Positions 1 through 64,000 of a DNA stretch of 64,000 nt are shown here, in pieces. The notes beneath the pieces are model-generated. The model was not told the DNA's origin. It saw only the letters and a program-made list of their open reading frames with translations, and ran no database searches. The DNA comes from a virus: IMG/VR virus record IMGVR_UViG_3300043411_001114, positions 48,367 to 112,366 of that record; one strand, written 5' to 3'. Each line of letters begins with the position of its first letter. Within the stretch, counting starts at the first letter, position 1. The translations under genes were made by a program, and so were the position numbers.

Positions 1-552
1 ACGCCCACGACTCTGCTGGCCGGATCGCCCTACGAAATCGCCGGTATCGAGTGGACCAGCACCGGCCCGGTCGCCGGGACGGCCATCACCCTGAACTACA
101 TCTACAACCGGGTTCCCGAGGTCATGCAGGCGGTCATCAAGACCTCGAAGCAGATCGCCACCGACGTCATGGTCCACCAGGCCGGATACCAGCACCTGAA
201 GGTCTACCTCTCGGTCGAGTATGACCGTGGGTTTGTCGTCACCCAGGTCAACAACGCGATCAACGAGCGGCTCCGCTCGTATTTCGCCGGAATGCCCTTC
301 GGGGCCTGGATCGAAATCTCCGACCTCACCCTGGCCGTCCATCAGGTTCTCGGGGTCGACAACGTCAAGCTCACCTACGCCGACGATCCCGGGGTCGACC
401 CGGTGGCCAAGGACTACGGGATCAAGACCTACGGCGACTCGGCCGACGTCGTCTCCCTGACCGAGGATCCTTTCGAGGACGACTTCAAGCTGCGCGACAA
501 CCAGCTTCCCGTTTTCCTTGAGGCGATAGTCAGACGGCGGGCGAACCGATGA
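1..552 (+). CDS. Baseplate J-like protein, C-terminal part (gene runs off the window start)
   Basis: Frame is open from base 1 to the stop at 552. The C-terminus (INERLRSYFAGMPFGAWIEISDL...VLGVDNVKL) resembles baseplate J C-termini, and tail genes follow. Confidence 0.65.
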   Translation, partial: TPTTLLAGSPYEIAGIEWTSTGPVAGTAITLNYIYNRVPEVMQAVIKTSKQIATDVMVHQAGYQHLKVYLSVEYDRGFVVTQVNNAINERLRSYFAGMPFGAWIEISDLTLAVHQVLGVDNVKLTYADDPGVDPVAKDYGIKTYGDSADVVSLTEDPFEDDFKLRDNQLPVFLEAIVRRRANR

Positions 553-692
553 TGGGAGTGATCCGCATGGCTAACCACCCCCTCAAGCCAGATCCTCACC
601 ACGCGGCGTATATCGGGCTGATCATGAGCCTGGTCGCCTTCGGCTTCGCTGTAGCGGCCTTGGGTGCGGCACTGGCGATGGGGGTGCGCTGA
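549..692 (+). CDS. Small membrane protein (47 aa)
   Basis: Overlaps the stop of the upstream gene (ATGA) and the start of the downstream gene (TGATG). One hydrophobic segment, YIGLIMSLVAFGFAVAALGAALAMG. Confidence 0.55.
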   Translation: MMGVIRMANHPLKPDPHHAAYIGLIMSLVAFGFAVAALGAALAMGVR

Positions 693-3184
693 TGTCGTCA
701 TCAGCTTGGCCTCTCATGCCTCCGAAATCCACCGAGACCCGGCTGGAACATTTCGATGAACAGCTGTACACGGCCGATCCGACCACCCTGCTGTACAAGT
801 TCGTCGACGCCCTCTGTGGCGACGCCGGTGCGGGGAGCCTGAAGAAGGAGATATTCCTCCAACGTCTCTCTGGTGCCATGGACGGCATCTATGGCTCCGA
901 CTTGGATTACATCTTCGGCAACACCCGGGTGCTGTCCCGCGTCTCGTCGGAGGCGTACACCTACAACACCATGAGCCAGATGCTCACCTCCGACCAGTGG
1001 GACGAGGTGATGGCCAAGGATGCCTTATACCGCAACCGCATCCGGGAGTTCTTCATCGCCGCCGCCAAGGGCGGCACCGCCGAGGGAATCCGGCAGCTGG
1101 TGCATGCCGCCATCTCCTGCGACTGCCAGGTGCTGGAGAACTGGAGATATATTGATTGTGCAGATGAAGAGACAGAAATCCTTACTCGTTCAGGATACAA
1201 GCGTTATTCTGAGCTAAAAGAAGGTGAGGAGGTGCTTACACTGAACATATCTTCCGGGTTAGCGGAGTGGCAGGCCACCACCAAGATCAACGTCTTTCCC
1301 GTAATTGATCATGAAATGCTTTCTGTAGAGATGGGCGGCAGACACTCCTCCTTAACCACCATGAATCATCGCTGGCCTGTGAGCAGTAGGATTAAAAACA
1401 CCGAAGGAATCCGTGGGTATTCAGACATTCGCATTCGTGCATCCGCCGAAATAACAACCGAAGACAGATTTATTCGAGCCGCGCCAGCAATAAAATTAAC
1501 CGATTTCGCTAAATTTTCTGACTCTCTTGTCGAACTAGTCGCTTGGTTCGTGACTGAAGGTCATGTTCATGCCCAATCATCAGTTGTCACCATCGTGCAG
1601 TCCCACGCAGTTAATCCCACCAAAGTGGACAATATCAGGGCAGCTCTGACCACACTCATCGGAACTTCTGTCAAGAATTTTGATCGCACCGGGGCAAGAA
1701 AAGACCAAAGCCCTGCTTGGCGAGAATGGGTAAGTTGCTCTAAACCGGACATTACTGTATTTCGGCTCAATTCGGCTGCCGGGCGACTGTTGATCGCCCA
1801 GGCTCCTGAAAAAATAGCGTCGATGGATTTCATTAATTCATTGACACGATCCCAGCTTCAGCTTTTCCTAGACACCTGCATCGCCGCTGATGGACATGTT
1901 CGAGGAGATGGTTACCGATCTTTCATTCAAAAATCAATGGAGAGAACCGTTCCGATTCAGATTGCGGCGACTCTGCTTGGAATACCCACCTCCATCCAGA
2001 AGACGCAAGGAGTGTGCCACGTTTTAAGCCTTTGTGAGAGGCAGAAGTTCGTTCAACCTCTCGGACAAGGGCGGAAAAACGCAAAAATTGTCCGATACAC
2101 AGGAACCGTATGGTGCCCCACAACCCCTAACGGAACTTGGTTTGCTCGACGTCGGGGCACCACTTACTTCACAGGCAATTCCTTCGGTCTGGCCGGGGAT
2201 GTCGGGCGGGCCGGGGAGGGTGGGTCCTTCTCGGCGGTTGATCTCGCTACTGGACACGAGGTGATCCGCAAGACCCGCAACCAGGCCGAGTCCTACGCCG
2301 ACACCAGCGGCCTGGATGACGGGCCACACAATATCCGGGCTAACCAGGCCCGATCCGAAATCACCATCGTCCCCTACAAGACCGACCTTCACCCCCGGGA
2401 GACCCGGGTGCTGCGGGATATGCTTGACCGGATCACCCCGCAGGATACGGTGGTCACCATCAGCCCCGAGGGACTCAGCGTCAGTTCTCCCGTCACGGTA
2501 CGGGCGATCACCTCCGACTCGACGTACTACCAGGTCGAGAAGATGGTCACCGGCACCCCGGTATTGGACGAGCTTCCGCCGCCGGAGATGCTGGCGATCG
2601 ACCTCGATCCCACCGCGAACTGGCTCAACCCCCGAACCCCGGAACTGGCCCCCTACGCGCAGTTCAACATCACCCAGGAGTTCGGTTACTACTACCTGGT
2701 TTCGGGCGGTCGGCGGTCACCGATCGACGAGGTCACCTACGGGGTTCTGGAGGAGAACGACAAGGTCCGTCTGGAGGCGGCCTTCGAGTGGTACGAGCAG
2801 AACGAGCAGTTCGGGCCGTGGACCGAGTACGAGAAGGCCGACAGCCCCGACAACTACCCTGGTGGCAAGTTCGGGCTGACTCCCAACAGCCTCCCGGCCC
2901 GCAACCCAGACCGGAGTCCGTACCAGTTCCAGTACGAGTCGCAGTCGGCCTACATCACCCAGAAAAAACAGGAGGTGCTGGCGCTCGGCGGTAACGCCAA
3001 CGACACCAGATACCAGCTTCCGATACAGAAGTCGACGACGGCCAAGCGTGTCTACACACCCGACCTGGCCATCGCCTTCACGGCACCAGTTCGAGACTCG
3101 ACGGTAACCAGCAGTTGGACGTCTCGCAAGCCTCGCTACGTCAGCAGCGAGTTACGCAACTCATCGTCATTCATCCGGTCGTGA
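692..3184 (+). CDS. Baseplate/tail structural protein containing an intein
   Basis: 830-aa ORF after the baseplate J-like gene. The N-terminal 'YRNRIREFF...KGGTAEGIRQLV' resembles baseplate wedge/P2 gpI-type proteins. It contains an internal low-GC intein. Confidence 0.65.
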   Translation: MSSSAWPLMPPKSTETRLEHFDEQLYTADPTTLLYKFVDALCGDAGAGSLKKEIFLQRLSGAMDGIYGSDLDYIFGNTRVLSRVSSEAYTYNTMSQMLTSDQWDEVMAKDALYRNRIREFFIAAAKGGTAEGIRQLVHAAISCDCQVLENWRYIDCADEETEILTRSGYKRYSELKEGEEVLTLNISSGLAEWQATTKINVFPVIDHEMLSVEMGGRHSSLTTMNHRWPVSSRIKNTEGIRGYSDIRIRASAEITTEDRFIRAAPAIKLTDFAKFSDSLVELVAWFVTEGHVHAQSSVVTIVQSHAVNPTKVDNIRAALTTLIGTSVKNFDRTGARKDQSPAWREWVSCSKPDITVFRLNSAAGRLLIAQAPEKIASMDFINSLTRSQLQLFLDTCIAADGHVRGDGYRSFIQKSMERTVPIQIAATLLGIPTSIQKTQGVCHVLSLCERQKFVQPLGQGRKNAKIVRYTGTVWCPTTPNGTWFARRRGTTYFTGNSFGLAGDVGRAGEGGSFSAVDLATGHEVIRKTRNQAESYADTSGLDDGPHNIRANQARSEITIVPYKTDLHPRETRVLRDMLDRITPQDTVVTISPEGLSVSSPVTVRAITSDSTYYQVEKMVTGTPVLDELPPPEMLAIDLDPTANWLNPRTPELAPYAQFNITQEFGYYYLVSGGRRSPIDEVTYGVLEENDKVRLEAAFEWYEQNEQFGPWTEYEKADSPDNYPGGKFGLTPNSLPARNPDRSPYQFQYESQSAYITQKKQEVLALGGNANDTRYQLPIQKSTTAKRVYTPDLAIAFTAPVRDSTVTSSWTSRKPRYVSSELRNSSSFIRS
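1157..2179 (+). mobile_element. Intein (341 aa) with LAGLIDADG-type homing endonuclease
   Basis: Begins CADEETEILT (block A), has TMNHRW (block B) and VWCPTT (block F), and ends YFTGN followed by +1 Ser. LAGLIDADG-like helices are LVAWFVTEG and LDTCIAADG. GC drops sharply. Confidence 0.9.
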
Positions 3185-3205
3185 CCAGGCTGAGGAGAGC
3201 AAAAC

Positions 3206-6200
3206 ATGGCCGGTAAAACCGACTACTTTTATGACTTTCACTACCCACTGCCGTTTGTTGAGTTGATCCTCAAACTGCTCGGCAAAAAGCAGGACGGCAC
3301 CACGCAACTCACCGACACGGCGAACCGGGAATGGTTCTCCCAGCCCCGGCTGTCGTCCAGCGGCCAGACCGACTGCATCACGGTGAACTTCCGACTCCCG
3401 CTCTCGGTCAGCGAGATCAGCACCGAAATACTGCGGATGCCGTGCCTGGTGGAACTGTGGTACCAGGATCGCTCCAACAACTGGCGTCCCATCCTGGACA
3501 CCCAGCGGACCCCGCTGAAAGTCAATGTCTCCCGGTCGGACACCGCGTCGTGGTACAAGTATTTCTCGAAGTGCTACCCGATTGTGGCGAAGAAGGTGCA
3601 GTTCCGCATCACCCGCACCAACGATCCTGCAGTGGACGGGATCCCGTACCCGGTGGGGATGCGCAATACCCTGATCCGGCGCAACGTCTATGACCGCGAC
3701 TCGGGCGGCTCGTTCGAGGACGAGGTCGACATCATGGGCAACGTGGTGTCGAAGTACATCAAGGACTGGGATGCCCAGCGGGCCGCCGACGACAACTACC
3801 TGACCTTCTGGCGGTCGGCACCACAGCCCGACCCTGCAGCGGTGGTGAGCCTCTATCTCGACGTCCGCGACGAGGAGGGTCGACCGCAGGTCATCGACAA
3901 AATCTATCTCGATCCTGTCTACAGCGGTCAGCACCTGAACCTGTACTACAGCATCGACGGCCTGGTGGGCACACGATTCCTGTCACCCATCACGCTCGGG
4001 CCTGCGACGGGAACCGAGGAAGACCCGACGGTGTCGGGCATGGAGTGGCGTTCGGGGCAGGGTCTCCGGGATTCGTTGGACGTCGAGGACACCGACTCAT
4101 CGTTCTACACCTGGCCGCTGTCGATCGGCCCCCTGCCCACCCAGGACGGCTGGATCGGGGTCGAGTGGCGACCCAATTTCGAGTCGGCCAACGTCGAACT
4201 GAACCACAACCCGATTCTGTTCCAGGCCGAACAGGTTTCCGGCAAATTCAAGCCGACCCTGCTTTACGACCCCGAGAACCGGACTTTCGAACTGGTGCTC
4301 GGAACCGGGCACGTCTACACCAGTTCGGCGATCAGTCAGGAGTTCGTCGTCGGCGACTCGCTGCGCATCGTCGCCGGATGGCGGTATGTGTCGGGTGGTG
4401 ACGATGTGGTGGTCATCAAAGTCACCGACCAGCGGGGCCGAGTCCTGGCGAGCCTGAGCGAGGACACCGAACTGCCGGAGATCATCGGATTCGATGGCAC
4501 CTGTCGGGTGGCGGACTTCCGAGGAATCCTGCCCAACCTCATTGTGAAGCTGGAGAACCCGGAACTCTCGTCGGAGAACTTTCTCAAAAACCCTCTCTAC
4601 TACGTCGATCCCGACCCGGTGATTGTCGATGAGTCTGGTTCGCGCCCGGTGACGTCACTCAACAACGCCATCTACGCCGCGCCGTTCGTCGCCCGCGAGC
4701 ACGGCTCTGGCGGCTCGGACTCCAGTCATTTCGAGGACAAGGAATGGACCCCGATCTGGCGCGACTACACCGCCGTGCGGGGGATGCTGCACCTGCCCAA
4801 GCCGGTCTCGATGAGCTACCTCAAACTGGAGTTCACCAACCTGACAGAACAGCCCTACCCGATCTACGAGGCCGGAATCGAGACCTCCTACAAGGTCTTC
4901 CCGATCCAGGTCACCCAGCAGTCGTCAATCGGGCCGAAGCTCTACACCGGCGGCGGCGGCTTCCTCGGCATGGGGACATTCATCTCGATGAACGGCACCC
5001 GGTCGGTGAACTGGCTCGACCCGGTGTCGGTCATGCAGGCGGTGGGCAGCGTTCTCGGCCCCCAGACGCCACCGGTGATCATCAGCACCGCCACCCCCTA
5101 CATCGTTGACCGGCTGCCCAACAATGGGACGCAGGCCGTCGAGGAACAGACCCGGATCGAGGCCGCCTCGGCCTACGTCTACCCGAGGGAGGCCCTCAAC
5201 CCCTACATTCTGGCCCAGGACCAGTACAACACCACCATCAAAGCCGAGGGTCTGCAGGCCATCCAGCCCTACGTCGACGTCCCGTGGGAGGCTATCGAGG
5301 CCGCCAATCCCGGTTCTGTCACCAAGGTTCGGTCGACCGGCACCGTGCCGATCCGGGGCACCGACTGGTGGATTTATCCCGGCCAGCAGATCAAGGTCCC
5401 GGCGTCGGTGATGACCAAACTGACGTCGACCGAGACTGTCACCGAGCGCAAACTGACACTGGAGAACCGAACCCGGTTCAACACCACGTCGGTACACCGC
5501 TACGAGACCAGGACGGTCAAGAGGGATGCGGCGATCGCGTACTTCGCCGGGGTCCGGGAGGTTCAGCCCTACACCTCGACCTACATCACCGGCGAGGATC
5601 GGCCTTACTTCGAGTTCCCGAGCTACGACGCGACCCAGTGGACTTACGTCGAGGAGAACGCCCAGAAGTCCCCTCAAGGCCCCATCTCTGCCCGCTACCC
5701 GAACATTCCCCTGATCATCAGCAAACACTTCGAGACCCAGTCCGAGTTCGTCAAGGTCTCTATGGAATTTCAGGATTCGGGTTTGCTGAGGTCGAACTCG
5801 ATGTGGGCCGACATCGACCAGGCGGTGGCCGGGATCGAGGACACCAGACTCTCGCCCTACGTCAACACCGTCCCGGCCAACATCCCGGGCGGCAACTGGG
5901 CCGACGACCGTGCGGTCTGGCTCGACCCGGGAACGGTCTGGGGCGCGGTGCGTGGCCTGGTCTCGATCAATGTCGACAGCGACCGGCGTTACCAGGGCCG
6001 TCGGGTGCTGCACTTCACCCGGGCCGCCGGGTCTGGTGAGGCCGGTATCAGCCTCGATCAGTGGACTAATTTCGTCCCTGGTGCGCAGTTCCGGATGGGG
6101 GCCGTCTTCTATCGCCCGAACAATACCGACAACGAACTGGTGATGACCCTGACCCGCTCGGACGGGGTGGAGATTCACCGTGAGGTGCTCGACTACGCCC

Positions 6201-6997
6201 CGGTCGGACGGTGGTTCGAGCGCACCACCCAGTTCGTCGAGATACCCGAGACCTTGCCCAACAACACCTTCGACAGCGGGCTGCTCGGCTGGGTGCCACT
6301 GGGCGGCTCCTGGGCCGCCGAGACGGCGGTGGGCCGGTCGGGCACTAAATCCGCCCGGCTGACCACAAACGGCACCCTGTCCAGCCTGACCTCGTCTCGC
6401 ATGCAGTCGCTGACCGATACGGTGGTCACCGCCTCGGCCTGGGTCCGGTGGCAGGACTTGACCCCCGGCACCGACCTGATCTACCTACAGGTGCTGATGT
6501 ACGACAACGACGACGAGTTGGTGGCCACCCACACCCTGGAGAACAAAATCTCTCCGGCGCAGGCGACCATGACGTCGTGGGTACCGGTGTCGGGTTCGGT
6601 GACGGTTCCCGACGATCAGGGTGTCACCCAGGTGGCGTTCCGCATCCTGGTGGCGGTGGCGGCTGGCACGGGTGGCAAGGTCTGGGTCGATGACTTTGCC
6701 ACCGACGTACCCGGAGCGCCCCGGCAGCAGTTCACCGCCGCGCTGACGGTGGTGGGCGACGAGGAAGAGAGCCTGTACGTCTCCGACCTCTACACCGAGG
6801 TCACTCCGGTGCGGTATTTCGCCCGGCTGGGGACGGCACCGGAAGACCTCATCGAGGTCACCGACCTGCGCTACACCAAGGGGGTGGCCACCGTGACCAC
6901 CAGCCAGCCGGTGAACACCCTGGACGTCCAGGCGGTCATCAACAGCCCACGAGCCTGGGCTTTCGGCTGCAAAATAACTCCCGCCTACTTAAAATGA
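3206..6997 (+). CDS. Large minor tail/virion protein with C-terminal carbohydrate-binding-like beta-sandwich
   Basis: 1263 aa with GGAG RBS, in the tail module. The C-terminal 'LPNNTFDSGLLGW...GRSGTKSARL...VWVDD' pattern is typical of CBM4/9-like domains. Confidence 0.6.
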   Translation: MAGKTDYFYDFHYPLPFVELILKLLGKKQDGTTQLTDTANREWFSQPRLSSSGQTDCITVNFRLPLSVSEISTEILRMPCLVELWYQDRSNNWRPILDTQRTPLKVNVSRSDTASWYKYFSKCYPIVAKKVQFRITRTNDPAVDGIPYPVGMRNTLIRRNVYDRDSGGSFEDEVDIMGNVVSKYIKDWDAQRAADDNYLTFWRSAPQPDPAAVVSLYLDVRDEEGRPQVIDKIYLDPVYSGQHLNLYYSIDGLVGTRFLSPITLGPATGTEEDPTVSGMEWRSGQGLRDSLDVEDTDSSFYTWPLSIGPLPTQDGWIGVEWRPNFESANVELNHNPILFQAEQVSGKFKPTLLYDPENRTFELVLGTGHVYTSSAISQEFVVGDSLRIVAGWRYVSGGDDVVVIKVTDQRGRVLASLSEDTELPEIIGFDGTCRVADFRGILPNLIVKLENPELSSENFLKNPLYYVDPDPVIVDESGSRPVTSLNNAIYAAPFVAREHGSGGSDSSHFEDKEWTPIWRDYTAVRGMLHLPKPVSMSYLKLEFTNLTEQPYPIYEAGIETSYKVFPIQVTQQSSIGPKLYTGGGGFLGMGTFISMNGTRSVNWLDPVSVMQAVGSVLGPQTPPVIISTATPYIVDRLPNNGTQAVEEQTRIEAASAYVYPREALNPYILAQDQYNTTIKAEGLQAIQPYVDVPWEAIEAANPGSVTKVRSTGTVPIRGTDWWIYPGQQIKVPASVMTKLTSTETVTERKLTLENRTRFNTTSVHRYETRTVKRDAAIAYFAGVREVQPYTSTYITGEDRPYFEFPSYDATQWTYVEENAQKSPQGPISARYPNIPLIISKHFETQSEFVKVSMEFQDSGLLRSNSMWADIDQAVAGIEDTRLSPYVNTVPANIPGGNWADDRAVWLDPGTVWGAVRGLVSINVDSDRRYQGRRVLHFTRAAGSGEAGISLDQWTNFVPGAQFRMGAVFYRPNNTDNELVMTLTRSDGVEIHREVLDYAPVGRWFERTTQFVEIPETLPNNTFDSGLLGWVPLGGSWAAETAVGRSGTKSARLTTNGTLSSLTSSRMQSLTDTVVTASAWVRWQDLTPGTDLIYLQVLMYDNDDELVATHTLENKISPAQATMTSWVPVSGSVTVPDDQGVTQVAFRILVAVAAGTGGKVWVDDFATDVPGAPRQQFTAALTVVGDEEESLYVSDLYTEVTPVRYFARLGTAPEDLIEVTDLRYTKGVATVTTSQPVNTLDVQAVINSPRAWAFGCKITPAYLK

Positions 6998-7046
6998 TGC
7001 TATAATTACGGGACACCACCACCACCCCCGTCAGGAGATCATCATC
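6996..7046 (+). promoter_or_regulatory. Repeat promoter (TGC-TATAAT) with ACC-repeat leader and RBS
   Basis: atgcTATAATtacgggacaccaccaccaccccgtcAGGAG; the same motif recurs more than 10 times in the window. Confidence 0.7.
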
Positions 7047-7232
7047 ATGCCCGACACCAAGACCGTCATCGTCATGCCGACCCGCAAGATGTCCAAGGAG
7101 CAGCTCGCCGAGCAGGCCCACTTCGCGCGCCGGGCCGGTGCGGACGTCAACCGTGCCCGTCAGGCCCGCAAGGGGTTCGCCAAGGGCGGCCGGGCCGGTG
7201 GACGGCGTGCGGCGATCGCTTCGTTTGGGTGA
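7047..7232 (+). CDS. Small basic hypothetical protein
   Basis: Strong RBS behind the repeat promoter; high-GC3 codon usage. Confidence 0.7.
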   Translation: MPDTKTVIVMPTRKMSKEQLAEQAHFARRAGADVNRARQARKGFAKGGRAGGRRAAIASFG

Positions 7233-7307
7233 AACCCCTGGATAACGCCTCCAAACCCACCTGAATAGGTGGAACGGCACCGGCCGCCGAACGGAGGTTT
7301 CCTCTCA

Positions 7308-7571
7308 GTGAGTCTGGCAGACCATTACGATCAAGCCAACAAGCAGGAACCCAAGCCGCGCGTCTGCAAGGTGTGTGACTGGTATCGGACTTTAGAGTCT
7401 CGGGACAGGATTTTCTTCGACGAAAAGGCCGAGGAAGCACTGTCCGGCCGGGGGAGCATGCAGCAACTCCGGCGCGCAATATTATCCACCGGTTTCTACG
7501 CGGCCCGTTCGACCTTCCAGGTCCACCTGAACGAGCACCATCGGGAACTGCTGCAGGAACTGCGGTCATGA
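7308..7571 (+). CDS. Hypothetical protein (CxxC)
   Basis: GGAGG upstream of GTG 7308; its stop overlaps the next ATG. Confidence 0.55.
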   Translation: MSLADHYDQANKQEPKPRVCKVCDWYRTLESRDRIFFDEKAEEALSGRGSMQQLRRAILSTGFYAARSTFQVHLNEHHRELLQELRS

Positions 7572-8749
7572 GCCTGGAAGATCACTACAACGACCTGGAG
7601 CCATCCGGCGACGAGGCCGAAGAACACCCCTGGCGGGCCGACTGGGAGGGTGCTGAGGGCACCATCCAGACCGGTGCCCTGCCCGACGACTTCGATCCCC
7701 ACGACTTTTCTGCCGTCCTGCACCGTCTCGGGTACTCACCCGACGAGGTGAAAATGGAACTCGTCTCGGCCTCCCGCTGGGAGCAGCGCACCGCCGTCCG
7801 GGACGACGAGGGCCGCAAGACCGGCGAGATGGCGTCAACCTACCTCAACGCCTACAAATACAAGGCGGTGCGTAACGCGCTGTGCGTCCCCCTCCCGGCC
7901 CTGTACGCCGAGGTCAAGGCGTCCAAGCCGACTAAGAATGCCCCGTCCCCCACCGGACGCACGGCGGTGGTGGTGTTCGGCGACCTCCAGTGCGGCAAAG
8001 TCGATCACCTCGGTGGCCTAACCGAGATGCTGCACCGGCTGGACGAAAAACGAGCGGCACTGAAAAAGTACCTCAAATCGGCCAAGGTGGAGTCGGTGAT
8101 TATCGCCGACGTCGGCGACATCGTGGAGGGCTTCGAGAACATCCCGGCGCAGACCAGAACCAACTGCCTGTCGCTAATGGATCAGGTCGACGTCGCCGCC
8201 ACCGAATTATGGAAGACGATCCGGGTCGCCGAGAAGTTCGGGCCGGTCGACGTCCTGTCGGTGCCGAGCAACCATGCCCAGTGGAGACGTGGGAAGAGCC
8301 TGGTCGGCAAACCGACCGACGACTGGGGGCTGCACATCAATCAGCGCCTGGAAAGGCTCAATGAGGAAGCCGGTCTGCGGGTCGCCTTCCACCGCCCTCC
8401 AGACTGGGAAGAGACCCTGTCCTTCGAGGTTCAAGGAATCACGCTCGGGATGGCCCACGGCCACCAGGCCAACAGCCCCGACCGGGTCAAGGACTGGTGG
8501 GCGAAGATGACCCACGGCGGGGTGCTGGACTGCCAGATTCTGCTGACCGGCCACTATCACTTTCCCAGCCTCCGACCCAGCGGACGGGACGCCAAGACCG
8601 GACGCACCCGATGGCACATCCAGGCCTCCACCCTGGACAACGGTTCGGCCTGGGTGCGCAACAAGATGGGCGAGGATGGGGACCCGGCCATGACCGTTTT
8701 CGTCGTCGACCAGACCGGCTTCGACGTCCAGTCATTCAGTTTGCTGTGA
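7568..8749 (+). CDS. Calcineurin-like metallophosphoesterase / Mre11-like nuclease
   Basis: Motifs GDLQ, GDIVEG, SNH, AHGH and GHYH in the canonical order. Confidence 0.8.
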   Translation: MSLEDHYNDLEPSGDEAEEHPWRADWEGAEGTIQTGALPDDFDPHDFSAVLHRLGYSPDEVKMELVSASRWEQRTAVRDDEGRKTGEMASTYLNAYKYKAVRNALCVPLPALYAEVKASKPTKNAPSPTGRTAVVVFGDLQCGKVDHLGGLTEMLHRLDEKRAALKKYLKSAKVESVIIADVGDIVEGFENIPAQTRTNCLSLMDQVDVAATELWKTIRVAEKFGPVDVLSVPSNHAQWRRGKSLVGKPTDDWGLHINQRLERLNEEAGLRVAFHRPPDWEETLSFEVQGITLGMAHGHQANSPDRVKDWWAKMTHGGVLDCQILLTGHYHFPSLRPSGRDAKTGRTRWHIQASTLDNGSAWVRNKMGEDGDPAMTVFVVDQTGFDVQSFSLL

Positions 8750-8762
8750 GAGAGGAATCGCT

Positions 8763-9062
8763 GTGAAAATTTGGGTCATCAAAATGTTTGGCCGCAAAGT
8801 TCTGGAAATAGAATCCAGGGAGGAAGTCACCGTCGACGACGTGGTGCGCAGGATGGTGGCCGCCACCGTCGGGATCGTCGTGGACGACGAGTGCGACTGC
8901 GAAGAGGACTACCGGGGGATCATCGAGGGGTTGATCCCCTGCGAGTCGTGCGGCGAGATGTTCCTCCCCGACGATGAGGAAGCGGTGGACGCCGAGTTCG
9001 CCAACCTCACCGAGAGACTGATCTGGGGTCCCTCCCCGGAGGAAGAACCGGAAGAGGAGTAG
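8763..9062 (+). CDS. Acidic hypothetical protein with Cys pairs
   Basis: RBS GAGG; contains CDC and CESC motifs. Confidence 0.6.
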   Translation: MKIWVIKMFGRKVLEIESREEVTVDDVVRRMVAATVGIVVDDECDCEEDYRGIIEGLIPCESCGEMFLPDDEEAVDAEFANLTERLIWGPSPEEEPEEE

Positions 9063-9927
9063 CGTCGTCGGTAATTACCGGCTCGCGCTTGGTGGTGAGC
9101 AGGACACGCAACTTGTGCAACCCCTTCATGGTCACACGAACCTGCGGGGTGCCCAGATAGTAAACACCATCAGACCTATCGAAGTATCGTTCACCGATTT
9201 TTTCGGTCAGCCGACCGGCCTCAATTTGAGATTGATAGGGTCGCCAGTGAGACCGAGACCCCCTGGTTCGATAAATCCATCCCTGCTGTCCCATGAATTT
9301 GAACAATCGGTTGGCACCGATTTTGATGCCATAGTCGTTGTGAAGAATCGCCGAAACATCTGCGACAGCAAATGTCCCCCTAGCGTCTGCTAGGGCGAGC
9401 CAGCTTTCCGCGACCGGCTCAATGAGCTTCACATACTCCTGAGTGTCCTGGTGGTTTCGCTTTTCGTCGTCCAGCGCGTCCTGGGTGGCAATCAGCGCCG
9501 AGGCCAGCGCATCGGCACGGCGGGCCAGAAGCTGGGTCTGCAGCGCCAACTCGCGGGCGTCGGACGGCTCGTCCGGGGTGTGGCGCTGCTGCAGTTCTTC
9601 GCGCATCCGCCGGAAGGCCTGGATCAACTGGACCTTGAAGTCGACCACGGCCTCGTTGTTGCGCATGAAGGTCAACAGCAGGCTGGCCTGGTACTCGTTG
9701 AGCACGGCGTAGGTCTCGGGACGCCCCGGACCTGCGGTTATTTTTGCGATCTCAAATCGCAAAACGCCAAACTCCTCGAATTTGGCCTGATGGGTGCGAA
9801 CCAGGCGAAAAACAGAACGGTGATCGGAGTTGGTGCCCTGGGCGATCACCAGGGTCGTGGTGACGGGATCGCCGCCGTCAGCGGTTACCAGACCAACGGT
9901 GGTGTTGGTATGCTCAAGTTCTGGCAT
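9007..9927 (-). CDS. Rha-family regulator fused to antirepressor (ANT/KilA-C) domain
   Basis: N-terminal Rha motifs (TTTLVIA, GRPETYAVLNEYQASLLLTFMRN, FKVQLIQAF). C-terminal ANT motifs (IGANRLFKFM, PYQ, VRVTMKG). Start 9927 chosen by RBS. Confidence 0.8.
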   Translation of the reverse strand: MPELEHTNTTVGLVTADGGDPVTTTLVIAQGTNSDHRSVFRLVRTHQAKFEEFGVLRFEIAKITAGPGRPETYAVLNEYQASLLLTFMRNNEAVVDFKVQLIQAFRRMREELQQRHTPDEPSDARELALQTQLLARRADALASALIATQDALDDEKRNHQDTQEYVKLIEPVAESWLALADARGTFAVADVSAILHNDYGIKIGANRLFKFMGQQGWIYRTRGSRSHWRPYQSQIEAGRLTEKIGERYFDRSDGVYYLGTPQVRVTMKGLHKLRVLLTTKREPVITDDATPLPVLPPGRDPRSVSR

Positions 9928-9983
9928 GAGGACTCCGATTCCTTTTGTCGGACGACCCCCGTCCCTGAACAGGCGGGGGTCAT

Positions 9984-12914
9984 TTATTTGGCCTCCCCGA
10001 ACAGCAGCCATTCGAGATTCTTGGCCTCATCCGGGGTCTTAGAAGAACTATAGCTCAATTCCTCGCTGGTCCCCTGTACTGCGGCGGCCAGCGCGCGGCG
10101 CTCGTTGCATATCTGCCATATCCGTTCCTCCACCGAGTCCTCGGTGATGAGAACGTAGGCGGTCAAACCGTCCAGGTGGGAGTCTGTGCGGTCGATGCGG
10201 GCATTGCGCTGGGCCAGGTCGTCGTAGGAGTAGGTGGGGTCGACGCTGATGACATACCGGGCCTCCTGCAGGTTCAAGCCGTAGGTTCCCGCATCGGAGG
10301 AGCAGAAGGCGGTGATGTCGGGATCGGCCTTGAAGCGATCCTGAGCGGCCTGGGACTCCGCTGCGGACTGTCCGGTGGCGTAGTGCAGAACGTGCGGCAC
10401 CGTTAGATGTGGGGCCAGCGGGAGCAGTCCCAGTTCCGTCCAGTGGCAGAAGACCACCGCCTTGTCCTGAGCCTCCCGGACACCCTCCAGCATCCCGTTG
10501 AGGACCTCGATCTTCCCCGAGTGGGTGGCATCGAACAGGTCGGGCCGTTGGGCGAGAATGTCGGCGGCGACCTCGCTCTTCGAGTTGAGCAGCGCCGCCG
10601 GGTTGATGCAGGCGATCCGGGCCGCCAGGTAGTGGTGGGCGAGACTCTCGCCCTTATCCCGGGCCTGACGGGCGCTGTCGAGGATCAGGCCGAGCAACTG
10701 CTCGGTGCCCGGAGTGGCCTGGACGTACATCGGGATGGTCTCGATGCCCCGGAACTGCTCCTGCACCCCGGGGTCGGTCTTGCGGACAGCCATCGTCCAG
10801 TCGCCGACCCGGTGCCGTATCTCCTGCAGTTTGACGAGGTTCCAGTCGTAGGTGACGAACCCGAAGGATCGACCGGTTCGGGTCTTCATCGGGACATTGC
10901 GAACCCGGTCGGCGTAGCGCTGAATAAAGTCGGTCTTGGTCGATAGCGGGTTGTGCCCCTCCTGGCCGTCGAGGGAGAAGACGTCCCGGTACCGCAGCGG
11001 GTTGCCTCCGACCACGGTGGCACTCATCGGCCACACAATGGCATGACAGGCCCTCACCATCCTGTCGAGCGCCTGGCGGGCCTTGTTGGGGGTCGAGTCG
11101 GTGATCAGCTTGGAAGCCTCGTCAAGCACCCACAAGACCCGCTTCCCGGCAATCAGGGTGATCAAGTCTTCCTCGTCGTGCCAGAGTTTCTCGTAGTTCA
11201 TGACGTAGACCTGGTGACCGGCGGCGTACATCTTGCGGCGCTTGGCCTTGGTGCCGTCAGTGACCACCGCGTCCAGCCCGGCCGGGGCCTGGAAGGTGCG
11301 GCAGAGGTTGATTTTGAGTTTGGACAGCGTGCAGGCGATGACCAGGTCGACGTCGTCGTGATTGAACAACTCCAGGGCACCGGCCCCTGAGCAATGGCTA
11401 TTGTGAGTGACATTATGTCCCCGAGTAACGTAAAGATTGTTCTGAGCGGCTACGGTGATGCACACCTGTTCCTCAGACATACCTTCATCGAAGACGTTGG
11501 AAATGATTTTGTTCGGAATCTGACGCTGCACGGGCGGACAGTAGGCTTGGGCTTTGCGTGATAGCCGGAACGGCATGACGTCAGGCGGAAATACGATGCT
11601 GACACGCCAAGATTGACGACCAGGAATACGATCACCGTTTTTGTCGGTGTACTTGGTGATTCTTCCCGAGGAAATGGTGGCTCTGCCCCGCAGGCCACGA
11701 ACAAGATCAGCCACCTGATCCCGAAGAGCCTCACTGGTGGTGGAAAACTCCACTCCAGTCTTTCCTGAGTAGGCATGGCCATCGGTGTCCAGAAGTCCCT
11801 GGAGTAGGGCTAATCTCTCAGCAGCAGAAGATCGTAAATAGTTCTCGGGAACATGTTTCTCGTAAGAGAATTGTCCCCAAAGACCCATGTCCTTCAAAAC
11901 ACGCCTGATCGAAGCCGGAACCATGGCGACTGCAGTGTGTTCGGTTTCCGTCGCCGTCACACGATTCCATCCGAACTGATCAATAATTTCTTTATCGGTG
12001 TGAATACTGTCAGCTCGGAAACACCCATCTCCAAGAAGAACCCCGAGCATGTAGGGGGGTAGTGGCAAGGATTCTGGAAGCGGCGAAAAATGAACTGTCT
12101 CAAGCGCCGGAATCTGCCAGCGATGCTTTCCCCGTTCGGGCAGGTTGACCATGATTTCTTTGGTGGTGAGAGTTTTCCAAGGAGCCTCTTCGATACGCTC
12201 TTTTCTGGTCGGGTCACTGAGGGAAGGACCACGACGTCGGGTGCTGGATTTTCGTACATTCCAGAGGTGATCTCCGTCGCATCTGACGAAAGTCTTGTCG
12301 TTGAACTCGACGCGATAAACAGAACGCACACCCTGAGGGTGTACTGCAATCACCGAAGTGGCCATGCCGTCTGAGCCAATAACCTGATCGCCGGGCCGCA
12401 AATCCCCCATGGTGCGCCATCCTGTCGGGGTGAGCACAGGCTCACTGACGGGTTCCGCCTTCCCGGACCCGGCCGCCCAATTCCAGAACCAGAACCTGTC
12501 GGTGTTTGTCTGACCGTTCCTGGCCCGCTCCAGCGCCCGGTTCATACTGAACGTCTGGAACGGCTTGAGGGTGTAGCCCTCGATGTCCAGCGGGGCGTTC
12601 CAGCGGGCCACGTCCTCCCGGACGGCCTGCGCCGAGGGTGTCCAGACGGGATGGTAGCCGTCCTTTTCGAGCGCCTCGATGAACTGGTCGGCCAGGTGCA
12701 GGCCGTTGAGGATGAGATACCGGCTCACCCAGTCCTTGTGCCGTTCCAGGAACAGCCCACGGCTGGTCTCGTCCAGCGGTTCGAACGACAGGTTGTCGGG
12801 ATAGTCGGGATGCTGGTCGACCAGGATGATGCGCGATTCGGGGACACCGGAGTCGAGTAGGGCGATCACGTCCCTCTCGGTGGCATCGAGGGTCACGGTG
12901 TCCTGGTCGGTCAT
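9984..12914 (-). CDS. SNF2-like SF2 helicase containing an intein
   Basis: LKPFQ, Walker A AAGSGK|S split by an intein, VLDEAS, MSAT, GTYGLNLQEA and QRNARIDR. Confidence 0.85.
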   Translation of the reverse strand: MTDQDTVTLDATERDVIALLDSGVPESRIILVDQHPDYPDNLSFEPLDETSRGLFLERHKDWVSRYLILNGLHLADQFIEALEKDGYHPVWTPSAQAVREDVARWNAPLDIEGYTLKPFQTFSMNRALERARNGQTNTDRFWFWNWAAGSGKAEPVSEPVLTPTGWRTMGDLRPGDQVIGSDGMATSVIAVHPQGVRSVYRVEFNDKTFVRCDGDHLWNVRKSSTRRRGPSLSDPTRKERIEEAPWKTLTTKEIMVNLPERGKHRWQIPALETVHFSPLPESLPLPPYMLGVLLGDGCFRADSIHTDKEIIDQFGWNRVTATETEHTAVAMVPASIRRVLKDMGLWGQFSYEKHVPENYLRSSAAERLALLQGLLDTDGHAYSGKTGVEFSTTSEALRDQVADLVRGLRGRATISSGRITKYTDKNGDRIPGRQSWRVSIVFPPDVMPFRLSRKAQAYCPPVQRQIPNKIISNVFDEGMSEEQVCITVAAQNNLYVTRGHNVTHNSHCSGAGALELFNHDDVDLVIACTLSKLKINLCRTFQAPAGLDAVVTDGTKAKRRKMYAAGHQVYVMNYEKLWHDEEDLITLIAGKRVLWVLDEASKLITDSTPNKARQALDRMVRACHAIVWPMSATVVGGNPLRYRDVFSLDGQEGHNPLSTKTDFIQRYADRVRNVPMKTRTGRSFGFVTYDWNLVKLQEIRHRVGDWTMAVRKTDPGVQEQFRGIETIPMYVQATPGTEQLLGLILDSARQARDKGESLAHHYLAARIACINPAALLNSKSEVAADILAQRPDLFDATHSGKIEVLNGMLEGVREAQDKAVVFCHWTELGLLPLAPHLTVPHVLHYATGQSAAESQAAQDRFKADPDITAFCSSDAGTYGLNLQEARYVISVDPTYSYDDLAQRNARIDRTDSHLDGLTAYVLITEDSVEERIWQICNERRALAAAVQGTSEELSYSSSKTPDEAKNLEWLLFGEAK
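11400..12458 (-). mobile_element. Ala-start (class 3-type) intein (353 aa) with LAGLIDADG endonuclease
   Basis: Starts AEPVSEPVLTPTGW, has DHLW (block B Trp) and QVCITV (block F Cys), and ends VTHN with +1 Ser. LGVLLGDG and LQGLLDTDG motifs; lower GC. Confidence 0.9.
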
Positions 12915-13368
12915 CCTGCGATTTTACCCTGCCACCAGGGTGTTTTGCAGATTCTCAGACAGTGGTGGTACAAATTACGAAAATCCCTCGAACATAAGGA
13001 GACACCACCCCGGCGTTATGCGGACGAGTCCGCCGGGTTACCAAACCAACCGTTTCCTGCTGCTACCTGGCACCTAATACGTCCTCGTAGTTGTGCTCAC
13101 TCCCCAAACGCTCGGACAGGCGGGCTACCTGATCTGTGGGTCGCGAACCCGGTGATGGTCGGATCGAAGCCCCTTGGCCAGAAGAGGTCAAGGGGCCAGA
13201 CGTGGTGCGGGACAATCGGTGAGCGGTCAATGGGAGGTCATGGCCCTGGGAGGTCCCAGAGGGCATGGGTTACTTGTGTCCTCTTCCTCCGAGGAATAAC
13301 TGCAGGTCTGGAACACCACCAATACAGACTGAAGACTTTCAAACTACTTTTGAGCTACCCTGTAGGGC

Positions 13369-13731
13369 ATGAAGGTTAAAGACGACCAGTCATGGTCCTT
13401 GCAGATGGCTGAGTTCTCCGCAGACGAGTCAAGCATCAAGTTCCGGGATTTTCTGGTGTTGTGGGTGGATACCGCAGAGATGGTCATGCAGGACGGTAAT
13501 GGCTCGAAGCACCCCCATGACAGTCTCAGCAAAGCATTCGAGGTAGCTGAGCAAAGTTTGGGGTATTTATCGGTGGAATGGCTGGGCCAGATGCTGCTGG
13601 TGATCGTCCAGCACTGGGTTAACGGCGATCGGGTGTGGGATGCCATGAGCGTGTGGGAGCGCAGGATGGTGGAGCAGGCCACCGCCCTGAAGCTGGTCGA
13701 ACTGCAGGGTTCTGCGCAGATGGGCGAGTAG
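13369..13731 (+). CDS. Hypothetical protein
   Basis: 120-aa ORF with plausible composition. Confidence 0.6.
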   Translation: MKVKDDQSWSLQMAEFSADESSIKFRDFLVLWVDTAEMVMQDGNGSKHPHDSLSKAFEVAEQSLGYLSVEWLGQMLLVIVQHWVNGDRVWDAMSVWERRMVEQATALKLVELQGSAQMGE

Positions 13732-13744
13732 TCTCCACACCGGC

Positions 13745-13815
13745 TTGACTTTACTGTTTTTATAGCTCATACTAATAGAGCAAGCAGCCACCACCACCAA
13801 CAAGGGAGTCACCAC
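13745..13815 (+). promoter_or_regulatory. SigA-like promoter (TTGACT-17-CATACT) with ACC leader and RBS
   Basis: TTGACT at 13745, CATACT at 13768, leader gccaccaccaccaacaaGGGAG. Confidence 0.6.
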
Positions 13816-14532
13816 ATGACCGCCACCATCGCCACCACCGACATCGCCACCATCCTGGCCAACGCGGAGGCCAACTACGTCAAGGCGATCCTGGCCAAGA
13901 CCGAGGCCGAGGCGCTGGAGAACGTCAAGAAGTCCGGCTCGTCGGTCGCCCAGCGCAAGGCCTCCATCAACAAGGCCCTCGCCGAGGCGAACAAGCAGGC
14001 CATCGCGGCCCATGTCGCGGCGTTGAAGTCGATCCCGACCGAGGCCTCGGCCCTCGCCGCGATCGGTGACGAGGTCTCCGACAACGGCCTGACCACCGAC
14101 CAGGCGGTCCTGGCGATGGAGCACGTCCTGCACATCAAGGCGGCGAAGGACCTGATCGACGCCACCTACGAGGCGACCCGGGCGATGGTCTACCGCACGA
14201 TGGACCTCGCCTTCGCCGACGAGGAGTTCCCCGAGCACACCAACGGGGTGATCGACGTCCCCGAGACCGGGAAGCGTTTCGCCCGCGAGGGTGCCGGTCG
14301 CAAGCCCGCCACCATCGACAACAAGGCCCTGGCCGACGCGATCGGTGCCGAGTTGTGGGACGAGATCAGCACCGAGCAGGTCACCGTCAAGCGTGTGATC
14401 GACGAGGAGAAGCTGGCGGCGGTGGTCGCCGACCACCCCGAACTGCTGGAGGCCATCCGGGGCGCAGTCGTCCCGGGCGAGTGGAAGACCCCGCGCCTGA
14501 TGGTGCGCAACATTCCCCCAACGAAGGAGTAG
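13816..14532 (+). CDS. Hypothetical alpha-helical protein
   Basis: Strong RBS and very high GC3. Confidence 0.8.
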   Translation: MTATIATTDIATILANAEANYVKAILAKTEAEALENVKKSGSSVAQRKASINKALAEANKQAIAAHVAALKSIPTEASALAAIGDEVSDNGLTTDQAVLAMEHVLHIKAAKDLIDATYEATRAMVYRTMDLAFADEEFPEHTNGVIDVPETGKRFAREGAGRKPATIDNKALADAIGAELWDEISTEQVTVKRVIDEEKLAAVVADHPELLEAIRGAVVPGEWKTPRLMVRNIPPTKE

Positions 14533-14534
14533 TG

Positions 14535-15098
14535 ATGGAGCACGACCTCGATGTGATCGACGTCGTCCCGACCGGAAGCCCCGAGGTTGACCCTCGGGGC
14601 GTTTCGGTTGTGGAGCCGCTGGAGATTGACGAGACCCCGGTGGAGAGGCCGGGCGGTGAGTTGATGGCCGATGCGGGACTGGAGTTGTCCTACTCAACCG
14701 ACTCGGCGGCAGAGTTCTTCAACCGCTCGAACCAGTGGCTTTACTGGGGCCTGCGGGAGGGGGTGTTCACCTACGAGGACGGCACCACGATCGAGCCGAT
14801 CCGCATCGGCCCCGATCAGCGCCGCCGATTCACCCTGGCGGTGATCAAAGAGATCATGAAGTGCTGCTACCGGCGCGGAAACTTCAGCAAGAACGACGTC
14901 GAGATCATCATGACCCGCATCAAGCTGGCCGAAAAGGGCGTCGAGTGGCGCGAGGTCGAGGGCTGGCGTTACGCCAAGACCGGCCGGTCGACCTGGCGGT
15001 GGGTTCCGCCCGACGAGGCGGTTCGAGACCAGTTCACCGGCGAGTGGGAGTGGGTCGGGAAGATCAAGCAGCGTCGGGGCAAGAAGCCGCGCCAGTGA
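14535..15098 (+). CDS. Putative HTH (MerR/excisionase-like) DNA-binding protein
   Basis: AAGGAG RBS; 'YSTDSAAEFFNRSNQWLYW...GPDQRRRFT' winged-HTH pattern. Confidence 0.6.
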   Translation: MEHDLDVIDVVPTGSPEVDPRGVSVVEPLEIDETPVERPGGELMADAGLELSYSTDSAAEFFNRSNQWLYWGLREGVFTYEDGTTIEPIRIGPDQRRRFTLAVIKEIMKCCYRRGNFSKNDVEIIMTRIKLAEKGVEWREVEGWRYAKTGRSTWRWVPPDEAVRDQFTGEWEWVGKIKQRRGKKPRQ

Positions 15099-16264
15099 CC
15101 AAGCCCGCCGACGCGATCAGATCGGTGATCGACGAGTCGCTTGCCGGTCAGCGCGACAACTTCCGTAAGGTTCTGGCGGCCCGATCCACCGACGAACCGC
15201 TGCCGGTGGCCCGCACCGAACTGCTGTACGTCTGGGATGCCTACGGCAATCAGTTCCTGGACTTCGGTGCCCTCAATGCGCCGATCGGCCACCTCTCCCC
15301 TGCGGTTCTGGGGCTGGTCAAAGACCAGATGCGGTACGCGATCACCGGACCCGAGCAGGGATCCTCCCTCGACCGGTGGCCGATACAGTACGCCGCCGAC
15401 CTGGCGTCCTCGTTCGCCGGACTCTGGGGCGGTGCCGGGGTGCAGGTGCTGTTCTGTGAGGGTCAGCACGATGCGGTCTCGACCGCCGCCAGGATGGTGT
15501 GGTCCAGCGACCGGACCCGGCTCACGGTGCTCTCATCCGGGCTGCACGACTGGCTCTCTCCGGCCCTGGGGAGGGTGAACCACCGCAGCCCGCTGGAGGT
15601 GCCACACATCGGGGGCTGGACGGGCGGGCTGCTGGTGTCTCCGGTGACGACGTCGGGACACGACATTCCGGCGCTGGGGGAGTGGATCAGCACCGCCCGA
15701 AAGGCCGCCGTCCCGGTGATCGTCGACGAGACCCTGTCCGGGTTCGGACGTCTCGGCGGCTCGATGTGGTCGCGGTGGGCCGAGTTCGCCGACGCGGTGA
15801 TCCTCGGCGGCCCGGTCGGTGCCGGTCTGCCGCTGGGGGCGATCGTGGCCCGCCGTTCGTTTTTCACCGACCGGCCGGGAACCGTCTCGCCCGGCCCCCA
15901 TGCCGGTTCGCCGGTCTCCTGCGCGGCAGGTTCGGGCCAGTGGGCGGCGATCACCCCCGACCTGCTCGACAATGTCGTGTCCTCGGGCGAGGCTATGTCT
16001 AGCGCGCTAGACGAACTGGTGAACCAGTTCCCTGATCTGGTGTCCGGTCACCACGGGCAGGGCCTGTACCGCGCCCTGAGGTTCCAGAACCCGATCCCCG
16101 ACTTCCACCTCCACGCCCGCCGTCACGGCCTCCTGCTGGCCCCCACAGACACCGATACGGCGATCCTGGCACCACCGCTGGTGATCTCCTCGCTGGAGGC
16201 CCGCCGTGGGGTGGATATGCTGGCCGACACCTTGTTGTCGCTGGACGGTGCCGGTCTGCGCTGA
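15095..16264 (+). CDS. Class III aminotransferase-like protein (catalytic Lys apparently absent)
   Basis: YVWDAYGNQFLDF, IGH, IVDETLSGFGR, GLPLGA, HAGSPVSCAA and LAPPLVIS; GTGA overlap with the upstream gene. Confidence 0.8.
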   Translation: MTKPADAIRSVIDESLAGQRDNFRKVLAARSTDEPLPVARTELLYVWDAYGNQFLDFGALNAPIGHLSPAVLGLVKDQMRYAITGPEQGSSLDRWPIQYAADLASSFAGLWGGAGVQVLFCEGQHDAVSTAARMVWSSDRTRLTVLSSGLHDWLSPALGRVNHRSPLEVPHIGGWTGGLLVSPVTTSGHDIPALGEWISTARKAAVPVIVDETLSGFGRLGGSMWSRWAEFADAVILGGPVGAGLPLGAIVARRSFFTDRPGTVSPGPHAGSPVSCAAGSGQWAAITPDLLDNVVSSGEAMSSALDELVNQFPDLVSGHHGQGLYRALRFQNPIPDFHLHARRHGLLLAPTDTDTAILAPPLVISSLEARRGVDMLADTLLSLDGAGLR

Positions 16265-16297
16265 CCAGGTGAAACTTCTGCCGAGAGACCAGAACCA

Positions 16298-16705
16298 GTG
16301 ACAGTAGTGACGGCCTATCAGTGCAAGGCGAGGGGCATGGCGACCCGCATCGAAATAGGTCTCCCGCGAGACCAAATAATGCAAAAATACCTGGTCAGGC
16401 GCATCTTCAGGGAGGTCGAGTTTCGGGTCACCGAGTCGACCGGTGACGTCGTCGTGGGGTACATCACCGGCTTCGACGACCGGTGCCTGCAGATGTCGAC
16501 CTCCCCGGCGCACGTCGGGGATGAACCCCGGTCGGTTCTGATATTCTGGCCCGTCTCGCGCATCGAGGAGACCGGCCGCCGGGTCGATGACCTCGACCAC
16601 GAGCACCGGTCGAAGATTCGCAGCTACTCGCACGCCCTCAAACTCCAGTGCGAGAGTTTCCTGACCAACAGGGGCCAGGGCAACCGCCCCCGGGATGGGG
16701 TCTGA
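16298..16705 (+). CDS. Hypothetical protein with Sm/Hfq-like motif (alternative start 16337)
   Basis: TGDVVVGYITGFDDRCLQM resembles the Sm1 motif; VLIFWPVSRIE resembles Sm2. Confidence 0.55.
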   Translation: MTVVTAYQCKARGMATRIEIGLPRDQIMQKYLVRRIFREVEFRVTESTGDVVVGYITGFDDRCLQMSTSPAHVGDEPRSVLIFWPVSRIEETGRRVDDLDHEHRSKIRSYSHALKLQCESFLTNRGQGNRPRDGV

Positions 16706-16784
16706 CACGACCCCGAGGCCCGCTGAGTCCCGTGCTACAATAAGTGTCTAATTAGGGATTCGAGCAAAGGGATGGGGTGGTGGT

Positions 16785-17168
16785 GTGTTCTCCGACATGG
16801 ACCCTCTGGAAGAGGATATGGGCGTCCGGGTAGAAAACATGACCGTCGACCAGATCATCGCCTACGTCAAGGCCTACCACGCCGCCTTCGGGTTCACTGT
16901 CCGCATCGACGGCCAGCCCGAGCGGGCCATCTTCCGGTCCCTGCAGCGGGTGTACGGGCAGGCTGACGCGGGGCGGATTGTGAAGTGGGTGTTCTACAAA
17001 TACCGGGGCCACTACAACGACGAGTTCATCGGCCCGATGGCCTTCTCCAAGGGTCGCAAATGGTTCACCGACAAGATGCACTTGGAGATGCAGCAAGCCA
17101 TGAAAGAGCAAAAGCCCAGGTCGTACGCCCCCAAGGGGCTGGGTGTGCGGAGCCTGATCGACCTGTGA
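16785..17168 (+). CDS. Hypothetical protein, first gene of the replication operon
   Basis: ORF downstream of TGC-TACAAT (16736); overlaps the DnaC-like start. Confidence 0.7.
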   Translation: MFSDMDPLEEDMGVRVENMTVDQIIAYVKAYHAAFGFTVRIDGQPERAIFRSLQRVYGQADAGRIVKWVFYKYRGHYNDEFIGPMAFSKGRKWFTDKMHLEMQQAMKEQKPRSYAPKGLGVRSLIDL

Positions 17169-17953
17169 GAGACATCCGCACCCGGTATCTTCCTGACGAC
17201 GAGTCGTCCCGGCTGTACCGCAACCATCCCCACATCGGCCGCTCCTACCTGGAGTACTGCCCGACCTGCAACGCTACCGGCACCTACCGCTGGCGCGGCA
17301 AGGAGCACTCCTGCGACTGCGAGGAGCAACTGCAGTTGCACAAGTGGTATCTGGCGTCCGGGATCGGGGTCACCTACCAGCGGCTCGACTTCGACGACTA
17401 CCAGGGTCCCACCGACGTCCTCGACGGGGTGGTGAAATACCTGGAGCGTCGAGAGGACTTCCTTGCCCGGGGGATGGGAATGTTTCTCGTTGGGAGCTAT
17501 GGAACTGGTAAAACGATGCTGGCCAATCTGGTGCTGAAGGAGATGGTGAAGGACGGCCATACCTGCTTCGCCACCACCTTTTCTCAGACCGTCGAGATGT
17601 TCACCGCCGGATGGAGCGACAAGGTCGAGAAGGAGTATTTCCAGCGCAAGTTCATCGGCTCCCGAGTCCTGTTGCTCGACGACCTCGGCCGCGAACTGCG
17701 GGGCACCAAACTGGCTTTGGCCGAGACCACCTTCGATGCGATCCTGCGGCAGCGGGTCCAGGCCGGGAGGGCCACCATCATCACCACCAACATGGAACCC
17801 GAGGAACTCGGCGACGGGTACGGGGCGGCGATCCTCAGCCTGATCCGGGAGAAGAGCCTGCAACTGGTGTTCGGTGGCTCCGACTTCCGCATCGAGGCCA
17901 ACAGCCGCGAGGTCGACGAGATCATGGCCGGAGAGACCAGGCCGATCGTATGA
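17165..17953 (+). CDS. DnaC/IstB-like AAA+ helicase loader
   Basis: N-terminal CPTC...CDC zinc motif, Walker A GSYGTGKT, Walker B LLLDDLG, TIITTN and FGGSDFR. Confidence 0.85.
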   Translation: MRDIRTRYLPDDESSRLYRNHPHIGRSYLEYCPTCNATGTYRWRGKEHSCDCEEQLQLHKWYLASGIGVTYQRLDFDDYQGPTDVLDGVVKYLERREDFLARGMGMFLVGSYGTGKTMLANLVLKEMVKDGHTCFATTFSQTVEMFTAGWSDKVEKEYFQRKFIGSRVLLLDDLGRELRGTKLALAETTFDAILRQRVQAGRATIITTNMEPEELGDGYGAAILSLIREKSLQLVFGGSDFRIEANSREVDEIMAGETRPIV

Positions 17954-19221
17954 CCGTCTCGATCGAGCGCAAGGTTCTCTCGCTGATGACCACCCAGTCC
18001 GGGATTTCCCGGGTCTGGGATATGGGTCTGCGGGCCGAGGTGTTCGACGACCCGATGAACCGGTTCGTCTTCACCTTCATGGTCGACTACTGGATCGACG
18101 CCCAGATGCGTCAGCCACCCACCTGGGTGGTTATGGAGGCCGAGTACCCCCAGGTGGTGCTGGAAGACCCGGATTCTATTGAGGAGTCGCTCGACTGGTT
18201 GGTGTCGTGGCTGCAGAAACGGTATGCCTCGGTCCAGGTGCAGGATCTGTTGCGTCAGGCCGCCAAGACCTGCAACGCCGACCCGTCGGCGACCGTGGAG
18301 CGGTTGTGGCACGACGCCTACGATGCGGCTCAGGTCAACGCCCCCCGATACAGCCGGGTCGACGTCACCAAGAACGTCGCCGCCCGCCGGGAGCGGTACA
18401 ACCGCGACCTGCAGGATCAGACCCGGGCCGGGGTTTCTATCGGGTTGACCGAACTCGATGACCACACCCGGGGCATTCTGCCGGGGGAACTCGCCGCCGT
18501 CGCCGCCTACACCAAGACAGGCAAGTCGTGGCTGCTGGCCAACGCCTTCGTCGCGGCGCTCAACAACGGACTGAGGCCGATGTTCTTCACCCTGGAGATG
18601 GGTGTCCCCGAGATTGAGGACCGGATCGACGCCATCTACTCCGGGGTCAGCTACCAGCGCTTCTCGCAGCGCCGGATGCTTCCGGCCGAGATGATCACCA
18701 TGCGGGAGGCCCAGAACCGGATGGAGGGCCAGCACGCCGGTTTCATCGAACGGCCCGACCGGGGCGAGCGGACGGTCAAGCACATGGTCTCCCGCGCCCG
18801 GCAGGAGGGTGCCGACCTGCTCATCATCGACCAGCTGTCGTTCATCGACGCCGAGCGCGAGTACGGCGGCGACTCTGCGCTGAGAATGAAGCACGGCGAC
18901 ATCATCTTCGGACTCAAGGACGAGATTGCCCGCGAGTCGGCCGGGAAGATACCCTGCCTGCTGGCCGTGCAGTTGAATCGTCAGTCCGCCGCTTCTGGCG
19001 GACGGGGGGAGCTGTATCACTTCGCCAACTCGTCGATGGTCGAGCAGACCGTCGACCTGGCTCTGGGACTGCGGCGCAACAATGAGATGCGCGACAACAA
19101 CGCGATGATCCTCGACATCATGGGCAGCCGCCGCTGCGACACCAAGAGCTGGACTTTGGCCTGGCACCTCACCGACCGAACCGAGATCAGAATCCGAGAG
19201 GAATATGTCGACAACACCTGA
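17950..19221 (+). CDS. dnaB: DnaB-like replicative helicase
   Basis: LTELDDHTRGILPGEL, AYTKTGKS, FTLEM, LIIDQL, AVQLNR and VEQTVD. Confidence 0.9.
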   Translation: MTVSIERKVLSLMTTQSGISRVWDMGLRAEVFDDPMNRFVFTFMVDYWIDAQMRQPPTWVVMEAEYPQVVLEDPDSIEESLDWLVSWLQKRYASVQVQDLLRQAAKTCNADPSATVERLWHDAYDAAQVNAPRYSRVDVTKNVAARRERYNRDLQDQTRAGVSIGLTELDDHTRGILPGELAAVAAYTKTGKSWLLANAFVAALNNGLRPMFFTLEMGVPEIEDRIDAIYSGVSYQRFSQRRMLPAEMITMREAQNRMEGQHAGFIERPDRGERTVKHMVSRARQEGADLLIIDQLSFIDAEREYGGDSALRMKHGDIIFGLKDEIARESAGKIPCLLAVQLNRQSAASGGRGELYHFANSSMVEQTVDLALGLRRNNEMRDNNAMILDIMGSRRCDTKSWTLAWHLTDRTEIRIREEYVDNT

Positions 19222-19344
19222 CAGCGGTGACACCGCTCACGTTCACACCTGGACCACCGACCGCCAACCCTGCTCGTGCGGGGAGCCGGTGCCGTCCTGG
19301 CTGATCGCGGCCTGGGACAGGTACGCCGAGAGGACGAGGAAGAC

Positions 19345-19605
19345 ATGAGGGTGTGGGTCGATGCCAGCCGCGAGCCGGAGGTCGACTGGGCCTGGTCGAA
19401 GATGCCGGTCAGCGCCATCCGCATGCTTGCCGGAGGGTGTGTCGAGAAGATCAGCCTCGCCCCCGACCAGCCGGAACTGACAGACCCGGTAGCCGAGTGG
19501 ATAAGTTCCCATGATGTTCGTCCCGTCACGACAACCCACGGAACCACCGATGGCGTCCGGTTCCCGCGTGGGCTGCTGACGGTCAAGGTCAGGGCGGTCT
19601 TGTGA
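19345..19605 (+). CDS. Hypothetical protein (a 47-aa ORF at 19205-19348 precedes it)
   Basis: ATGA/GTGA overlaps chain dnaB, 19205-19348, 19345-19605 and the primase. Confidence 0.5.
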   Translation: MRVWVDASREPEVDWAWSKMPVSAIRMLAGGCVEKISLAPDQPELTDPVAEWISSHDVRPVTTTHGTTDGVRFPRGLLTVKVRAVL

Positions 19606-20651
19606 AAAAGGCCCTCCCCAAACTCGACGCCTACAGCCGGTACAACGAGTTCCGCCGCCGCCTGGATGCCCGGGCGGTGCTCGACCACTACGGGATCGAG
19701 AACGAGCGCGACGAGCAGGGCAAGGATGACACCACCGAGGTGATTCACTCGTGCCTGCTCGACCGGGTGGAGCCGCACCACAATAACAATGACCAGAATC
19801 CCAGCGCATCCTGTAATTTGGAGAAAAAACTTTACGTTTGCCATGCCTACTGGGGCGGCGACCTTTTTCATCTGATCCAGAAGATGGAGAACAAAAACTC
19901 CTTCGAGGACATCGTCCCGTTCCTGTCGGGCTTCCTCGAAGGCAGTCAGGTCGAGCCGGATCGGTTCGCCGACGAGTTGGAGAAACTGCTCGCCGCCCCG
20001 GGTGGGTATTCGATCGAACTGCCGTCCTACGCCGATCGGGTGCTGGCACCGTGGGCCGTCGTGCACCCCTACCTGCACGAGCGGGGTGTCGACAGCGAGA
20101 CCGCGAGCCGACTCCAGGTCGGGTGGCGCGAGAACGACAACCGGATCACCATCCCGCACTTCTGGGAGGGCAAACTGGTCGGCTGGCAGGCCCGCGCCGT
20201 GCCCGATCGCCCCGGGCTGTGGCCGGGAACCGCCGACCCGATGCCGAAATACCGGTCGACCCCCGGCTTCCCGAAGTCGACCACCCTCTACTATGACCAT
20301 TCCCGGCCCTTCCCCCGGCCCGGCTCGACGGTGGTGGTGGTCGAGTCTCCGTTCTCGGTCATCAAGGCGACCGCGTTGGGTCTCGATATTCCGGTTCTGG
20401 CCACCTTCGGTGCCAAGGTGTCGACCCTCCAGACCACCATGCTGGCCGACTTCGGTGAGGTCATCCTCTGGCCCGACCCCGACGCCGCCGGTCAGGTGAT
20501 GGAACAGGTCGTCACTCAGCGACTGCGCCACCCGGGGCTGCGGATCGTCACCCCCGACCCGGGCAAGGACCTTGCCGACTACGACTCGCTGAGTAAGGTC
20601 GTCCAGAAGATCGGCGACGCCGAACCGGCGCTGCTGAAGTCGCTCGGATAG
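19602..20651 (+). CDS. DNA primase (zinc finger plus TOPRIM)
   Basis: C...H...YVCH zinc finger, NRITIP, GWQAR, PKY, VVVES, DPDAAG and KDLAD. Confidence 0.85.
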   Translation: MKKALPKLDAYSRYNEFRRRLDARAVLDHYGIENERDEQGKDDTTEVIHSCLLDRVEPHHNNNDQNPSASCNLEKKLYVCHAYWGGDLFHLIQKMENKNSFEDIVPFLSGFLEGSQVEPDRFADELEKLLAAPGGYSIELPSYADRVLAPWAVVHPYLHERGVDSETASRLQVGWRENDNRITIPHFWEGKLVGWQARAVPDRPGLWPGTADPMPKYRSTPGFPKSTTLYYDHSRPFPRPGSTVVVVESPFSVIKATALGLDIPVLATFGAKVSTLQTTMLADFGEVILWPDPDAAGQVMEQVVTQRLRHPGLRIVTPDPGKDLADYDSLSKVVQKIGDAEPALLKSLG

Positions 20652-20661
20652 AAAGGTTCTC

Positions 20662-20901
20662 ATGGGCAAGAACAAGAACACCATCAGGAAACTGCCGACC
20701 GGTGAGAAGGTCGTGCACGCCCCCGACGAGAAGCTGACCCTGGTTTCCCCCAACCGGATGCTGCAGCTGCTCAACGCCACCTCCGGTGACCTCCAGGAGG
20801 CCGAACAGCAGCGCCAGGATCGCCTTCTGGAGGCGATCGTCACCAAGCGGGCGGCCCAGGACACCGGCGACGCGGTTCCTGCCGACAAGCGCCCTGTCTG
20901 A
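20662..20901 (+). CDS. Hypothetical protein
   Basis: AAAGG RBS; 79-aa ORF. Confidence 0.6.
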   Translation: MGKNKNTIRKLPTGEKVVHAPDEKLTLVSPNRMLQLLNATSGDLQEAEQQRQDRLLEAIVTKRAAQDTGDAVPADKRPV

Positions 20902-21571
20902 GGTTTACGACTCCCGCCTCGATCCGGAGCCGGGGGCCGGTTTCCCCTCCTGCTCGGTGGCCCTGTGTCGATTACCCCGCAACCGCCGCGACCCGCACGG
21001 CTACTACGCCGAGATCGGCGTCCCTCCGTGGGCGTCCCCGGCCGAGATTCGCCGCGCCGTCCGGGGGCTGTACCGGGAACTGCACCCCGACACCGGGTCG
21101 AGGCCCGACACCAACCGCCTGCAGCGGGTCAAGCTCATCGCCGAGGTACTCCTCGACCCGGTGACCCGCCACCATTACGACACCACACCGCCCGGCCGCA
21201 GGCTCCTGGACAAGGTCTACCGGGCCGAACTCGGTGCCGTGGAGGAACTCGGGGACTTGAGTGCCGAGGAACTCGACCAGGTGCTTGCACCGGTCCCCAC
21301 CGCACCCTCCCGACCGGACTGGTACGACTACCTCAGCGTGGGGCGGCACCCGGACGATCGAGACAAGGTGCAGGGGTGGTACCGGTGCCTCACCGGTGTC
21401 GCGCCCCTGGTTGGCTACCGGTCACGGATCGTCGTCCTGATCCATGACGGCCCGGCCTTCTACCACCCCAGGACGTCGACCCTGGCGATTCCGCGATCCT
21501 GGGAGCCGTCGACAGCCCTGGCTCTGGGGCTTTTTGTTGCTGAGGTTGGTGCCTCACCCCACATGGTGTAG
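20786..21571 (+). CDS. J-domain (DnaJ-like) protein; true start probably near 20895-20960
   Basis: DPHGYYAEIGV...ASPAEIRRA...LHPD...VLLDP.TRHHYD J-domain signature. Confidence 0.75.
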   Translation: MTSRRPNSSARIAFWRRSSPSGRPRTPATRFLPTSALSEVYDSRLDPEPGAGFPSCSVALCRLPRNRRDPHGYYAEIGVPPWASPAEIRRAVRGLYRELHPDTGSRPDTNRLQRVKLIAEVLLDPVTRHHYDTTPPGRRLLDKVYRAELGAVEELGDLSAEELDQVLAPVPTAPSRPDWYDYLSVGRHPDDRDKVQGWYRCLTGVAPLVGYRSRIVVLIHDGPAFYHPRTSTLAIPRSWEPSTALALGLFVAEVGASPHMV

Positions 21572-21638
21572 TATCGGTAACAACCGGCATGTGATTCGGT
21601 TCAGGTTTATCCTGCTTAACAACAAGAAAGAATGTGTG

Positions 21639-22577
21639 ATGAGAACTGGTTTGGGTGCTATAGAGAAGGCACTGCAGAACACCGGCGGCGGCTCCGGTGG
21701 AGGTCCGAAGGGTCGGTATCTGACCTACTTCGGTCTCAAGGACGGCGAGTCCAAGGTCGTCCGGTTCCTGACCGACATCGGCGACCTGATCGCCTGCGAT
21801 TTCTACGAGTTCGTCCGCGACAAGAACGGGAAGTTCCAGACCTTCGTCGTCCCGGCCTCGCTGCACACCGAGGACCCGTCCTGGTCGGGCGAGGACTGGG
21901 TCATCAAGTTCGGTGGCAAGACCACCGACTACAACACCAAGGCGCTGGTCGATCCCACCGCCAAGGAGCGCATCGTCGGTCTGGCCGTCGAGCGCGAGGA
22001 GTTCCCGATGGACGTCGGCGGTCGCCGGGTCATGCGGACCCAGGACAAGCTCGATTCCTTCGAGTCCCGCGAGGGCAAGAAGTTCCCGACCCGGAACTTC
22101 ATGGTCGTCAAGCAGAACGCCAAGTTCTGGAACAGCCTCAAGGCGTACTACGACGAGTACGGCACCATCTGCGACCGTGACTACAAGATCACCCGCAACG
22201 GCACCGGTTTCGACATCTCCTACTCGATCATCGCCAAGCCCCAGGACGAGGGGTGGAACCTCGACGGTTCCTCGCTGGCCTCCCTGCGGCAGCGTTACGG
22301 GTACGGCACCGGCACCGACATGGACGGCAACGAGTTGACCTCCGAGTCCGAGGACCGGTTCCTGTACTGCTCTCAGACCCTGACCGAATGGGTCGAGAAC
22401 GCCGCCTCCGAGGAACGCGCCCGGTCGGCACTGGTCGCCGACGTGATCGACTCCCCTGCCTCGGAGGCACCGTCCTGGGCGACCTCGGCTCCGGACGAGC
22501 CGCAGGCTCAGGTGGCTCCACCGGCGGCCTCGCCGGACACCTCGTCGCTGCGCGCCCGCCTGGAACGTCACCGCTAG
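21639..22577 (+). CDS. Single-stranded DNA-binding protein (gp32-like)
   Basis: YFGLKDGESKVVRFL, YGTICDRDYKITRNG, acidic/flexible C-terminus; located next to the polymerase. Confidence 0.65.
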   Translation: MRTGLGAIEKALQNTGGGSGGGPKGRYLTYFGLKDGESKVVRFLTDIGDLIACDFYEFVRDKNGKFQTFVVPASLHTEDPSWSGEDWVIKFGGKTTDYNTKALVDPTAKERIVGLAVEREEFPMDVGGRRVMRTQDKLDSFESREGKKFPTRNFMVVKQNAKFWNSLKAYYDEYGTICDRDYKITRNGTGFDISYSIIAKPQDEGWNLDGSSLASLRQRYGYGTGTDMDGNELTSESEDRFLYCSQTLTEWVENAASEERARSALVADVIDSPASEAPSWATSAPDEPQAQVAPPAASPDTSSLRARLERHR

Positions 22578-22773
22578 GGTGATCCTAGACCCCTCACTCC
22601 GGTAGGCCTACGGGCCGACCCCATCGGAGACCCGGACGTTTGAGGACGCCGGTACGGGGCCGACCTCCGCTCGATATGGGGATAGCGAGCGGGGGTGCGG
22701 AAGGGCACCAGGAGGTCAATTGACCATCAGCCAGTCCCAGCCTCCTGGTGCTCTCCCCCACCCCGGATCATTC
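22577..22773 (+). ncRNA. Candidate multi-stem structured RNA between SSB and dnaE
   Basis: Closing helix 22577-22585/22765-22773, 11-bp stem 22663-22673/22686-22696, 14-bp stem 22702-22715/22741-22754, and a cUACGg tetraloop hairpin near 22605-22616. Confidence 0.45.
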
Positions 22774-22813
22774 CCACTAAACACCACCACACCGACAGGC
22801 GGGCCTTTTCCGA

Positions 22814-24211
22814 GTGACTCTCCACCAGCACAGCGAGTTCTCCTTCCTCGATGGCAGGGCCAGGACGATGGAGATCGCCCAGGCAGCCCAGGCCGCCGGG
22901 TACGACTCGGTGGCCATCACCGACCACGACGAGGTCGGTGGCCACATCGACTTCCAGAAATCGTGCAGGAAGGTGGGAATCAAGCCGATCTTCGGCACCG
23001 AGGCCCGCTGGGTACGTTCGATCGGGGCTAGCCGTGAAGCTAAGTCTGCCGGTCGCGACTCGTCGCACATCGTGCTGCTGGCACAGAATCAGACCGGACT
23101 GCGTAACCTGTGGGCCTTGTCTTCGCTGGCCTACGAGCCTCACTACTTCTACGGTAAACCTCAACTCGACGTCGACCTGATGTCTCGTTATTCGGATGGA
23201 CTCTGGGCGAGCGACGGATGCTCACTCACCAGATTTACCGGCTTCGTCAATGACAATGACGAGGATTCGGCCCTGGAGGAGTGGGGTATCCTGCAGGATA
23301 TCTTCGGTGACCGGTTCTACTCCGAGTTGCACACCTTCCAGATCATCGACCCGGTGACTGACGAGGATAAGGCGCTTAACGCCCGCGTCACGGCAATGAA
23401 TCAGGCCAAGATGCGGTTTGCCGAAAAGCGTGACGTCCGGCTGGTCGCCGTCCATGACGCCCACTACGCCTACCGGCACCAGTGGGAGGAACATCGGCTG
23501 GTCTACAACCTGTCCACCCAGGCCTACCGCAAGGATCAGGTCGAGTCCAAGGGCCAGGCCGCCGACTGGCTGATGGACCCCGACGACACGGTGTACTTTC
23601 TGGGCCGTCACGGCATTCCCACCTCGACCGCCCGGTCGGCGATCGCCAACGCCCGCGAGATTTCCGATCTGTGCAACGTCGAGATCAATCCCACCCTGTC
23701 GATGCCGCGCCTGTACCCGTCCGACGCCGAGGACTCGGCGGCCTTCCGCGCCGCGATCGAGGAGGGGTTCCGTCGTTTCGTCGTCGACAAGGGGTTGCCC
23801 GAGGACGTCTACCGCCGCCGTCTGGAGTACGAGTCCGAACTCATCGTCGATCAGGGCATGCCGGGATATTTCAACGTGGTCGCCGATTACGTCCGTAGCG
23901 CCCGGGACGGCACCTACATTCAGTGGGTCGACCGAACCGCCAAACCCAGTCCCTGCCTGTGCGGCCCGGGCCGTGGTTCGGGCGGCGGCTCGCTGGTCAA
24001 CTATGTCCTGGGCATCACCAGCCTCGACCCGATCAAATATGACCTGATGTTCGAGCGGTTCATCAACCCTGATAGGGCGAGCGAAAAGAGAAGAATAGAA
24101 TTAGATTCTGGTGAAGTTCTAGAACTCAATCCAGGTGACTCGGTGCAACTCAGTGATGGTCGCGTTGTTGTGGCGAGGGACCTCAAGGAGGGGGACGATA
24201 TATCTTGCTAG
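22814..24211 (+). CDS. dnaE: DNA polymerase III alpha subunit, N-terminal fragment (PHP domain to FERFINPDR) plus 44-aa Hint-like tail
   Basis: LHQHSEFSFLDG, AITDH, HDAHY, GPGRGSGGGSLVNYVLGIT and LMFERFINPDR. Confidence 0.92.
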   Translation: MTLHQHSEFSFLDGRARTMEIAQAAQAAGYDSVAITDHDEVGGHIDFQKSCRKVGIKPIFGTEARWVRSIGASREAKSAGRDSSHIVLLAQNQTGLRNLWALSSLAYEPHYFYGKPQLDVDLMSRYSDGLWASDGCSLTRFTGFVNDNDEDSALEEWGILQDIFGDRFYSELHTFQIIDPVTDEDKALNARVTAMNQAKMRFAEKRDVRLVAVHDAHYAYRHQWEEHRLVYNLSTQAYRKDQVESKGQAADWLMDPDDTVYFLGRHGIPTSTARSAIANAREISDLCNVEINPTLSMPRLYPSDAEDSAAFRAAIEEGFRRFVVDKGLPEDVYRRRLEYESELIVDQGMPGYFNVVADYVRSARDGTYIQWVDRTAKPSPCLCGPGRGSGGGSLVNYVLGITSLDPIKYDLMFERFINPDRASEKRRIELDSGEVLELNPGDSVQLSDGRVVVARDLKEGDDISC

Positions 24212-25041
24212 AAAAAGTGAAGAACGAGAAGTTCCGTCGCGCCAAGTGTTTGTTGGTAATAGATCGAGATTGGCTTTCTGAAAAATATCTTGAAGAAAGA
24301 CTCTCTAAGAGGGAGATAGCTAAGCAGGCTGGGTGCGATGTTAGTATTATTACGCGCGAGGTTGTTCGTCATGGGTTTTCAAGAAAAAGACCGGAGTGCA
24401 AGCCTCGAATCATTCTTCCCGACACGGAGTTCAGGGAAGATTATTTGTCCGGAAAACCAATGACAGACATGGCTGTTCGGTTTGGTTGTTCGGAGGACGT
24501 TATCAGACGTGAAGCTCGTAGGTTTGGTCTTCCTCCGAGGAAAAATGTTCCCATTCCTCAGGACCTGGAAGAGCTTTTGGTGGAGCGCAAGTGGTTGTGT
24601 TCCAGAGTTGCACGACATTATCAGGTTTGTGAAGATACCGTCTATAAATGGATAAGAGAAACTGGGCTTAGTGATAGGCACCCAGTCCTTGCCAGGAGGG
24701 GAAGGCGGGGAATCAGGGGTTATCGGCATGATCTAGGCATGAGTTTTCGTAGCCGTTGGGAAGCCAATTACGCCAGAATACTCAATTATGAAGGAATTGT
24801 TTTTGAGTACGAGAAGCATAAAATTGAGGTCGAAAACGGACATAAATACGTTCCCGATTTTCGATTGATGAACGGTACGTTTGTTGAAGTGAAAGGACTT
24901 TCGACCAGAAGTAATTTGTGGAAGTTTGAGGATGCTGTTCGGCGCTATCCAGACAAGAATTTTGTTCTTGTGGACAAGCCTGTTTATAAGATTTTGGAGC
25001 GCGAATATCGCCATCTTCCTGGATGGGAGACCAATGCCTAA
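24205..25041 (+). mobile_element. Free-standing putative homing endonuclease (HTH repeats plus PD-(D/E)xK, T7 endonuclease I-like) splitting dnaE
   Basis: Low GC; three HTH-like repeats; FRSRWEAN...FEYE...YVPDF...FVEVKG; overlaps both dnaE halves. Confidence 0.8.
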
Positions 25042-27187
25042 GGTTGTTGCGGTTTCTGTTATTCGTACAGGAGACCTTCCTGACATCGACGTCGACTTCC
25101 AGAAGTCGAAGCGCGGCGACGTCAAGATGTATCTCGGTGCCCGATACGGGCACGACAATGTCTGCTCGATCGGCACCCGCTCCCGCTCTGGCCCCAAGCA
25201 GATGGTCAAAGACCTCGGCCGCGCCCTGAAGATCGACTGGGTCGACATCCAGAAGATCGCCGACCTCATCGGTGAGGTCGACGATATTGAGGCTTCCGAG
25301 GACGATCTTGCCGACGACCTGGCCGCCCCGACCTGGAGCGAGGTGGTGGCCGCCCTCGACTCCGACCTGGCCCCCTGGGCGCGCAAGTACCCCGAACTCT
25401 TCGACCGGCTGGAGAACATGGTCGGCCTGGTGCGTCAGGCCGGGGTGCACGCCGCCGGGGTGGTGGTCAACACCGAACCGCTGCTCGGCAATATCCCGAC
25501 CAGAATCAAAAAAGGCATCCGTTCCACTCAGTTCGACATGCATGAATGCGCTGAACTCGGCGGCGTGAAGGACGACCTGCTGGCCAACAAGGGCCTGGAC
25601 GTCCTCGACGTCGCTCGCACCCTGATCTGGGAGCGGCATCAGGTCTGGCTCGACTATGACGGCTTCGGTTTTGGCATCCCCGAGGGGTGCCCGAAGCATC
25701 GCGTGGTGACCTTCGGCGACGAGCATTACGCCGACCCGGCCATCTGGGAGCAGATCGACCTGGGCATGACCGCCGGTATCTTCCAGATCGGCACCCCGTC
25801 GGGCACCAAGCAGGCGATGCGGTTCAAACCCCGGTCGTTGCCCGAACTGGCCGACCTCGCCTCCATCAACCGTCCCGGCGTGATCCGGGCCGGGCAGTTG
25901 GATCACTACCTCAAGCGCCGTAACGGTGACGAGGACATCACCTACGACCACCCGCTGATGGAGCCGATCACCGCCCGCACGATGGGCATCCTGGTCTACC
26001 AGGAGGACATGATCCGCACCGCCCGCGAACTGGCCGGATTCACCGCCGGTCAGGGCGAGGAACTCCGTAAGGCGATCGGCAAGAAGCTGGCCGACAAGAT
26101 CGCCGAGATCAAGCCCCGTTTCATCGAGGGTTGTATGGCCAATCCGGACTTCACCGGCCCGGGCGGCACCAGGTCTACCGCCATGAAGATTTGGGCCTCG
26201 CTGGAAGCCGCCGGAGCCTACAGCTTCAATAAAGCCCACGCCACCGGGTACGCGATGCAGCCGTGCTGGGAGATATGGACCAAACACCACTACTTCGATG
26301 AGTTCATCGTCGCCTGCCTGACGGTAATGCCGGAGAAGACCGTCCAGCTGGTGCGGGAGTGCCGGAAAAAGGGTCGTCCCATCCTGCCCCCCGACATCAA
26401 CACCTCGGGCGAACACTTCACCTTGACCGACGCCGGTATCCGATACGGGCTGACCGATATTCGGGGGGTCGGCAAGGCCGCCGCCGTTGACATTCTGGCC
26501 AATCGCCCTTACCGGGGCATCGGTGACTACTTGCATCGCACCCACCCCAACAAGGGCGGTAAGAAGGGGGTCATCGACTCGCTGGTGAAGGTGGGGGCCT
26601 TCGACTCCATCGCTCACGGGATGGACCGTCAGGCCCTTCTGGACGAGGTCTACTACCACCGGGCCGGGCTGGAGGTCTCGCCCAACAAGTGGGGGAAACT
26701 CGGCCAGGACGAGAGGGACGCCATCGTCGCCTCCAAGTGGGACAAGAACCCCGACGACTACCCGGTGTTCCCCTTCGGGGACGAGAAGTTCATTGTCGCC
26801 CTGGAGACCGAACTGCTGGGCACCCACGTCAGTATCGACCCGATGGCTCCGTATGCGGCCATGATCGAGGCTGAGTGCATCTCACACCCTGCGGAGGTCG
26901 ATGACTACGACACCTCCTCCCTGATCGCCATCGGTGGCGAACTGGTCAAGGTCAAGCAGCACAAGCAGCGCAACGGCAAGGACATGGCGTTCCTCGGCAT
27001 CCGGTGGAATGAGGAGGACTTCGACGTCGTCGCCTTCGCCGACTCGTGGGAGGCTAATCGCGCCATGCTGCAGGAGACCGGGGTGCCTGTCGTCTGCGAG
27101 GCCATCAAGCTGCCCGGCAAGGGTTGTCTGCTCAGTCAGGTCATCCGTCTGGACTGGATGTGTGAAGAATCGAAAACAGGAGAATGA
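25034..27187 (+). CDS. dnaE: DNA polymerase III alpha subunit, C-terminal fragment (catalytic PDIDVD onward) with 13-aa novel leader
   Basis: GGGAGA RBS, ATG 25034; LPDIDVDF, GVHAAGVV, KDDLL, GIFQ, NRPG, LVYQE, YSFNKAHATGY, PPDIN and a C-terminal OB fold. Confidence 0.92.
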   Translation: MPKVVAVSVIRTGDLPDIDVDFQKSKRGDVKMYLGARYGHDNVCSIGTRSRSGPKQMVKDLGRALKIDWVDIQKIADLIGEVDDIEASEDDLADDLAAPTWSEVVAALDSDLAPWARKYPELFDRLENMVGLVRQAGVHAAGVVVNTEPLLGNIPTRIKKGIRSTQFDMHECAELGGVKDDLLANKGLDVLDVARTLIWERHQVWLDYDGFGFGIPEGCPKHRVVTFGDEHYADPAIWEQIDLGMTAGIFQIGTPSGTKQAMRFKPRSLPELADLASINRPGVIRAGQLDHYLKRRNGDEDITYDHPLMEPITARTMGILVYQEDMIRTARELAGFTAGQGEELRKAIGKKLADKIAEIKPRFIEGCMANPDFTGPGGTRSTAMKIWASLEAAGAYSFNKAHATGYAMQPCWEIWTKHHYFDEFIVACLTVMPEKTVQLVRECRKKGRPILPPDINTSGEHFTLTDAGIRYGLTDIRGVGKAAAVDILANRPYRGIGDYLHRTHPNKGGKKGVIDSLVKVGAFDSIAHGMDRQALLDEVYYHRAGLEVSPNKWGKLGQDERDAIVASKWDKNPDDYPVFPFGDEKFIVALETELLGTHVSIDPMAPYAAMIEAECISHPAEVDDYDTSSLIAIGGELVKVKQHKQRNGKDMAFLGIRWNEEDFDVVAFADSWEANRAMLQETGVPVVCEAIKLPGKGCLLSQVIRLDWMCEESKTGE

Positions 27188-28287
27188 TGAGTAATACCGC
27201 CGTGGTCGACAAGCTGCTGGGCGAACTGCAGTCCAAGTTCGGGGCCGGGGCGGTGATGCGGGCCAACGAGGTTCCTATCCGGCCGCCCATCACCTCGGGG
27301 AGCCTGTCTCTGGACTTCGCCACCGGTATCGGGGGCCTGCCCTCGGATCGGGTCATCGAGGTCGCCGGGGACGAGGGTAGCGGAAAAACTACGCTTGGTC
27401 TGTTATCTATGATGCACTTCCTCGACACCTCCCCCGACCGGGTCGCGGTCATCATCGACACCGAGCACAAGCTCACCATGGACTGGGTCGAGTACCTGAT
27501 CGGCATCGACCGGATGCAGAGGGTCATCTACCTCTCGCCGGATCATATGGAGCAGGCCACCAACATGTACGTCGACGCCGTCTCGTCGGGTCAGGTCGGT
27601 TTCGTCCTGTTCGACTCGATCGGCGGCAGCCCCACCAAGGCCGCCACCGAAAAGGAGGCCGAGAAGGTTCAGGTCGGCGGCAATGCCGGGGCGGTCACCA
27701 AGTTCGCCCGCCTGGCCTCCACCCACGCCAGCAAATATCACTGCCTGACCTTCTGTATCAACCAGGTCCGCACCGACATGGAGGGCTTCCGGCGTCACAT
27801 GACACCGGGTGGGCACGGCTTCAAGCACGCCTGCGTGATGCGGATCAAGCTCCGGCGTGTCACCTCCGACAAGGTCGAGGCGGTGGTCAACGGCGAGAAG
27901 ATGGTCGTCGGCTTCAAGGTGGCGGCCTCGGTCATCAAGAACCAGGTAGGGGCACCGGGCAGAACCGCATGGTGGTGGTTCTACAACGTCGACACCCCCG
28001 AGTACGGGTTCGGGATCGACACCCTGGAGGAGGTCGTCCGGCTCTCGGTCGCCACCAAGATCGTCGCCCAGAACGGTTCCTGGTACAGCCATCCGGCGCT
28101 GCCCGAGTACAAGACCTCCGGCGAGCACAAGGTGCAGGGCATCAGCGGACTGCGGTCTCTGATCGCCGCCGACCCGGCCCTGCAGCAGACCATCGTGTCC
28201 GAGACGATGGCCGTCCTGAAGGACGACACCGCGCTCGCCTCCGAGATCGCCCCGTTCGACCCCGAGGCCGTCGAGGAAGACTTGTGA
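27184..28287 (+). CDS. recA: RecA-like recombinase
   Basis: SGSLSLDFATGIGGLP, GDEGSGKTT, IDTEH, FDSI, INQVR and TPGG. Confidence 0.92.
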   Translation: MMSNTAVVDKLLGELQSKFGAGAVMRANEVPIRPPITSGSLSLDFATGIGGLPSDRVIEVAGDEGSGKTTLGLLSMMHFLDTSPDRVAVIIDTEHKLTMDWVEYLIGIDRMQRVIYLSPDHMEQATNMYVDAVSSGQVGFVLFDSIGGSPTKAATEKEAEKVQVGGNAGAVTKFARLASTHASKYHCLTFCINQVRTDMEGFRRHMTPGGHGFKHACVMRIKLRRVTSDKVEAVVNGEKMVVGFKVAASVIKNQVGAPGRTAWWWFYNVDTPEYGFGIDTLEEVVRLSVATKIVAQNGSWYSHPALPEYKTSGEHKVQGISGLRSLIAADPALQQTIVSETMAVLKDDTALASEIAPFDPEAVEEDL

Positions 28288-28781
28288 CGGTTGGTTGGGT
28301 TCTTTCACACCGGGCTGATCCCGAGGTTGTCCCTATGGCCGACCGTCACTACAACCGTCAGAAGATTGGTAGTCCGCAATTCGTGCCGCCGGGCCGGTGT
28401 CATGTCCTCAAGATCGGCACCGCAGAACAGTTGAGAACTCCCGATTCCGGAGGGGCGTTCTGGGTAACCTCCTATCCTTTCGCTGAATATGTCAAGCATG
28501 CCTGGGCGGGTGCCTGGGTATGTTCGGCTTTCAGGAATGAGGGTGCCGGTGTTTCTTCGGAACTGATTAAGGGAGCGGTGTTGTCGACTCGATCGAAGTG
28601 GGAGGTTCCTGAGTTGGGGATGGTGTCTTTTATTGACCCGTCAAAAGTTCAGCCGAGACCGATAAGGGGTCGAAAGACGTGGGGGCACTCCTGGTTTGAG
28701 GCAGGGTTTTCCCATGTCGGATACACCAAGGCCGGTTTGTGGGTTTTCCAGATTCTTCCCGATCGCATTGGGGCACTGTGA
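28284..28781 (+). CDS. Hypothetical protein, possible Mom-like/GNAT DNA-modification enzyme
   Basis: GTGA overlap with recA; ADRHY..., AFRNEG..SSELI, MVSFID, G..W..AGF layout. Confidence 0.5.
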   Translation: MTVGWVLSHRADPEVVPMADRHYNRQKIGSPQFVPPGRCHVLKIGTAEQLRTPDSGGAFWVTSYPFAEYVKHAWAGAWVCSAFRNEGAGVSSELIKGAVLSTRSKWEVPELGMVSFIDPSKVQPRPIRGRKTWGHSWFEAGFSHVGYTKAGLWVFQILPDRIGAL

Positions 28782-29257
28782 GGGCCGTGGAGCCGGGCTG
28801 GGATGCACGGTTCTGGGCCAAGGTTCAGAAGACCGATGGCTGCTGGCTCTGGACTGGCCATGTCACCCCCGAGGGTTATGGTCGGTTTTCTCGCCAGCGC
28901 CGCCTGGTCGGCCCGCACAGGCTTTCCTACGAGATGGTTCATGGTCCTATCCCTGACGGCATGCAGGTAGACCATCACCACACCTGCCCCAAGAACTGCG
29001 TCAACCCAGACCATCTCCGCCTGGCCACCCAGAAGCAGAACATGGAGAACCTGAATGGCGCGACGGCCCGGAGCAAGAGTGGAGTTAGAGGCGTCTGGTG
29101 GAACGAACAGCGCCAGCGGTGGTGTGCCCAGATTTGTCACAACTACAAGATGATTCACGTCGGTCGGTATCTCACCCTGGAGGAAGCCAAGGCTGCTGTG
29201 GTCGCCAAACGCAACGAGCTTTTCACTCACAGCGACATGGACACGGGGAGCAGGTAA
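28778..29257 (+). CDS. HNH endonuclease with AP2-like DNA-binding domain
   Basis: RFWAKV..TDGCWLW, HRLSYE, VDH..C...CVNPDHL, SGVRGV.W...W.A.I...GRY.T.EEA. Confidence 0.9.
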   Translation: MRAVEPGWDARFWAKVQKTDGCWLWTGHVTPEGYGRFSRQRRLVGPHRLSYEMVHGPIPDGMQVDHHHTCPKNCVNPDHLRLATQKQNMENLNGATARSKSGVRGVWWNEQRQRWCAQICHNYKMIHVGRYLTLEEAKAAVVAKRNELFTHSDMDTGSR

Positions 29258-29622
29258 TGCGACACGAGCTTGGGTGGGAGGCGTTTGAGCGCTACGTCAA
29301 CCGGGTGCTGGGACTGCAGGCCACCGTCGCTTCGGGCAGCAAGGACTATGACCCCGGCGACGGGGTGGATCGCCGCCATCACACCGAGACCGACTACGCC
29401 CTGATGGTTGACGCCAAGTTCACCGAGCGCAAATCTTTCTCGTTCTCGGCCAAGGTGATGGGTCAGTACGTCCGTCGTGCCGCGATGGCCGGGAAGAAAT
29501 TTGTCCTCCCCGTGCGCCTTCTGGACACCGCCAGCGGCGAGAATCATGATTATGTTGTTGTTCCCCTACAGGATTATGTAGCGTTGCTGGAAACCTACCG
29601 AAAGAGTGCCGAAATTGACTAA
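29257..29622 (+). CDS. PD-(D/E)xK nuclease / Holliday junction resolvase-like
   Basis: G..FE, ASGS, GD and VDAK motifs. Confidence 0.6.
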   Translation: MRHELGWEAFERYVNRVLGLQATVASGSKDYDPGDGVDRRHHTETDYALMVDAKFTERKSFSFSAKVMGQYVRRAAMAGKKFVLPVRLLDTASGENHDYVVVPLQDYVALLETYRKSAEID

Positions 29623-30382
29623 AGCCTATGGTTCAATTCTGGACTCCCTCGCCGACCAGCAGTTGCTGATTCCGTACTTCCGCAATGCTTTGGTGAGCGG
29701 GAAGTGGCCCGACAGCTATCAGGTGAAAATCGACTCCAGCCCCTACTACGGCACCGGCGACGGGTATTTTCACCCCTCCACCCACTCCCTGATGGGGGCC
29801 AGGGAGTTGTACTACCGCTTCCATCCAGAACACCGGGATCATGTCATTCGGGAGCCGCGCAACCCGCAGTCGGAGATGACCTTCGCGGTCGGGTCTGCTA
29901 TTCACGGGGTGGTGCAGACCCAGTTCCAGATGGCCGGTCTGATCCGCGACGAGTCCGACGTCGAGGTCGAGTATGTGATCGACGAGCACCACGTCCGGGG
30001 CCGCATCGACTTCATTGTCCACCACCCGGACGGCAACACCTACCCGGTGGAACTCAAGACGACGTCCAGCCGAAACTACTCGTTCCTCAAGGGCATCAAA
30101 GAATCCTGGGACGCCCAGCTGTCGATGGGCCTGTACGGCACCGGCTACGCCACCGGAATCCTGTTGGTGCAGGAGGTCGGCTACCCCTACCAGATGCAGG
30201 AGTTCCGGGTCGACCGCAACGACGAACTGCTGTCGGAGATCTTCGACAAGTTCGCCCGGGTTCGGGAGTGCATCGCCAATAACACCCCGCCCGAGCACTG
30301 TTGCCCCTCCGACTCGGTGGCGATGAAGGCCTGCCCGGCCCGCTATTCCTGCTGGCTCAAGGATAGGGTTGTCGTCGAGTGA
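29606..30382 (+). CDS. Cas4/RecB-like exonuclease
   Basis: HPS, GSAIH, GRIDF, ELKT, Q..MG and a C-terminal Cys cluster (C..C.A..SC). Confidence 0.8.
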   Translation: MPKLTKAYGSILDSLADQQLLIPYFRNALVSGKWPDSYQVKIDSSPYYGTGDGYFHPSTHSLMGARELYYRFHPEHRDHVIREPRNPQSEMTFAVGSAIHGVVQTQFQMAGLIRDESDVEVEYVIDEHHVRGRIDFIVHHPDGNTYPVELKTTSSRNYSFLKGIKESWDAQLSMGLYGTGYATGILLVQEVGYPYQMQEFRVDRNDELLSEIFDKFARVRECIANNTPPEHCCPSDSVAMKACPARYSCWLKDRVVVE

Positions 30383-30762
30383 CCAGGAGCCGTTCCTCCG
30401 CCCGCGCCGCCGGTTCCCGAACCGAGCGGCTGGTCGCCGACTATCTCGCGGCCTCTCTGGATGACGACCGTATCGACCGCAGGCCCAAGTACGGCTCCAA
30501 GGATCGGGGCGACGTCGGCGGCCTCAGGGTTCATGGACAGCGTCTGGTGGTGGAGGTCAAAGACTGCGCCCGCACCGACCTGCCCGGGTGGACGTCCGAG
30601 GCCCACGTCGAGGCCTGCAACGATGACGCCCTGGCCGGTGTGGTGGTCGCCAAGCGTCGGGGAACCACCGAGCCGGGGAAGTTCTGGGTCTTCATGACCG
30701 TGGACGACCTGCTGGCTTTGATGACCGGCGAGCGGCACGGACACCGGAAGGACATCGTGTGA
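30379..30762 (+). CDS. Holliday junction resolvase (Hjc-like)
   Basis: G.RTER.VADYL, G.KDRGD, VVEVKD and VVAKRRG. Confidence 0.8.
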   Translation: MTRSRSSARAAGSRTERLVADYLAASLDDDRIDRRPKYGSKDRGDVGGLRVHGQRLVVEVKDCARTDLPGWTSEAHVEACNDDALAGVVVAKRRGTTEPGKFWVFMTVDDLLALMTGERHGHRKDIV

Positions 30763-31481
30763 GTTTCGACCACGAGGGTGATATGGCCGAGGCCGTCTCC
30801 CGCCGACTGCACTCCGAGCACCTGGAGGCCATCGCCGCAGCGGGCGACACTTTCGTTGACGAAGAGCCGGTGATGGTAGCCAACGTCAAGGCGCTCTTTG
30901 ATCGGATAACCTTCCGCTGGCGGGCTGATGAGAGGTCTCAACTCGACCGCATCCGCGCCGCCGCCGACACCATCGTCAAAGACATGTTCGTCGACGCCTA
31001 CGGCGCGATGGATGACTTCTTCGCCGAGGTGAGGGTTCCCGAGATCAATGAGCACGGGGTCGTCCTGCACGATCAGGACGGGAGGATCGTTTGGCGCTGC
31101 GACGACCGGGGCGACCCGATAGAGGACTGGTCATGCATGACCGGCCAGGACATCGAGGCCTGCCTGTTCCGCCTGAGTCGCATCAAACTGTCGGTCGCCT
31201 CGCAGGTTCACGAACTGCTCATGGAGGCCGTGTTCGCCAAACACGTTCATGACGACCAGTACCAGGAAGCCTATGCTGAAATGCTGGACGAGACCATTCC
31301 CGGCAGGAACGCCTACGCCTCCCGGAAAACCCGTCAGGATAAATACCATGCTTTTTTCAGGTATTACCTGTGGAGTACGTCTAAGGTGTTTCTCGATGAG
31401 GTCACTAATTTCTGTCGCCTGCTGGAGCGGGTTCGGTATTGGCGGATCGACGATATGAAGATTCAGGCGAAGCGGGCCTGA
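30759..31481 (+). CDS. Hypothetical protein
   Basis: 240-aa ORF with GTGA overlap. Confidence 0.75.
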   Translation: MSFDHEGDMAEAVSRRLHSEHLEAIAAAGDTFVDEEPVMVANVKALFDRITFRWRADERSQLDRIRAAADTIVKDMFVDAYGAMDDFFAEVRVPEINEHGVVLHDQDGRIVWRCDDRGDPIEDWSCMTGQDIEACLFRLSRIKLSVASQVHELLMEAVFAKHVHDDQYQEAYAEMLDETIPGRNAYASRKTRQDKYHAFFRYYLWSTSKVFLDEVTNFCRLLERVRYWRIDDMKIQAKRA

Positions 31482-31485
31482 ATCA

Positions 31486-32046
31486 ATGGGACGCCGATTA
31501 CCTCCCTATGACCCTGATCGGGATGGCGATTACGCTACCTCGAAACGCAGGATTCAGGTCTTTAAGAGGGTGTATCAGCACTACTACCACTGGCAGTCAC
31601 TGAGGGAGACCGGGGAGGTCGGTGACACTCTGTCGGTGGACGGCGAGGAGATTTACATCGGTGACCTGATGGTGGGCATCGACACCCTTCCCAACCGCCA
31701 GCGTCAGGCCTTCGAGTTGATCTGCTTGCGGGGGTTCACCGAGTCGGCGGCGACCGCCATCCTCCTCCCCCACTCCCGGTGGTCGACCCCCGTCCAGCAG
31801 TACAGTGACGACGGCTTGAAGAAGATGGTCGCCGCCTACGACGCCAAGCAGAATGGAACGTGGGATTCCCGGGCGGCGAAGCTGAAGAAACGAAAATCAT
31901 GTAATGACCCGCCGCAGAGTTATGAAATAACGAATAACAAAGACTTCGGATGTAGCCTGACTGCAGAACTGAACAGTAATGCAATTCAGGATTCGGCTCT
32001 GCAGTCAGAGTCCGAAATCGCCCCCGACGACGATGATCAAAAGTAG
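31486..32046 (+). CDS. Sigma-70 region 4-like protein
   Basis: IDTLPNRQRQAFELICLRGFTESAATAIL matches the region 4 HTH pattern. Confidence 0.6.
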   Translation: MGRRLPPYDPDRDGDYATSKRRIQVFKRVYQHYYHWQSLRETGEVGDTLSVDGEEIYIGDLMVGIDTLPNRQRQAFELICLRGFTESAATAILLPHSRWSTPVQQYSDDGLKKMVAAYDAKQNGTWDSRAAKLKKRKSCNDPPQSYEITNNKDFGCSLTAELNSNAIQDSALQSESEIAPDDDDQK

Positions 32047-32118
32047 TTCGGAGCGCAGGGGTGACTGAAAACCAAGTTTTCTCACGCCTTAGTGGGCATC
32101 TGGCTATGAAGGGTCACG

Positions 32119-32385
32119 ATGTCTTTGTTGGACGGTCTTTACAGCGGAATAAAGTCCAATCTGGAGGAGCAGGCCAACGCTATCCTGCGCGAGGGACGCA
32201 AGGGGGTCACCGCCCTCTCGGAGAAGAAGGACTACCTGACCGAGGAGCAGTTGAGCCTGCGCCAGGCCAGGGAGGTTCTCAACTCGAACGGGTTCCCCGA
32301 CCCCTCGATTCGGCAGGGCCTTTATCGTCGGGCGCACAGCCCGACGGCCGGGAAGCGACCCGGCCGTCACCATCACGAGGACTGA
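32119..32385 (+). CDS. Hypothetical protein
   Basis: 88-aa ORF with phage-like codon usage. Confidence 0.6.
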   Translation: MSLLDGLYSGIKSNLEEQANAILREGRKGVTALSEKKDYLTEEQLSLRQAREVLNSNGFPDPSIRQGLYRRAHSPTAGKRPGRHHHED

Positions 32386-32404
32386 TCGACCTCAGAGGAT
32401 CACC

Positions 32405-33163
32405 ATGACCCGCTCCCGCAGGAACCATCCCCGGGTTGATGCCCGCGAACTGCAGCGGGAGGTCAACCAGGAGGTGAGGGAGATTCAGGCCTCCACCGGA
32501 GGCAGGCTCCCCGAGCACCGGTGTCGGGTCTGTCAGGACCCCGAGTCACGGAAGCGGGTTAATCGCCTCCTGGCTTACGGGATGCGTGTCCCGGAGATCG
32601 TTGAGCATGTCGCCGATCTCAACGAGAAGCGCCCGAAGAACGGGCAGATCACCTACTGGTCGATTCTGCGTCACTCCGAACGGCACTTCAATGTGCAGGA
32701 CCCGGCCAATGCCGCCTATCGACGCATTCTGGAGCGGCGCAAGAAGCAGGCCGAACAGGATCTGGGTGAGGGTGCCGCACACCTCCTCACCGGCATGGCC
32801 TTCCTCGACATCGTCGCCCAGAAGGGCTTCGAGCACCTCATCGACGAGACCACCGTCGTCGAGTACCAGGAGGGCCTCAAGGCCCAGTTGAAGCTGGAGG
32901 AGATGCAGCGCGAGGGGTCGATCGAGGAACAGGTCGCCGAGATGCGGCGCGACGTCTCCATCCTTCAGCAGGCCGTCAAGGATGTGGTTCCCACCGCCCT
33001 GCTGGCCGAGATTTCTTCCCGCATTGACGAACTGAAGGGCACCACCCGCGACGATGCCATTGACGCCGAGCTGGTCGATGACGACTATGATGACGAGGAC
33101 GATGATCGTGGTTACGATCCGATGATCGGCCCCGACTCCGGGGACCCCTTGGAGGATGCGTAA
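32405..33163 (+). CDS. Hypothetical protein (CxxC, HTH-like, coiled coil, acidic tail)
   Basis: GAGG RBS; 252 aa. Confidence 0.75.
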   Translation: MTRSRRNHPRVDARELQREVNQEVREIQASTGGRLPEHRCRVCQDPESRKRVNRLLAYGMRVPEIVEHVADLNEKRPKNGQITYWSILRHSERHFNVQDPANAAYRRILERRKKQAEQDLGEGAAHLLTGMAFLDIVAQKGFEHLIDETTVVEYQEGLKAQLKLEEMQREGSIEEQVAEMRRDVSILQQAVKDVVPTALLAEISSRIDELKGTTRDDAIDAELVDDDYDDEDDDRGYDPMIGPDSGDPLEDA

Positions 33164-36100
33164 ATGGTCACCGAGGCCACCCGCCAGGTCATTCACTCCT
33201 CGGTCGACCTGCCCGGGTTCAGTGTGTCCACCGCGTCCCGGACACCCGAGTCGCCGCGCGCCGGATCGCTCTACGACACCACCACCATCGCCGCCGCCGT
33301 CCCGGTCTGGTTTCATCCCGGCCCGGATGGAAACTACATCGTTCTGTTCTCGCGTCGATTGACGGCGGCCAGCCCGTCGGCTCAGGCCCCCACCGGACCC
33401 ATCTTCTACGGCAGCGCCACCGCCGCCAGCGATCCGTGCTGGATGGTCGTCAACCCCTCCGGTTCGGTGGTCAGCAAGGTCGTCACCATCCCCAGCCAGA
33501 CCTCCGGAACCAGAGTCCTCACCTCGGCCGCCAGTTCCGGTGAGTACCTGTTCGTCCTCAATCGGTATCAGGCCGAGGAAGACGGTCCGTTCACGGCGCT
33601 GCTGCAGCACTTCCGCATCTCCCGGGAGCAGGGGGTCAGCCTCGTCGCCGAGGAGGAGGTGCCCCGCGATCTGTCTCTGGGACTCTTCGTCGATCGCAGC
33701 CACATCTGGGTTTTCGGTGATGACGGCACCGGGAAGTTGGCGATGGCCCGCAAGAACTGGGGCCGTATCGGCGGCTCCGACCTCAGCCCCTCGCGCGACT
33801 GGCAGTTCCGTTCCTCGCTCGGCTGGAACTCCAGTCCCGAGCAACTCATCGCCCTCCCTGGTGACATTCCCGCCGCCGGGCCGTGTTCGGTGGCCCGGTA
33901 CCGAGATCACTACTACCTGGTGGCCACCGAGTCGATCCCCGCCGCCTCAGGGGCGAGCGGTGCCTCCGGTGCCTCCGGTGCCTCGGGGGCCAGTGGGCTT
34001 CCCGTCAGCCCCATCCAGACCATCCTGAACCAGCTGGTCGCGGTTCTCAACGGCGTCATCAATGGCTTCATCACCGTCGGTGCCGGAGCGATCGCGGTCA
34101 TCACCGACCTACTCACCCGTGCCGTGGAGGCGATCACCGAAATACCGGGAGCCAACGAGTCCGGCATCCCCGCCCTGGTGTCCGGTTTCCTCAATGCCCT
34201 CACCGGGATCGGGACGGTCATCAGCAACCCGGCGAATGCTCTGGCCAACATCATCGCCGCCATCGCTGACCTTCCCGTCATCGGCGGTGTGGTGACGATG
34301 GCACAGGATTTTCTGGAGTCGGCGATCGACACTATTATCGGCATCGCCACCCCCATTCTGGCCGGGCCGATCGCGCTCCTGGAGCAGATCATTCGCACCA
34401 TCACCGGAATCTTCATTCCCGGCGCGAGTGGTGCTTCGGGCGCGAGTGGTGCCTCAGGCGCATCCGGTGCTTCGGGGGCCTCCGGTCCTCCCACCCTGTA
34501 CTCCCGGGCCTTCACCAGCCGCCGTGTCGATGCCAAGTGGGACCCCTACCCACTTGCTCATGAACTCGGAATCCCCGACGAGCAGTACCTCGGTTCCGGG
34601 GTGTACCTGCAGGGGCAGTTGCCCGTAGCTCCCGGATTCACCACCACCGTCACCTCATCGGGTGTCACCATCCTCGAACCGTCCAGCGACCACGTCCAGG
34701 TCTTCACCGGCTCGTCTCCGCACACCGTCATCCTTCCCGCCGCCGCCAAACGCACCGGAACGATCACCAACCCGGACGGCACCGTCATCACCCCCGAGGT
34801 CGTGCTCCCCGTCATCACCATCGCCGACGCCACCATCTCCGAAGGCCGTTCGGGCACCACCTCCATCGTCAGGATCACCGTCACCCTGTCCGAGCCGTCC
34901 GACGTTCCCGCCTCGGTCTCGTACAAGACCGTCGAAGATGAGGACGGCGAAGACCCGGCCACGCCGGGAACCGACTACACCGAGGTGTTGGAGGGAAGCA
35001 TCGTCTTTGCGCCCGGGGTCATCGAACAGCAGGCGATCGTGTCGGTGCGGGGCGACATTGTCATCGAGGAGGACGAGACCTTCCTGGTCACGCTCTTCGA
35101 TCCTGTCAATGCCGCACTTGACGAGGATGACACGGCGGTCGTCACCGTCGAAAACGATGACAATGTCGTCTCCATCATCGAGTCGCTGATAGAGGACTTT
35201 CAGAACATCGTCAACGGAGTCATCAGCGGTGCCATCAAGATCGGTTCGGCGGTGGTCACCACCGTGGCCACCATCCTGGAGCAGGCGGCCCGCACCTTCA
35301 CCGGTGTGGTGGGCAGCGTTGGTGGTCTGGCGGTCGGGCTGATCAGCGACTTCCTGTCGCTGATTTCCGGCGGCGCTCTGGAGATTCCCGACGCCCCCGA
35401 CCCGGCCGACGTCCTGGCGCAGATCATCTCCCAGATCACCGGATTCGGCAGCTCGGTAGAGGGTTCGATCGTCCTGCTGGCGCAAACCTTCTACAACACC
35501 GTCACCACCACCGTCACCAACACCATCGTCCGATCGGTCAATCTGTTTCGGGACCTGGTCGCGGCGATTACCGGAATCTTCGGCGGTGGGTCGTCGCTGA
35601 TGATGACCCTGGGCGACGTCGGTGCCTCGGGGGCCTCGGGGGCCTCTGGTCCTCCCCCGATCTCCTACCTGCCCTACACCATCCATAACCAGTCCACCGC
35701 CGACGTTCAGGTCATGCCGTATGCCCGCGACAAGATGATTCGGGTTCCGCACGGGAGCGGCATGACCTTCACCCCTTACGTCGCCGATCCGGTGTCGATC
35801 AAGAACTGGTCGTGGGTGTTCGCCTTCGACCGGGCACCCCGCCCCCGCAGCGGCTTCCCCTATGTCCTCACCACCCGGCTGACCCACTCCGATTTCCCGG
35901 ACAGGTTCACCTACTGGACACGGTGGGACGTCCTGGACCCCGTCGCCCCGAAGACCGTTCTCAGCGGTTTGATCGCCGCCGACCCGGCGCTTCTGCCCGC
36001 GCCCCCCGAAGAGGTTGTTGATGCGATGAGCCGCTTCGTCAGCGTGGTCGGGGCGGTGGTCGACGGCGTCATCGCGGTCGGTGCCGGGGTGGTGGGAACG

Positions 36101-36406
36101 GTCAGCGACATCATCACCGAAGCGGTGCGGGCGATCACCGGAAGCGATCCCACCCCCAGCGCCGACGTCCCCGGTCTGGTGACGGGATTCCTGCAGGAGT
36201 TGGCCACCGCCGGGGTCACCCCCGACGCGGCCCTGTCCTTCGAGAACCTCATCCGGCAGATCACCGGCGGCACCAGTACCAATGTTCCCGACCCGCTGGA
36301 GTTCGTCACGGCGGCGGTGGACGGCATTGAGGACGTCATCGAGGATATTTTCGAGGCCATCGCCGCACTGTTCCAGTCTCTTGTGCGGGGCATCACCGGG
36401 CAGTGA
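33164..36406 (+). CDS. Large probable virion protein with (GAS)n tracts, Calx-beta domain and three amphipathic helical repeats
   Basis: ITIADATISEG...VTLS...VSYKT...ATPGTDY...FAPG...V.GD...EEDETFLVTL..P.NA...A.VT.ENDD matches Calx-beta. GAS repeats at about 33944-33997, 34421-34487 and 35621-35650. Confidence 0.75.
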   Translation: MVTEATRQVIHSSVDLPGFSVSTASRTPESPRAGSLYDTTTIAAAVPVWFHPGPDGNYIVLFSRRLTAASPSAQAPTGPIFYGSATAASDPCWMVVNPSGSVVSKVVTIPSQTSGTRVLTSAASSGEYLFVLNRYQAEEDGPFTALLQHFRISREQGVSLVAEEEVPRDLSLGLFVDRSHIWVFGDDGTGKLAMARKNWGRIGGSDLSPSRDWQFRSSLGWNSSPEQLIALPGDIPAAGPCSVARYRDHYYLVATESIPAASGASGASGASGASGASGLPVSPIQTILNQLVAVLNGVINGFITVGAGAIAVITDLLTRAVEAITEIPGANESGIPALVSGFLNALTGIGTVISNPANALANIIAAIADLPVIGGVVTMAQDFLESAIDTIIGIATPILAGPIALLEQIIRTITGIFIPGASGASGASGASGASGASGASGPPTLYSRAFTSRRVDAKWDPYPLAHELGIPDEQYLGSGVYLQGQLPVAPGFTTTVTSSGVTILEPSSDHVQVFTGSSPHTVILPAAAKRTGTITNPDGTVITPEVVLPVITIADATISEGRSGTTSIVRITVTLSEPSDVPASVSYKTVEDEDGEDPATPGTDYTEVLEGSIVFAPGVIEQQAIVSVRGDIVIEEDETFLVTLFDPVNAALDEDDTAVVTVENDDNVVSIIESLIEDFQNIVNGVISGAIKIGSAVVTTVATILEQAARTFTGVVGSVGGLAVGLISDFLSLISGGALEIPDAPDPADVLAQIISQITGFGSSVEGSIVLLAQTFYNTVTTTVTNTIVRSVNLFRDLVAAITGIFGGGSSLMMTLGDVGASGASGASGPPPISYLPYTIHNQSTADVQVMPYARDKMIRVPHGSGMTFTPYVADPVSIKNWSWVFAFDRAPRPRSGFPYVLTTRLTHSDFPDRFTYWTRWDVLDPVAPKTVLSGLIAADPALLPAPPEEVVDAMSRFVSVVGAVVDGVIAVGAGVVGTVSDIITEAVRAITGSDPTPSADVPGLVTGFLQELATAGVTPDAALSFENLIRQITGGTSTNVPDPLEFVTAAVDGIEDVIEDIFEAIAALFQSLVRGITGQ

Positions 36407-36465
36407 TTTCGTGGTGTAGTCTCTACCCAATAACCCACCCCACCATTTTCTGAACAGGAGTTACC

Positions 36466-37488
36466 TTGCTGGTCGCAGACTTGAAATCTCACCTCTCACA
36501 GGTGGATGAGCGTGCTATTGAAACCACCCTCGGTGCCCTGGAGGTCGACCCCGAGGCCCGGTACATCCGCACCGCCTCCGGCGAGGAGTTCGCCCTCGAC
36601 GAGCAGGCCGAGCGGAGCCTGTCCGCCTACCTCGGGGTCTCCAAAACCTACCTCGCGAAGTGCCCGCCCGACCTCAAGTCGCACAACCTCAACTACTGGC
36701 TGCAGCGCCGCGAGAACGCTGCCGCCGTGATCGAGGCCACCGGAGACCACTGGGTGACCATCCACAAGCCGGGGTTGATCGTACTCCCTCTGGCCCGGGT
36801 CGCCGACGTCATCACCGCCACGATGGACCCCTCCTACGAGATCGTCCAACTGCTGCGCGACGACACCCGGTTCCATGTCGACATCATTACCCCGCATCAT
36901 GTTGAGATTCCTCGCGACGAGCGCATCGAGGATCGTACCCGGCCCAATGACGAGCACCAGGTGGGCGACATCACCCACGGCGGGGTTCGCATCCTGTCCA
37001 ACCCGTCCGAGCAGCAGGCTCCCCAGGTGTTGACCTACCTCCACCGGCTCTGGTGCACCAACGGGTCCACCAGCCCCGAGGCGGAGGGCATCATCAAACT
37101 CAAGGGCCACACCCTCGATGACATCTTTGTCGAGATGGAGGCCGCCTGCCGCCGGGTGATGGGTGACCTCGACCAGAAACTGGCCGACTACGCCGCCCTG
37201 GCACACACCTACCCGCCCGGTAGCCCGACCCGGTTCGCCTACCAGCTGGGCCGCGAATACGGGCTGGGTCAGCGCCTGATGGATCGGGTGATGGAGCGGG
37301 TCAGCATTCTGCCCGAGGACGCCTCCCTCTACGACGTTCAGCAGATTTTCACCGAACTCGCTAACTCCGGTTCGGTCAACTACAAGACGATGGTTCGTCT
37401 TCAGCACCTCTCGGGTGATCTGGCTTTCTCCACCGATGCCGTCACCCATCGTTGCGGCCAGTGCGAGAGGTTGTTCCCCGGTGAGTGA
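36466..37488 (+). CDS. DUF932-like hypothetical protein
   Basis: AGGAG RBS; GGVRILS...RLWCTNG motif. Confidence 0.65.
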   Translation: MLVADLKSHLSQVDERAIETTLGALEVDPEARYIRTASGEEFALDEQAERSLSAYLGVSKTYLAKCPPDLKSHNLNYWLQRRENAAAVIEATGDHWVTIHKPGLIVLPLARVADVITATMDPSYEIVQLLRDDTRFHVDIITPHHVEIPRDERIEDRTRPNDEHQVGDITHGGVRILSNPSEQQAPQVLTYLHRLWCTNGSTSPEAEGIIKLKGHTLDDIFVEMEAACRRVMGDLDQKLADYAALAHTYPPGSPTRFAYQLGREYGLGQRLMDRVMERVSILPEDASLYDVQQIFTELANSGSVNYKTMVRLQHLSGDLAFSTDAVTHRCGQCERLFPGE

Positions 37489-37918
37489 GATTATCGACCT
37501 CTCCCAGTTGGGAAAGCAGAGGGCACCCCAGCCGCCGCCCGAGGCGGTTGAGGTGTATCCCTCGGAGATGCCCAAGATCAAGGCGGCCCTGAAGTCTTTG
37601 GAAGACATGTTCGCGCGCAAGGTGGTCGATGATCCCCTCGCCGCCGCCGAGGCTTTCAATCAGGCCGCCGGTAACGTCTTCCATGATCTCGGGTTCGTCG
37701 TCGAGGTCGAGTGGTTCGAGGCCAAGGAAAACCCCTACGGCGAGGCCAAAATGCACATCCCCCGGGTGAGTATCGCCGGACGGGTTCGCAAAGAGTCCGA
37801 GGTCGACCACGACCGGATGCGTCACGACGTCGTCACCGGCTTGGCGGACGGCCGCCCCGGCTACATCCGGGAGGACGGCACCGAGCACGAGGACCCGATC
37901 CGGAAGGTCATCACCTAA
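37481..37918 (+). CDS. Hypothetical protein
   Basis: GTG start overlapping the previous gene. Confidence 0.65.
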   Translation: MSEIIDLSQLGKQRAPQPPPEAVEVYPSEMPKIKAALKSLEDMFARKVVDDPLAAAEAFNQAAGNVFHDLGFVVEVEWFEAKENPYGEAKMHIPRVSIAGRVRKESEVDHDRMRHDVVTGLADGRPGYIREDGTEHEDPIRKVIT

Positions 37919-37920
37919 CC

Positions 37921-38322
37921 ATGCCCGACCTGCCCGCCAAGGCCACCGCTCAGACTTTCTCTGCCGAGATGGCCACCGAGAGGGGGCTTTCTCCGGTGCA
38001 GTGGAGCGATAAGTGTTTCCTGTGCAGCAGGGAGATCGCCGAGTCCGATCCCCGGCAGTTCTATCAGGGCAAGTCGGCGATGATGCTCTGCCACACCGGG
38101 TGCCTGAATATCATGACCACCAGCGGCGGTAAGCCCGCCGACTACCATCGGGCCGTGGCCGGTAAGGCCGCCCCGCCACCGGCGGAGCCGGGTTACACCG
38201 GCCCGGGCTGGCTTGATTTTCCCACCCTGGCTGCCCTCCAGGACTACGTTAGGGCCAAGGGGGACATACCGTCCCACATCAAGGTGACGGTGGCCAGGGC
38301 TGTCATCCAGGCCGGTGAGTGA
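37921..38322 (+). CDS. Hypothetical protein (C..C / CH..C zinc motif)
   Basis: Starts 2 nt after the previous stop. Confidence 0.65.
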   Translation: MPDLPAKATAQTFSAEMATERGLSPVQWSDKCFLCSREIAESDPRQFYQGKSAMMLCHTGCLNIMTTSGGKPADYHRAVAGKAAPPPAEPGYTGPGWLDFPTLAALQDYVRAKGDIPSHIKVTVARAVIQAGE

Positions 38323-38572
38323 GTCACCTCAGCCTCGTGTCGAGGTAGACATCAGGGGAACCCTGGTGGGTTTCTTGCGCCGCGACGTCCGGCAACTCAG
38401 CAATGACGAGCGGAGTCGGGTCGAGGATCTGGTCGCCGAACAGCAGCGCGAGGCCGGTCCGGGACGGTCGGTGACCCGACTGGTCATCGAGACCGACTAT
38501 CCCGACCCGGATCGTTTGTCCTACGTCGCCAGCTACCGGGTGACCATGTCGGGAGACTCGGAGGCGTCGTGA
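38315..38572 (+). CDS. Hypothetical protein
   Basis: Overlapping start; 85 aa. Confidence 0.55.
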   Translation: MSESPQPRVEVDIRGTLVGFLRRDVRQLSNDERSRVEDLVAEQQREAGPGRSVTRLVIETDYPDPDRLSYVASYRVTMSGDSEAS

Positions 38573-38870
38573 ACCTGCACTCCTGGCGGTCACTCCCTAG
38601 AAGAGTTGAGGGAAGGGTGGCCGATGACGATACCAAGAATCGCGCTCGTCCTGGTGGCGTCGGCCCTGATTGGATTCGGTACCGTGTATCTGGCCGTGTG
38701 TGAGTTTGCGAGTTCGGTGGAGTGACCATGATTATGGGTGAGCATCCGGCGCTGTCGGATCAGGAAATTGAGGCCATCGCCCGGCAGCGGTGGGAGTCCG
38801 GCCTCAAGACCTCCCTCTTCGAGTTCGTGCCCTTCGTCATCGGTGTCTCCGACGAGTGGGTGCATTACTC

Positions 38871-39194
38871 ATGAGGTGTGAGGTCAAAGAGTTCGCCCGC
38901 GCCTGGTGGGCGCACGGCGGTGGTGCCGCCATCCTCTTCCTGACCATTGTCACCGGGGTGTTCCGCTCCCCTCGTGACGTCCTGTTCTGGTTCTCCGCGC
39001 TGTTCCTGGTCGCTCACACCGTCATGGCCCTGCACCACTACCTCAAATCCCGTTCGATGCGGGTCACCGCCGTGGTGGAGAGTGTGTATCCCTCCCGCCC
39101 CGTGCCGGTCCAGACCTTCCTGCCGCCCCCGATCACCAGCCTGGTCTCCCTGCACATTCCGCCGAATCTTCTGGGGAAGAGTTCCAAGACTTGA
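38871..39194 (+). CDS. Membrane protein (2 TM)
   Basis: Two hydrophobic segments; ATGA overlap with the small upstream ORF 38722-38874. Confidence 0.6.
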   Translation: MRCEVKEFARAWWAHGGGAAILFLTIVTGVFRSPRDVLFWFSALFLVAHTVMALHHYLKSRSMRVTAVVESVYPSRPVPVQTFLPPPITSLVSLHIPPNLLGKSSKT

Positions 39195-39264
39195 TGCTTG
39201 GGCTATAGATGGGTTACAATTAAGGGGTACGCACCGCCACCACCACCCCGAAGGAGTAGCCGAC
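39191..39264 (+). promoter_or_regulatory. Repeat promoter plus ACC leader
   Basis: TTGATG...CTATAGatgggtTACAATtaagggg...caccgccaccaccaccccgAAGGAG. Confidence 0.7.
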
Positions 39265-39840
39265 ATGGCCCTCACCTACCCCGCCTCCCCGGCCCGGATC
39301 AAGTTCATGCGCGACCTGCTGGTCGAGCGCGACGTCCCGGCCGAGGCCGCCGCCCGCCTGTCCTCCCGTCTGGACGACAACAACGTCACCAGCAACGAGG
39401 CCAAGAGCTACATCGAGTGGATGCTGGCCCGCCCCCGCGTCGCCACCGCCGCACCGCGCCGCTCCGGCCCGCAGGTCGGTGAGGGGTTCTACTTCCATCA
39501 GGGTCAGGTGGTGAAGGTCGAGCGCTCCGATCGTGGCGGCTACCTCTTCGCCCGCATTGTCACCGGCGCGAAGTTCCTGAAGGCCCCCAAGGGGATGCTG
39601 TACCGCATCACCCCCGACGAGGAGATGACCCCCGAGGCGGTCGCCGCCTACGGTGTGCAGCACGAGGTCTGCTGCAACTGCGCGACCAAGCTGTCCGATC
39701 CGGTCAGCAAGAAGGTCGGCCTCGGCACCAAGTGCGGCCCCGACCTGCTGGGTAGCGACTCCTACAAGGCGGCCCGCAAGGCTGCGGAGGCCGAACTGGC
39801 CACCGCCAACGATGACCTGGTGGCGCACTTCACCGCCTGA
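39265..39840 (+). CDS. Hypothetical protein with C-terminal zinc finger (DUF6011-like)
   Basis: CCNC.TKLSDPVS...GLG.KC motif; strong RBS. Confidence 0.75.
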   Translation: MALTYPASPARIKFMRDLLVERDVPAEAAARLSSRLDDNNVTSNEAKSYIEWMLARPRVATAAPRRSGPQVGEGFYFHQGQVVKVERSDRGGYLFARIVTGAKFLKAPKGMLYRITPDEEMTPEAVAAYGVQHEVCCNCATKLSDPVSKKVGLGTKCGPDLLGSDSYKAARKAAEAELATANDDLVAHFTA

Positions 39841-39846
39841 AAACTC

Positions 39847-39893
39847 CAACAAGGCCGGGAGCGGAGAAAATCCGCCCCGGTTTTGTTGTTTCT
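39847..39893 (+). terminator. Intrinsic terminator-like hairpin
   Basis: caacaaggccggg...cccggttttgttg stem followed by T-rich sequence. Confidence 0.55.
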
Positions 39894-39897
39894 TAAC

Positions 39898-39951
39898 CTG
39901 TAGCCATGCTATAATTAAAGGACACCACCACCCACCACCAAGGAGCCAGAC
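39898..39951 (+). promoter_or_regulatory. Repeat promoter/operator plus ACC leader
   Basis: cTGTAGCcatGCTATAATtaaaggacaccaccacccaccaccAAGGAG. Confidence 0.75.
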
Positions 39952-40644
39952 ATGACCGCCACCACCGCCACCAAGACCGTCACCTTCAAGTCCGGCCTGC
40001 TGGGCACCGTCGTCCTGAACTCCTACGTCGACCCCTTCCCGGGCGCGAAGGGCACCGACACCAAGCCGGGCACTTGCCCCCGCTGCGGCGGCTCCGGCTA
40101 CTTCGACTGCTTCCGCCACATCTACTCCGGTCGCTGCTTCAAGTGCTTCGGCGTCGGCACCGTTCCGGTCAAGGTATCCACCCACCGGCGGCACGCCAAG
40201 ATCGCCGCCTTCGCCACCGAGTACGCCGATCAGATCGCCAACGCCAATGCCGTCTTCGAGGCCGCTCAGCAGGCCGCCCGCGCGGCCGAGGACTTCGCGG
40301 CCGACTGGGATGCCGCCCACGCCGAGGCCGCCATCCGCAACGCTCGCGTCCAGGGATTCCTCGGCGAGGTCGGCGAGAAGATCGCCGCCACCGGCACGGT
40401 CGCGGTCGCCAAGTACATGTCCGGCTCCTACAACCGCTCGGCTACGATGTTCCTGATTGTCAACGTCGACGGCGGCCAGGTCATCAAGATCTCCGGCTCT
40501 GCCAACAGCCTCTTCTCCGTCAGCCGGGGCGATCGGGTTCAGGTCACCGGCAAGGTGAAGGCCCACACCGTCTACAACGGTCAGGATCAGACCGTCCTGA
40601 CCTTCGCCCAGGCGACCGTGCTGGATGCCCCTGAGGAGGTCTGA
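39952..40644 (+). CDS. Hypothetical protein: zinc finger (CPRC...CFKC) plus OB-fold-like C-terminus
   Basis: CxxCxGxG motifs; 'RGDRVQVTGKVKAH..YNG..QT.L' OB-like pattern. Confidence 0.75.
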   Translation: MTATTATKTVTFKSGLLGTVVLNSYVDPFPGAKGTDTKPGTCPRCGGSGYFDCFRHIYSGRCFKCFGVGTVPVKVSTHRRHAKIAAFATEYADQIANANAVFEAAQQAARAAEDFAADWDAAHAEAAIRNARVQGFLGEVGEKIAATGTVAVAKYMSGSYNRSATMFLIVNVDGGQVIKISGSANSLFSVSRGDRVQVTGKVKAHTVYNGQDQTVLTFAQATVLDAPEEV

Positions 40645-40661
40645 TCGCCTCCCTCTCGACC

Positions 40662-40704
40662 GCTCAGCCCCCGGGAACCCCCGTCCCCCGGGGGTTGAGC
40701 TTTA
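40662..40704 (+). terminator. Intrinsic terminator
   Basis: gctcagcccccggg / cccgggggttgagc stem followed by ttta. Confidence 0.65.
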
Positions 40705-40722
40705 TCCGAAAGGTTTCTGTCC

Positions 40723-41055
40723 ATGAATGAAGATGACCCCCATGACATTCCGGTGCCTCCCCACCTGCGTCACCCGCCTCGGGTGGAACTCACCTTCATC
40801 TGCCTGGCCTGGATGCACCGCCTCGCCGAGGCGGTCGGATCCGAGGTCTTCGCCGAGAGGCGCGAGCGTGCCCTGTACTACCTCGCGCACGCCGAGAGTC
40901 GGGTAGTCACCCCGGCCGAGAGGATTGTCGTCGAGGGGCTGCACTTCACTCTTGAACTGCTGGTCGAGGAGGATAAGCGGGTGCAATCGCTCATCGCTGC
41001 CGCCTGCGCGCAGATGCGGGTGGACGACATGGTGAAGATGAATGAGTTGGATTAG
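40723..41055 (+). CDS. Hypothetical protein
   Basis: AAAGG RBS; 110 aa. Confidence 0.6.
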   Translation: MNEDDPHDIPVPPHLRHPPRVELTFICLAWMHRLAEAVGSEVFAERRERALYYLAHAESRVVTPAERIVVEGLHFTLELLVEEDKRVQSLIAAACAQMRVDDMVKMNELD

Positions 41056-41088
41056 GTTTTCGGGTTCTGGTGTGTGTATAATTGAGGC

Positions 41089-41259
41089 ATGCTCACCACC
41101 GCCGCCATCCAGAACATCCCGGAGCGTGTCTCCTGCCCCCAGTGCGATCACAGCGCACGCATCGTCGAACTCCGCGCCTTTGGGGTCGACCGCCACCGTT
41201 CCACCCTGTCCTGCGGTCACGTCGTGACCAGGGACTCGATCGGGCTAGACGTCAACTAG
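41089..41259 (+). CDS. Small leaderless zinc-ribbon protein (56 aa)
   Basis: TGTG-TATAAT (41077-41082) lies 6 nt before the ATG; CPQC...LSCGH. Confidence 0.6.
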   Translation: MLTTAAIQNIPERVSCPQCDHSARIVELRAFGVDRHRSTLSCGHVVTRDSIGLDVN

Positions 41260-41270
41260 CCCCACAAGGC

Positions 41271-41332
41271 TGCGGGTTGCCATTGCCGGGTTTGGTGGTG
41301 GTGCTAAAAACCTGGCGACAGCGCCACCCGCA
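41271..41332 (+). ncRNA. Candidate 3'-UTR hairpin RNA with GGUGGUGGUG apex
   Basis: Long stem tgcgggt/acccgca plus ttgccgggttt/aaacctggcga; the G-U pairs favour the + strand. Confidence 0.4.
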
Positions 41333-41333
41333 C

Positions 41334-41373
41334 AAGTCCCCCCGGGAGAGCAATCCCCCGGGGGGACTTTCTT
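41334..41373 (+). terminator. Intrinsic terminator
   Basis: 13-bp stem aagtccccccggg/cccggggggactt followed by tctt. Confidence 0.75.
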
Positions 41374-41391
41374 GTTACCATAGTTTTCAAC

Positions 41392-41520
41392 ATGAGCCGT
41401 TACGCCGATAAGAGAACCAGGCCCGGGTGTCGTGTCGAGGGGTGCCAGCATACCGCCGTCCAGTTGAGAATCCGAATGGGCATCCTGGGTTGGTACTGCG
41501 CAGAGCATCTAAATAAGTGA
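41392..41520 (+). CDS. Small zinc-finger-like protein (42 aa)
   Basis: C-x4-C...YCAEH. Confidence 0.45.
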   Translation: MSRYADKRTRPGCRVEGCQHTAVQLRIRMGILGWYCAEHLNK

Positions 41521-41661
41521 GAGGAATGTTGTTGTGACCAGCCCTGAAGTCGTGGGTGGCGACGATGATCCTGTCGCCGACACCGCAGACCTGGACACCC
41601 GCAACAACGCGAACACCCCGGGAATGTGGGAGGACAATTTCTCGTGAAGGGACCAGGTCTC

Positions 41662-41901
41662 GTGACACCACCACCACCCCAGCGCCCCCTCCCTCCCCCC
41701 GAGCCGTTCGAGAAGAAGATTGTTACCGGATACCTCACCGACCGCATCTCGATCGGCAAGAAGGACGGTTCGGTGGCTCTGGTGCTGTCCAGCCCGGTCT
41801 CTGACCTCAACCTGATCTTCGAGACCAGCCCGGCCGGTGCCCGCCAGGTGGCGGCCTCGCTGCTCAACCAGGCCGACGCCCTCGACCCCCCGACGACGTG
41901 A
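41662..41901 (+). CDS. Hypothetical protein
   Basis: GTG start; stop overlaps the glycosyltransferase start. Confidence 0.55.
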   Translation: MTPPPPQRPLPPPEPFEKKIVTGYLTDRISIGKKDGSVALVLSSPVSDLNLIFETSPAGARQVAASLLNQADALDPPTT

Positions 41902-43220
41902 CCATCGACCTCAGCATTCTGGTTTGCAGCACCCACACCAGGTGGGACAATTTCGGCCAGGAGATTCAGCGCCAGCTGTGGGGTCAGTACAACGACCTTC
42001 CCGAGGAGTACCAGGCCCGGGTCGAGATTCTGATGCTCACCGACAACAAGTCGATGATGCTCGGCCATAAGCGCAACATTCTGGTCGGGATGGCTCAGGG
42101 ACGCTACGTCCAATTCGTCGACGACGACGACCGCATCGAGCCGGACATGCTGCGCACCATCCTCGACGCCACCGACAAGAACACCGACGCCATCACTTTC
42201 CTGGCGGCCGTCTCGCTCAATGGTGAGCCGCCCAAGACGTGCCGTTACTCGCTGCGGTACCTGAAGGACAAGAACACCGCCACCGGCTACGAGCGGGTGC
42301 CCAACCATATCTGCGCCATCAAGCGGGAATTGGCGACCAGGGTATCGTTCCCGCATCTTCCCTTCGGGGAGGACTCCGGCTATGCCAAACTGCTGCGCCC
42401 CCTCCTGAAGACTGAGGCCCATATCGACCGGGTGTTGTATCGGTATGATTACAATTCCGAGACCACCGAGACCCAGCAGCATCTGCGCAATCGTCCGGCA
42501 CCGGCCCGGGAGGGTGTTGCTCCGGTGGCCGACATTGTCATCCTCTCCAATGCCACCACCAAAGACCTGAGGGCCTTGACCCAGGCCGCCGTCGACAGTT
42601 GCCGCTCTGGGGCCAACGGCCTCCCGATCGGGATCGCCGTCCTCGAACAGAAGCCGGGGATCGTCTACCGCCGCTGCGCCACCATCCACATGGATCAGCC
42701 GTTCCACTACAACCGCTTCGCCAACTTCGGTGCCGGTCGGGGGTCGGCATCCTGGATCGTCATCGCCAACAACGACCTGGTCTTCTACGACGGCTGGCTC
42801 CACCAACTGATCGCCGCCGATCACCCGCTGGTGTCTCCGAAGTGTCCCCGTGACCCGCGTCAGGCCGAGTTCACCACCAACACCACCGGCGACCGCACCG
42901 GCAGGCACCTGTCGGGCTGGTGTTTTATGATTTCCCGCGACCTGTGGGAGAAGATCGGCGGCTTTGATGAGTCGGTGAGTTTCTGGTGCTCCGACGACGT
43001 GGTCATTGAGCAGGCCCGGTCTGAGGACGTGCTGCCGATGCTCGTCCCGGCGTCGGTGGTTGAGCATGTCCAGTCGGCGACCCTCAAGACCCAGCGCAAC
43101 CGCGACGACCTCACCTGGAAGCAGGTCGACATCTTCATCAACAAGTACGGCAGCCACCGTCTGCGGGATCACCCCGAATATCTTCGGTGGAAGAAGAGTC
43201 AGGCTATAATTAGTCAGTGA
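41898..43220 (+). CDS. Glycosyltransferase with two GT-A (GT2-like) domains
   Basis: LSILVC, LGHKRN, YVQFVDDDD and GED in the first domain; FHYNRFAN.G, IANND, GWCF, IGGFDE and CSDD in the second. Confidence 0.85.
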   Translation: MTIDLSILVCSTHTRWDNFGQEIQRQLWGQYNDLPEEYQARVEILMLTDNKSMMLGHKRNILVGMAQGRYVQFVDDDDRIEPDMLRTILDATDKNTDAITFLAAVSLNGEPPKTCRYSLRYLKDKNTATGYERVPNHICAIKRELATRVSFPHLPFGEDSGYAKLLRPLLKTEAHIDRVLYRYDYNSETTETQQHLRNRPAPAREGVAPVADIVILSNATTKDLRALTQAAVDSCRSGANGLPIGIAVLEQKPGIVYRRCATIHMDQPFHYNRFANFGAGRGSASWIVIANNDLVFYDGWLHQLIAADHPLVSPKCPRDPRQAEFTTNTTGDRTGRHLSGWCFMISRDLWEKIGGFDESVSFWCSDDVVIEQARSEDVLPMLVPASVVEHVQSATLKTQRNRDDLTWKQVDIFINKYGSHRLRDHPEYLRWKKSQAIISQ

Positions 43221-43954
43221 ATTTCAGCATCGGGATCGTCGCCCACCACTCTCGCCATGACCGCGCCACCAACCTCGCCGATGCCGTCGGTGCCGAGGTG
43301 GTGATGGTCGATCCTGGCCACATTAAGGCCGGTAAGAATCACGAGAGGTGCTATGAGTGGCTGGCCGAGACCGGGGCGTCGCCGTGGTCTGTGGTCATTG
43401 AAGACGATGCCATTCCTGTCACCGACTTCCGACAGCAGTTGGCCGCCGTGCTGAAGGTTACGCCCAGCCCGATCACCAGCCTGTATCTCGGCAGGTTCCG
43501 GCCCCCGCACTGGCAGTCCCAGATCGCCCAGAAGATTGGTGGCGATCAGCATTTTCTGATGGCCACCGAACTCCTCCATCATGTCGGTGTGGCCGTCAAG
43601 ACGTCACTGATTCCCGGCATGCTGGATTTCCTCAACAATGACTCCGACTATCGCACCAAGCGCAGGCTCCCCATCGACGAGGCGATCGGTCGTTGGGTTC
43701 GGGCCGAGGGCAGGAGAGTCGCCTACACCACCCCCTCGATTCTCGATCACGAGCATCGGATCCCCACCGTCATCACCAAGCACCTGAGTCAGCACAAGGG
43801 TGAGACCGGCAAGCGGCCCGGTAATCAGCCTCGCAAGGCCTGGGTCTTCGGTGCCCGGCCCGACTGGAAGTCTTACGTCGCCGATATTCCCGAACCCTGC
43901 CAGCCCCGCATCAAGCCACTCAAATCAGTGACGACGACCAGCGAGGAATCATGA
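43217..43954 (+). CDS. Glycosyltransferase (GT25-like)
   Basis: IGIVAH..R, G..NH, VVIEDDA, SLYLG, PIDE and PSI.DH; TATAAT 6 nt before the GTG. Confidence 0.7.
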   Translation: MNFSIGIVAHHSRHDRATNLADAVGAEVVMVDPGHIKAGKNHERCYEWLAETGASPWSVVIEDDAIPVTDFRQQLAAVLKVTPSPITSLYLGRFRPPHWQSQIAQKIGGDQHFLMATELLHHVGVAVKTSLIPGMLDFLNNDSDYRTKRRLPIDEAIGRWVRAEGRRVAYTTPSILDHEHRIPTVITKHLSQHKGETGKRPGNQPRKAWVFGARPDWKSYVADIPEPCQPRIKPLKSVTTTSEES

Positions 43955-44553
43955 CCCTACCCAAACGCACTCTGACCGTGAATTTTCAGCGTTCGGTCAC
44001 TGCCGGGCAGGCCGACCTCCTTGAGGTCACGGTGACTCCCCTCGCCGAGCCGAGCGCCCCCTCCCAGTCGTCTCTGGTCGGGTTCAGCACCACCCAGGTC
44101 GTTGTCCTGGCCGATGAGTCCAATGCCGTGGAGTTCGAGTTGGTGCCCACCGACCATCCCGGCCTAACCGAGCGTGTCCTGTACCGCATCGCCTGGCGTC
44201 ACCGTTACCTCGGACGACAGTACGTCAAAGACTTCGTGATGCCCGACTTCGATGTCGCCTTCGAGGACTTGGAAGAACTCGGTAACGTCATTGGTGGCGA
44301 GACCTACGTCCAGTGGTCGGACCTCGACAGCCTGCCCCGCAAGGTCAACGTCGCGGTCGTCCCCACCACCGGTGCCGACGCCACAGTCACCCACAATCTG
44401 GGCACTGATGACCTGATCGCCGTCTTCCGGGACTCCAACACCGACGAGTCGGTGGTGCCTGTCTCATGGGCACCTATCGGCAGCAACACCATCACCGTGA
44501 CGTTTGAGACGGCACCCACCACCGGTCAATACCGGGCCATCGTCATCGGGTAA
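43951..44553 (+). CDS. Hypothetical (probable virion) protein
   Basis: GAGG RBS; C-terminal 'TVTHNLGT' beta-strand motif common in phage structural proteins. Confidence 0.65.
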   Translation: MTLPKRTLTVNFQRSVTAGQADLLEVTVTPLAEPSAPSQSSLVGFSTTQVVVLADESNAVEFELVPTDHPGLTERVLYRIAWRHRYLGRQYVKDFVMPDFDVAFEDLEELGNVIGGETYVQWSDLDSLPRKVNVAVVPTTGADATVTHNLGTDDLIAVFRDSNTDESVVPVSWAPIGSNTITVTFETAPTTGQYRAIVIG

Positions 44554-44605
44554 AAAAGCCGCCCTGCCGCCAGCGGGTTTTCGGACTTGAATAGGTGGAA
44601 GGCGG

Positions 44606-45778
44606 GTGGTTCGGGTGACGCAACGGTTCTGGCCTCTCGCTGCGGGCCGCATCATCACCAGCCCTTACGGCCCCCGCGACGGCGGCTATCACTACGGCAC
44701 CGATTTCGGGTTCCCGGGCGGCTCCGCCGGGAAGCCGGTGTTTGCCATCGACTCGGGAATCGTCGTGTACAGCGGTGCCGCCCAAGGCTACGGCGGCCCC
44801 GACCCGGCCGGGTGGATCGTCATCAAGTCCGACTCCGGGGTCTGGGAGTACGGACACATCGTGCGGGAGCCTCACATCCGCCCGGGGGTGATGGTCGACG
44901 CCGGGACGAAGATCGCCACCATCAACCCCAACAGTGCCACCAACGGCGGTACCGCACCGCACCTGCACCTGTCCTGGATGCCGGGAAGGTATGACCCCAA
45001 CCAGAAGAAGGACCCGATCCCGGTTCTGCGTGACGCCGCCGAACCCGGGCCGATCAAGGAGAAGAACGTGGGCTGGAGTGGAGACCCCGTCTGGCTGGCT
45101 GACGTCCTGAAGAACTGGAAGAAGGGTTCTCGTCTCAAAACCGTCGAGATGCCCGACTGGAACCAGTACGGGCATGGCGACTTCGGGCAGATCTGGGGGG
45201 TGATGGTCCACCACACCGGCAACGCCAACGCCGACGCGATGTCGATCCGCAATGGCCGCCCCGACCTCGCCGGTCCGCTCTCCAACCTGCACATCGCCCA
45301 GGACGGGACGGTCACTGTGGTCGCGGCCGGGGTCTGCTGGCACGCCGGGTACGGCTCCTATCCGGGCATCCCCACCAACGGCGGCAATCAGGTTCTGATC
45401 GGCATCGAGTGTGCCTGGCCCCGCGACACCTCCATCACCCCGGCCACTCAGACCCGGGAACGGTGGCCCGACCCGCAGATCATCGCCATGCGTGACACGG
45501 TGGCCGCCATCCTCGACCGTCTCGGATATGGCCCCGACCGGGTGATTGCTCACAAGGAGTACGCCGGTCGCTCCCAGGGAAAATGGGACCCCGGCAACCT
45601 GGACATGAACTGGTTCCGCTCCGAGGTCGGCCTGGCCCAGCGTGGTCAGTTCATCCCCAAGCCGACACCCGTCCCCACACCGCCGGACACTTCCAAGGTC
45701 TATCCGCGCGACTACACCGACCGCGAGCTTCTCGAAGACATCTGGAAGACCCTGCAACCCCTGAAAGGCAAGTCATGA
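44606..45778 (+). CDS. Lysin A (M23 peptidase plus amidase-2)
   Basis: ITSPYGPR..HYGTDF, YGH and PHLH (M23); VMVHHTG, WHAG, IGIE, AHKE and KWDPG (amidase). Confidence 0.9.
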   Translation: MVRVTQRFWPLAAGRIITSPYGPRDGGYHYGTDFGFPGGSAGKPVFAIDSGIVVYSGAAQGYGGPDPAGWIVIKSDSGVWEYGHIVREPHIRPGVMVDAGTKIATINPNSATNGGTAPHLHLSWMPGRYDPNQKKDPIPVLRDAAEPGPIKEKNVGWSGDPVWLADVLKNWKKGSRLKTVEMPDWNQYGHGDFGQIWGVMVHHTGNANADAMSIRNGRPDLAGPLSNLHIAQDGTVTVVAAGVCWHAGYGSYPGIPTNGGNQVLIGIECAWPRDTSITPATQTRERWPDPQIIAMRDTVAAILDRLGYGPDRVIAHKEYAGRSQGKWDPGNLDMNWFRSEVGLAQRGQFIPKPTPVPTPPDTSKVYPRDYTDRELLEDIWKTLQPLKGKS

Positions 45779-46170
45779 TCTCCCTCCTGAAGCTCGACCC
45801 CCAGGTTCGGCAGTGGCTCTATGCGGTCGCCGCCTTCGCCTCGGCCCTCGTCCCGCTGCTGGTGACCTACAACGTCATCAGCGCCGAGTCCTCCAACTCC
45901 TGGCTGCAGTTGATCGGGATTCTCGGTGGTGTGGGTGCCGCCGGTGCCACCACCGCTGCGGTGGTCACCTCCAAGCAGCGCAAGGAGGGCACCCTGGACT
46001 TCACCGGTTCGGCCGACGAGCAGGCCGTCCAGGCTATCGAGTACACCGCCCACGCCGCCTCGGAGGGGGTGGCCCGGCTGCAGAAGATCATCCAGGCCGC
46101 CTCTTCCGCCGTGCCGCCCAACCCGGTGTCCCCCAACAGCGACCCGTCCAGCGCCAACTATCAGCCCTGA
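45775..46170 (+). CDS. Holin
   Basis: Directly after lysin A; RQWLY..., two TM segments. Confidence 0.75.
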   Translation: MISLLKLDPQVRQWLYAVAAFASALVPLLVTYNVISAESSNSWLQLIGILGGVGAAGATTAAVVTSKQRKEGTLDFTGSADEQAVQAIEYTAHAASEGVARLQKIIQAASSAVPPNPVSPNSDPSSANYQP

Positions 46171-46179
46171 GGATCATCT

Positions 46180-46830
46180 ATGTACATCGGCGGTCAGTGG
46201 GTAGGTCTCGGCCTGGGTGACAGCAGCCCCGAGGTGCGGGAACTCAAGCGCTTCATGAGGCGCAAGTTCTCCTACGCCAAGAACCTCGACGACACCACGC
46301 TCTACGACCAGGCGATGGTGACCGCTGTCGCCGACATGCAGGATGATGACGTTGTGGAAGAGTGGCGTTCTGTTTCGGGATATCCCGACTATGAGGTGTC
46401 AGATCAGGGACGAGTGCGGTCGTTTCGGAGAAACCGGCAGGGACAAGTGTTGCGCGTAAATCGCATCACTAACGGATACCTTCAGGTGAATCTGTACATA
46501 GGATCGGGAAAGGGGTCTCGCAAGCTGGTGCATCGGTTGGTTCTGGAGGCGTTTGTGGGACCGAAACCGTCTGGCCATGAGGCCTGTCATAACGACGGGG
46601 ATCAGACAAACAATCGACTCACCAACCTGCGTTGGGATACTCCTAAAAACAATGCTCGTGATGTGAAATTGCACGGTCGTCAATTTCAGGAAAACAAGAC
46701 TGAGTGCCCCCGGGGTCACAGCTATTCGGGAGACAACATCTACCACCGTCCTGGCGGCGGCCGGGGGTGCAAAGCGTGCCGCGCCGAAGCGACACGAAGG
46801 AGCAGGGCTAGAAGGTCATCATGCGTATAG
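46180..46830 (+). CDS. Fusion of a lysin B N-terminal fragment (54 aa) to a NUMOD4-HNH endonuclease
   Basis: aa 1-54 are paralogous to the downstream LysB N-terminus, followed by EEWRSV.GY.DYEVSDQGRVRS (NUMOD4), VHRLV..AF, CHNDG...N...NLRW and CPRGH...CKAC. Confidence 0.85.
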   Translation: MYIGGQWVGLGLGDSSPEVRELKRFMRRKFSYAKNLDDTTLYDQAMVTAVADMQDDDVVEEWRSVSGYPDYEVSDQGRVRSFRRNRQGQVLRVNRITNGYLQVNLYIGSGKGSRKLVHRLVLEAFVGPKPSGHEACHNDGDQTNNRLTNLRWDTPKNNARDVKLHGRQFQENKTECPRGHSYSGDNIYHRPGGGRGCKACRAEATRRSRARRSSCV

Positions 46831-47855
46831 GTGGACAGTACGTTGGCATAGGTCTTGGGGATTCCAGCGAAGAAGTCGGCAAGATTCGTGATTTTGGAAG
46901 ACGAAAGTTTTCGTACTGGAAGGACCTTCCTGACGCGCGAAACGCACAGGGGCTTCCGTTGTATGACGAGGCGATGGCCGCCGCTGTAGCCGAGACTCAG
47001 GCCCGCTACAACACCGGTTTCGGTCAGTTGGCGACCGGCAAGTATGTCCCGGGCATCGTCAACTACGAGACCAAGGTCGTGATGGGCTTCATTCCCCGAC
47101 CGAAGCGTCCCGACCAGCGCCCGATGCTGTTCAGCGTCTGCGGCACCGGGGTCCCGTGGTGGGTCGGCCCGGACGCCGACACCGCCCGCGCGGTCGAGGA
47201 CAAGTACCGCTGGCAGCCGATCGGCTACCCGGCCACCGCCGTCCCGATGGGCAAATCCATCCAGGCCGGGAAGGACGAACTGGAGAACCAGTTCCACATC
47301 CACCGCGAGCAGATCATCGCCTACGGTGCCGCGCTCCTAGGCTACAGCCAGGGCGCGATCGTCGTCTCCGAGTTGTTCGAGGAGCAGATTCGTCCGATCT
47401 CAGGCCGTCTTCGGTGGGCCTACCTTCACCTCACCAAGGCCTGCACCTGGGGCAATCCGAGCCGCGAGAAGGGCAAGGTCTGGCCCGACGCCGGTGGGCC
47501 GCCCGCCTCACCGCACACCCGGGGTGTCGTCGACAATCGCATGATCGACACCCCCGACTGGTGGCGTAACTACGCCCATAAGGGCGATCTGTACACCGAC
47601 TGTCCGGACGATGAGTCGGGCGAGAACCGGACCGCGATCTGGAAGCTGATCCGTAACGGAGACGCCTTCCGAGGCCCCGACAGCCTGCTGCGCCAGGTGC
47701 TGGAGTTGACCGGCACCGTCCGCGACGCCCACCAGATCAGCGAGACGACCGGGATGGTGAAGGCGATGATGGATGCCCTGATCTTCTTCGGCAAACAAAC
47801 TCGCCCTCATGTGAACTATTCGACCTCCGAGGCGATTGCGTACCTGAGGTCATGA
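46821..47855 (+). CDS. Lysin B (cutinase-like mycolylarabinogalactan esterase)
   Basis: N-terminal peptidoglycan-binding-like region; V.GTG, WQPIGYPA, GYSQGA, WGNP, GDLY and a C-terminal H..Y. Confidence 0.88.
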   Translation: MRIGGQYVGIGLGDSSEEVGKIRDFGRRKFSYWKDLPDARNAQGLPLYDEAMAAAVAETQARYNTGFGQLATGKYVPGIVNYETKVVMGFIPRPKRPDQRPMLFSVCGTGVPWWVGPDADTARAVEDKYRWQPIGYPATAVPMGKSIQAGKDELENQFHIHREQIIAYGAALLGYSQGAIVVSELFEEQIRPISGRLRWAYLHLTKACTWGNPSREKGKVWPDAGGPPASPHTRGVVDNRMIDTPDWWRNYAHKGDLYTDCPDDESGENRTAIWKLIRNGDAFRGPDSLLRQVLELTGTVRDAHQISETTGMVKAMMDALIFFGKQTRPHVNYSTSEAIAYLRS

Positions 47856-47880
47856 CCCGCCACGCTATACGCTGGGTGTC

Positions 47881-50061
47881 ATGACCAAAACCGTATTGGT
47901 TAACAACTTCGATCCCATCGGTCAGTTCAAGTCTGGAATCTCCTCCGGCACGCCCTGGGATTCGATTGTTGATTTCGCCACCAGCAAATCATTCTGCGGT
48001 AAGAGGCTCTATCCCCGGCAGATGACCCTGCTCAAGCTGATCTACCTCGAAACCGAGTCGATGACCGACTACGACATGGAGGTCATCGGTCAGTGGGCCG
48101 AGGGGTTCAAGAACGTCAATCACCCGACCGGTGTCCAGCCCGACATCTGGGACCGGATCGACTACCTCAAGGCCAACGGCTTCACCCATTTCCCGCACGT
48201 CCAGATGGTGATGGGCCGCCGCGCCTCCAAAGGCATCATCGGCAGTATTCTGGCCACCGAACGGATCGCCTGGCTCTACTCGCTCGGTTCCTGGCAGCAG
48301 CATTTCAACCAGGTTCCCGGTCAGGTCGCCGAGATCACCGTCGTCGCCAACAGCCTGACCCAGGCCGTGACCCGGCAGTTTCGGGATATTCGCAACGCCG
48401 TGTTCGCCTGCGAGTATCTGAGGCCACACATAGTCGGCGATAAACAAACCGAATTTTATATCCGCACCCCGGGCGATGAGCAGACCATTATCGAGAACAA
48501 CCTGGCCGGAATCACCTCCGACCGGGAGATCGCCACCATCTACTGCAAGGCCTCCAGTTCGGTCTCCACCAGCGGTCGTGGCGGCACAGGGCTTTTCAAC
48601 GCCTACGACGAGTTTGCCCACATGCTGGCCGGTACCGGCTCCACCAAGACCGGCGAGGAAATCTACGACGCCTTCCAGCCCTCGCTCGACCAGTTCGGTC
48701 ATCACGCCATGACCTACTGTGCCTCTTCGCCCTTCTCGAAAATCGGCAAATTTTATGATCTGTACCAGCAGGGCCGGATCACCACGGATTCCTACAACCT
48801 GCGCGAGGGGAAGCTGAAGACCACCAGCTTCATTGAGGAGGCCCAGTCCCAGGACATCGACCTCGACCCCGACGAGATCAGCGCCGCCGTCGCCGAGCCG
48901 ACCTTCCTGGTCGTCCAGTTGCCCAGCTGGGACACCTACCGCGACTGGGAGCGGTCGCGTGAGATTCCGATACTTCCCGGCCGCACCCGAACCTTCCCCC
49001 GCTGGAACTCCCCGGTGCAGTACGAGCCGAAAGAGGACGGCACCCCTGACGAGCGGGTGCAGTACCGCCGGATGCGTCGCAACCCCGACAAGTTCAAGGT
49101 CGAGCGGGGCGGCCAGTTCGCCACTGTTCAGGACGCCTACCTCAATGAGGTGATGGTCGACCGGATGTTCGAGCCGCCCGACTGGCGTCCTCCGCTGGAA
49201 ATCCAGCATCAGGGCAAGCTGTCGCTGTCCTATCGTGCCCACGCCGACCCGTCACGCACCAACGCGAATTTCGGATTCTGCATCGCCCACCTCGAACAGG
49301 CACCGCCCGACGAGCACGGCATCTCCTGGCCGCACGTCATCATCGACGTCCTGCACGTCTGGAAGCCCGAGGACTTCAAAGACCACACCATCGACTATGT
49401 CCAGGTCGGTGAGGAACTCGACGACTACCTGCGCCGCTTCCCCTCGACCACCAAGATGACCTACGACCAGTTCAACTCGGCGGGCCTGATCGCCCACCAG
49501 AAGCGGGCCTTCCCCAATATCCGGGTTCTGGAGAAAACTTTCACCCTCAAGGAAAACCAGGATCGCTGCGAGCGCTTCAAGAGCGCCCTCAATCTCGGCT
49601 GGTTGCACGCGCCCCGAGACACCCTCGCCGATGAGGGACAGTCGCTGCTCGAACTGGAATTGAAGTTCCTTCAGGAGAAGAACGGCCGGGTAGACAAGCA
49701 GGACATCGGCCCGATCCAGACCAAAGACCTCGCCGACGCGGCGATGGTCGTGGTCACCGACCTCCTGCACGACAGCCTGGACAAGTGGTGGACCGCCATC
49801 AACCGCACCTCGGTCGGCTCGACCGACTCGGTAGGCCTGCGCTCCGGCCGCGAACTCGACAGGATCAGCGCCTACAGCGCCCCCGGTACGGGCGACCCGA
49901 TGCAGCGCTACTTGGCCGAGGAGGCCAACCGCTATGAGCGCAAGACGATCCGCGCCGAGCGGAACAGGACCGTGATCGGGGCCAACAAGCTGGAGCGCGC
50001 CCGCCGCAAGTCGGGTCATGTTCCGACCTATAGTAACTCTAGAACCAGAGGGTTCCGGTAG
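47881..50061 (+). CDS. Terminase large subunit
   Basis: LYPRQ, MGRRASKG (Walker A), YDEFAH (Walker B), SSP; RNase H-like HADPS...YDQFN...KDLADA. Confidence 0.85.
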   Translation: MTKTVLVNNFDPIGQFKSGISSGTPWDSIVDFATSKSFCGKRLYPRQMTLLKLIYLETESMTDYDMEVIGQWAEGFKNVNHPTGVQPDIWDRIDYLKANGFTHFPHVQMVMGRRASKGIIGSILATERIAWLYSLGSWQQHFNQVPGQVAEITVVANSLTQAVTRQFRDIRNAVFACEYLRPHIVGDKQTEFYIRTPGDEQTIIENNLAGITSDREIATIYCKASSSVSTSGRGGTGLFNAYDEFAHMLAGTGSTKTGEEIYDAFQPSLDQFGHHAMTYCASSPFSKIGKFYDLYQQGRITTDSYNLREGKLKTTSFIEEAQSQDIDLDPDEISAAVAEPTFLVVQLPSWDTYRDWERSREIPILPGRTRTFPRWNSPVQYEPKEDGTPDERVQYRRMRRNPDKFKVERGGQFATVQDAYLNEVMVDRMFEPPDWRPPLEIQHQGKLSLSYRAHADPSRTNANFGFCIAHLEQAPPDEHGISWPHVIIDVLHVWKPEDFKDHTIDYVQVGEELDDYLRRFPSTTKMTYDQFNSAGLIAHQKRAFPNIRVLEKTFTLKENQDRCERFKSALNLGWLHAPRDTLADEGQSLLELELKFLQEKNGRVDKQDIGPIQTKDLADAAMVVVTDLLHDSLDKWWTAINRTSVGSTDSVGLRSGRELDRISAYSAPGTGDPMQRYLAEEANRYERKTIRAERNRTVIGANKLERARRKSGHVPTYSNSRTRGFR

Positions 50062-50215
50062 CTATTCGGGTGCATAAACGCATCTCCGCATGTGTTACAA
50101 TTCTTGTCATGAACCCGAACTCTCCACCCACCTGGATCACCACCATGACCCTCTCCCTGTGCTCGGCCTCGATCGTCTTGGGACTCGGCTCGATCTTCAT
50201 CTGGGCGCTGAACCG

Positions 50216-50509
50216 GTGAGCAACAACAACGACCCCGGCCGCGAGGCCCGTAAGGATCGCCAGTTCCACAGCGCCCGAGACTTCGAGATGGCCTCCTCCC
50301 AGATCGGTGACGTCGATCCGCTCGACGACGAGGTGAAGGCGAAAATCCAGAAACTCATCGCCGCCAACGCCGCCGGTGACACCCATGAGGATAAGGTCGC
50401 CGACGTCACCATGCTGATGCGCATGCTCGGTGTCCATCCCGATGACGTCTACGACTCGTCGGTGATGACCACCTCGCTGTCCCACCCGGCGATGGGGTCG
50501 CTGCGATGA
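50216..50509 (+). CDS. Hypothetical protein (preceded by a leaderless 36-aa TM ORF at 50109-50219)
   Basis: TG-TACAAT at 50096; GTGA/ATGA overlaps. Confidence 0.55.
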   Translation: MSNNNDPGREARKDRQFHSARDFEMASSQIGDVDPLDDEVKAKIQKLIAANAAGDTHEDKVADVTMLMRMLGVHPDDVYDSSVMTTSLSHPAMGSLR

Positions 50510-50766
50510 ACCCCTCCCTCCAGGTCCTCGCCCACGACTCGGTCTCCCATGTCGTCGAATCCGATGCGGGACTCTTCCTGATCGCGATCCTGATCCTCCT
50601 GATGGGCATCTTCGTCGGCCACCGGTGGGCCACCGAGTCGCGCAGGCTTGACGACTACATCGCCCACATCGAGGACGAGGCCCCTGACCCGGACCTGATC
50701 CCCTGGCAGCGCCACAACACCACCCACAGCCCCCACAGCGAGACGAACGGCAGGGAGGGCTGGTGA
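50506..50766 (+). CDS. Small membrane protein
   Basis: One TM segment; overlapping start and stop. Confidence 0.6.
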   Translation: MNPSLQVLAHDSVSHVVESDAGLFLIAILILLMGIFVGHRWATESRRLDDYIAHIEDEAPDPDLIPWQRHNTTHSPHSETNGREGW

Positions 50767-50957
50767 CCTACCACTACGACACCGACGACGAACTCCTGGC
50801 CTTGTACCAGGAGGATGCGGCGAAGCTGGCGATCCACCGCAGCCTATTGGCGTCGGGTTTCACCAACCCCAACCCCCACCTCTGGGTCGCGGTCAACACC
50901 CTGGTATCCCAGTTGTCCCGCCACGGCTACACGATCGGCCTCAAGGAGAAGAAATGA
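50763..50957 (+). CDS. Hypothetical protein
   Basis: GGAGG RBS; overlaps on both sides. Confidence 0.6.
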   Translation: MTYHYDTDDELLALYQEDAAKLAIHRSLLASGFTNPNPHLWVAVNTLVSQLSRHGYTIGLKEKK

Positions 50958-51352
50958 CCGACACCACCAACGCCACCACCACCGACCTCTCGCTACGCGC
51001 CCGGGTCGCCGAACTGGAGTCCCGCATCGAGTTCCTCACCACCATCTCCTCGGAACTGGTGGACATCCTGTCTGTCATCGTCGCCGGGAGCGCACCATCC
51101 CCGCTCCATGACAGTCTGCTCTTACTGCTGCCCCAGGAGGCCAGTGAAGTGCAGCACTGCCACCCGCAGAGTGATGGTGAAAATATCTCCCAGTCGCCAC
51201 TGAAGGTCACGGTCTCGGTCACCCCTCCCGACGTCACAATCCACTCCGAGCCGGGTGCCGGACACGAACCTCAGCAACAGGTCTACATTCCGTCTACCAC
51301 CGTAGACACCGACCCCCACCCGCACCTGAGCCTGGTGAGGAACCCGCAGTAG
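50954..51352 (+). CDS. Hypothetical protein
   Basis: AAGGAG RBS. Confidence 0.6.
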   Translation: MTDTTNATTTDLSLRARVAELESRIEFLTTISSELVDILSVIVAGSAPSPLHDSLLLLLPQEASEVQHCHPQSDGENISQSPLKVTVSVTPPDVTIHSEPGAGHEPQQQVYIPSTTVDTDPHPHLSLVRNPQ

Positions 51353-51444
51353 CCTCTCGTTTATCACCTTACAGTCTCCTGTGCAGGCACTACAGGCTCT
51401 GACTACAGCATTACTACAGATCGACTATCGTTTTTTGCAATAGA

Positions 51445-51514
51445 ACTATAGGCATCTGTGCTACAATTACAGGACACCACCCACCACCCACCACCACCTC
51501 AAGGAGCCACCACC
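51445..51514 (+). promoter_or_regulatory. Repeat promoter plus ACC leader
   Basis: gtgcTACAATtacaggacaccacccaccacccaccaccacctcAAGGAGccaccaccATG. Confidence 0.75.
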
Positions 51515-51856
51515 ATGACGAACACCACCATTGCCGCCCGCGAGGAAATCCGGGCCGTGGCCAAGTCCCACGGCTGGGAGTCCAGCAAGTCCGGCCTGTG
51601 GCACGACACCTTCCTGCGCCCCGCCGAGTTGGGGGCCGACAGCGTCCTGGCTGGATTTTTCGTCGCCTCCGGGCACTCCCCGCTGGATAAGGTATTTGTC
51701 GGCTACGACTACCTGGGCCGGGTCATCGACGCCAGCTGGGCCACCCCGGGCCAGCAATCGGCCCTCCTCGGCTACCACGTCGGCTCCACCGACATCACCG
51801 GCACCGGCAAGCGCGCCCAGGTGCTCCAACTGCTCACCGAAGGGCTGCCCTCATGA
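51515..51856 (+). CDS. Hypothetical protein
   Basis: Follows the repeat leader and RBS. Confidence 0.7.
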   Translation: MTNTTIAAREEIRAVAKSHGWESSKSGLWHDTFLRPAELGADSVLAGFFVASGHSPLDKVFVGYDYLGRVIDASWATPGQQSALLGYHVGSTDITGTGKRAQVLQLLTEGLPS

Positions 51857-52068
51857 CGAACACCGACGAACTCGACGTCACCTCCTGGGAGGCCGAGGAT
51901 GCGGCCCGCAGGGTTGAGCGCTACCAGACCGACATGCTGATCGCCAAACTGCGCCACGCGGCCGCCCTGCTCTCCGAAATCAACGACGAGTACGAGGGCC
52001 TGAGGTTCAACTGGAACCCCTACGGCCTGTCTTCCGAGGCCGACTACCTGGAGAGTAGAAACAAGTGA
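51853..52068 (+). CDS. Hypothetical protein
   Basis: ATGA overlap. Confidence 0.6.
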   Translation: MTNTDELDVTSWEAEDAARRVERYQTDMLIAKLRHAAALLSEINDEYEGLRFNWNPYGLSSEADYLESRNK

Positions 52069-52547
52069 CCGAACTGAACCTCAACCTTCTCAAGAAGGTG
52101 CTCGACAAGATCGTCAGTGACCCGGACGACCACAACCAGAGCCAATGGATGGTCGTCACCGGCCCGATAGAACCCACCAGAGAGGTTCGATCCACCGATG
52201 GGGTTCTGGCCGGTGTGGAGCTGTCGTGTCCCACGACGGCCTGTGTGGCCGGTTGGGCCTGCGCGCTCGCGGGTGATGTCCCGTTTATCGCCTGGTGGGA
52301 GCTGAACCGAATTGGGTGTGAGGAAGAGCTTCCCTGGGGGATATGTGGGTGTGAGGAAGGACTCCCCTACATCGAGCAGGTCGTCACCCCCGAGGGTGAG
52401 GTTCACTACATCAAGAACCGGGCGGCGGCCCTTCTCGGTCTGGACTGCGATGTTGCGTACGACCTGTTCGACGCCTGCAACACCCGGGGCTACGTCACCA
52501 ACCGGCTGAGCGAACTGATCAAAGAGGCCGAAAGAAAACTTCTCTAA
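52065..52547 (+). CDS. Hypothetical protein (C.T.AC.AGWA motif)
   Basis: GTGA overlap; HNQ..W and CPTTACVAGWA motifs. Confidence 0.7.
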   Translation: MTELNLNLLKKVLDKIVSDPDDHNQSQWMVVTGPIEPTREVRSTDGVLAGVELSCPTTACVAGWACALAGDVPFIAWWELNRIGCEEELPWGICGCEEGLPYIEQVVTPEGEVHYIKNRAAALLGLDCDVAYDLFDACNTRGYVTNRLSELIKEAERKLL

Positions 52548-52586
52548 GTGTATTCAGGTCACCTAAAGCCATGCTACAATTAAGGC

Positions 52587-53492
52587 ATGACGAACACCAC
52601 AGCCACCGCCACCTTCACCCGCGAGCAGGCGAAGGCCGCCGACAAGGAACTCTACGACGCCATGCTGGTCGTCGCCGACAAGGCGGCCCGCATCGAACGC
52701 GCCCTCAACAACATCCACTACGCCGCCGGTGACTCCTACCGTCGCCGGTACGACAGCCGGTCGGGCTGGAAGATGACCGACGCCGAGGCCATCGCCCAGG
52801 TTGCTAAGATCGCCGCCGGGATCACCTACTCGGCCGACGAGGCCCAGAATGACCTCGACCGCCTGACCGCCGCCGGGGCCGAGCTGGATCAGGCCCGCGA
52901 CGCCAAGGAGATGGCCGACAAGTGGGCCGACAACGGCCGCTGGAACCGCTACGCGGTCGTCCCCGGTGGACACATCCACACCAACGATGGCTGCTTCACC
53001 TTGAGGTGGAACACCGACGTGCGGTGGGCCTACCAGATCTCCGGTGATTCGGTCGCCGACGCCATCGACGCCTACGGCGAGGCGCTGTGCAGCCACTGCT
53101 ACCCCGAGGCCTCGGTCGCGCAGACCCTGGGCAAGGTCGCCACCGACCCCAACGGTCACCCGATCACCCGCGCCGAGGCCCAGGCCGCGCTGGCCGCCAA
53201 GGAGGCCGAAAAGGCCGCCAAGGAGGCCGCGAAGAACGCGGCTGCGGTGATCGACCCCGAGACCGGCAAGGTGCTCTTCAAGACCGAGCGGGGCGCGACC
53301 AACGCCATCGCCAGCGAGTTGTCCGACGCCCTGCACTACGGGCCGACCCACCCGGACTTCAGCCGGTGGATCGCCTACATCGACCGGATCGTGGCCGCCC
53401 TGGCCGCCAAGTGGAACCGCCCGGCCGCCGAGGTCAAGGCCGAACTGCAGGCCAAGGCTGAGAAGAAGGCCAAGAAGACCCTGGCCTCCTGA
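52587..53492 (+). CDS. Hypothetical protein, leaderless, with HIH..C / LC..C.P metal-binding motif
   Basis: ATG 6 nt after TACAAT (52575-52580); very high GC3. Confidence 0.8.
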   Translation: MTNTTATATFTREQAKAADKELYDAMLVVADKAARIERALNNIHYAAGDSYRRRYDSRSGWKMTDAEAIAQVAKIAAGITYSADEAQNDLDRLTAAGAELDQARDAKEMADKWADNGRWNRYAVVPGGHIHTNDGCFTLRWNTDVRWAYQISGDSVADAIDAYGEALCSHCYPEASVAQTLGKVATDPNGHPITRAEAQAALAAKEAEKAAKEAAKNAAAVIDPETGKVLFKTERGATNAIASELSDALHYGPTHPDFSRWIAYIDRIVAALAAKWNRPAAEVKAELQAKAEKKAKKTLAS

Positions 53493-53501
53493 GGCCGGTG
53501 G

Positions 53502-53540
53502 GCCACCCCGGTCAAAAAAAACGGCCGGGGTGGTTCTCTT
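53502..53540 (+). terminator. Terminator-like hairpin
   Basis: gccaccccggtc / ggccggggtggt stem then tctctt. Confidence 0.55.
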
Positions 53541-53544
53541 CACC

Positions 53545-53604
53545 CCTACAGTCATGCTACAATTAATGGACACCGCCACCCACCACCCCAAAGGAGTCAC
53601 CACC
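53545..53604 (+). promoter_or_regulatory. Repeat promoter plus ACC leader
   Basis: cCTACAGtcatgcTACAATtaatggacaccgccacccaccaccccaAAGGAG. Confidence 0.75.
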
Positions 53605-54009
53605 ATGACAAACACCACCACCACCACCAAAGACATCGCCATCCAGAGCATCATCGACTCCATCGAGCGCGACATGACCCGCAGCCGCACCAAGATCGCC
53701 CGCTTCCTGGAAGGGGTGGCCGAGGCCACCGTAGGCCGGGCCTCGACGGCCGCCGAGAACCTGATCCGGGCTGAGTACGCCCTCGCTGAGGCGCGTTATG
53801 TCCGGGACTGCATCGAGGACTTCGGAAAAGACGGTGACGGGATGGCCGAGACCCTCCTGCGTGCGATGCACTACATCGCCCTGCGGCAGGGTGATGCGGC
53901 CATGAACATGGGCAACGAGTCCAAGCCCGCCATCGAGGGCAGGATCGCCGCGCTGCGTCAGGCCGCCCTGGCGGTAAGCCAGGCATTCGAGGACAGTAAG
54001 AAGAAGTGA
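53605..54009 (+). CDS. Hypothetical protein
   Basis: Follows the repeat leader and RBS. Confidence 0.7.
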   Translation: MTNTTTTTKDIAIQSIIDSIERDMTRSRTKIARFLEGVAEATVGRASTAAENLIRAEYALAEARYVRDCIEDFGKDGDGMAETLLRAMHYIALRQGDAAMNMGNESKPAIEGRIAALRQAALAVSQAFEDSKKK

Positions 54010-54026
54010 AATCGGCCAGATTCACT

Positions 54027-54080
54027 CTGTAGCCATGCTACAATTAAAGGACACCACCACCTAGCCCCCAGGAGGCCAGC
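54027..54080 (+). promoter_or_regulatory. Repeat promoter with perfect palindrome TGTAGC-cat-GCTACA plus ACC leader
   Basis: Palindrome 54028-54042 overlaps TACAAT 54039-54044; AGGAGG RBS. Confidence 0.8.
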
Positions 54081-54383
54081 ATGACCACCACCACCACCCT
54101 CGTCACCGACCTGGCCTGGAACTCCCGCGCCTGCAAGAATGGCAATACTCGTCGCCGGGGTGCCCTGGAAGGCACCCTGCTCGGGGTGCCGGTCAATGGC
54201 CGCACCATCGGCAAGGGGGTGGCCTTCCAGTTCGGTCTGATCACTGGCGAGGTTCGCACCGCCTGGTGGGACGGCACGTTGTACTACGGCTCGCCGTGCC
54301 TGTTCGACATCGACACTCACGAGCCGCTGTCGTTCAGCCCCGAGGCGTTCGTGTGGTTCGACCTGCTGTCCAACGTCAGCTAG
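54081..54383 (+). CDS. Hypothetical protein
   Basis: Follows the repeat leader and RBS. Confidence 0.7.
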   Translation: MTTTTTLVTDLAWNSRACKNGNTRRRGALEGTLLGVPVNGRTIGKGVAFQFGLITGEVRTAWWDGTLYYGSPCLFDIDTHEPLSFSPEAFVWFDLLSNVS

Positions 54384-54405
54384 TACCAGGGCTTGCGTTT
54401 CACCC

Positions 54406-54464
54406 CTGTAGCTATGCTACAATTAAAGAACACCACCACCCACCACCGAAAGGACACCACCACC
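54406..54464 (+). promoter_or_regulatory. Repeat promoter with perfect palindrome TGTAGC-tat-GCTACA plus ACC leader
   Basis: Palindrome 54407-54421 overlaps TACAAT 54418-54423. Confidence 0.8.
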
Positions 54465-54878
54465 ATGAGCGTCACCTTCGATGCCGGAACCTCTTCCTGG
54501 AACGAGACCTTCCAGGCCAACGTGCTCTCCTCGACCTCGCCCGAGGAGATCGGGGTCAACATGAGCAACACCAACGCCCACCGGGTCGCCCAGACCCTCG
54601 GGATCGACCTCGACCCCGACTGGTGCGGTCACATGGCGGCCGAGGACTTCCTGGGCCGTGTTCTGGTGGCGCTGGCCATCAGCCCCGCCGATGAGGGGAT
54701 GCCCTCGCACACCCTGCAACCCGGCGACGACGCCGGTGTTTTCGGCACCGTCCGCGAGGGCGGGCCGACCATCGTCGCGGGCGCTCGCCGCCCCGGCTAC
54801 CTGCAGGAGCGGCTTACCGAACTGCACGAGCTGGCGCTGTGGGCGGTCGCCAACGACGCGGTGGTGATGTGGGGGTAA
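54465..54878 (+). CDS. Hypothetical protein
   Basis: Follows the repeat leader. Confidence 0.7.
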   Translation: MSVTFDAGTSSWNETFQANVLSSTSPEEIGVNMSNTNAHRVAQTLGIDLDPDWCGHMAAEDFLGRVLVALAISPADEGMPSHTLQPGDDAGVFGTVREGGPTIVAGARRPGYLQERLTELHELALWAVANDAVVMWG

Positions 54879-54893
54879 AACCCCGCTCTGCCG

Positions 54894-54959
54894 CTATAGC
54901 CGTGCTACAATTGGGCCTCGACTAGCCTTCCCACCACCCACTACCAAGGAGCCACCACC
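54894..54959 (+). promoter_or_regulatory. Repeat promoter plus ACC leader
   Basis: cTATAGCcgtGCTACAAT...cccaccacccactaccAAGGAG. Confidence 0.7.
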
Positions 54960-55148
54960 ATGAGTTACGTCTACGGGCCTCGCGTTTACTACGGCCCAAT
55001 CACCGACCCGGCCGACGAGCCGGAGGTCTACTGCGAGTGCGGTAGGTCGGTCTGGGGCTGCCCGGGCAACTGCTACCAGATGAGCCTTCTGCAGTTGGTC
55101 GACCCGGTCACCGGGGAGCGCCCGCTCCCGATGAGTGACCACCAGTGA
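54960..55148 (+). CDS. Small Cys-rich hypothetical protein
   Basis: AAGGAG RBS; CEC...C...C. Confidence 0.6.
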   Translation: MSYVYGPRVYYGPITDPADEPEVYCECGRSVWGCPGNCYQMSLLQLVDPVTGERPLPMSDHQ

Positions 55149-55218
55149 CTCTGGCGATACCCTATCGTCGCCAGCAGGAAAGCGAAGAACCAACCAACCA
55201 GGAAGTGAGTATCACACA

Positions 55219-56205
55219 GTGAAGATCGCAGAGATGGAAACCGTAGACGAGGTGGACCCCACCTTCGTCACCCAGTTCTTGACCGGTGGCATGACTTTCA
55301 CGACCAAGAAGATCATGCGCGGCTGGCTCACCCCTGAACTGGCCGAGCAGCTGCTCAAGCGCAACCCCCACAATCGGACGATGCAGCCCAACTGGGTCAC
55401 CCTGCTGGCCCGCCAGATGTCCGCAGGCCGCTGGCAGGAGAACGGGGAGACCATCATCGTCGGCAAGTCCGGCAATCTCCTCGACGGCCAGCACAGGCTC
55501 CAGGCTGTGATCCAGTCGGGTGTCTCGATCATGGCCATCATCGTCTTCGGGGTCGACGATGATGAGGCGATGGTGATGGCCTCGATCAACCAGTGCAAGG
55601 TCCGCACCGTCACCGACATCCTCAAGCTGTCCGGACACCAGGTCTCGCTCACCGCCAAGGCCGCCTCGAACCTGCTGGCCAGCCTCACCGAGGGCGACCA
55701 CCTGCGCAAGACCCGGCCCGAGCAGGCCGAGTTCCTCCTCAACCACGTCGAGGAACTCGAACCCTGGGTCGACTGGGCCGACGGCATCAACAAGGCGTCG
55801 CCCCTGATCGAGCGCAAGATGCGCAGAAGCCGGTCGATCAGCGCCTCGACCCTGACCGTCCTCAGCGTCCACATGGAGCGCCGGAAGACCGACATCGACG
55901 GCTGGTCGGAGTTCATCGAGGGTTGCGTCGGCGAACTGCCGGTGTCCCGGCTGCGTCAGCTCTCCGACAACCGGGCCGACCTCCTGCACCGCATGCACAA
56001 GCGCCTGCACGGCGGGATCGGCCTGGAGTCGGCCAGCGGTGGGGTGCACATGCCCAAGATGTTGGCCGAGATGGCGTTCTACGTCCGGGTCTACAACCTG
56101 TACGCCATCGACAAGAAGCCCAACGGTCGGCTGCGGATCTACAACTCCGACCTGGGCTACCGTTTCCTGACCGAGCTTCCTGCGGTCGAGGAGCGGTTCC
56201 TGTGA
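55219..56205 (+). CDS. ParB/DGQHR-like domain protein (start uncertain)
   Basis: LTPELAEQLL.RN..NR, M..GRW..NGE.I and LLDGQHRL.A. Confidence 0.7.
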   Translation: MKIAEMETVDEVDPTFVTQFLTGGMTFTTKKIMRGWLTPELAEQLLKRNPHNRTMQPNWVTLLARQMSAGRWQENGETIIVGKSGNLLDGQHRLQAVIQSGVSIMAIIVFGVDDDEAMVMASINQCKVRTVTDILKLSGHQVSLTAKAASNLLASLTEGDHLRKTRPEQAEFLLNHVEELEPWVDWADGINKASPLIERKMRRSRSISASTLTVLSVHMERRKTDIDGWSEFIEGCVGELPVSRLRQLSDNRADLLHRMHKRLHGGIGLESASGGVHMPKMLAEMAFYVRVYNLYAIDKKPNGRLRIYNSDLGYRFLTELPAVEERFL

Positions 56206-56477
56206 CCGGCATCCGGGTGCGGCTGCTGGCCCTGGGGGCCTCGGTACTGGTGGCTGGCGGCCTCGCTGCGGGAGTTTTCTCGCCCGAGGCTGCCGCTCTA
56301 CCCGGCCAGTGCATGAACACCCCGTGGGGAGGTTTCTGCGACTCCTACGGGTGGGCTGACGGCAGCTTCTCGCACTGCGAGGGCGCGTTCGGATTCTCGA
56401 ATTGCTTCAGGGCCTGCCATGACCCGGTTATCAACCGGGCCGTCCCTACGGACTTAGACCCCAGGACTCCCTGCTGA
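56202..56477 (+). CDS. Small secreted Cys-rich protein
   Basis: Signal-peptide-like N-terminus; GGFCD...DGSF.HC with six Cys. Confidence 0.65.
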   Translation: MTGIRVRLLALGASVLVAGGLAAGVFSPEAAALPGQCMNTPWGGFCDSYGWADGSFSHCEGAFGFSNCFRACHDPVINRAVPTDLDPRTPC

Positions 56478-56875
56478 TGATCGCCACCAACATCAAGACA
56501 TTGACCCTGTCCGACTTCGCGTCCCTGCCCCCAGCCTGGCCGGAGCAACTGGACGACGGTGGGGTACTCATCGCTCGTATCCACCCGGATGGCAATCGGG
56601 CCGAAGGGGATGAGCATGTGCTGGCCCGGGCTTTGGTGTTCGACCCTGAGGCGCTCGGCGAGCACTCCTGTCTTCGCAGGCTGACCATCCGGACAACCAA
56701 TCTGGTCCCGGTGGTGCCGGACGGGATGGACGCCCCGGCCAGTCTCTCCGAGGCCGAGCGTGAGCACTGGAACGAGCATCGCGAGTTCAACTGGAAGATG
56801 GCCCTGGAGTACCCGAAGGCCTATGTCCGCACCCTGCACGCGGTCATGAATCTGCCGGTGATCCGGCTCAAGTAA
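56477..56875 (+). CDS. Hypothetical protein
   Basis: TGATG overlap. Confidence 0.65.
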   Translation: MIATNIKTLTLSDFASLPPAWPEQLDDGGVLIARIHPDGNRAEGDEHVLARALVFDPEALGEHSCLRRLTIRTTNLVPVVPDGMDAPASLSEAEREHWNEHREFNWKMALEYPKAYVRTLHAVMNLPVIRLK

Positions 56876-57020
56876 AAAGCCACGGGGGTGGGGCGTCAAA
56901 GTGAGTGCTTTATCCGGCTTCCTCTCGCCAAGCCTGGTTCATGATCCCTCTTACCTCTGTTCAGGGAGAGACCAGTGCTGCGCCCCACCCCCTCCGCACC
57001 ATCCCAACGAGAGACGAGAG

Positions 57021-57401
57021 ATGAGAAACCAGCGCCCCCTGACCGTCGACGAGAAGGCCGAACTAGAAGCCCTCAACGAGGCGGTGACCAACGCCATCGA
57101 GACCCGCCGCAGGTGGCTCGATGAGAAGATGGTCGAGACCTCCGTCCTGCAGGTGGGGGACGGAATCTACGACCTCGACACCGGCTCCCGGGTCGGGACC
57201 GTCACCCGGCTGTACCGGGTGAACGCCAAGAATCACAACGGCATCTACGACACCTCGGTCTCGTGCTACTACGAGTACGAGAAGGCCCCGCGCAGCTTCG
57301 ACAACACCTCGCGCCAGACCGGCCGCCGCCTCGGCCCCAAGCCTGCCCTGGTGGAGCGGCTGCTCAACACCTTTATCACCAGCCTGGTCGACGACCGCTG
57401 A
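57021..57401 (+). CDS. Hypothetical protein
   Basis: ATG 57021; phage-like codon usage. Confidence 0.6.
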   Translation: MRNQRPLTVDEKAELEALNEAVTNAIETRRRWLDEKMVETSVLQVGDGIYDLDTGSRVGTVTRLYRVNAKNHNGIYDTSVSCYYEYEKAPRSFDNTSRQTGRRLGPKPALVERLLNTFITSLVDDR

Positions 57402-57430
57402 GGAATCTTGCGTTTCGAGTTGTAACCCAC

Positions 57431-57490
57431 CTATAGCTAGGCTACAATTAAGGGACACCGCCCACCCACCACCGAAAGGCCACCACCACC
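57431..57490 (+). promoter_or_regulatory. Repeat promoter plus ACC leader
   Basis: cTATAGCtagGCTACAATtaagggacaccgcccacccaccaccgAAAGG. Confidence 0.75.
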
Positions 57491-57649
57491 ATGACCAACC
57501 GGATGCTCGGAACCTGCGGCCAGCCGCCCTGCGGCAAGTGTTGCGGTTGGAAGACCAAGACCGACAACCAGGCCAACAAGCGCCGCTTCCGGCGCATCGA
57601 GCGCCGCGAGGCCGCCCGCATCGTTTTCGAGGAGGTCTGGGGGAAATGA
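57491..57649 (+). CDS. Small Cys/Arg-rich protein (52 aa)
   Basis: Directly follows the repeat leader; ATGA overlap with the next gene. Confidence 0.55.
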   Translation: MTNRMLGTCGQPPCGKCCGWKTKTDNQANKRRFRRIERREAARIVFEEVWGK

Positions 57650-57873
57650 AATACGCCGCCGCCGAACCGGGCTTCCCGGCCCGCCTGGAACTGAGTCGCC
57701 GGAACCTGCTTGCCCTTCTGGCGAAACTTGACGACCCGCTATCGCAGCGCACCCTGGGTAAGGAGAGCGACAGTGGCGACTTGATTTGTGTCGTCGCCGT
57801 AGAGGATGACGAGCACTACAGCGACCGGAGTCCGGGGATTGTCTACATGCCGACCAGCAAGGAGACTTACTGA
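57646..57873 (+). CDS. Hypothetical protein
   Basis: GGAGG RBS; LELSRRNLLALL.KLDD. Confidence 0.6.
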   Translation: MKYAAAEPGFPARLELSRRNLLALLAKLDDPLSQRTLGKESDSGDLICVVAVEDDEHYSDRSPGIVYMPTSKETY

Positions 57874-58121
57874 TGACGAACACCATTACCGACACCCGTC
57901 CCACCCTGACCAAGATGTTCTCCCGCAAGGGGATGGCCGGGCAGTTCTCGGTGCAGGTCACCGTCACCTACCCGGGCGAGGAGCCGCGCGTCGTGGAGTT
58001 CGTGGGCAGCGTCTACGGCGGCCCGGTTCTCATGGTGACCGACGCCGGACAGACCTGGGTCACCGACCCGGCTCGGTTCGGAAAGTTCGGCAAGGGCTGG
58101 GTTTCGAGGTTCTTCGCATGA
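57873..58121 (+). CDS. Hypothetical protein
   Basis: AAGGAG RBS. Confidence 0.65.
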   Translation: MTNTITDTRPTLTKMFSRKGMAGQFSVQVTVTYPGEEPRVVEFVGSVYGGPVLMVTDAGQTWVTDPARFGKFGKGWVSRFFA

Positions 58122-58300
58122 CCATCACCCCCAAGGCCCGTCGGGCCATGCACACCGACTTCCTGCTGACCGCCGCCCACACCCTGCGCCACTACGGTCG
58201 CCCCGAACTTGGGGACGAACTGGCCGACCTGGCGGCCAAGATCAGGGACGGCTCGGTCGGGCCGGTGTCTGTCGTGTCAGACAATGAACTGTCGACTTGA
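58118..58300 (+). CDS. Hypothetical protein
   Basis: ATGA overlap. Confidence 0.5.
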   Translation: MTITPKARRAMHTDFLLTAAHTLRHYGRPELGDELADLAAKIRDGSVGPVSVVSDNELST

Positions 58301-58361
58301 TGTGTTATAATTTCTGTTCGATCAGGCTGAATTTTCCACTCCTCAAGAAAGCAGAAATGGT

Positions 58362-58931
58362 TTGAAGATCGGCTCATTATTCACTGGTGCGGGAGGGCTG
58401 GATATGGCCGTCTCTGCCGCCTTCGGCGGAAATGTCGTCTGGCACTGTGAGGTGGAAAAAAGCGTCAATAAGTTGCTGGAGCACCGCTTCCCTGAAGTCC
58501 CTAATCTGGGAGACGTCAGTCAGGTCGACTGGAACTCAGTCGAGAGGGTGGATGTCCTTTGTGGGGGATTCCCCTGCCAAGATGTTTCCAGCGCGGGGAA
58601 AAGAGCGGGAATAGTTCCGGGAACCCGTTCTGGTCTGTGGACAATGTTCGCCAGCGCTATTGAGGTCATCCGGCCCCGTCATGTCATCATCGAAAATGTG
58701 AGAGGAATCTTGAGTGCTAAAGCCCATCGCAGTGTGGAATCCGGAGAAGGAGATTTGGGAGAAGGAGAATCCCTCATCCTCAAAGCAATGGGTGCTGTTC
58801 TCGGCGACCTTTCCGACCTCGGGTATGATGCGCGGTGGAAAACTGTTTCCGCTGCCTCAGTCGGTGCCCCCCACCGCAGAGACCGAGTCTTCATCCACGC
58901 CTATCCCCGAAGAGTGTTTTCACACACCTGA
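58362..58931 (+). CDS. DNA (cytosine-5) methyltransferase, N-terminal catalytic part (motifs I-VIII)
   Basis: SLFTGAGG, GDV, GGFPCQD, IENV and PHRRDRVF. Confidence 0.9.
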   Translation: MKIGSLFTGAGGLDMAVSAAFGGNVVWHCEVEKSVNKLLEHRFPEVPNLGDVSQVDWNSVERVDVLCGGFPCQDVSSAGKRAGIVPGTRSGLWTMFASAIEVIRPRHVIIENVRGILSAKAHRSVESGEGDLGEGESLILKAMGAVLGDLSDLGYDARWKTVSAASVGAPHRRDRVFIHAYPRRVFSHT

Positions 58932-59289
58932 CACCGCTCCTGACGCACCGAACAAAGGATCGAATACCAGGAGCAAGCCTGCCGGACTGGGCAACCGGGT
59001 CAAGGAACTGGGTGAATCGTTGATGCTCACCCCGAACGCCAGTGACTACCAAGGTCAGCCTGGTCGGCCTTCCCGAGACAGACATCAGTCGTCAGTCGGC
59101 GATCAGGTCGTGGCACCGCTGCGCACACCTCAGGCGGCGGTGACCGAACCGAAGCGCGGCATTAAGTTGGAAGGCCGCACCCCCTCCGATCCCCAGGTCG
59201 GTTTGGCTGATCAGGTGGCGGTTCTTGGCGAGCAAGCAAGAGAGCCATTGTGCAGTTGCTCTTGTGCTCGTCACGGGGTGGAGAATTGA
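58714..59289 (+). CDS. Methyltransferase-associated ORF overlapping the catalytic gene in another frame
   Basis: GAGAGGA RBS before the GTG; W...W...FS.TFP.SGMMR.G followed by hTP repeats like those of the next ORF. Confidence 0.55.
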   Translation: MLKPIAVWNPEKEIWEKENPSSSKQWVLFSATFPTSGMMRGGKLFPLPQSVPPTAETESSSTPIPEECFHTPDTAPDAPNKGSNTRSKPAGLGNRVKELGESLMLTPNASDYQGQPGRPSRDRHQSSVGDQVVAPLRTPQAAVTEPKRGIKLEGRTPSDPQVGLADQVAVLGEQAREPLCSCSCARHGVEN

Positions 59290-60614
59290 AGGTGAAGTTG
59301 CTCCCCACGCCTCGTGTCAGTGACAGTAAGGGTGTGGACAACGAAACCGAATGGGCACGCCATTCGCCCGGCCTGGCCGCCATGTCGTTCCACCTCCGCA
59401 GCGATGACGATCAGGCCGGACGCGACGACGAGAAGCTGTTCTCCACCCCGCAGGCACGCGACTGGAAGGGTGTGCCCGGCGACACCTACAACTCGCACAA
59501 CCTGGCCCGCGATATCAGCAGGCTGGTGGCTGAGGAGCCGGATGTCCTGCTGCTGCCCGCGCCTCGTGCCATACGCGGCGGGTCAGCCACCGAGACTCTC
59601 AATCTTCTCCAGCCAATCCCGGAGCAGACCGAGAAGCTGCCGATGCTCCCCACGCCTCGTGCCATACGCGGCGGGTCAGCCACCGAGACTCTCAATCTTC
59701 TCCAGCCAATCCCGGAGCAGACCGAGAAGCTGCCGATGCTCCCCACCCCGACCGCCGAGGAGGCCCTGACCCTCTTCCCTACCCCAGGCGCGTCTGACGG
59801 CAACGGCGGCAAGTCACCGAAGGACCTGAGTGCGACGACCAGGGCATCCGGCGCGAAGCGCCAGGTCTGCCTGCCCGAGGCGGTCAAGCTGCTGCCCACC
59901 CCACAGTCGCGTGACGCTACCGGCGGGAAACCTGCCGCTGTGGAGCGTGGCCGGGGCTACGGTGCGAACATGAATGATGTGGCGGCAGCCGGTCTGTTCG
60001 ACCAGGGCGGCGACGATCCACTGCTCCCCACCCCGATGGCCAAAGAGATCGGACTCTCGCCTGAGCAGTTTGACTCGTGGGCTGACAGGCTCAAGGGCAA
60101 GGGTTACAACGGCAACGGTCGGGGTAAGTCACTGGCCGTAGAGGTGCAACGCTTTAAACTGACAGACGCTGTACTGGACAAAGACTTGGGAGAGAACGTG
60201 GACGATATCTTGCCGACCCCGAAGACGCATCAGCTCGGCGACTGCCCGTCCGAGCGGGAGCGCAACAGCCCTGACTTGGCGGCGGTGACCCACCACTTCC
60301 CCGTCGAGGAGCAGCCGCAGGCCATTCCGGTTTTGTGGGGGAAGTACGATCCTGCGGTTCGTCGCTGGGAAAAACTCACCCGTCCGGCTCCGATTCCGAC
60401 TGAACCTAACAAGAACGGTAACCCGAGGTTGGCGGCACCCTTTTCTGAATGGATGATGGGGTGGCCGGAAGGATGGGTGACAGACCCGGAGATCGGGTTG
60501 CCCAGGACCGCTCAGCTTAAAATCATCGGTAATGGCGTCTGCCCTCAGCAGGCGTATTCGGCAATCACCGAACTCCTGTCGATTCATGCCTCAGAGGAAA
60601 AGATGATCCAATGA
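59286..60614 (+). CDS. C5-methyltransferase C-terminal part: LPTP repeat array plus motifs IX/X
   Basis: About ten LLPTP-type repeats; PRL...FSEWMMGWPEGW and QLKIIGNGVCPQQA. Confidence 0.8.
   Translation: MKVKLLPTPRVSDSKGVDNETEWARHSPGLAAMSFHLRSDDDQAGRDDEKLFSTPQARDWKGVPGDTYNSHNLARDISRLVAEEPDVLLLPAPRAIRGGSATETLNLLQPIPEQTEKLPMLPTPRAIRGGSATETLNLLQPIPEQTEKLPMLPTPTAEEALTLFPTPGASDGNGGKSPKDLSATTRASGAKRQVCLPEAVKLLPTPQSRDATGGKPAAVERGRGYGANMNDVAAAGLFDQGGDDPLLPTPMAKEIGLSPEQFDSWADRLKGKGYNGNGRGKSLAVEVQRFKLTDAVLDKDLGENVDDILPTPKTHQLGDCPSERERNSPDLAAVTHHFPVEEQPQAIPVLWGKYDPAVRRWEKLTRPAPIPTEPNKNGNPRLAAPFSEWMMGWPEGWVTDPEIGLPRTAQLKIIGNGVCPQQAYSAITELLSIHASEEKMIQ
59561..59746 (+). repeat. Perfect 93-bp tandem duplication (31 aa)
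   Basis: 59561-59653 is identical to 59654-59746. Confidence 0.9.
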
Positions 60615-60913
60615 CTCAAGCCCGCGCCCGACGCACCGACCCCGTCACCTCACACCAGGCGGCGGCCAGCATCGACGGGGAGCGGATCAGGCTCAGCCAG
60701 CATGCGGTGCTGCGTCATTTTCGTCGCCACGGCCCGATGACCGACACCGAGCTGATCGAGGGCTACGACGGCAAGATTCCGCAGACCGACAGCGGTCTGC
60801 GCACCCGCCGTAGTGAGCTGGTGAAGAAGGGCCTGCTGGTCGACACCGGCCGCCGTGAACTGCTCGACACCGGCCGCTCCTCCAAGGTGTGGGGATTGCC
60901 ACCCAAGAAGTGA
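60611..60913 (+). CDS. Putative winged-HTH DNA-binding protein
   Basis: AR.TDP.TSH.AA, GPMTD.EL, RTRRSELV..GL. Confidence 0.7.
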   Translation: MTQARARRTDPVTSHQAAASIDGERIRLSQHAVLRHFRRHGPMTDTELIEGYDGKIPQTDSGLRTRRSELVKKGLLVDTGRRELLDTGRSSKVWGLPPKK

Positions 60914-61140
60914 CCTGCCCGACACCCCTGTTCCGCTTCAAATAGGGGTGAGGCCCGGACTCTGGACTGCCGTTCTTGCGGTGACGATCGTGACCGCTCT
61001 GGTCATGTATGTCATGTTCGGTGGAACCCTCATGCTGCCGCCCTGCATCGGCCCCTGCGGTTTGTGACCAAACCCCTCACTGTAAACCTTCGCCTCTTGA
61101 TTCTGAAGAGTTGAAGGCCACCAATGTGAGGGGTTAATCC

Positions 61141-62046
61141 ATGCCGGTATCGGCTACAGCGGCCCGCGTCAGCGCCGCAGTTCCCAACGCTTTGTCTCTC
61201 GACCAGAATGGGATCAATCAGGTCATCGCCGGTGCCAAGGCGGTGAACATCAACCACCTGACGATCACCGTGCCCTGGAACGCGGTACAGACCTCGTCGA
61301 CGTTCTGGAACTTCACCGCCACCGACCGGGCGGTCAACTCGGCCACCAACGCCGGTATGGGGGTCACGATCATCCTCGACGGACCCCGGCCCTCCTGGTC
61401 GAAGAATCCGCTCGATCCGGTCCAGTTCGCCAATTTCGCCACCAACATCGCCTCCCGGTACCGCAAGGTCACCGAGTTTCAGGTCTGGAACTATCCGAAC
61501 ATCTCCGACTACTGGCCACCGGCCCCCGACGGCCCGGAGTACACCGCCCTGCTCAAGGCCGTATATCCGGCCCTGAAGAAGGTCAATCCGTCCATCAAGG
61601 TGATCTTCGGCCTACTGCAGGCCGCCGTGCCCAGCAAGGCCCGCGCGGTGGTGAGTAAGGTCGGCCGAGGGTCGACCGTCCGGACTTCGGCCCCCACCGA
61701 ACTCTCGCCGGTCCAGTTCCTCACCGCCTGCTACACCGCCGGTGCGAAGTCGTACTTCGACATCATGGCCTACGCGCCGCTCTCGCTGAGTGTGGTGCAG
61801 TTGTCCACCCGGGCACCGGCCCCGTCGGGGAACTCGATCAAGCAGGCCGATGACCTCCGGGCTTTGATGTCCCAGCGCGGCGACTCGGCCAAGAAGGTCT
61901 ACTGGACCTTCGGCTACGACACCGACACCAATAAGTTCACCCAACTTCAGCAGTCCCTCTACCTCGACACCATGCGCTGGCTGGCCGAGACCCGCAAGGA
62001 CCACGTCACCGGCCTGAACATCTACACCTACCGCGACGAGAACTGA
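61141..62046 (+). CDS. Glycoside hydrolase clan A-like TIM barrel (catalytic Glu residues apparently absent)
   Basis: VPW..VQ, D..V..A...GM, P.W, QVWNYPN, Y..LLK..Y..LK..NP...VI and YFDI. Confidence 0.7.
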   Translation: MPVSATAARVSAAVPNALSLDQNGINQVIAGAKAVNINHLTITVPWNAVQTSSTFWNFTATDRAVNSATNAGMGVTIILDGPRPSWSKNPLDPVQFANFATNIASRYRKVTEFQVWNYPNISDYWPPAPDGPEYTALLKAVYPALKKVNPSIKVIFGLLQAAVPSKARAVVSKVGRGSTVRTSAPTELSPVQFLTACYTAGAKSYFDIMAYAPLSLSVVQLSTRAPAPSGNSIKQADDLRALMSQRGDSAKKVYWTFGYDTDTNKFTQLQQSLYLDTMRWLAETRKDHVTGLNIYTYRDEN

Positions 62047-62056
62047 GGATAACCGG

Positions 62057-63322
62057 ATGCCCAAGCACGGACTCACCACCAGCAGCAACTCCAACAAGAC
62101 CGCCCGGGCGACCGTCGCCCGGTGGAACGACAAGGTCAAGCGCCACACCCTTTACACGGTGTGCGGCACCAGCCAGGACGGCTGGGGGCTGATGACCCGG
62201 CCCACCGACTCGAATGGCCTCAACGCGCTGCTGGCCCTGGCCCGGACCCTGACCGGCAACAACTCGCTGCAGTTGAGCGACCTCCCGTCCACCGGCGAGT
62301 ACACCCCGGTGTGGGCCTCCTCGTTCGACACCGCCACCGCGCGCCAGGTGAACTCCAGCCTGTACAACTGGGTGCCGATCAGCTACCCGGCCGGTGGCCC
62401 GGGGGTCAACGGCGGACTGGAGAACAACTGGCAGCCGACCGGGTTGTCGATGGCGGCCTCGGTCAAGATGGGTGTCGATGAGTTGACCCGTCAGATCAAG
62501 GCGACCCCGGGTACCTTCGCCCTGATCGGCATGAGCCAGGGTTCGGTGGTGATCAGCCAGGTCCTTAAATCGCTGCTCCCCGGCGGCGCGCTGGCCAGCC
62601 GCTACAAAGACTGCATCGCAGGGGTCGCGTTCGGCAACCCGTGCCGGGCAATCGGGGCCTCCTTCCCGGGCGGCACCCCCGCCTTCGGTGGTGGCGTGTT
62701 GACCTTCCCCAACCCGGCCGAGCCGATCACTGGCGGCCTGAACGGGGTCAAGACCCCGAACTGGTGGTGGGAGATGTCGCTGACCGGAGACTTCTTCTCC
62801 TCGGCCCCGATGCACACCGCCGCCGGGCCGATCCTCACCCCGGCCGTCCAGGCCCTGTTCCGTTTCCCGGGCGGGATGGCGCTGGACGCCAACAGTCTGG
62901 TCGTGATCCTCGGCCTGCTCACCGGTGCCGGGGCCTCGCTGCCGTTGCTGCTGGCCTCCCTGGTGCGGACCGGTTTCTTCAACGCCTCCACGATCTCCAG
63001 CTTCATGGGCGGCGGCGAGGCGAAGGGTCTGCTCTCGATGCTGGCCCAGAAGCAGAAGCAGTCAGCCTCCTCCATCCTCTCGCAGTGGATTTACGACCAG
63101 ATCGGGGCGCTGAACCTCGGTGCCAGCCTGGCCACCGGTGCCCCGGTGATCACCCCGAGCAACACCTACCCGAACGCGAACCCGCACATCCGGTACGGGC
63201 TGGATAAGCCGCCGACCCTGCCGGTCTGGTCGGGCCTGACCGGCCTCAACGGAAACTCGACCTTCGTCGACGTCGCGGTCGCCTACCTCAATCGTCGGGC
63301 GGTCGAGGTCGCGCCCCGGTAA
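62057..63322 (+). CDS. Second cutinase/LysB-like alpha/beta hydrolase
   Basis: LYTVCGT, WVPISYPA, GMSQG, FGNPCR, GDFF and PHI.Y. Confidence 0.75.
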   Translation: MPKHGLTTSSNSNKTARATVARWNDKVKRHTLYTVCGTSQDGWGLMTRPTDSNGLNALLALARTLTGNNSLQLSDLPSTGEYTPVWASSFDTATARQVNSSLYNWVPISYPAGGPGVNGGLENNWQPTGLSMAASVKMGVDELTRQIKATPGTFALIGMSQGSVVISQVLKSLLPGGALASRYKDCIAGVAFGNPCRAIGASFPGGTPAFGGGVLTFPNPAEPITGGLNGVKTPNWWWEMSLTGDFFSSAPMHTAAGPILTPAVQALFRFPGGMALDANSLVVILGLLTGAGASLPLLLASLVRTGFFNASTISSFMGGGEAKGLLSMLAQKQKQSASSILSQWIYDQIGALNLGASLATGAPVITPSNTYPNANPHIRYGLDKPPTLPVWSGLTGLNGNSTFVDVAVAYLNRRAVEVAPR

Positions 63323-63340
63323 CTGAACAGCGTCACATCG

Positions 63341-63381
63341 ACAAAGACCCTGCCGACACACCGGTGGGGTCTTTGTTTTTC
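63341..63381 (+). terminator. Intrinsic terminator
   Basis: acaaagaccctgccg / cggtggggtctttgt stem followed by a T run. Confidence 0.75.
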
Positions 63382-63488
63382 TCTATAGTCGATCTATAAT
63401 CAGAGGTACCAAATCTTCCGACCGCCCCGGGTGCATCGTCCTCGGGGCGGACGGTTGTGAGGAGTATCACCTGCCAATTCGTGTCCGA

Positions 63489-63704
63489 ATGGTATCAATG
63501 ACTAACAGGAGGAAAATCTCGATGACTATGACCGAACGGCTGCGGCTGATGGCTTTCGGACTCTTCGGCTGGTCGGCGACCCTGTTCACCGCCTACGGTT
63601 CCTCCGATCCCCTCATCGTCCCGGCCTCGGCCGCGCAGGCCGGTCTGATGGCCGCCTGCTTCGGTGCCGCGCTCCTCCCGGGAAGGATGGCCCGGTTCTC
63701 GTGA
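63489..63704 (+). CDS. Small membrane protein (start uncertain)
   Basis: Two hydrophobic segments; AGGAGG at about 63507; downstream of CTATAG-N6-TATAAT (63395). Confidence 0.5.
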   Translation: MVSMTNRRKISMTMTERLRLMAFGLFGWSATLFTAYGSSDPLIVPASAAQAGLMAACFGAALLPGRMARFS

Positions 63705-64000
63705 CGGAATTTCTGGTGTGGATGATGGCAACCGGGGCCTTCCTGGTCGGCGCATTCTGGATCGTGAGCGGCAGATGGTGAGGGCCATCGGTTCGGCGGC
63801 GACGGTGATCACCGTCCTGGCCGGGTGGTTTCTCATGCTGCTCTGGATGGTGCTCTCGGTGTCCCAGATGGCCGTAGAGAGGACGGCGATCCCCGCCGTG
63901 TCCTGTCTCTCTGATTCCCAGGAGCCTGGCTGTGAGCCGCCGCTCTGACGTCTTCGGCAATCTGCACACCGCCACCGATCATCGGGGCTGGACGGTGCTG

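Follow-up and report, generated by a model that had tools for sequence, protein, structure and literature searches.

A conserved 3'-UTR hairpin with a loop complementary to ACC-rich leaders: a candidate riboregulator in an actinophage genome

Genomic context of the hairpin

The DNA analysed here (the window) is a stretch of 64,000 nucleotides corresponding to bases 48367-112366 of a 112-kb IMG/VR virus record, whose completeness is estimated at 74%. The window has a G+C content of 62% and nearly all of its genes are located on the + strand. Protein matches point to a large actinophage: the glycosyltransferase encoded at 41898-43220 is ~60% identical to those of Gordonia phages and of Mycobacterium phage Omega, and a 230-aa protein encoded nearby has its matches among mycobacteriophage proteins.

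The locus begins with a small gene (41089-41259, +) encoding a 56-aa zinc-ribbon-like protein with a CxxC...CxH arrangement. A TATAAT box (41077-41082, +) lies 6 nt 5' of the ATG at 41089, which makes a leaderless start plausible; transcription is predicted to begin near 41089, and the predicted 5' start of the mRNA reads AUGCUCACCACCGCC. The protein gave weak Pfam Zn_ribbon matches below the cut-off (E 0.004-0.008), and no homologues were found in phage collections, even by tblastn. The gene is followed by a bulged stem-loop of 62 nt (41271-41332, +) and, after a gap of one base, by an intrinsic terminator (41334-41376, +). An earlier note on this DNA had described a stem-loop of this length between a leaderless zinc-ribbon gene and a strong terminator, and both its sequence and its coordinates were recovered here. 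The downstream unit (41380-41520, +) consists of a -10-like TAGTTT (41380-41385) and a leaderless gene for a 42-aa Cys/His protein (41392-41520). All genes neighbouring the hairpin locus are on the + strand.

The 42-aa gene belongs to phrog_2526 (E 3e-10). Homologues with 37% identity are present in ~200 Bixzunavirus (Cluster C) mycobacteriophages, such as Mycobacterium phage Pleione (1501-1632), and the gene precedes glycosyltransferase genes both here and in Bixzunavirus. It is also conserved in the metagenomic relative described below and, judged by its homologues, is a conserved small gene. No hairpin was found upstream of the 42-aa homologues in Bixzunavirus phages. Gordonia phages and Bixzunavirus have the downstream genes in the vicinity of their glycosyltransferase genes but not the hairpin/zinc-ribbon module. 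At the DNA level, neither the locus nor the hairpin showed similarity to any of 50,697 phage records (megablast and blastn), and a promoter-leader query against the same records returned nothing useful. Scans of IMG/VR with the flanking proteins, as well as with two hairpin patterns and one promoter-leader pattern, and a scan of GTDB genomes likewise yielded no useful relative.

Structure and conservation of the hairpin

The hairpin is composed of two stems separated by a 2x2 internal loop. The outer stem (41271-41280 paired with 41321-41323 and 41326-41332) has 10 bp and a CC bulge, and the inner stem (41283-41293 paired with 41308-41318) has 11 bp. The inner stem closes an open loop of 14 nt, GGUGGUGGUGCUAA (41294-41307, +), which the centroid fold leaves unpaired; the minimum free energy (MFE) fold adds a weak inner helix of 4 bp that the centroid lacks. 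The earlier note had placed the apex at 41291-41305. An open loop does lie there, but UUU at 41291-41293 pairs with AAA at 41308-41310, so that the true loop is 41294-41307. Its first ten bases (41294-41303), GGUGGUGGUG, form the candidate seed, and opening them would cost 3.1 kcal/mol.

Folding energies favour the + strand. The hairpin folds with -32.8 kcal/mol (z -2.9) on the + strand and with -25.3 kcal/mol (z -1.6) on the - strand; the fold of the - strand is weaker because three G-U pairs (U278-G, U284-G and G288-U) turn into A-C mismatches. The strand assignment that the earlier note had drawn from these G-U pairs is therefore borne out. The adjacent terminator has the features expected of a Rho-independent terminator, namely a 13-bp GC-rich stem (41334-41369) followed by a U-rich tail, UUUCUUGUU.

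Several other classes of element were considered for this segment. The hairpin is single-copy, with many short antisense matches confined to its loop, which rules out a repeated or mobile element. Neither ARAGORN nor Rfam called a tRNA or tRNA-like structure at the locus. A leader-peptide transcription attenuator was rejected because no antiterminator pairing that competes with the terminator exists in any fold; the 56-aa ORF is a conserved protein gene and not a regulatory peptide. No Rfam family matched the hairpin at gathering thresholds, and the best local scores remained below them (His_leader RF00514, 23.8 bits vs 49; isrK RF01394, 10.9 bits vs 50). By inspection of the sequence, no -10-like motif was found directly upstream of the hairpin. 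A two-tier G-quadruplex (GGG-UUU-GG-U-GG-U-GG) was also considered; it would have to compete with a stem of -33 kcal/mol.

Evidence for conservation comes from one relative, L005, a metagenome contig of 1601 nt that was found by a metagenome scan and is fully syntenic (upstream gene, promoter, zinc-ribbon gene, hairpin, terminator and 42-aa gene). The TATAAT box at 41077-41082 has the same letters in this contig. Elsewhere, relatives of the upstream 110-aa gene with 84-85% identity are found in the protein collection, and a neighbouring protein is encoded on 29 further contigs (up to 146 kb) in addition to relatives of 18 kb and 44 kb. Overall divergence between the window and L005 is 9.9% (68 transitions and 36 transversions), with 7.6-13.8% in the flanking genes and 5.1% in the hairpin plus terminator. 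All six substitutions in the hairpin plus terminator are transitions at paired positions, and every one of them keeps its pair by swapping a Watson-Crick pair for G-U or the reverse. Five are located in the hairpin and one, a change from G-C to G-U, in the terminator. Simulations using the local transition share put the probability of observing no broken pair at 0.034 when the hairpin is taken by itself and at 0.014 when the terminator is included. The two lineages have their G-U pairs at different positions, a pattern that is sensible only for a + strand RNA, and the hairpin of L005 also folds better on the + strand (-33.6 vs -28.9 kcal/mol).

The loop is identical in L005, although the absence of changes in 14 nt at 5-10% divergence is suggestive and not significant alone. 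The pattern that the earlier note had named as speaking against its proposal, a conserved stem with a variable loop, was not seen: the loop is unchanged and the stem varies by pair-keeping changes. A secondary structure conserved on one strand, as is typical of base-pairing small RNAs (sRNAs), is thus found here on the basis of a single relative. By its folding and the five pair-keeping substitutions, the segment 41271-41332 is a real conserved RNA structure of the 3' UTR, on the + strand and under purifying selection.

Other parts of the locus show different patterns of change. The zinc-ribbon ORF is a real gene, since 4 of the 5 changes past codon 10 are synonymous. Right after an invariant 5' block of 15 nt, 8 substitutions are concentrated in 13 nt (41104-41116, +; codons 6-10), where the window encodes AAIQNI and L005 encodes AQVMNV. 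A second strong terminator hairpin (40655-40700, +), located 3' of the 230-aa gene, has 3 changes in 78 nt in L005. The gene at 41659-41901 differs between the lineages in the number of ACC copies at its start: GTG-ACACCACCACCACC (TPPPPQ; 41659-41680) in the window and ATG-ACACCACC (TPPQ; 1461-1476) in L005. This suggests that ACC runs expand and contract by slippage.

ACC-rich leaders and their complementarity to the loop

On its + strand the window has 42 occurrences of the motif CACCACCA, compared with 11 on the minus strand, and ~25 of these 42 runs (>=8 nt) are located in 5' leaders or in the first dozen codons. An extended -10 box, TGcTAcAAT, is common to eleven sites in the window and to one located farther upstream in the contig, and cTGTAGC often precedes it. 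Since ACACCACCACC begins 6 nt past this box, where the mRNA is predicted to start, the extreme 5' end of the message would be formed by the ACC run. The promoter family can be written as cTGTAGC-N3-(T)GcTAcAAT-taaagg, with ACACCACCACC following where transcription is predicted to start. Members lie at window positions 7001, 39910, 51462, 52575, 53558, 54039, 54418, 54906 and 57443 and at contig base 5046. The promoter at 52575 drives a leaderless gene whose ATG is at the predicted start, and the -10/spacer layout of both the ACC-leader promoters and this leaderless variant recurs at the TATAAT box of the zinc-ribbon gene. Several of the mRNAs have a second run between the Shine-Dalgarno sequence (SD) and the AUG (AGGAGCCACCACCAUG) and a third one as Thr codons. 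The shared extended -10 promoter, together with ACACCACCACC where the mRNA is predicted to begin, shows that the set of ACC leaders is real. The partly palindromic TGTAGC..GCTACA resembles a protein operator.

Complementarity between the loop and these leaders had been claimed in the earlier note and was confirmed in detail. The segment 41292-41303 is the exact reverse complement of 13789-13800, and the matches near 7014, 39238, 39923, 54052 and 54431 are all present. Across the genome, antisense matches of the loop reach 10-13 nt, the longest (13 nt) being to 53619-53631; the motif (ACC)n/(GGU)n is, however, a low-complexity trinucleotide repeat.

Candidate targets, all on the + strand, fall into several arrangements. 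An ACC run at a predicted mRNA 5' end is present at 7013-7026 (duplex -22.1 and net -18.9 kcal/mol), and a perfect complement of 12 nt is located just 5' of an RBS at 13788-13800 (duplex -23.9 kcal/mol). ACC leaders precede a DUF6011 gene (39237-39247) and the gene for the 230-aa protein (39922-39940). Runs at the 5' end are combined with an ACC-rich SD-AUG spacer at 51474-51515 (CCACCACCA) and 54430-54465 (CACCACCACCA), and a leader is combined with such a spacer at 54931-54960 (CCACCACCA) and 57455-57491 (CCACCACCACCA). The site at 53570-53631 includes the leader, the SD-AUG spacer and (ACC)5 in codons 4-8, where the 13-nt match lies, and that at 54051-54098 includes a 5'-end run and (ACC)5 in codons 2-6. 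In five targets the site covers the SD-AUG spacer. Within the + strand gene at 54465-54878, ARAGORN called a tRNA-Thr(GGU) on the opposite strand (54530-54607, -), which is probably a false positive; the Rfam tRNA model gave no match there even at E <= 10.

For the 12 promoter-defined 5' regions, the predicted duplexes with the loop range from -20.6 to -25.4 kcal/mol (mean -22.5), all 12 being at or below -20 kcal/mol. The target sites are nearly unstructured, and after both opening costs the net energies are -13 to -20 kcal/mol. When 500 shuffled loops were paired with the same 12 leaders, the mean was -12.9 +/- 1.6 kcal/mol and none of them reached -22.5 kcal/mol. The observed loop paired with random + strand windows of 90 nt gave a mean of -15.5 +/- 2.8 kcal/mol, with 7.7% at or below -20 kcal/mol. 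As far as these predictions go, the loop would offer what a base-pairing sRNA needs, an accessible and conserved seed complementary to several initiation regions. In the loop/leader covariation comparison, L005 has the same loop and no promoter-proximal leader.

The composition of both partners should be considered here. Among Thr codons ACC is a favoured one, and a scarcity of G in leaders can be explained in an ordinary way, as it keeps translation-initiation regions unstructured. The + strand of the 112-kb contig has 12 runs of (GGT)>=3, 10 of them in clear coding sequence; outside coding and leader DNA, the hairpin loop is the best anti-ACC sequence in the 112 kb. Another of the 12 runs, also reading GGUGGUGGUG, lies at 16776-16785. 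A promoter of the same extended -10 class, gTGcTACAAT, is present right after an Hfq-like gene (16733-16800, +), and the unstructured leader behind it holds GGUGGUGGUG 11 nt before a candidate AUG at 16797. This copy mirrors the ACC leaders and is the strongest anti-ACC sequence of the contig (-27.4 kcal/mol vs the leader consensus); it may be an SD-like element.

Possible functions of the hairpin RNA

The best single reading, which we hold tentatively and at somewhat less than even chances, is that the hairpin is an anti-ACC riboregulator acting in trans and possibly also in cis; a structural role comes close behind. The proposal of the earlier note is thereby supported in part. Under the riboregulator reading, the ~105-nt 3' portion of the transcript (41271-41376), bounded by a stable stem on the 5' side and by the terminator on the 3' side, would survive as a 3'-UTR-derived small RNA, or the whole mRNA of ~290 nt would be a dual-function RNA. 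The open 14-nt loop, with GGUGGUGGUG as seed, would pair with those translation-initiation regions of the phage that are rich in ACC, poor in G and unstructured. The sites of contact could be the very 5' terminus of the mRNA (ACACCACCACC), the spacer that separates SD and AUG (CCACCACCAUG) and the first Thr codons. For a dozen or more small promoter-proximal genes, such pairing would lower ribosome access or alter decay that depends on the 5' end, and the same loop could pair in cis with nt 5-19 of the zinc-ribbon mRNA. The architecture, a seed hairpin and a terminator with a U-tail, is the layout of base-pairing sRNAs.

An Hfq-like phage protein might assist in this pairing, which is speculative. 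The window encodes a member of Pfam PF23874, Phage_Hfq (16337-16705, +; 133 bits, E 4.6e-39), which is also phrog_2868. A search of the literature found no solved structure or functional study of this family. To our knowledge, the likely hosts (relatives of Mycobacterium or Gordonia) are without canonical Hfq. With regard to features of Hfq binding, the U-tail of the hairpin RNA is interrupted (UUUCUUGUU) and the ACC repeats are not ARN motifs.

The strongest alternative, which we consider quite possible and rank second, is a purely structural element of the 3' end that protects against exonucleases, serves as a processing site for RNase III or another enzyme, or aids termination, the match to ACC being an incidental result of low complexity. 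The stems are the part that is demonstrably evolving under constraint, a position next to a terminator is typical of stabilising hairpins, and an interrupted stem of 21 bp has the size of an RNase III substrate. The hairpin also has no independent promoter, (GGT)n runs are not rare on the + strand, and the only resemblance in Rfam is to an attenuator-like hairpin plus terminator (His_leader, E 0.08). On the other hand, the terminator is strong without help from the hairpin, and an open loop of 14 nt costs stability and is unexpected in a pure stabiliser, yet it is kept letter for letter. That this loop matches 12 of 12 leaders far better than any of 500 shuffles, and is the best anti-ACC sequence among non-coding, non-leader DNA, also speaks against an incidental match.

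Autoregulation in cis only is unlikely in our view, though it has specific points in its favour. Here the loop would pair with nt 5-19 of its own leaderless mRNA, in the manner of icaR, and would either keep 70S ribosomes from loading on the 5'-terminal AUG or protect the 5' end against RNase J/E; the other leader matches would be by-products of a shared ACC bias. The possible partner is the ACC-rich 5' block CUCACCACCGCCGCC (41093-41107, +), and its duplex with the loop is predicted at -21.0 kcal/mol in the window and -19.6 kcal/mol in L005, a pairing as good as that with the leaders and one that the earlier note had not considered. In L005, nt 1-15 of the mRNA are the same and the burst of 8 substitutions follows only afterwards, and pairing in cis gains from a high local concentration. 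In the MFE fold of the whole transcript from the window (41089-41376), 41293-41303 are paired with nt 9-19 of the mRNA, with an unpaired probability of ~0.01. However, the MFE fold of L005 retains the local hairpin and not the long-range pairing, the pairing register in cis differs between the lineages, and in the window the long-range MFE fold comes at the expense of exactly those stems for whose formation the pair-keeping substitutions argue. Global folds of GC-rich RNAs of 290 nt are also unreliable. Given that those substitutions speak for formation of the local hairpin, a cis mechanism is compatible with them only as a kissing contact of the loop with the 5' end. A 3'-UTR motif complementary to the initiation region of its own mRNA, as in icaR, is predicted here and is conserved in the relative.

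It is still less probable that the RNA acts by binding a protein, the ribosome or RNA polymerase. The partner might be the zinc-ribbon protein or the Hfq-like protein, the ribosome might be bound through the SD-like loop (GGUGGUG vs GGAGGUG), or the polymerase might use the element as a put-like antiterminator, with read-through into the 42-aa and glycosyltransferase genes. A large conserved loop would suit such a role, as would a position immediately 5' of the terminator between two same-strand units. With a candidate AUG 11 nt further on, the other GGUGGUGGUG run (16776) could be an SD. However, there is no match to an Rfam family, the folds show no antiterminator pairing with the 5' arm of the terminator, no start codon is found at SD distance past the loop, and the zinc-ribbon protein is without any link to RNA binding.

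Finally, a feature of the minus strand is essentially excluded: the minus strand of the loop region does read AGCACCACCACCAAA, and both a terminator-like match (41328-41314) and an 87-aa ORF (41245-41508) are present on it, but its ACC run has no flanking -10 or SD, which also disposes of the minus-strand leader copy that the earlier note had named as a way to be wrong, the G-U pairs and their changes become A-C mismatches with a fold weaker by 5-7 kcal/mol, the T-run of the terminator-like site is broken in L005, indels of 1 nt and 2 nt in L005 frameshift the 87-aa ORF, and the neighbouring genes are all on the + strand.

If the hairpin is an anti-ACC riboregulator, several known systems provide comparisons. 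The c4 antisense RNA of phages P1/P7 and the CI RNA of satellite phage P4 are small hairpin RNAs cut from a longer sense transcript, whose exposed loops pair with short repeated sites in the phage's own mRNAs and block translation or transcription. They act on one operon through one or two sites in immunity control, are located in operon leaders, are processed by RNase P and are found in enterobacterial hosts. The candidate hairpin is likewise a phage hairpin with an exposed loop that matches repeated sites in its own mRNAs; in contrast, it has at least 12 dispersed candidate leaders, lies in a 3' UTR beside a terminator and belongs to a phage of an actinobacterial host. No relation between the hairpin and the c4/CI RNAs was detected by sequence or Rfam.

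The enterobacterial 3'-UTR-derived sRNAs CpxQ, DapZ and SroC consist of a seed stem-loop followed by the intrinsic terminator of the parental gene. These type II sRNAs have no promoter of their own, are released by processing and have multiple targets; they need both RNase E and canonical Hfq, and usually carry the seed in a single-stranded 5' end. The candidate hairpin shares with them the seed stem-loop, the parental terminator and the absence of its own promoter. Unlike these RNAs, it would have its seed in a hairpin loop, as in Gram-positive sRNAs. In the icaR mRNA of Staphylococcus aureus, an anti-SD motif of the 3' UTR, UCCCCUG, pairs with the SD of the same mRNA. The hairpin has a comparable 3'-UTR motif complementary to the translation-initiation region of its own mRNA, but here the mRNA is leaderless and the partner would be the ACC-rich block just past the 5'-terminal AUG.

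Closer to the likely hosts, the C-rich loops of the mycobacterial sRNA B11 pair with G-rich RBS regions. The polarity is opposite here, with a G/U-rich loop and C/A-rich leaders. This sRNA (6C/B11; PMC10470900) is Hfq-independent and uses hairpin loops as seeds on many mRNAs. Mycobacteriophages L5, D29 and StarStuff produce abundant small non-coding RNAs whose function is unknown, from Pleft at the right genome end or from the 63-64 intergenic region in Cluster A (PMC5712189). Such RNAs are therefore expressed in this phage group. No target motif has been described for them, unlike the candidate loop with its ACC leaders, and the hairpin showed no sequence similarity to them. More generally, we know of no small RNA from mycobacteriophage RNA-seq with a known target or mechanism.

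A more far-reaching version of the riboregulator reading, which we regard as improbable as a whole, is a private RNA regulon in which one anti-ACC 3'-UTR RNA would face the ACACCACCACC mRNAs of about a dozen early-type promoters. This RNA, possibly chaperoned by Phage_Hfq in a host that lacks Hfq, would switch translation or stability as infection proceeds and would also feed back on its own leaderless mRNA.

In actinobacteriophages, post-transcriptional control has hardly been explored, and the locus described here provides two concrete partners, a loop seed of 10 nt and a leader motif that recurs on a defined set of genes. If the pairing is not real, the element would be an ordinary stabilising hairpin beside a terminator. 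If it is, the unusual ACC leaders would have a function, and this would be a first example of a phage that coordinates an entire class of its messages by one antisense loop, in a host lineage without Hfq.

Follow-up and report, generated by a model that had tools for sequence, protein, structure and literature searches.

A putative homing cassette, made of an HNH endonuclease gene and a foreign lysB 5' end, in the lysis region of a Bixzunavirus-like phage

In the window analyzed here, a stretch of 64,000 nucleotides of viral DNA from IMG/VR record IMGVR_UViG_3300043411_001114, the lysis gene lysB has two 5' ends, with the gene of an HNH endonuclease placed between them. This raises the question of which end is native, where the other one came from, and how lysB was kept as a gene despite the insertion. 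An earlier note on this DNA had proposed that 46342–47000 is a mobile unit of nuclease plus lysB 5' end that displaced the native 5' end, and this proposal was borne out by comparison with relatives, by trees, by third-position GC content (GC3), by the right boundary of the unit and by polymorphism among strains.

Anatomy of the interrupted lysB

The two ORFs of the locus were confirmed in the window, at 46180–46830 (216 aa) and 46821–47855 (344 aa), and the domains, the two N-termini and the Gln codons that end them were all found where the earlier note had placed them. All features described here are on the plus strand. The first gene of the lysis cassette is lysA (44606–45778), an endolysin with M23 peptidase and Amidase_2 domains (Pfam PF01551 and PF01510), 70–71% identical to the lysA of the IMG/VR sequences L009–L014. 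The holin gene, identified by weak Pfam holin matches, follows at 45775–46170, and in relatives lysB lies directly 3' of it. Downstream of the lysB gene is that of the large terminase (47881–50061), 67–68% identical to the terminases of cluster C phages. Judging from this terminase, the backbone of the window phage is Bixzunavirus-like, and the gene order lysA-holin-lysB-terL is common to the window and the cluster C phages.

At the native start of lysB, a Shine-Dalgarno-like GAGGA (46169–46173) is followed 6 nt downstream by the ATG at 46180. Here this ATG opens the 216-aa fusion LysB(1–54)-NUMOD4-HNH (46180–46830), delimited from the ORF list and Pfam matches. Its first 54 codons (46180–46341, hereafter natN) are the displaced native 5' end of lysB, which now forms the N-terminus of the nuclease ORF. 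Then come a NUMOD4 DNA-binding motif (46357–46497, residues 60–106) and an I-HmuI-like HNH_3 catalytic domain (46522–46659, residues 115–160, profile positions 1–46 of 46). A second Shine-Dalgarno sequence, AGAAGG (46810–46815), lies 5 nt upstream of the ATG at 46821, still within the 3'-terminal part of the nuclease gene, and would serve the rebuilt lysB (46821–47855), a chimeric gene of the mycolylarabinogalactan esterase type. At its start, this gene shares 10 nt with the end of the nuclease ORF, stop codon included (ATGCGTATAG). Its first 60 codons (46821–47000, hereafter newN) align with natN at 34 of 60 identical positions (57%; pair E value 3e-21) with a single 6-aa indel, and at the end of both N-termini there is a CAG followed by a G (46339–46341|46342 and 46998–47000|47001). 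From GC3 and polymorphism, the imported cassette of HNH endonuclease gene and foreign lysB 5' end extends over 46342–47000, with an exact left edge and a right edge somewhere within 46995–47023. A consensus scan of the cassette and its surroundings found no promoter or terminator, and the 112-kb record holds no second copy of the nuclease.

The base composition follows the same partition. GC3 is 0.889 in 46180–46341, 0.566 in the HNH part, 0.533 in 46821–47000 and 0.863 in the rest of lysB, so that natN resembles the genome. When a change-point in third-position GC was placed by maximum likelihood, it fell exactly after codon 54 of the fusion ORF; by the same method the change-point of lysB was broader, with near-equal optima across codons 30–59.

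The proposal that no splicing is involved also held. Rfam returned no intron match at E ≤ 1 over 45700–47500, and a group I intron was rejected on that basis. An intein is ruled out by the shift of frame between the ORFs: the nuclease ORF stops, and lysB restarts in a different frame with its own ATG and Shine-Dalgarno sequence.

Origin of the two 5' ends and of the nuclease

The Bixzunavirus phages Tonenili and Roots515, together with the related IMG/VR sequences L008–L012, carry holin-lysB-terL without an HNH gene and with a natN-type start, and the holin-lysB junction is homologous in L012/L008 and Tonenili/Roots515. At this position the HNH gene is absent from Tonenili, Roots515 and L008–L014, and present in the window and in L034; a similar presence/absence polymorphism exists within cluster F. 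The LysB of L012 runs uninterrupted through VTAVADMQ|ARYNTG, and the syntenic L012 and L008 both read ...VADMQ|ARY..., which is the element-free allele that had been predicted from the window. The N-termini of LysB in element-free relatives are 68–72% identical to natN and 47–53% identical to newN. When the region was compared by megablast with 50,697 phage records, a set from which near-identical records may be missing, nothing matched.

The second N-terminus has other affinities. It is 78–83% identical to the LysB start of Ramsey and KingMidas, with which it has the 6-aa insertion in common, while LysB residues 61–344 are 56–57% identical to those of Ramsey and KingMidas and 72–74% identical to those of the relatives. 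Database-wide, the best matches of newN were exactly those cluster F mycobacteriophages in which an HNH gene abuts lysB; the HNH-less cluster F phages have the other type of lysB 5' end. In the trees, newN fell in a clade with the HNH-bearing cluster F phages (support 96/91), and residues 61–344 grouped with L008/L009/L012 (support 100/96). Identity, indel, GC3 and tree thus all mark newN as foreign. The term "recoded", which the earlier note had used, does not fit, as this 5' end is an allele of foreign origin that has a 6-aa insertion, and not the host's own sequence in other codons. In cluster O phages a newN-like start occurs with no HNH gene, and the newN allele type is therefore not intrinsically element-borne.

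The rebuilt LysB matched PHROG 102 over residues 1–339 (E value 2e-97) and the LysB of D29 (PDB 3HC7) over residues 100–341 (E value 1.8e-39), with the GYSQGA serine motif aligned. By these matches the chimeric protein is full-length, and the gene appears to have been kept working without splicing.

For the nuclease, the matches to NUMOD4 (PF07463; E value 6e-13, 49.2 bits, cut-off 23.4) and HNH_3 (PF13392; E value 2e-12, 47.1 bits, cut-off 24.8) both covered the full-length profile, and the protein also matched PHROG 1492, "HNH endonuclease" (E value 1e-64). A phmmer comparison aligned its residues 7–109 with residues 2–101 of I-HmuI (PDB 1U3E; E value 7e-12). The H-x-D-G...N-N...N-L-R-W stretch, with the conserved catalytic His-Asn...Asn core, is retained with respect to 1U3E, and is invariant in the alignment with the closest homologues, P0002 and P0003. 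With both domains matched above their cut-offs, we assign it by sequence to the NUMOD4/HNH_3 (I-HmuI-like) HNH endonucleases. A terminase-associated HNH of the HK97 gp74 type was considered and rejected, as the domains are NUMOD4 and HNH_3, not PF01844, and as the gene, which in that type is small, adjacent to the terminase and conserved among relatives, is missing from every relative that has this terminase.

P0002 (69% identity) and P0003 (63–64%) are both free-standing 162-aa proteins that start 3–5 codons 5' of the EEW conserved in NUMOD4. In the window an in-frame GTG (46354–46356) lies one codon 5' of this EEW and is preceded by AGGA at 46340–46343. This GTG could give the nuclease a start of its own, and use of the lysB start is thus plausible and not exclusive. 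The P0002 locus reads lysA-HNH-lysB, and its HNH stop overlaps the lysB start, as is also the case in the window and in the phage Mozy; by GC3 profile, the low-GC3 start of lysB at that locus (L036) is short, about 20 codons. Scans of IMG/VR with P0002 and P0003 as queries returned only distant HNH genes.

The right boundary and the spread of the cassette

The right edge of the cassette is the same Gln codon at which cluster F phages with and without the HNH gene cease to differ. Of the 183 aligned columns that lead to this codon, 57 are mismatched between Eish and Boomer, compared with 5 in the next 420. Against the same Boomer sequence, the divergence of Eish, Ramsey, MinionDave and Mandlovu stops 4 nt before the Gln codon, and in KingMidas the divergent tract seems to stop earlier, just past the 6-aa insertion. 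In the window, the interval 46995–47023 is the candidate right-hand homologous crossover and the predicted neighbourhood of cleavage in empty alleles; the last donor-type codons are AETQ, and the first strain SNP to the right of the cassette is at 47024.

The cluster F HNH genes (Ramsey gp33, KingMidas gp32, MinionDave gp33, Mandlovu gp31 and Mozy gp32) are located between lysA and lysB. Like the window nuclease, they have the NUMOD4 plus HNH_3 architecture and abut or overlap the lysB start, and their phages have a newN-type lysB 5' end (Mozy excepted) and a right boundary at the Gln codon. Unlike it, they lie between two genes, unfused and without a remnant of native lysB, apart from Mozy, which bears a smaller scar of the same sort: 8 native lysB codons are kept, followed by the HNH gene and a new start. 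The window nuclease is only 42–46% identical to the cluster F nucleases, compared with about 80% for newN. The actual donor is therefore unsampled, and the nuclease may at times have moved separately from the 5' end. A single common event may lie behind all the HNH-bearing cluster F phages. Our literature search found no paper in which the cluster F lysA/lysB HNH genes are described as homing cassettes that bring a co-conversion tract of lysB with them, an absence that is not proof. The LysB coding sequence of Eish is mis-annotated, as it runs upstream into the HNH region.

The arrangement of the window was found again in a contig of another metagenome (L007/L015/L034; 98% identity), and it is covered by contigs from four more public runs, in two of them in one piece. 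In total, the stretch is held in 20 runs from 13 studies, and a fusion protein identical over its 216 aa is on record as a cluster with 9 member sequences. Its recurrence in independent assemblies shows that the arrangement is no assembly artefact.

Compared with L034, the cassette had 5 SNPs in 659 nt (0.76%) and the flanks 57 in 2000 nt (2.85%; Fisher p 0.001), with zero SNPs in 46713–47023 and 15 in the following 311 nt. Among the run contigs the quantitative comparison was made only with the contig of run X4, for which every difference was listed and which had 0 differences in 724 nt (46300–47023) vs 16 in 800 nt (45500–46299; 2%; p 4e-5). The cassette is about 4-fold less variable and shares more recent ancestry across strains than its flanks, although ordinary recombination or a sweep could also be the source of this lower polymorphism. 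No joint skipping the cassette and no element-free allele of this species were present in the contigs of the four runs, and contigs drop rare variants.

A probable homing route and its relatives

Taken together, these observations make it quite probable that a free-standing homing endonuclease with an obligatory co-conversion tract was installed in a phage that offered no homology on the left side. The HNH lineage would reside directly 5' of lysB in mycobacteriophages, and its gene would move together with the first ~180 nt of the donor lysB, probably because the nuclease cuts lysB some 160–185 nt into the gene, near the Gln codon of a conserved ...ATGCAR|GCC... in empty alleles. A cut inside lysB implies that all the sequence from the nuclease gene to the cut is necessarily co-converted. 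In cluster F the unit would enter between lysA and lysB by homologous recombination at both sides. The Bixzunavirus-like recipient, having a holin in place of lysA, would lack the left homology; consequently the right end would have recombined homologously at about codon 60, and the left end would have been joined illegitimately. By this one-sided join, native codons 1–54 would have come in frame with the start of the nuclease gene and ended up as an N-terminal tail of the nuclease, while lysB would have gained a new ribosome-binding site from the 3' part of the nuclease gene and the foreign 60-codon N-terminus would restore a full-length LysB. The position of cleavage is deduced from the two recombination boundaries, and the new lysB allele is presumed to be resistant to the nuclease. 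A polymorphic presence at the locus, a foreign flank that seems to travel along and an element that appears younger than its flanks are the properties by which we take this to be a homing gene.

Ordinary mosaic recombination, with a segment of the lysis region arriving from another phage by illegitimate plus homologous recombination and with the HNH gene passive or already inactive, would account for the locus with no cleavage at all. Mycobacteriophage genomes are pervasively mosaic (PMC3029335), the low identity to the cluster F nucleases leaves the donor unsampled, and the HNH SNPs with respect to L034, five in number and distributed as 1/2/2 by codon position, make no purifying selection apparent. 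This account is nevertheless improbable: the illegitimate left joint and the homologous right crossover coincide in lysB to within ~8 codons. The boundary between cluster F phages with and without the HNH gene falls at this coordinate too, which lies inside the peptidoglycan-binding-domain (PGBD)-like N-domain and at no domain border. The intact nuclease ORF with its full-length Pfam matches and the lower divergence of the cassette than of its flanks across strains also speak against it.

Much less probable is a domesticated fusion, in which natN is under selection because the LysB(1–54) tail confers a new property on the nuclease or on the lysis cassette. In every copy seen the reading frame is conserved and open, and the five natN SNPs with respect to L034 are all third-position, leaving the peptide 100% conserved, although changes restricted to synonymous sites would be expected just as much if, by the time the cassette homed into them, the strains had already diverged with natN still part of a working lysB. 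Moreover, the PGBD-like domain extends to residue ~85–99, so that 54 residues make up only some two thirds of it, and the closest homologues of the nuclease function as free-standing proteins.

Still less credit is due to the idea that the lysB 5' end was duplicated in tandem within this phage lineage, that the copies then diverged, and that an HNH gene was inserted separately between them. Homology of the two segments and their common end codon speak for it, yet it is already contradicted by newN being nearer to cluster F alleles (83%), whose 6-aa insertion it shares, than to natN (57%), and by its having the low GC3 of the nuclease instead of that of the genome. Lastly, a PGBD-like sequence pattern is all that would favour an assembly chimera or an independent PGBD gene truncated by the HNH, the latter named as a possible refutation in the earlier note, and both are already contradicted to the point of near impossibility by the recurrence in independent assemblies from many studies, by the presence of the natN-type segment as the lysB start directly after the holin in every relative with no separate gene, and by the match of natN to PHROG 102 (LysB) at profile positions 4–56.

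The homing route set out above has counterparts. On our analysis the lysB cassette may be regarded as a variant of the intronless homing of T4 and as a mirror image of the mORF elements of fungal mitochondria. As in T4, the nuclease gene was beside its target and not within it, the cut site (inferred here) is distant from the insertion site, which makes co-conversion of the target sequence in between obligatory, presence among close relatives is sporadic, and exclusion of alleles is localised. The T4 element is intergenic, with both joints homologous and no fragment of the target left; here, one joint is illegitimate and the native 5' end was retained, fused in frame to the nuclease. Unlike in T4, the unit would also have crossed between unrelated phage backbones, from a siphovirus-type donor allele to a myovirus-type recipient.

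Mitochondrial mORFs that carry a foreign gene end are found in atp6 of Allomyces macrogynus and in atp6, atp9, cox2 and nad3 of Glomus (PMC3630166). There too, an endonuclease ORF sits inside a protein gene with an in-phase foreign copy of the gene end and no splicing, and the displaced native end resembles close relatives while the inserted end clusters elsewhere (PMC3630166). The polarity is reversed, as the mORFs replace the 3'/C-terminal end and the lysB cassette the 5'/N-terminal end (PMC3630166). By this mirrored polarity the displaced piece would be translated onto the nuclease, instead of being silent downstream. The enzymes also differ, being of the HNH type in this phage and LAGLIDADG or GIY-YIG in the mitochondria (PMC3630166), and the cassette can thus be said, by analogy, to work like an mORF without being a member of the mORF families. 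I-HmuI is an intron-encoded HNH nicking endonuclease of the Bacillus phage SPO1 (PDB 1U3E). The window nuclease is homologous to it over the N-terminal DNA-binding part and the HNH core, and differs from it in having no group I intron and in its C-terminal part, which is Cys/His-rich.

With one half of its target on either side, the element could pass from strain to related strain by ordinary homing. More tentatively, and with somewhat less than an even chance in our judgment, the scar may have made the nuclease an intragenic, splicing-free homing element, whose homing would be directed exactly to codon 54/55 in empty Bixzunavirus-like lysB genes, with natN and the rest of lysB as arms, the fusion being made from the lysB start codon. 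If true, this would be the phage counterpart, with mirrored polarity, of the mORFs of fungal mitochondria. It would also add to introns and inteins a third way in which an essential coding sequence can harbour a nuclease gene.

Under the homing route that we favour, the locus of this wastewater phage is a clean natural record of a free-standing homing endonuclease entering a genome with one-sided homology, and of the outcome, in which the target gene was rebuilt from donor sequence and its broken native end was captured by the nuclease. The predicted cleavage site concerns an uncharacterised, lysB-associated HNH family that many mycobacteriophages of cluster F possess. In phage collections, LysB proteins may thus be chimeras whose N-terminus came with an element, and some LysB records, such as that of Eish, are mis-annotated for this reason. 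Such cassettes would shift segments of lysis genes between unrelated actinophage backbones, and through them the intronless homing of phages is now linked to the mORFs that replace gene ends in fungal mitochondria.

Two 5' ends of lysB at one locus

The window derives from a 112-kb IMG/VR virus record whose large terminase shares 67–68% identity with its counterparts in cluster C mycobacteriophages (Bixzunavirus), and its lysis region shows the same order of lysA, holin, lysB, and terminase as in those phages. Between the holin (45775–46170) and lysB lies an extra ORF (46180–46830). Its codons 1–54 are a LysB N-terminus, matching profile positions 4–56 of PHROG 102 (LysB family), and are followed by full-length, above-threshold Pfam matches to a NUMOD4 motif (residues 60–106) and an HNH_3 domain (residues 115–160); this nuclease part has homology to I-HmuI, a homing endonuclease of solved structure (1U3E, E 7e-12). 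lysB starts with the ATG at 46821, in a 10-nt overlap with the nuclease stop (ATGCGTATAG), and encodes a complete LysB of 344 aa, with residues 1–339 covered by PHROG 102 and residues 100–341 aligned to the esterase domain of D29 LysB (3HC7), including the GYSQGA serine motif. The proteins of the two lysB starts, upstream (46180–46341) and downstream (46821–47000), are 57% identical with a single 6-aa indel (E 3e-21), and CAG followed by G closes both copies, at 46341/46342 and 47000/47001. The ORF, switch, restart, and junctions described in an earlier note were thus all found again, correct in every detail.

GC3 stands at 0.889 in the upstream copy, drops to 0.566 in the nuclease part and 0.533 in the downstream copy, and returns to 0.863 in the remainder of lysB, the genes nearby ranging from 0.84 to 0.90. 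Likelihood analysis placed the GC3 change-point exactly after codon 54 in the fusion ORF, and a blurred one at codons 30–59 of lysB. The closest IMG/VR relatives (L008–L012) are 77–83% identical to the window in terminase and 72–74% in LysB residues 61–344; lysA identity is 70–71% in L009–L012, and no lysA was matched in L008. None of these relatives carries an HNH gene at the holin–lysB locus, and in L008 and L012, those with a recognised holin, lysB directly follows it. Their LysB N-termini are 68–72% identical to the upstream copy and only 47–53% to the downstream one. The element-free allele, predicted to read ...VADMQ-ARY..., does so in L012 (...VTAVADMQ/ARYNTG...) and nearly so in L008 (...VADMQ/SRYN...). 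Tonenili and Roots515, both Bixzunavirus phages, likewise lack the element and have the short type of LysB N-terminus. Together, GC3 and the identities to element-free relatives show the upstream copy to be the phage's own lysB start and the downstream copy (60 codons) to be an import.

A native GAGGA-N6-ATG (46169–46182) would drive ribosomes through the upstream copy into the nuclease, so that a LysB(1–54)-HNH protein is expected. Because an in-frame GTG (46354), one codon before the conserved NUMOD4 start EEW, is preceded by AGGA (46340–46343), the nuclease may also start independently, and borrowing of the lysB start is likely, though not required. The Shine-Dalgarno-type AGAAGG serving lysB (46810–46815, read from the sequence) lies within the 3' end of the nuclease gene. 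A site scan found no promoter- or terminator-like sites in the cassette (46342–47000), which therefore rides the late lysis transcript.

Origin and right-hand boundary of the imported start

In cluster F phages such as KingMidas and Ramsey, the LysB start is 78–83% identical to the imported one and shares with it the 6-aa insertion and the run EEVGKIRDFGRRKFSYW; the rest of the window's LysB is only 56–57% identical to theirs. By tblastn against 50,697 phage records, the best 22 rows are exactly the cluster F phages with an HNH gene abutting lysB, namely KingMidas, Leozinho, Inventum, Sassafras, Chevrolet, ArcusAngelus, Galactic, LunaBlu, MinionDave, Ramsey, Eish, Flathead, Mandlovu, Hlubikazi, and Strokeseat; cluster O ranks next (~70%). 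Cluster F phages without HNH, in which lysB directly follows lysA, have instead a LysB start like the native one. In maximum-likelihood trees, the imported start and the HNH-bearing cluster F alleles form one clade (support 96/91); for LysB residues 61–344, the window groups with L008, L009, and L012 (100/96), and cluster F phages with and without HNH are intermixed, e.g., Eish with the HNH-less Boomer (96/90). The trees, GC3, and element-free relatives support the earlier claim of a displaced native 5' end and of a mobile unit made of nuclease and lysB 5' end, the latter being a foreign allele and not, as the note had it, a recoded one.

Genomes with and without HNH inside cluster F were compared base by base. 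Eish and Boomer differ at 57 of the 183 aligned columns leading to the Gln codon (the CAG that ends both copies in the window), and at five of the next 420. In Ramsey, MinionDave, and Mandlovu, the divergent block stops 4 nt 5' of the same codon, and in the window donor-type residues run until ...AETQ (46989–47000), with the relatives' type from ARYNTGFGQLATGKY on. KingMidas is an exception, its divergent tract seeming to stop just after the 6-aa insertion. The alignments thus indicate one right-hand boundary, within ~20 nt, common to two very different phage backbones. As it falls inside the PGBD-like N-terminal domain rather than at a domain border (the esterase domain starts near residue 100), the coincidence is not explained by selection for clean domain swaps.

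Other readings of the locus were ruled out. The scenario that the earlier note set against its own, an independent peptidoglycan-binding gene, fails since the segment is the lysB start in all relatives, and internal duplication of the lysB 5' end fails since the downstream copy is foreign. An assembly chimera is excluded by recurrence of the arrangement across independent assemblies, an intein by the stop codon and the restart of lysB in a different frame, a terminase-helper HNH by the wrong domain family and absence of the gene from relatives, and an intron by the lack of any Rfam match at E≤1.

Relatives of the nuclease and variation among strains

The homologues closest to the nuclease part, P0002 (69%) and P0003 (63–64%), are free-standing proteins of 162 aa that start 3–5 codons 5' of EEW. 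P0002 occurs in the order lysA-HNH-lysB on two metagenome contigs, its start abutting the lysA stop and its stop overlapping the lysB start by 10 nt; the C-terminus of P0003 implies the same overlap. The HNH protein of the cluster F phage Mozy has the same end as P0002 (...SCV, then stop). All cluster F versions have the NUMOD4 plus HNH_3 architecture, but only 42–46% identity to the window nuclease, and are mosaic among themselves. Between Ramsey (L001:2193–3491) and KingMidas (L002:2218–3518), identity is 84% over the lysA end and the first ~190 nt of HNH, the centre and 3' part of HNH are unalignable, and identity is 93% once lysB has begun. The pattern suggests that nucleases are exchanged at a single site whereas the lysB 5' tract persists.

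In Mozy, the native lysB start and eight codons are kept right after lysA (L003:2851–2874), followed by an 810-nt insert (L003:2874–3683) that holds an HNH of 229 aa and a new lysB start, TTG; homology to Boomer restarts at lysB nt 19. Mozy is a second example, on a smaller scale, of a native lysB 5' end that was displaced, at an insertion point different from that of the window. In the record of Eish (NC_051651), an intact 215-aa HNH ORF (1396–2043) is without annotation, and the LysB CDS (1706–3010) is annotated ~96 codons too far upstream, crossing the HNH region in another frame; the true start is likely at 1994, as in Mandlovu.

The stretch is contained in 20 public runs from 13 studies, mostly of wastewater and activated sludge. 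Compared with a 98%-identical contig from another metagenome (L034), the cassette has five SNPs in 659 nt and the 1-kb flanks on both sides 57 in 2000 nt (Fisher p 0.001); the interval 46713–47023 is free of SNPs, and the following 311 nt hold 15 (p 5e-5). A 26-kb contig from one public run (X4) has 16 differences from the window in 45500–46299 and none in 46300–47023 (p 4e-5), and this assembly breaks up into variant contigs just beyond 47023. The cassette is therefore younger than its flanks across strains, as would be expected from homing, or at minimum from spread by recombination. All five SNPs against L034 in the native copy (46180–46341) are third-position, leaving the peptide identical, and those in the nuclease part are distributed 1/2/2 by codon position. 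The former fits polymorphism inherited from the time of a working lysB, before insertion, or could reflect selection on the tail of the fusion.

Dense SNP clusters against L034 at 47807–47934 (lysB 3' end and terminase start) and 48088–48303 (inside the terminase gene), the latter with six successive SNP positions (48088–48093), may be further recombination patches between strains. Where the window has only a 25-nt spacer between lysB and terminase (47856–47880), L009–L011 have an extra 255-aa ORF (L009:4014–4781), with a GNAT acetyltransferase match (PF00583, residues 32–84) and a C-terminal motif, DGHHR, that by eye is ParB/Srx-like. This edge of lysB looks like another insertion hot spot.

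Proposed mechanism and precedents

Ku/LigD end joining is present in mycobacteria and several of their phages. In intronless homing, a free-standing nuclease cuts the nuclease-less allele away from its own gene, and donor-templated repair must copy all between the cut and the nuclease gene (PMC2988022). The obligatory co-converted tract would here be the first ~180 nt of lysB, so that nuclease and imported-type start would occur together and the tract would have a fixed end. Where the recipient has lysA at left, both joints would be homologous, as they are between Ramsey and Boomer; in the window phage the left neighbour is the holin, which would offer nothing to pair with the donor. We infer a break near codon 54/55 whose right end invaded donor lysB, leftward synthesis through the imported start and then the nuclease gene, and end joining of the product to the unresected left end, native codons 1–54. 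Only products keeping the whole nuclease gene would spread further, which would account for the in-frame joint five codons before EEW. Both halves of the target flank the finished element. Because the insertion itself interrupts the recognition sequence presumed here, and the half-site on the left, beside the new junction, differs from the native one at three of 12 bases, the predicted resistance of the rebuilt allele to cleavage is plausible.

The proposed mechanism is like that of T4 SegF, SegG, and MobE, with intronless homing and co-conversion. In architecture, the closest parallel is with the mobile endonuclease ORFs of fungal mitochondria (Allomyces atp6; Glomus atp6, atp9, cox2, and nad3), which bring in, in phase, a C-terminal gene end of foreign origin that displaces the native one (PMC3630166); the window element is their mirror image in that it concerns a 5' end, and it differs in having an HNH nuclease and lying in a phage genome. 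GenBank records annotate the HNH genes that lie between lysA and lysB in cluster F phages, and the literature searched, of limited coverage, gave no description of them as homing cassettes with a lysB tract. Overall, the interpretation in the earlier note is supported. The locus is a worked natural example of the passage from a free-standing nuclease to an intragenic, splicing-free element, and its main value lies in a precise prediction, open to test, of where a widespread lysB-associated HNH lineage cuts.
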